This document shows, in pieces, positions 1 to 11,766 of a DNA stretch of 11,766 bases (positions within the stretch are counted from its first letter, which is position 1; each line of letters starts with the position of its first letter). Below the pieces are notes generated by a model. It saw only the letters and a list, made by a program, of their open reading frames with translations, was not told where the DNA came from and made no database searches. Position numbers and translations under genes: made by a program. The DNA comes from Candidatus Iainarchaeum sp. (GTDB taxonomy: Archaea; Iainarchaeota; Iainarchaeia; Iainarchaeales; Iainarchaeaceae), in contig JBDRLP010000028.1 of NCBI GenBank assembly GCA_043812975.1, positions 1 to 11,766 of the forward strand, read 5' to 3'.

Positions 1-40
1 TCAAAAAATTTAAAGAAAAAAAACCAAATTAGATAATACA

Positions 41-60
41 AGCAAATAAGTACTACTTAG
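41..60 (+). repeat. Direct repeat copy 1 (agcaaataagtactacttag)
   Basis: 18/20 identical to 583-602; both copies are preceded by ccaaatta (24-31 and 573-580). Confidence 0.65.
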
Positions 61-74
61 AAGTTACTTTTTTA

Positions 75-293
75 ATGGGGAGAAAACACACGAATTCAAA
101 TAATCCGTGGCATAAAGGAGGAAAAAGAACAATGGCTGAAAAAGAAGGGATTCCGTATCCAAGAGCAGGGAGGCCTCAAGCTCCTTCAACAAAAAAACCT
201 CAAATAACTGAAATTAAAGTTCCTGCAAAAGCAAAACCAGAACCTCAGAAAAAAAGAAGTTTTTTGGATAGGGTTTTAGGAAGAAATAAATAA
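75..293 (+). CDS. Small basic, Pro/Lys-rich hypothetical protein (72 aa) with a possible C-terminal amphipathic helix
   Basis: ATG-TAA ORF with purine-rich coding-like composition. C-terminal KKRSFLDRVLG resembles a membrane-targeting helix. An alternative start exists at Met20. No family recognised. Confidence 0.6.
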   Translation: MGRKHTNSNNPWHKGGKRTMAEKEGIPYPRAGRPQAPSTKKPQITEIKVPAKAKPEPQKKRSFLDRVLGRNK

Positions 294-314
294 CAGGAAC
301 AAGTTCTATTTTAC

Positions 315-524
315 ATGGGAAGAAGAACTAGGAGAGAATTAAATCGCGCAAGGAATAGAGCACAAGTCCCTGCGGGTGGTTACTCACAAAGATTGACACG
401 TGTCAAACTAGCAGCAAGGGAATTATTTCGTAAAGGCGATATTACTGAACTTAATATTAAAGAAGCGGCCAAAAAACACGATGTTTCAAGAAAGGAATTA
501 CTGAAGTATTTAGAAGAACAGTGA
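315..524 (+). CDS. Small basic protein (69 aa) with a probable helix-turn-helix (TetR_N/Psq-like)
   Basis: Arg-rich N-terminus. LAARELFRKGDITELNIKEAAKKHDVSRKELLKY follows the three-helix HTH pattern (IxEAAxxxxVSRxxL), by eye. Confidence 0.6.
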   Translation: MGRRTRRELNRARNRAQVPAGGYSQRLTRVKLAARELFRKGDITELNIKEAAKKHDVSRKELLKYLEEQ

Positions 525-582
525 GTAATAGAATAAAAGCAACCAAATAAACATCAATTAACACCCCCTAACCCAAATTAAC

Positions 583-602
583 AGCAAATAAGTCCTACTG
601 AG
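583..602 (+). repeat. Direct repeat copy 2 (agcaaataagtcctactgag)
   Basis: 18/20 identical to 41-60. Confidence 0.65.
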
Positions 603-673
603 TCCCTCTAACAGGACGAGGTGGACACCCTACAGCCGCCGAAGGTGCCCTTTCAGGGTGCGGGTTTGCGGCT
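592..673 (+). other. GC-rich tandem stem-loop element of unknown function
   Basis: Stems gtcc(592-595)/ggac(623-626), gtcc(602-605)/ggac(614-617), agccgc(634-639)/gcggct(668-673) and gtgccct(645-651)/agggtgc(655-661). GC-rich patch in an AT-rich intergenic region. Confidence 0.5.
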
Positions 674-675
674 TA

Positions 676-690
676 AAATACCTTTATAAA
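676..690 (+). promoter_or_regulatory. Putative TATA box for psmB (and possibly aCPSF1)
   Basis: tttataaa at 683-690 preceded by an A-rich stretch, ~50 nt upstream of the ATG at 742; G-rich ggggaa at 731-736. Confidence 0.5.
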
Positions 691-741
691 AGTTTAGTAA
701 GGTGATTAGTTTAGGCTCAGAACTATTTTTGGGGAATTTTT

Positions 742-1377
742 ATGACTCAGGATATTAAGACAGGCACTACTACTGTAGGACTCATATTTAATGGCGGCGT
801 TGTTCTGGCTGCAGACCAAAGAGCCAGCATGGGGCACATTGCTTATGATGATGAAGCTGAAAAAATTTACAAAATAAATGACAAATTAGCAGTTACAAAC
901 GCAGGAAATGTAGGAGATAGTCTAGCAGTAATCAGGTTTTTGAAAAGCCACGCCAGAATATACGAACTTGAAAGAAACGAAACAATGACTGCAAGAGCAG
1001 CAACAACATTTCTCTCAAACATTTTAAACGGCAATAGATACGCACCTTATATTGTTCAGTTAGTGATTGGTGGTTTTAACTCAGAACCAGAATTATTTGA
1101 CCTTACTCCTTACGGCGGAATTCTCGAAAGAGATAAGTATGCTGTTTCTGGTTCAGGCACAGAACAAGCTTTGAACACTCTTGATCTTGGATACAAAAAA
1201 GACATGAGTGAAAAAGAAGGAATTGCTCTTGCAGTAAAGGCAATTGAATCAGGAAAAAGACGGGACCTTTACTCCGGAGGAGTCAGTGTAACAGTATTTG
1301 TTATTGACTCAAAAGGCGTAAGGCAACTTTCTAAGGAGCAAGCAGATAAAGTATCCAAAGAAGTTACAACCGCTTAA
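742..1377 (+). CDS. psmB: 20S proteasome subunit beta (Ntn-hydrolase, threonine protease)
   Basis: Short propeptide MTQDIKTG followed by catalytic TTTVG (Thr1 codon at 766); GVVLAADQRAS, KIYKI, AG.VGD, SGSG and RD.YSGG motifs; conserved archaeal adjacency to aCPSF1. Confidence 0.97.
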   Translation: MTQDIKTGTTTVGLIFNGGVVLAADQRASMGHIAYDDEAEKIYKINDKLAVTNAGNVGDSLAVIRFLKSHARIYELERNETMTARAATTFLSNILNGNRYAPYIVQLVIGGFNSEPELFDLTPYGGILERDKYAVSGSGTEQALNTLDLGYKKDMSEKEGIALAVKAIESGKRRDLYSGGVSVTVFVIDSKGVRQLSKEQADKVSKEVTTA

Positions 1378-1442
1378 ATGCTTTTAATATTAAATTACTG
1401 ATTAAAGAAAGTTTTTCTTAAATCAATTTTAGGGATTAAACA

Positions 1443-4400
1443 ATGGAAAACACAGACTATTTGAAAGAAATAAAAGACACAATAAATGCTATAGTTCCAA
1501 AAGAAGGAGAAATAACTTCAATTGACCTTGAAGGCCCGGAAGTAGCTATTTACACAAAAAAACCAAAAGTGTTTCACGAAAACGAAGATTACGTGAAAAA
1601 CATTGCGTTCCAGTTAAAGAAAAAGGTAAACATCAGAGCAGACAAATCTTTACTGGTTGATCAGAAAGAAGCACAAGAAACAATAATGAAAATTGTTCCT
1701 GAAGATGCTCAAATAACTGAAATTCAGTTCAGTGAACCTTTTAGCGAAGTTGTAATTGAATGTTTAAAACCAGGTTTGGTTATTGGGAAAGGCGGCCAGA
1801 CAAGTAAACAAATTATTCTTGAAACAGGATGGACGCCTAATATTCTTAGAGCTCCAACTCAGCCAAGCGATGTTCTAAAAGGAGTAAGACACCATCTGAA
1901 CAAATATGCTGCAGAAAGAAAAAAGATTTTACAGCAAACTGCCAACAAAATTTATTCTGAAAAATCAAGCCCAAGCTGGATCAGATTAACTCCATTAGGA
2001 GGTTTCAGACAGGTCGGAAGAAGTTGTATACTTTTAGAAACAAGAAAAACCAAAGTACTGTTAGATTGCGGAATCAATATAGCAGCACAGAGCAATGAAG
2101 ACGCTTTTCCTTATTTAGATGCAATCAGATTCCCAATTAACGAACTTGACGCTGTAATTTTAAGCCATGCGCACATGGATCATTGCTTGCCGCCGGAGAG
2201 TTTGGTTCTTACCAAAACGGGGTATAAAAAGATTGACGGAATTAAAGTAGGGGAAAAGGTAATTTCTATGGACTGGGAAAAAGGGAAACTTGTAAAAACA
2301 AAATGCACGCAAAAAACACACACTTCTGGGCATGAAAAAATCCTGAAAATAAAAACCCCTTACTCAAATATCGAATCATCCCCAAATCATCGGTTCTTTA
2401 CAGTAAAAAATCTGCAAATAAAGGAATTAGAGGCCTTAGAACTGAAAAAAGGAATGCTTGTTCCGTCAAACATTTTAAACAAAAAAACTGGGGGAAACGA
2501 CTTTTTCCTTGATACTGATGTGCCTTACGACAAAAGAAAAAAAGCCATTATAACTCTCCCAAAAAAACTGATTCCTGAATTAGCTGAATTCATTGGATAT
2601 TATCTTGGAGATGGCCACAGGTCTTCAAAAGTTTCCCTGAGGTTGACTGATTCGTGCATACAAATATTGGAGCATCACAAATATATAATTGAAAAACTTT
2701 TCAATTATAGCGGCATAATAAGACGCCATTCAGACAAGAGTAAAAATGCGTTTATCCTCGAAATAAACAACATAAAAATAATCAGATTCCTGGAAAAAAA
2801 CTTTCCTGAAATAGGATTCAAAACAAGAAGCATTGTTTGTCCGGAAAAAATAATGCAAGCAAAACAAAACATTCAGAGTGCTTTTCTTAGGGGATTTTTC
2901 GATGCAGAAGGCACAGTAGTAAAGTCAGTTAAGGCAAGTACTTCCAGTAAAAAAATGCAGAAAGACATACAGCATCTGCTTTCAGTCCATGGCATTCCAG
3001 TAAACATAAAGGAAGATGATACTGTCTCCATAGACACAAATTTTGGCATGAAAAAATTTTGTGAAAAAATAGGTTTCTCAATCAATTATAAAAGAGAAAA
3101 ATTAGAGAAAAAAATTTCAAAAACCAAAAACACATCCTTTGAAAAACAGGATTTAGTGCCGGTAACATCTCAGGATTTCAGAAAAATCCTTAAAGACGCA
3201 GGAATGTTGGGAAGAATCCACAAAAGCCCAAAACTGTCAGAAATATTGCCAATGGGGCTTTTGGATTTTTTTAGAAGAAAAAATGGTTACATAACAAGAA
3301 AAACAGCCAAAAAACTGCTAGAGTTGCTTCAAACAAGAATTGTTGAAATTGAAGCAATGCATGAAGAAAAAATGATTAACACCAGAAGACTTCTTAGTGT
3401 TGCCAGGACTGAAGTTATCAACTCTACTGGGCTTAAAATGCATCAGATTCAGAACTTGGAGGAAAAAAACAAGTTCACCAGTGAAATAATGATTGAATAC
3501 AGGCGGTTTTTGAAGGCAAAAAAGAGCACATTAATTGCAATCACCTCTGAAAATATAAAAAAACTACAATCACTTGTTTCAATGGAGACCACTTGGGAAA
3601 AGATTACAAAAATAATTGAAAAGCAAAATCCTTACCCTTACCTTGTCGATATAGAAACAGAAATGGGAAATTTTGTTGCAGGGAACATAATTGTACATAA
3701 CTCAGGATTTATACCATACTTATTCAAGTTAGGTTACAGAGGCCCTGTTTATTGTACAGCACCAACAAGAGATTTGACCGCGATTTTACATTTTGACTAC
3801 ATCGATATTAATGCTAAAGAAAACAAAGACGGACCTTATCAGGAAAGAGATGTTAAAGAAATGCTGAAATACTGTATTACAAGAGAATACAGAGAAGTTA
3901 CTGATATTGCTCCGGACATGAGATTAACATTCCATAATGCTTCACACATACTTGGAAGTGCTTCTGTTCACCTGCATATTGGCGAAGGAGCTCATAACCT
4001 TGTTTACAGTTCAGACATAAAATACGGTTTTACAAGGCTTTTCAATAACGTGGATAGTAACTATCCAAGGATTGAAACCTTAATAGTTGAAAGTACTTAT
4101 GGCGCAAGGGATGATATTCAGACTCAAAGAGAAGAGTCTGAAGCTCAATTTTTGAAAATAATTCAGGAAACAATAAGTCAAGGCGGCTCAATATTGATTC
4201 CAAGCTTTGCTGTTGGAAGAGCTCAGGAAGTACAACTTATTATTGAAAACTTTTATAGACGTGGTTTAATTGACCAGGATGTAAAAGTTTACATTGACGG
4301 AATGATTAAAGAAAGTTCAGCAATTCACACGGCTTATCCTGAGTACCTGAGAAATGCAGTACAAAAAAGAGTATTACAGAATGACAGTCCGTTTACTTCA

Positions 4401-4868
4401 GATATTTTCGAAGTTGCTCAACCGGATCAAAGAGATGAGATTGTGAAAAATGGAAAATCAATCATCATTGCTTCAAGTGGAATGCTTACAGGCGGAGCAA
4501 GTGTACAATATTTCTACAAAATGGCAGAAGACCCAATCAATACAATGATATTTGTTGGTTATCAGGGAGAAGGATCATTAGGAAGAAAAGTCCAATCAGG
4601 CTTGACAAGCATTCCGGTAACTATTGAAAATGGAAGAACAAAAAGACTGAATATTAATATGAGGCTTGAGAACCTGGATGGTTTTTCAGGACACTCAGAC
4701 AGAAAACAATTACAGGCTTATGTGAGAAATTTGAAGCCAAAGCCAAAAAGAATCCTAACTGATCACGGAGAAGCCTCAAAAACAATAGAACTTGCTAAAT
4801 ATTTCTCAAGCAAGTTTGGAATAAGTTCACAGAGCATTAGAAACTTAGACAGCGTAAGATTACGCTAA
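1443..4868 (+). CDS. fttA: Beta-CASP ribonuclease aCPSF1 / transcription termination factor FttA, intein-containing precursor (635 aa after splicing)
   Basis: N-terminal KH domains (GLVIGKGG); MBL motifs LGGFRQVGRS, LLDCG, SHAHMDH, HILGS; beta-CASP motifs AVGRAQE, SGML.GG, FSGHSD, HGE. 1141-506 = 635 aa, the usual size for the family. Confidence 0.96.
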   Translation: MENTDYLKEIKDTINAIVPKEGEITSIDLEGPEVAIYTKKPKVFHENEDYVKNIAFQLKKKVNIRADKSLLVDQKEAQETIMKIVPEDAQITEIQFSEPFSEVVIECLKPGLVIGKGGQTSKQIILETGWTPNILRAPTQPSDVLKGVRHHLNKYAAERKKILQQTANKIYSEKSSPSWIRLTPLGGFRQVGRSCILLETRKTKVLLDCGINIAAQSNEDAFPYLDAIRFPINELDAVILSHAHMDHCLPPESLVLTKTGYKKIDGIKVGEKVISMDWEKGKLVKTKCTQKTHTSGHEKILKIKTPYSNIESSPNHRFFTVKNLQIKELEALELKKGMLVPSNILNKKTGGNDFFLDTDVPYDKRKKAIITLPKKLIPELAEFIGYYLGDGHRSSKVSLRLTDSCIQILEHHKYIIEKLFNYSGIIRRHSDKSKNAFILEINNIKIIRFLEKNFPEIGFKTRSIVCPEKIMQAKQNIQSAFLRGFFDAEGTVVKSVKASTSSKKMQKDIQHLLSVHGIPVNIKEDDTVSIDTNFGMKKFCEKIGFSINYKREKLEKKISKTKNTSFEKQDLVPVTSQDFRKILKDAGMLGRIHKSPKLSEILPMGLLDFFRRKNGYITRKTAKKLLELLQTRIVEIEAMHEEKMINTRRLLSVARTEVINSTGLKMHQIQNLEEKNKFTSEIMIEYRRFLKAKKSTLIAITSENIKKLQSLVSMETTWEKITKIIEKQNPYPYLVDIETEMGNFVAGNIIVHNSGFIPYLFKLGYRGPVYCTAPTRDLTAILHFDYIDINAKENKDGPYQERDVKEMLKYCITREYREVTDIAPDMRLTFHNASHILGSASVHLHIGEGAHNLVYSSDIKYGFTRLFNNVDSNYPRIETLIVESTYGARDDIQTQREESEAQFLKIIQETISQGGSILIPSFAVGRAQEVQLIIENFYRRGLIDQDVKVYIDGMIKESSAIHTAYPEYLRNAVQKRVLQNDSPFTSDIFEVAQPDQRDEIVKNGKSIIIASSGMLTGGASVQYFYKMAEDPINTMIFVGYQGEGSLGRKVQSGLTSIPVTIENGRTKRLNINMRLENLDGFSGHSDRKQLQAYVRNLKPKPKRILTDHGEASKTIELAKYFSSKFGISSQSIRNLDSVRLR
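2184..3701 (+). mobile_element. Intein (506 aa) with a LAGLIDADG homing endonuclease inserted in aCPSF1
   Basis: Block A CLPPESLV, block B SPNH (2379-2390), LAGLIDADG motifs FIGYYLGDG (2589-2615) and FLRGFFDAEG (2883-2912), block F LVDIET..GNFVAG, block G IIVHN followed by Ser+1. Removal restores HAHMDH-SG. Confidence 0.96.
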
Positions 4869-4869
4869 A

Positions 4870-4894
4870 AATCTTTTTCTTTTTCTAAAAGATT
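4870..4894 (+). terminator. U-rich terminator region between convergent genes
   Basis: tctttttctttttct directly after the aCPSF1 stop; 8-bp inverted repeat aatctttt(4870-4877)/aaaagatt(4887-4894). Confidence 0.55.
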
Positions 4895-4897
4895 ATT

Positions 4898-5467
4898 TTA
4901 TTTACGTTTTTTCTTTTTTTCCTTTTCTAATCTGGCCCTTGCAGCAGCAGCTTTTTGTTTTCCTATTAGTTTAGTGGCTGCTCTCAGATTTATTGCCGCC
5001 CTGCCAAGGGCGTCAAAAATAGAACCCTTATTACGGTCAATCATAACACCCAAATCAGCCACTCTACTCATATTTACTGCCTGTAATTTAACCAGCTTAC
5101 TGGCTTCAGCGTCGCTCAAGCGATCTCCAAACCGCCTATTAATACTTGATGCAAGCCATTTAATTTCATGGCGAAGTTCAAGCTGTTCCCTGAGCAAGGC
5201 ATTAACATTTTCCAAAAGACTCATTTGGTAATAATTCTCAAGATATTCTCTTGGCGAACCTTTAGTTCCTAAAGATTCAATCTTATTCCACTTTTCATTT
5301 ATTTTATCCTCATCCCTGTTTAATCTGCTTTGAAGTACATCTCTCTTAGCAATAAGAGCTTTTTCCAATTCGGGAAACTGTTTATAGCCGTATTTTTTAT
5401 GAAAATTCAAATCAAGTTGTCTTAATAACTCTTTCAAACCCAGACGCTTACTGATTGGACTACTCAT
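4898..5467 (-). CDS. Basic, helical/coiled-coil hypothetical protein (~189 aa) with a poly-Lys tail
   Basis: Long ORF. ATG at 5467 is preferred over TTG at 5476, with an AT-rich TATA-like element (5494-5504) ~30 nt upstream. Ends EKEKKKKRK. No family recognised. Confidence 0.7.
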   Translation of the reverse strand: MSSPISKRLGLKELLRQLDLNFHKKYGYKQFPELEKALIAKRDVLQSRLNRDEDKINEKWNKIESLGTKGSPREYLENYYQMSLLENVNALLREQLELRHEIKWLASSINRRFGDRLSDAEASKLVKLQAVNMSRVADLGVMIDRNKGSIFDALGRAAINLRAATKLIGKQKAAAARARLEKEKKKKRK

Positions 5468-5765
5468 AGAAACCAAAAGAAATAAGCATGAACTTTAATA
5501 TTAACCAATACACAAATAATACTAATAAAATTTTAGAATAACTAAAAAATAATTAGAAACGGCATAATTGACGTTAAAAGAGAAATTCTGTACAACCCTG
5601 CACCTTATACATAACTCTAATTTTACTCCTATTTTATACATAAAAAAAAATTTGCAAAAAAACCTAATATACATAAGAACGGAGGCTAAATAGGGCTTCT
5701 TTTTTACTTTAAATTCATTAATTACAGTTATTTTGGAAATAAAGGCAGGAGAGAGCTTCTTTTTT

Positions 5766-5780
5766 CGAAAAGTATATATA
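5766..5780 (+). promoter_or_regulatory. Archaeal promoter (BRE cgaaaag + TATA tatatata)
   Basis: Purine-rich BRE directly before tatatata (5773-5780). The expected start near 5803 coincides with the first base of a long hairpin. Confidence 0.7.
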
Positions 5781-5802
5781 TTAGTTCGATCTTACTAAAT
5801 AC

Positions 5803-6006
5803 GTTCTAAACAGGATGATGATTATGGCGGTTTTATTTGGGAGTAGGCTCACAATCAATAATAGCTCTAGGACTGCTAAGCTCGTTAAATGTTTAGAACA
5901 GGGCGGTGAGAGGTTAAAGGACGAAGCAATTGGATTGAGAAAGCCCTGTCTCAAATCCTAGTAACATGTTTTGTTCACCCCTTCCCTAAAACTCCTCTCA
6001 CCCCCT
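5803..6006 (+). ncRNA. Candidate structured non-coding RNA (~205 nt, two long irregular hairpins), family unrecognised
   Basis: Nested stems 5803-5812/5890-5899, 5816-5821/5882-5887, 5825-5835/5868-5878 and 5905-5913/5994-6002, 5919-5928/5967-5976, 5932-5940/5949-5958. Nine G-U pairs favour the + strand. Promoter upstream and pyrimidine tract downstream. Confidence 0.65.
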
Positions 6007-6034
6007 TATATCACTTTCTTAGCACTAATTTTGA

Positions 6035-6526
6035 ATGAAAATAGGAATTACTGGAAGTCCAGGAGTCGGAAAAACATCAGTTTCAAAACTACTTGGACAA
6101 GCATTTAAAGCAAAAGTCTTGAACGAGAAAGAATTCGCTCTTAAAGAAGGAATCGGGGAATTTGATACTACTGAAAATGAATTAGTCGTGCCTTTGAATA
6201 AACTCAAGACAAAATTAAACAAATTTTTGAAAAAAGAAAAAAATATTGTAATCGAGGGCCACATGTTATGTGAAATCAAGGCTGATTTTGATTATTTAGT
6301 GTTAATTAAGTGTGATCCTGAGATTTTGGAGATGCGATTAGAGGAAAGAGGTTACAAAGCTGAAAAAATCCAAGATAATGTGTTTTGTGAAGGCATTGAT
6401 TACTGTAAGAAGCATAGCCTTAGAAATTACTCTAAAAAGAAGGTAATTGTGGTTGAAAACAGGAAAAGTATAAAAGAAACAACAAACGCAATAATACTGA
6501 AAATTGAAAAAAGGGAAACTGAATGA
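6035..6526 (+). CDS. AK6/Fap7/hCINAP-family adenylate kinase / ATPase
   Basis: P-loop ITGSPGVGKT, family signature IVIEGH (hhhExH), LID-like RLEERGY..EKI.DN; 163 aa. A TATA-like ttatat at 6006-6011 suggests a leaderless transcript. Confidence 0.9.
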   Translation: MKIGITGSPGVGKTSVSKLLGQAFKAKVLNEKEFALKEGIGEFDTTENELVVPLNKLKTKLNKFLKKEKNIVIEGHMLCEIKADFDYLVLIKCDPEILEMRLEERGYKAEKIQDNVFCEGIDYCKKHSLRNYSKKKVIVVENRKSIKETTNAIILKIEKRETE

Positions 6527-7749
6527 AAGCCGGATTTTTACTCATATCATTGATTTTTCTGAGCTACATAACTATTGCTTCTCCTTTGACTGAATTCAGT
6601 TTTAAAGAACAAGGATACCAAGACTTCTACATAAATGGTTTTGAGAAGTATGATTGTAAAAAGTACGATTTTGTTTTAAACACTGATTTTAATTCTTCTG
6701 TTTTCCCTATTTTTTCATTAAATGCTAAATTTTCTCCACAAATAGAAAGTGATGCATCAATAATTGTATTTTTTAATGATAACAATAGCATTGCAGAGTT
6801 AAAATCCGCGAATTTTGAAAATAATGTCGCCAGAATCTGGATCCCGAGGGAAAAAGTATCTGAAAACAACAATATCAGGGTTTGTGGAGAAACTTCTTTT
6901 AGCGTAAATAAAATTTTGATTTCTGCTGACTCTGAATTTGGGCTTTATTATGCGCCTTTTTTCCCCGAAGAAGATGGATTTAAGCTTGAACTTGAAACTT
7001 ATCAGCCAATAGTGGGAATTCCTTTCAGAATTGATGCTGTTGCAAAAAATTATGGGAGTGAGGATACAGAAGTATCATTGAGTTACAGGCGAGGAGAACT
7101 GGAAGAATCTTTGGAAGAAATCACTATTCTTGGAGGGGAAACTTCAAAAAAAGGAATAGCGCCAAAATGCTTGGAAAGAAATGATAATGCTGATTGTATT
7201 ACTCCGGGAGAATACAGGATTTCTTATTCTGCTGTTGCAAATAAAGCTGTTCCTATGACTTTGCTTCCAGCCCAACTTGGTTTTTTGAACGCATTTGGGG
7301 AAACTCGAAATATTCAATCTGACAGACCAAGTATTGAGGCTTTTGAACCAAAACACAATATTTCTGCCCAGATTTTTGTTGGAAAAGATAATCCAAAAGT
7401 CGGAGAAACAATTCCACTTAAAGTAAAAATCAAAAATATTGGAAAAACAAGGATAAATAATATTTCTGTTGATTTAAGGACTGGTCTTGAAACCATTGGG
7501 GAAGTAACCAAAACAATTGCTTTCCTTGATGCTGACCAGTCAACAGAACTTAGTTTTACTGCAAAAGGAATAAGCAAGGGAGAATACTCACTCGGATGCA
7601 TGGTTGCTTATAACAATAAATCCCTTGAATGCGGCCAGACGAGTGTTTTATTAGATAGTGAAGAATTAAGTGGCGAAATTCTAATTGGAGTAGGTTTTGT
7701 TTTAATCGCACTGGCTGTGTTTGGATATTTTTATTTCAAAAAGCATTAA
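6523..7749 (+). CDS. Secreted, C-terminally membrane-anchored protein with Ig-like (CARDB/BatD-like) domains
   Basis: Signal peptide MKAGFLLISLIFLSYITIA; Ig-like pattern VGETIPLKVKIKNIG; C-terminal TM ILIGVGFVLIALAVFGYFYF plus KKH; ATGA overlap with the kinase stop. Confidence 0.8.
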   Translation: MKAGFLLISLIFLSYITIASPLTEFSFKEQGYQDFYINGFEKYDCKKYDFVLNTDFNSSVFPIFSLNAKFSPQIESDASIIVFFNDNNSIAELKSANFENNVARIWIPREKVSENNNIRVCGETSFSVNKILISADSEFGLYYAPFFPEEDGFKLELETYQPIVGIPFRIDAVAKNYGSEDTEVSLSYRRGELEESLEEITILGGETSKKGIAPKCLERNDNADCITPGEYRISYSAVANKAVPMTLLPAQLGFLNAFGETRNIQSDRPSIEAFEPKHNISAQIFVGKDNPKVGETIPLKVKIKNIGKTRINNISVDLRTGLETIGEVTKTIAFLDADQSTELSFTAKGISKGEYSLGCMVAYNNKSLECGQTSVLLDSEELSGEILIGVGFVLIALAVFGYFYFKKH

Positions 7750-10700
7750 TCACTTGAAACTTTTCTTATTTTCACAACCGGTTTTGGTTTCTTTTCCTCT
7801 TCTGATTTTTTGTAAACGTAAAAGGCAACTCCGAGAAGAACTAAAATTAAAGGATATACTGCTAAAGGAATTTCAAATGGGGGAGAAATTGTTACTTGGT
7901 CTGTTAAATTAGATGCTTTATAAGAATTGTAAATTGATTCTAAATACGATTTTTCTTCCAAAGCCTGTTTTGATTTTAAAAGCAGAGAATCTGCTTCAGG
8001 ATTTGGTTCTGAAGAATTTCTTTTTGAAACAGCTACATTGTAAGAGGAAAACGAATTTTGTTTTAATTTTTCAATAGCAGAGGTTACTTCTTTATCAATA
8101 GTTTCTAGCTTTGCTAGTTCTTCCAACCCTGCGGGTTCAGTTTTATTGTTTAACTGATTTTTCAGTTCTTTAATTCTTTCAAGAGTTATTGGAGAAAAAA
8201 CATAAATTTCTTTGAGTTGTTCCGTGGTCAAACTGGAAAAATTTGATTCTAATAATGCTATTTTTTCGTCTAAAGAAAGCTTTAGAATCCCTATTTTTGT
8301 ATTTTCTTCATCAGAGGATTTATTTTCCTCTGCTTTAAATTCAGGAACAGAATTAACTAAAAACTCTAAATTCTGAAGTTCTTCTGCTGCTTTTTCAAGT
8401 TTATTCTGGTCCGCATAAAACTGTATTTTTTCACCTGAAAGTTTTACATTTAAATCGTCCTCTAAAACAGAACTTGCTTTTTCCAAAAGCAGTTCTTTTT
8501 CAAAAATTATTCTTTGTTTTTCCGCAAAATCCAAAAAATCGTTTTCTATAGGAGGATTAATTTCTGGTTTTTTTGCATTGAAATTTAAATCTAAAATTAT
8601 TGAATTTAATCCTGTTAAAAGTTTTGAGAATTTTAAAGTTGTTTTGTTTTCGTTTGATAAATAAGAAATGTTTCCTGTGGAAAAAATTTCTTTTGCATTT
8701 GCTGAATCAAGATCTATTACAGTGCTGAAAGGAACATTAATTTCTCCTGAAGGATTTTCAATAAAAATTCTTGCAAAGCTCCCGTTAGTTTCTCCGATTG
8801 AATCAAGAAGTTCTACTTGAAGATAATTTTCTGTTATTTCTGGAGCCAGCTGTTGCAGGATTTTATCAGCACCGGAAGAAAATGCAGTGAGATCATCCGC
8901 TATTTTTCCTGCATTATGTGTTTCTGAAAGGATTAAACCGAAATCTTCAAAATTTGGTTCAAATGAGGAAAAATCATCAATAAAGTCAATTACTCTTTTG
9001 GCTGTTTTTGTGCCGGGAAATTCAACCAAAAGGTTTTCCATAAGAACTGCTTTTTCAGAAACCTCTTTATAGAATTGATTTGCCAAAAGGACATCTCTGC
9101 CGGAAAGGGCTTTTACTTCCAGTTTTTGGAGTAAATCGAGGCAGGAATTCAGCACCAAATCTGGATTTTCATAGGGTTTTTCGATTCTTTTCAGGGAATC
9201 CAATTGTAATCCCAGAGAACCATCATCAAAATTCATTAATGCTTCAACTTTCAAAATACATGAATCGATTTGAATTGAAACTTCTTCTTCAGGATTTGAG
9301 GAATCTAGATAAGCTAATAAGTTCGAGTAAGTTTTAAGGGCTTCAGAACATGAATCGATAGTTTGGGTTTCGTTAAAGAATTTTATCTGTGTTTTCAGCC
9401 TTGTTTTTGCAGAAATTATAACCGGATTTGATGAATCGAATTCTGGCTTGCTTATTTCTTCTGAAATAGTGGAAAGTTTTTGTTCGCATGTTTGATTAGC
9501 AGAAATTAATAATTCATCAAAATAATTTAATTCCTCAAGAATATTTTTTGATTCTTTTGAAAGTTCTTTGAGAATTCTTGTTTTTTGCCCAAGAGAAATT
9601 TTTTCCAAAAACTCCGCTTCATCCAGAGAACGCACAGATGACTTTATTTTTTCTATTTTTTTATTAAAATTTGAGGAAAAGTTTTCAAAATCACTTAAGG
9701 AAAAACTGGTTGTTGACAGCCCTAAAGTAAGTGCTGAATCCTGGGAAAAAAGTATTTCAGGAAAAAAGTAATCACCATAATTTTGAGAAATTAAAAGCAC
9801 TTTTTCTGATGCAAGATTCAGGTTTTCATTAATCTTTATTCTTTCCAGAGAATTCTTTTCCTGAAGCGAAATCCTGTGTTCAGAATTATCAGCAAACATG
9901 CCAAAAAAAGAACTTGCAGCTGAATTCTCTGCACCTATAAGGTTATTGAGTGCTGAAAAAAGTTCAAATGACGGCAGGTTTTTCAGGGATTCTACTGACC
10001 CGCTTAGTGCAAAAAAATTGCTTAAAAAATCTGATAAACCAGTAAAAATCGGGGCAATAAAAGTAATTGGAAAATCCTGTTTTTTTGCTTCACTCAAAAT
10101 TACCTTGTCATTTTCAGCAAGGATTCCGAACAATGTTGTTTCACTTACATTGTTTTGCAATTCCAAAGTTTCTGCTAAAACATTAAACTTTTCAGCTTCA
10201 AACAAAAACCTGGAAGCGTAAGTATTATTGTGAATGTTTTTTTCAGAAAAATCAATTACATTTTGATTCAGGATTACATAATCATCAAACAGGAATTCCT
10301 CTCTCACAATATTAATGTCTTCTAATTCAAGATTATTAATTTCAAAGCTAATTGCCTTGGCTGCTTCTTTATTGAAAGAATCGATTTCCTCAGCAACAAC
10401 CACAATATTAGAATTTAATTCATTAACCTGCTGCGGAACTAATGAAAGTTTCTTAGCTGAATAACATTGGTTGTGGATTATTTTCAGGTTTGCTTTGGCC
10501 TTGTTAAGGAACAGCCATGATCTCGCCAAATGGTTTTTTGCATTGAAAATACTCTCCTGAACCTTAGAACTGAAGGTACTTTCATTGAAATTGAATTTTG
10601 ATTCAACTTCCTCAAAACATTTTTCCTGAGTAGAACAATCAGGAACTGAAGTAAAAGAATAAGAGGTTAGTTCTAAGCAGGCTAAACGATCCTCAATAGT

Positions 10701-10766
10701 AGCATTATCTAAACACCCGGAAAAGAGTAAAATAAAGCTAATTAATAGAATTACTTGGATTTGCAT
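7746..10766 (-). CDS. Large (1006 aa) predicted surface lipoprotein, acidic and mostly helical, with a C-terminal TM anchor
   Basis: Lipobox-like LLFSG|C (Cys18); long helical/coiled-coil segments with spaced Cys; C-terminal LAVYPLILVLLGVAFYVY followed by a basic tail. The stop overlaps that of the convergent gene (ttaa 7746-7749). Confidence 0.85.
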   Translation of the reverse strand: MQIQVILLISFILLFSGCLDNATIEDRLACLELTSYSFTSVPDCSTQEKCFEEVESKFNFNESTFSSKVQESIFNAKNHLARSWLFLNKAKANLKIIHNQCYSAKKLSLVPQQVNELNSNIVVVAEEIDSFNKEAAKAISFEINNLELEDINIVREEFLFDDYVILNQNVIDFSEKNIHNNTYASRFLFEAEKFNVLAETLELQNNVSETTLFGILAENDKVILSEAKKQDFPITFIAPIFTGLSDFLSNFFALSGSVESLKNLPSFELFSALNNLIGAENSAASSFFGMFADNSEHRISLQEKNSLERIKINENLNLASEKVLLISQNYGDYFFPEILFSQDSALTLGLSTTSFSLSDFENFSSNFNKKIEKIKSSVRSLDEAEFLEKISLGQKTRILKELSKESKNILEELNYFDELLISANQTCEQKLSTISEEISKPEFDSSNPVIISAKTRLKTQIKFFNETQTIDSCSEALKTYSNLLAYLDSSNPEEEVSIQIDSCILKVEALMNFDDGSLGLQLDSLKRIEKPYENPDLVLNSCLDLLQKLEVKALSGRDVLLANQFYKEVSEKAVLMENLLVEFPGTKTAKRVIDFIDDFSSFEPNFEDFGLILSETHNAGKIADDLTAFSSGADKILQQLAPEITENYLQVELLDSIGETNGSFARIFIENPSGEINVPFSTVIDLDSANAKEIFSTGNISYLSNENKTTLKFSKLLTGLNSIILDLNFNAKKPEINPPIENDFLDFAEKQRIIFEKELLLEKASSVLEDDLNVKLSGEKIQFYADQNKLEKAAEELQNLEFLVNSVPEFKAEENKSSDEENTKIGILKLSLDEKIALLESNFSSLTTEQLKEIYVFSPITLERIKELKNQLNNKTEPAGLEELAKLETIDKEVTSAIEKLKQNSFSSYNVAVSKRNSSEPNPEADSLLLKSKQALEEKSYLESIYNSYKASNLTDQVTISPPFEIPLAVYPLILVLLGVAFYVYKKSEEEKKPKPVVKIRKVSSD

Positions 10767-10863
10767 TATTTTAACAAGTACACAACATATTTTAATTATT
10801 TCGTTAATTGACGTAAATATTATTATATTATATTCTAATATATTTTTAGAAAAACTAACATTA

Positions 10864-10897
10864 TTTTCCGGAGTTCTTTTGCGGAAAAGTTTATTAC
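10864..10897 (+). promoter_or_regulatory. Putative promoter (BRE gaaaag + tttatta) with an overlapping 7-bp inverted repeat
   Basis: tttatta at 10890-10896, ~25-30 nt before the ATG at 10920; ttttccg(10864-10870)-N11-cggaaaa(10882-10888). Confidence 0.5.
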
Positions 10898-10919
10898 CAG
10901 CAAAACCGTTTTACTTTTC

Positions 10920-11669
10920 ATGAAACCATTAGACATGATTGATGATCTTGTGTCAAGGCATAAAGTGAAAAGGGTTGAACAGGAACGTGTTGATATTATC
11001 GCTGAATCCAGGAGACTTGAACAGGAATACCTGAACGACGATGTTACTCATGCTGAATATGAACAGAAAAAGGCGCACATTCAGGACAAATTGATTATGC
11101 TGGATATGGAGAAACTATTTTACGAAGTTGATGATAAGCTGAATGATTTTTTAGAGAAACAAAAAATAGCCCTGAAACTTAATATTAAAAGAGAAATAAA
11201 ACTGGAAAGTTTACTCGATGAAAAAAACTTGGCGGAAGAAGATGTACTCTTGGCGAGAGAAATGTTCCATAAAGACAAGTTTGATTCTGAATCATTCAAA
11301 AAACTTTTGAAAGAAAAACAAACTGAAATAATGGAAATCGAAAATGAAATAGTTACTATTTACAAAAATCAGGCTGAAGATAAAGCAAAAGAAATGGAAA
11401 TAATGCTTAACACACAAATCGAACTGAAAAAGCACATGGCTGAAGAAATGGCAGGAGATATTTCTCTTCAGGTTCCTGATTCAGGAGATTCACAATTACC
11501 AGTTTTTAATAAAAACTCTGCAGCGAACTATAAAAAAGCAAGTAAACGTGACCCAGCAAGTAAACATGAACATGTAGGCAGGAAAGAAAAAATTGAGGTT
11601 CCAAAACACCATAACATTGAAATTAATGAGCCAAGAAGGCTAAGAAGAAAACGCGGGCATGTAGTGTGA
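10920..11669 (+). CDS. Coiled-coil hypothetical protein (249 aa) with two SHOCT-like helical hairpins and a basic disordered tail
   Basis: Long E/K-rich ORF; related segments LEQEYLNDDVTHAEYEQKK and AREMFHKDKFDSESFKKLL; basic C-terminus. Confidence 0.8.
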   Translation: MKPLDMIDDLVSRHKVKRVEQERVDIIAESRRLEQEYLNDDVTHAEYEQKKAHIQDKLIMLDMEKLFYEVDDKLNDFLEKQKIALKLNIKREIKLESLLDEKNLAEEDVLLAREMFHKDKFDSESFKKLLKEKQTEIMEIENEIVTIYKNQAEDKAKEMEIMLNTQIELKKHMAEEMAGDISLQVPDSGDSQLPVFNKNSAANYKKASKRDPASKHEHVGRKEKIEVPKHHNIEINEPRRLRRKRGHVV

Positions 11670-11676
11670 TTTCTGA

Positions 11677-11766
11677 TTATGAACAAACAGCGGGACTAAT
11701 GTCATTTTCTAACAAGCAGTTGTAAAGCTGGTCCACTCTTGAGTCAAGGCGGTCATTCAAGGCAGT
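11677..11766 (-). CDS. 3' end of a minus-strand gene running off the window (…TALNDRLDSRVDQLYNCLLENDISPAVCS*)
   Basis: Open frame from the window edge to TAA at 11679-11677, ending 7 nt from the convergent stop; protein-like helical sequence. Too short to identify. Confidence 0.5.
   Translation of the reverse strand, partial: TALNDRLDSRVDQLYNCLLENDISPAVCS

Follow-up and report, generated by a model that had tools for sequence, protein, structure and literature searches.

RNAIII encodes delta-haemolysin and uses an exposed loop, rich in C, to pair with Shine-Dalgarno sequences, and the spRNAs of Methanosarcina mazei encode small proteins. In the mRNAs of the hok family both ends are engaged in long-range pairing, and these compact small-protein mRNAs show compensatory base changes. 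Shortened histones form a second group of relevance here. In the available part of Schwab et al. 2024 (PMC11390915), the α3-truncated histones (face-to-face, bacterial dimer and related groups) keep helix α1 and an α3 of 3-4 residues, and the accessible portion of PMC13260811 describes the same for the 'cluster 4' histones, which are acidic and, at 55 aa, short. These parts of PMC11390915 and PMC13260811 make no mention of a ~45-aa form with helix α2 only.

Here we analyzed a locus in Candidatus Iainarchaeum sp., situated in a stretch of 11,766 nucleotides (contig JBDRLP010000028.1, the window), for which the original prediction was a stand-alone, possibly undescribed non-coding RNA with two hairpins, or else a structured leader of the AK6 operon. 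Our results instead favor, with a probability of about 0.7, that 5803 to ~6010-6020 is a monocistronic, Shine-Dalgarno-led mRNA for a basic protein of 45 residues, and that the transcript itself is a selected RNA structure. The open frame of 45-48 codons crosses both hairpins and was overlooked in the original prediction; an ordinary ORF list, with its 50-aa cut, would not include it. The unit is a single-copy gene in the host genome, with a G+C content of 0.38-0.46 over 5800-5999 as compared to 0.22-0.28 just upstream.

The + strand reads cgaaaagtatatata at 5766-5780, where the BRE/TATA promoter cgaaaag-tatatata had been placed. All 27 homologues match GAAAAGTATTTATA at three mismatches or fewer, mostly 108-134 nt upstream of the Gly-Gly codons, and the conserved bases at the same distance from the promoter are a pyrimidine-G and then UU(Y)U. 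The spacing from the TATA box, together with this pyrimidine-G, predicts transcription start at G5803 (Table 1). At the other end, inspection of the homologues showed that hairpin 2 is likewise followed by a T-rich run, and TTTCTT is likely to act as an archaeal terminator. The promoter in 27/27 homologues, and a box of its own for AK6 in 24/24 loci, are in line with the proposal of a stand-alone unit of ~205-215 nt with its own BRE/TATA promoter.

Table 1. Positions of the features of the mini-gene and its surroundings in the window.
Feature	Position	Strand	Basis or remark
BRE/TATA promoter	5766..5780	+	Read in sequence; 27/27 homologues
Predicted transcription start, G after C; base 1 of hairpin 1	5803..5803	+	23 nt past TATA box
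Hairpin 1	5803..5899	+	MFE fold, pair changes in alignment, cognate duplex test
Hairpin 1 closing stem	5803-5812/5890-5899	+	10 bp, MFE fold
Hairpin 1 stem 2	5816-5821/5882-5887	+	6 bp, MFE fold
Hairpin 1 stem 3	5825-5834/5869-5878	+	10 bp, MFE fold
Shine-Dalgarno-like purine motif AGGAUGAU	5812..5819	+	5-12 nt before AUG 5824
CDS, 45 aa, MAVLFGSRL...CLEQGGERLKDEAIGLRKPCLKS, stop TAG 5959-5961	5824..5961	+	Frame conservation, pN/pS
Hairpin 2	5900..6006	+	MFE fold, cognate duplex test
Hairpin 2 outer stem core	5905-5913/5994-6002	+	9 bp, MFE fold
Hairpin 2 inner stem	5919-5928/5967-5976	+	10 bp, MFE fold
Hairpin 2 apical stem	5932-5940/5949-5958	+	One bulge, MFE fold
Invariant UCACCCC, 3' side of hairpin 2 internal loop	5975..5981	+	Resembles 16S 3' tail UCACCUCC
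TATA-like box of AK6, cttatatc	6005..6012	+	Overlaps 3' foot of hairpin 2
T-rich TTTCTT downstream of hairpin 2	6015..6020	+	Candidate archaeal terminator

The start codon at 5824 was picked from the protein alignment, and alternative in-frame ATGs are present at 5815 and 5818. The frame was open in 14 of 14 DNA homologues, and the other two frames contained 2-7 stops in 13 of these. Six-frame searches with the protein profile matched 34 of 196 genomes of the order, 33 of them without an internal stop; f3, f11, f24 and f25 are among the families with no profile match. Within family f1 a match was obtained for 19 of 22 genomes besides the window's own, and the three genomes that were missed are 63-82% complete. 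Differences at the three codon positions numbered 1295/943/2250, and pN/pS was 0.35 in the coding frame vs. 0.88 and 1.35 in the other frames (22-codon core, 20 f1 sequences). By inspection, length changes in the N-terminus comprise whole codons, and Leu codons alternate between TTA, CTG, CTC and CTA, i.e. first and third base change while Leu is kept. Upstream of the start, the homologues have GGUGA, GGGG(A), GUGA or GGUGG at the place of the purine motif. The 16S 3' end is GGAUCACCUCCUUU, and the 684 long ORFs of this genome have 37 occurrences of GGTGA at −16 to −4, compared to one in a control stretch; both GGTGA and GGGG are in use as Shine-Dalgarno motifs here. The locus hence combines the marks of a small ORF: an open frame, three-base periodicity, a ribosome-binding site and a pN/pS that is below 1 in just one frame. 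In databases, 31 clusters already hold it as a hypothetical protein predicted by gene callers. The proteins of the family are 40-53 aa long, and the peptide, as read from its sequence, is hydrophilic and basic (9 Lys/Arg vs. 4 Asp/Glu), with no membrane helix. Two homologues (G011, G007) have no in-frame ATG at the aligned start, where translation would have to use a non-standard codon or GTG at +13. Taken together, comparison of the homologues indicates that the ORF is under purifying selection at the amino-acid level.

The RNA of this coding sequence is also predicted to be highly structured. The + strand (5795-6015) folded at −69.3 kcal/mol with a z-score of −3.99 and none of 200 dinucleotide shuffles folded equally well, while the − strand in the same test gave a z-score of −2.80, with one of 200 shuffles equally good. 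The MFE fold of 5803-6012 consists of 66 pairs and includes every stem that had been proposed; G-U pairs do occur in it, although they are 12 and not nine. In this fold, the closing stem of hairpin 1 joins the ten 5'-terminal bases to codons 22-26 (Lys22-Cys23-Leu24-Glu25, and of Gln26 only base 1). In hairpin 2, codons 26-30 (Gln-Gly-Gly-Glu-Arg) are paired with the 3' UTR in the outer stem (5900-5913/5994-6006), as are codons 32-35 (Lys-Asp-Glu-Ala) in the inner stem, and the final codons and the stop are found in the apex. The hairpins abut without a gap, with G5803:C5899 stacked beside A5900:U6006, and the gap was 0-3 nt in the eight folds listed. Since the leader and the 3' UTR both pair with the central codons, these codons would act as a splint that unites the two ends of the RNA.

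Compensatory base changes in the homologues support this fold. A MAFFT alignment built without reference to structure has 91.4% of its cells paired, compared to 47-67% with partners slid, and the covariation score was 0.286, which 0 of 500 shuffles reached, vs. 0.226 in shuffles; 5 of the 10 pairs in the hairpin 1 closing stem change on both sides. This was further supported by comparing cognate with non-cognate duplexes, where the mean z was −1.6 for the hairpin 1 closing stem (9/27 cognates rank best) and −1.59 for the outer stem of hairpin 2 (11/27). When the own leader and own 3' UTR of each species were ranked against 26 foreign ones for pairing with its codons, the median ranks were 2 and 1 of 26, where chance gives 13. 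Cognate duplexes do not pass this comparison in G038, G027, G119 and G018, which represent the most distant families. The 27-sequence RNA tests left out G081 (which has a histone here), G166 and G134, and a DNA match in G001 (24 bases, E 0.003, inside an unrelated ORF-like stretch) was dropped from all alignments as chance. T5907, the wobble base of the second Gly codon, is found in all four Watson-Crick pair types (n = 27: U-A 5, A-U 10, G-C 5, C-G 3, G-U 2, unpaired 2), in counts taken from per-sequence optimal duplexes, which favour pairing. The changes go beyond the controls, as in a structured RNA, albeit among sequences that are related to each other, and the covariation that the original prediction had proposed as a check is found in the helices of the relatives; together with the z-score of −3.99 this agrees with an RNA-level structure on the + strand. 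As judged from these alignments, the helices are selected at the RNA level, with synonymous positions that covary with paired UTR bases. Because synonymous codon positions covary with both the 5' leader and the 3' UTR, protein and fold are both selected.

If the element were a pure non-coding RNA, strong conservation of its nucleotides would have produced the ORF incidentally. The structure, the covariation, the own promoter and an ORF without a known protein family in NCBIfam or Pfam all suit such a view. However, a constraint on RNA lacks the three-base period seen in the differences, the pN/pS is low in the ORF frame only, Leu codons change at first and third base and remain Leu, the frame is open in 33/34 matches across the order, and a Shine-Dalgarno-like motif is found at a proper distance. 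This makes a pure non-coding RNA very improbable. The tightly folded 210-base transcript appears real, and as it encodes a conserved 45-residue protein, it would be the structured mRNA of a small protein rather than a new RNA gene. We give still less credit to a structured 5' leader of the AK6 (Fap7) operon or an H/ACA-like guide RNA with two hairpins. AK6 (ATG 6035), an AAA_18 protein, does follow downstream on the same strand in 24/27 loci, but in all 24 a TATA-like box of its own is found 22-28 nt ahead of the ATG and a Shine-Dalgarno motif is absent, in keeping with a leaderless AK6 mRNA, and in four loci AK6 is 344-1240 nt away. The conserved ACA at 5898-5900 is indeed positioned at the junction of the two hairpins, as a guide RNA would have it, but it is base-paired codon sequence, made up of the end of a Glu codon and the start of a Gln codon: A5898 and C5899 are within stem 1 and A5900 pairs with U6006 in the MFE fold. 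Neither the window nor the homologues have a second ACA past hairpin 2. By inspection, the internal loops of the hairpins have no flanking tandem G-A/A-G motif, and the absence of a K-turn agrees with the original prediction. A conserved pocket is likewise absent, the inside of hairpin 1 differs by whole codons among homologues, and none of the Rfam H/ACA models scored at E≤10 over 5480-6100. As for described RNA families, none in Rfam reached its gathering score anywhere in the window, and the two weak matches at E≤10 over 5480-6100 are both outside the element. ARAGORN detected no tRNA or tmRNA. SRP RNA and RNase P RNA can be excluded because both were located above their cut-offs elsewhere in the same genome (C58, 119.2 bits, and C12, 97.1 bits, respectively), and the element matches neither model, so that the original exclusion of these classes stands.

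The most exposed element of the RNA is UCACCCC, with a predicted unpaired probability of 0.81 vs. 0.39 for the RNA as a whole (family f1 mean), and T5975-C5980 is invariant in 14/14 sequences. UCACCCC was rejected as a genome-wide 3' signal, with 43 copies vs. 43.6 expected, i.e. no enrichment, and it is absent from the canonical histone gene of this genome (C11:13349-13534). By analogy with known dual-function RNAs, the transcript could encode the mini-protein and also be a riboregulator, where the exposed C-rich loop UCACCCCUU would mimic the anti-Shine-Dalgarno tail of 16S, GAUCACCUCC, and pair with GGGGUGA or GGAGGUGA of other mRNAs, or titrate a factor. A covarying fold across the whole transcript is unusual in an ordinary mRNA, the invariant loop resembles the 16S tail, GGTGA and GGGG motifs are used in this genome, and small-protein RNAs have been reported from Methanosarcina and bacteria, all of which speaks for such a second function. 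Yet the loop can also be accounted for in cis, by either masking of the own Shine-Dalgarno motif or alternative pairing with GAGAGG, and since an anti-Shine-Dalgarno-like loop fits nearly any Shine-Dalgarno motif, complementarity alone is no proof. We therefore regard a riboregulator as unlikely, although not far-fetched. A locked mRNA of a hok-like type I toxin-antitoxin system, kept inert by its end pairing until processing and possibly controlled by an antisense RNA, would likewise explain why both ends are sequestered by covarying long-range pairing, why bases of the Shine-Dalgarno region are paired more than others on average (unpaired probability 0.28 vs. 0.39), and why the product is below 50 aa. 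However, the peptide is hydrophilic and basic without a membrane helix, and the gene is single-copy, syntenic and vertically conserved beside housekeeping genes, unlike most toxin loci, and we consider a toxin mRNA highly unlikely.

Coming back to the small-protein mRNA, we looked at what its product may derive from. The mini-protein family aligned by hhalign with the f1 histones and the G081 paralogue at a probability of 76.9% (E 2.1e-5), covering α2 and L2, and with 17 diverse canonical histones without G081 at 47% (E 2e-4) in the same register. The family profile matches one histone only, the second histone of G081 (66 aa, E 4.6e-5, one genome), which is itself matched by PF00808 at E 1.6e-6 and whose gene immediately precedes AK6 in the same orientation. 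G081, where alone the genomic context was examined, thus has a full-length histone in the slot of the mini-gene. Used as query in 196 genomes of the order, this histone had no close relative (the best match was a canonical histone, 54% identity), and the two-hairpin fold was not seen in its mRNA. PF00808 matched 0 of 13 mini-proteins at E≤10 with hmmscan, six-frame PF00808 searches of 23 and 196 genomes (E≤0.001) gave none at mini-gene coordinates among the matches listed, and a profile search of PDB sequences gave no histone (best Ies2, E 0.6). The AF2 monomer (pLDDT 72.5) has helices at 16-29 and 36-39 only, with the helix broken at Gly-Gly, so the three-helix architecture α1-L1-α2-L2-α3 of a histone is not seen in this protein of 40-53 aa. 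Neither did other searches assign the protein to a known family: NCBIfam had no match for the window protein, Pfam gave just two chance matches for 13 members (E 0.08 and 0.18), and the best ESM Atlas score, 0.77, is below the level worth following. An HMM search of 1.84 billion representatives recovered 23 proteins, all of 41-84 aa and with no long or fused form, and 0 of 19 other genomes of the class outside the order matched the protein profile. Weak matches in G158, G040, G172 and G057 (E > 4e-4) have no locus assigned, and a tblastn match of 17 residues in an Actinomycetes MAG was treated as chance. On balance, the alignments tip us slightly towards the protein being a truncated and diverged histone paralogue that keeps loop L1 and helix α2, without α1 and α3.

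How the two constraints might act together can be outlined. The fold may shield both ends of the RNA from exonucleases, and a ribosome would have to unwind both helices, which could give a long-lived mRNA with throttled translation. The exposed, invariant, anti-Shine-Dalgarno-like UCACCCC may mask the own Shine-Dalgarno motif or bind a factor. More speculatively, the α2 piece could pair with the single full-length histone of the cell and thereby cap or weaken histone oligomers. It is conceivable, but in our view improbable, that all of this comes together in an archaeal dual-function RNA, where the coding core splints the ends into a nick-like junction, the α2-only mini-histone caps or poisons oligomers of the host histone, the loop acts as an anti-Shine-Dalgarno mimic on the own or other mRNAs' Shine-Dalgarno motifs, and the juxtaposed ends suit end-joining into a circular coding RNA.

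Where an AT-rich archaeal genome shows an island that is G+C-rich, folds well and has a promoter, this is classically taken as the signature of a new ncRNA. Here this signature belongs to a gene for a small protein below common ORF length cut-offs, and a test for three-base periodicity would reveal such genes. The locus is also an unusually clean natural case of one sequence under two constraints, as synonymous positions covary with untranslated bases along the whole mRNA in more than 20 species. To our knowledge very little is known about the trade-offs between structure, stability and translation of archaeal mRNA, for which the mini-gene offers a test case. The mini-protein has been kept throughout a family of small-genome archaea with one canonical histone. 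If the histone link is true, it would be the shortest histone-fold derivative that we found described, and a candidate regulator of archaeal chromatin.

Compared with archaeal nucleosomal histones (HMfB type, PF00808), the core AKLxxCLEQGGERLxDEAIGLxK of the mini-protein aligns with their α2 and the start of L2, by inspection a G-x-R-[LV]-[ST] stretch is found at the place of loop L1, and the full histone fold of G081 fills the same slot upstream of AK6. In contrast to these histones, the mini-protein of 40-53 aa is without α1, α3 and the RKT...D motif and is below the Pfam threshold, and the G081 histone gene lacks the mRNA fold of the mini-gene. The α3-truncated and 'cluster 4' histones, as the available parts of their descriptions present them, are likewise shortened histone-fold derivatives in prokaryotes beside canonical histones, whereas the mini-protein is shorter, basic and without both α1 and α3. 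At the RNA level, the hok-family mRNAs are compacted, like the mini-gene, by long-range pairing that involves the ends and shows compensatory changes, but the mini-gene product is not hydrophobic and its locus is syntenic and housekeeping-like. RNAIII/delta-haemolysin and SR1/SR1P would be the closest bacterial parallels to a dual function. Dual-function and small-protein RNAs in general (RNAIII, SgrS/SgrT, SR1/SR1P, AzuCR and the spRNAs of Methanosarcina mazei) resemble the mini-gene, a structured transcript of ~200 nt with its own promoter, a likely terminator and a product below 50 aa, whose exposed C-rich loop is similar in kind to the Shine-Dalgarno-pairing loop of RNAIII; the mini-gene differs from these RNAs in that its helices are built out of the coding sequence itself.

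The unit upstream of AK6 (Fap7) combines a coding sequence, a selected fold and a promoter of its own, and is a small-protein mRNA with predicted transcript ends and predicted translation. The original prediction was of a structured ncRNA gene; the structure proved to be real and biologically meaningful, and the conserved ORF it contains makes the unit a small-protein mRNA rather than a new ncRNA gene. The window is contig C28 of an archaeal genome of 1.24 Mb and 35% G+C, in which the element forms a local G+C island and occurs in one copy. One member of the protein family carries the NCBI label Candidatus Diapherotrites.

The BRE/TATA box was found where it had been read, and a match to GAAAAGTATTTATA with at most three mismatches forms the promoter in 27/27 homologues; its position sets the predicted start at G5803, the first base of hairpin 1. 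The MFE fold of 5803-6012 (−69.5 kcal/mol, 66 pairs, 12 of them G-U) contains every stem that had been proposed. None of 200 dinucleotide shuffles folded as well on the + strand (z −3.99), and the − strand was weaker (z −2.80, 1/200). The two hairpins abut, with C5899 pairing to the 5'-terminal G5803 and the adjoining A5900 to U6006, and in eight homologue folds the gap between them is 0-3 nt. With both ends paired to central codons in this way, codons Lys22 to Arg30 would thus splint the two predicted transcript ends. A T-rich run follows hairpin 2.

Features of the element, with predicted unpaired probabilities as means over the family of the window's genome (f1)
Feature	Position	Strand	Basis or remark	Unpaired probability
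BRE/TATA box	5766-5780	+	read in sequence	
Hairpin 1	5803-5899	+	MFE fold	
5' end				0.22
Shine-Dalgarno region				0.28
ORF	ATG 5824 (also 5815, 5818) to TAG 5959-5961	+	alignment of homologues	
AUG				0.39
Stop codon				0.50
Hairpin 2	5900-6006	+	MFE fold	
UCACCCC	5975-5981	+	resembles 16S anti-Shine-Dalgarno tail	
Invariant CACCC(N) motif				0.81
Whole RNA				0.39

At fewer than 50 codons, the ORF had been too short to be noticed. Among 40 relatives searched at the DNA level, the element turned up in 14 of the 22 other f1 genomes and in none of 18 from other families; one of the 14 matches, a 24-base chance match, was dropped. The frame is open in 14/14 homologues, and the other two frames hold 2-7 stops in 13 of them. 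A six-frame search with a profile of 28 mini-proteins, covering all 196 species genomes of the order, matched 34 of them, 33 without an internal stop. These include 19 of the 22 f1 genomes besides the window's own (the three without a match are 63-82% complete) and sporadic members of other families (f17 4/6, f6 2/2, f29 1/1); none of 19 further genomes of the class matched. Pairwise differences over a 22-codon ungapped core in 20 f1 sequences numbered 1295, 943 and 2250 at codon positions 1, 2 and 3, and pN/pS was 0.35 in the ORF frame, rising to 0.88 and 1.35 when the frame was shifted. Constraint on an RNA has no three-base period, so this pattern shows purifying selection on the amino-acid sequence of the mini-protein.

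The start is preceded, at a distance of 5-12 nt, by GGUGA, GGGG or AGGA; these Shine-Dalgarno-like motifs of the homologues fit the 16S tail GGAUCACCUCCUUU and are enriched upstream of long ORFs in this genome (GGTGA 37 times vs 1 in a control stretch). Gene predictors had already called the ORF, as 31 database clusters of 41-73 aa with no Pfam domain, of which three are named, each 'hypothetical protein'; when 1.84 billion representatives were searched exhaustively with an HMM, only 23 relatives came back, all of 41-84 aa. Two relatives (G011 and G007; loci L015, L017, L052, L053) have AUA-CUG at the aligned start position and no in-frame ATG, their sole standard start being a GUG at +13 within a Shine-Dalgarno-like AGGUG, and the UUCACCC motif is present twice.

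Selection on the fold was seen in a MAFFT alignment built without structure, on which the consensus structure was scored afterwards: 91.4% of its cells pair, vs 47-67% with partners slid by 1-3 columns, and the covariation score was 0.286 vs 0.226 ± 0.012 in shuffles (0/500 reach 0.286). Both sides change in five of the ten base pairs of the stem that closes hairpin 1. Because MAFFT misaligns the variable 3' UTR, a cognate duplex test was used, in which each leader or 3' UTR of 27 homologues was folded with the codon segments of all species (chance expectation: median rank 13, ~1/27 best). The cognate partner was preferred over foreign ones, ranking at a median of 2 out of 26 and first in 9/27 for hairpin 1 (mean z −1.6), and at a median of 1 out of 26 and first in 11/27 for the outer stem of hairpin 2 (mean z −1.59). 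This result does not hold for the most distant members (G038, G027, G119, G018), and the test is without power at the sequence-invariant inner stem (z −0.64). In per-sequence optimal duplexes, which are biased toward pairing, T5907 (wobble position of the second Gly codon) and its UTR partner form U-A 5, A-U 10, G-C 5, C-G 3 and G-U 2 times and are unpaired in 2 of 27, and at the Cys codon the wobble base forms U-A 8 and C-G 17 times. Cognate pairing and compensated third bases together show that synonymous sites are not free and co-evolve with untranslated bases.

What the fold does can be read in several ways. We give a probability of roughly 40% to the reading that it shields both RNA ends from exonucleases and throttles translation, the latter because a ribosome would have to open both helices; the exposed anti-Shine-Dalgarno-like loop may also mask the mRNA's own Shine-Dalgarno motif. 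The main rival, a dual-function RNA acting in trans through the same exposed loop, draws on the high unpaired probability there, and we think it unlikely. UCACCCC as a genome-wide signal was not borne out by its count in this genome. A pure ncRNA would account for the covariation and is improbable given the codon-position pattern. The two hairpins had made an H/ACA-like guide conceivable, also an unlikely identity; the Rfam search gave no family match and a tRNA search found none in the element. SRP RNA and RNase P RNA were rejected, both being located elsewhere in the genome. The genome also has a second, partial RNase P RNA-like match at the contig end C22:7438-7569 (42.7 bits, below cut-off, model positions 36-191). 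Its 16S matches look odd: one of 818 bases spans model positions 1-1478 (C53:6244-7061), and two adjoining ones lie on C12:17-983 (model positions 497-828 and 829-1467). Insertions or deletions in the rRNA operon could explain them, as could an artefact of its assembly.

That the element leads the AK6 operon, as had also been proposed, would suit its position, since in 24/27 loci AK6 lies downstream on the same strand at no more than 1.5 kb, 20 of them having it within 220 nt. In all 24, a separate TATA-like box stands 22-28 nt upstream of the AK6 ATG, with no Shine-Dalgarno motif, and an AK6 leader is therefore unlikely. The AK6/Fap7 genes of the order look leaderless (window 6005-6037 (+) and 24 related loci), and in the window the 3' foot of hairpin 2 runs into the AK6 box cttatatc; the putative terminator region of the small gene thus shares sequence with the AK6 promoter. 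A ~405-aa protein with a weak CARDB domain (6523-7749 (+)) directly follows, its start overlapping the AK6 stop, and at least eight loci (L023-L031) share the order FttA ... mini-gene, AK6, 405-aa protein. The gene of the termination factor FttA/aCPSF1 (1443-4868 (+)) encodes 1141 aa vs 632-645 aa in relatives and carries, inside its metallo-beta-lactamase domain, an intein (Pfam Intein_splicing, residues 255-753) that contains a LAGLIDADG homing-endonuclease domain. One relative has a PemK/MazF-like toxin ORF between FttA and the mini-gene (L025:2232-2558 (+)), and the window ORFs 4898-5476 (−), 192 aa, and 7746-10766 (−), 1006 aa, match no Pfam family at E ≤ 0.001.

The mini-protein matched nothing in Pfam, NCBIfam, PDB sequences or the ESM Atlas. 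A type I toxin mRNA, which would also join a small ORF to a fold, is an unlikely reading. The AF2 model of the mini-protein (mean pLDDT 72.5) shows two helices, one at 16-29 and a short one at 36-39, with a turn at Gly-Gly between them. Across the order, the sole known-family match to the mini-protein profile is a divergent second histone of one relative, G081 (L064:1456-1653 (−), 66 aa, PF00808 E 1.6e-6). The gene for this histone takes the place of the mini-gene, immediately 5' of AK6 and in the same orientation, with a CUCACCCC motif 3' of its stop codon; the canonical histone of G081 is on another contig. In profile-profile comparison, residues 17-48 of the mini-protein align with histone alpha2 and L2 at 76.9% probability (E 2.1e-5) with the G081 paralogue in the target alignment, and in the same register at 47% (E 2e-4) against 17 diverse canonical histones without it. 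On balance we lean slightly towards descent from a histone paralogue, with L1 and alpha2 kept and alpha1 and alpha3 lost. Against this link, PF00808 never reaches the mini-protein, either in hmmscan of members or among the matches listed in six-frame genome searches; a search of the order with the G081 protein found a syntenic full-length histone in that genome only, and the two-hairpin fold was not found in its mRNA. Further partial PF00808 matches (model positions 31-61 only) occur away from the mini-gene locus at G009:C3:40384-40473 (L082; 24.2 bits, open frame of 90 aa) and G018:C72:2502-2594 (L083; 21.7 bits, open frame of 75 aa), and these may represent additional histone-like genes that are truncated or fused.

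Among known kinds, the unit is placed with structured or dual-function small-protein RNAs and, for its putative product, with histone-fold derivatives. In the published truncated histones considered here (PMC11390915, and the 55-aa cluster 4 of PMC13260811), alpha1 is retained along with a short remnant of alpha3, whereas in the descent proposed here both helices would have been lost.
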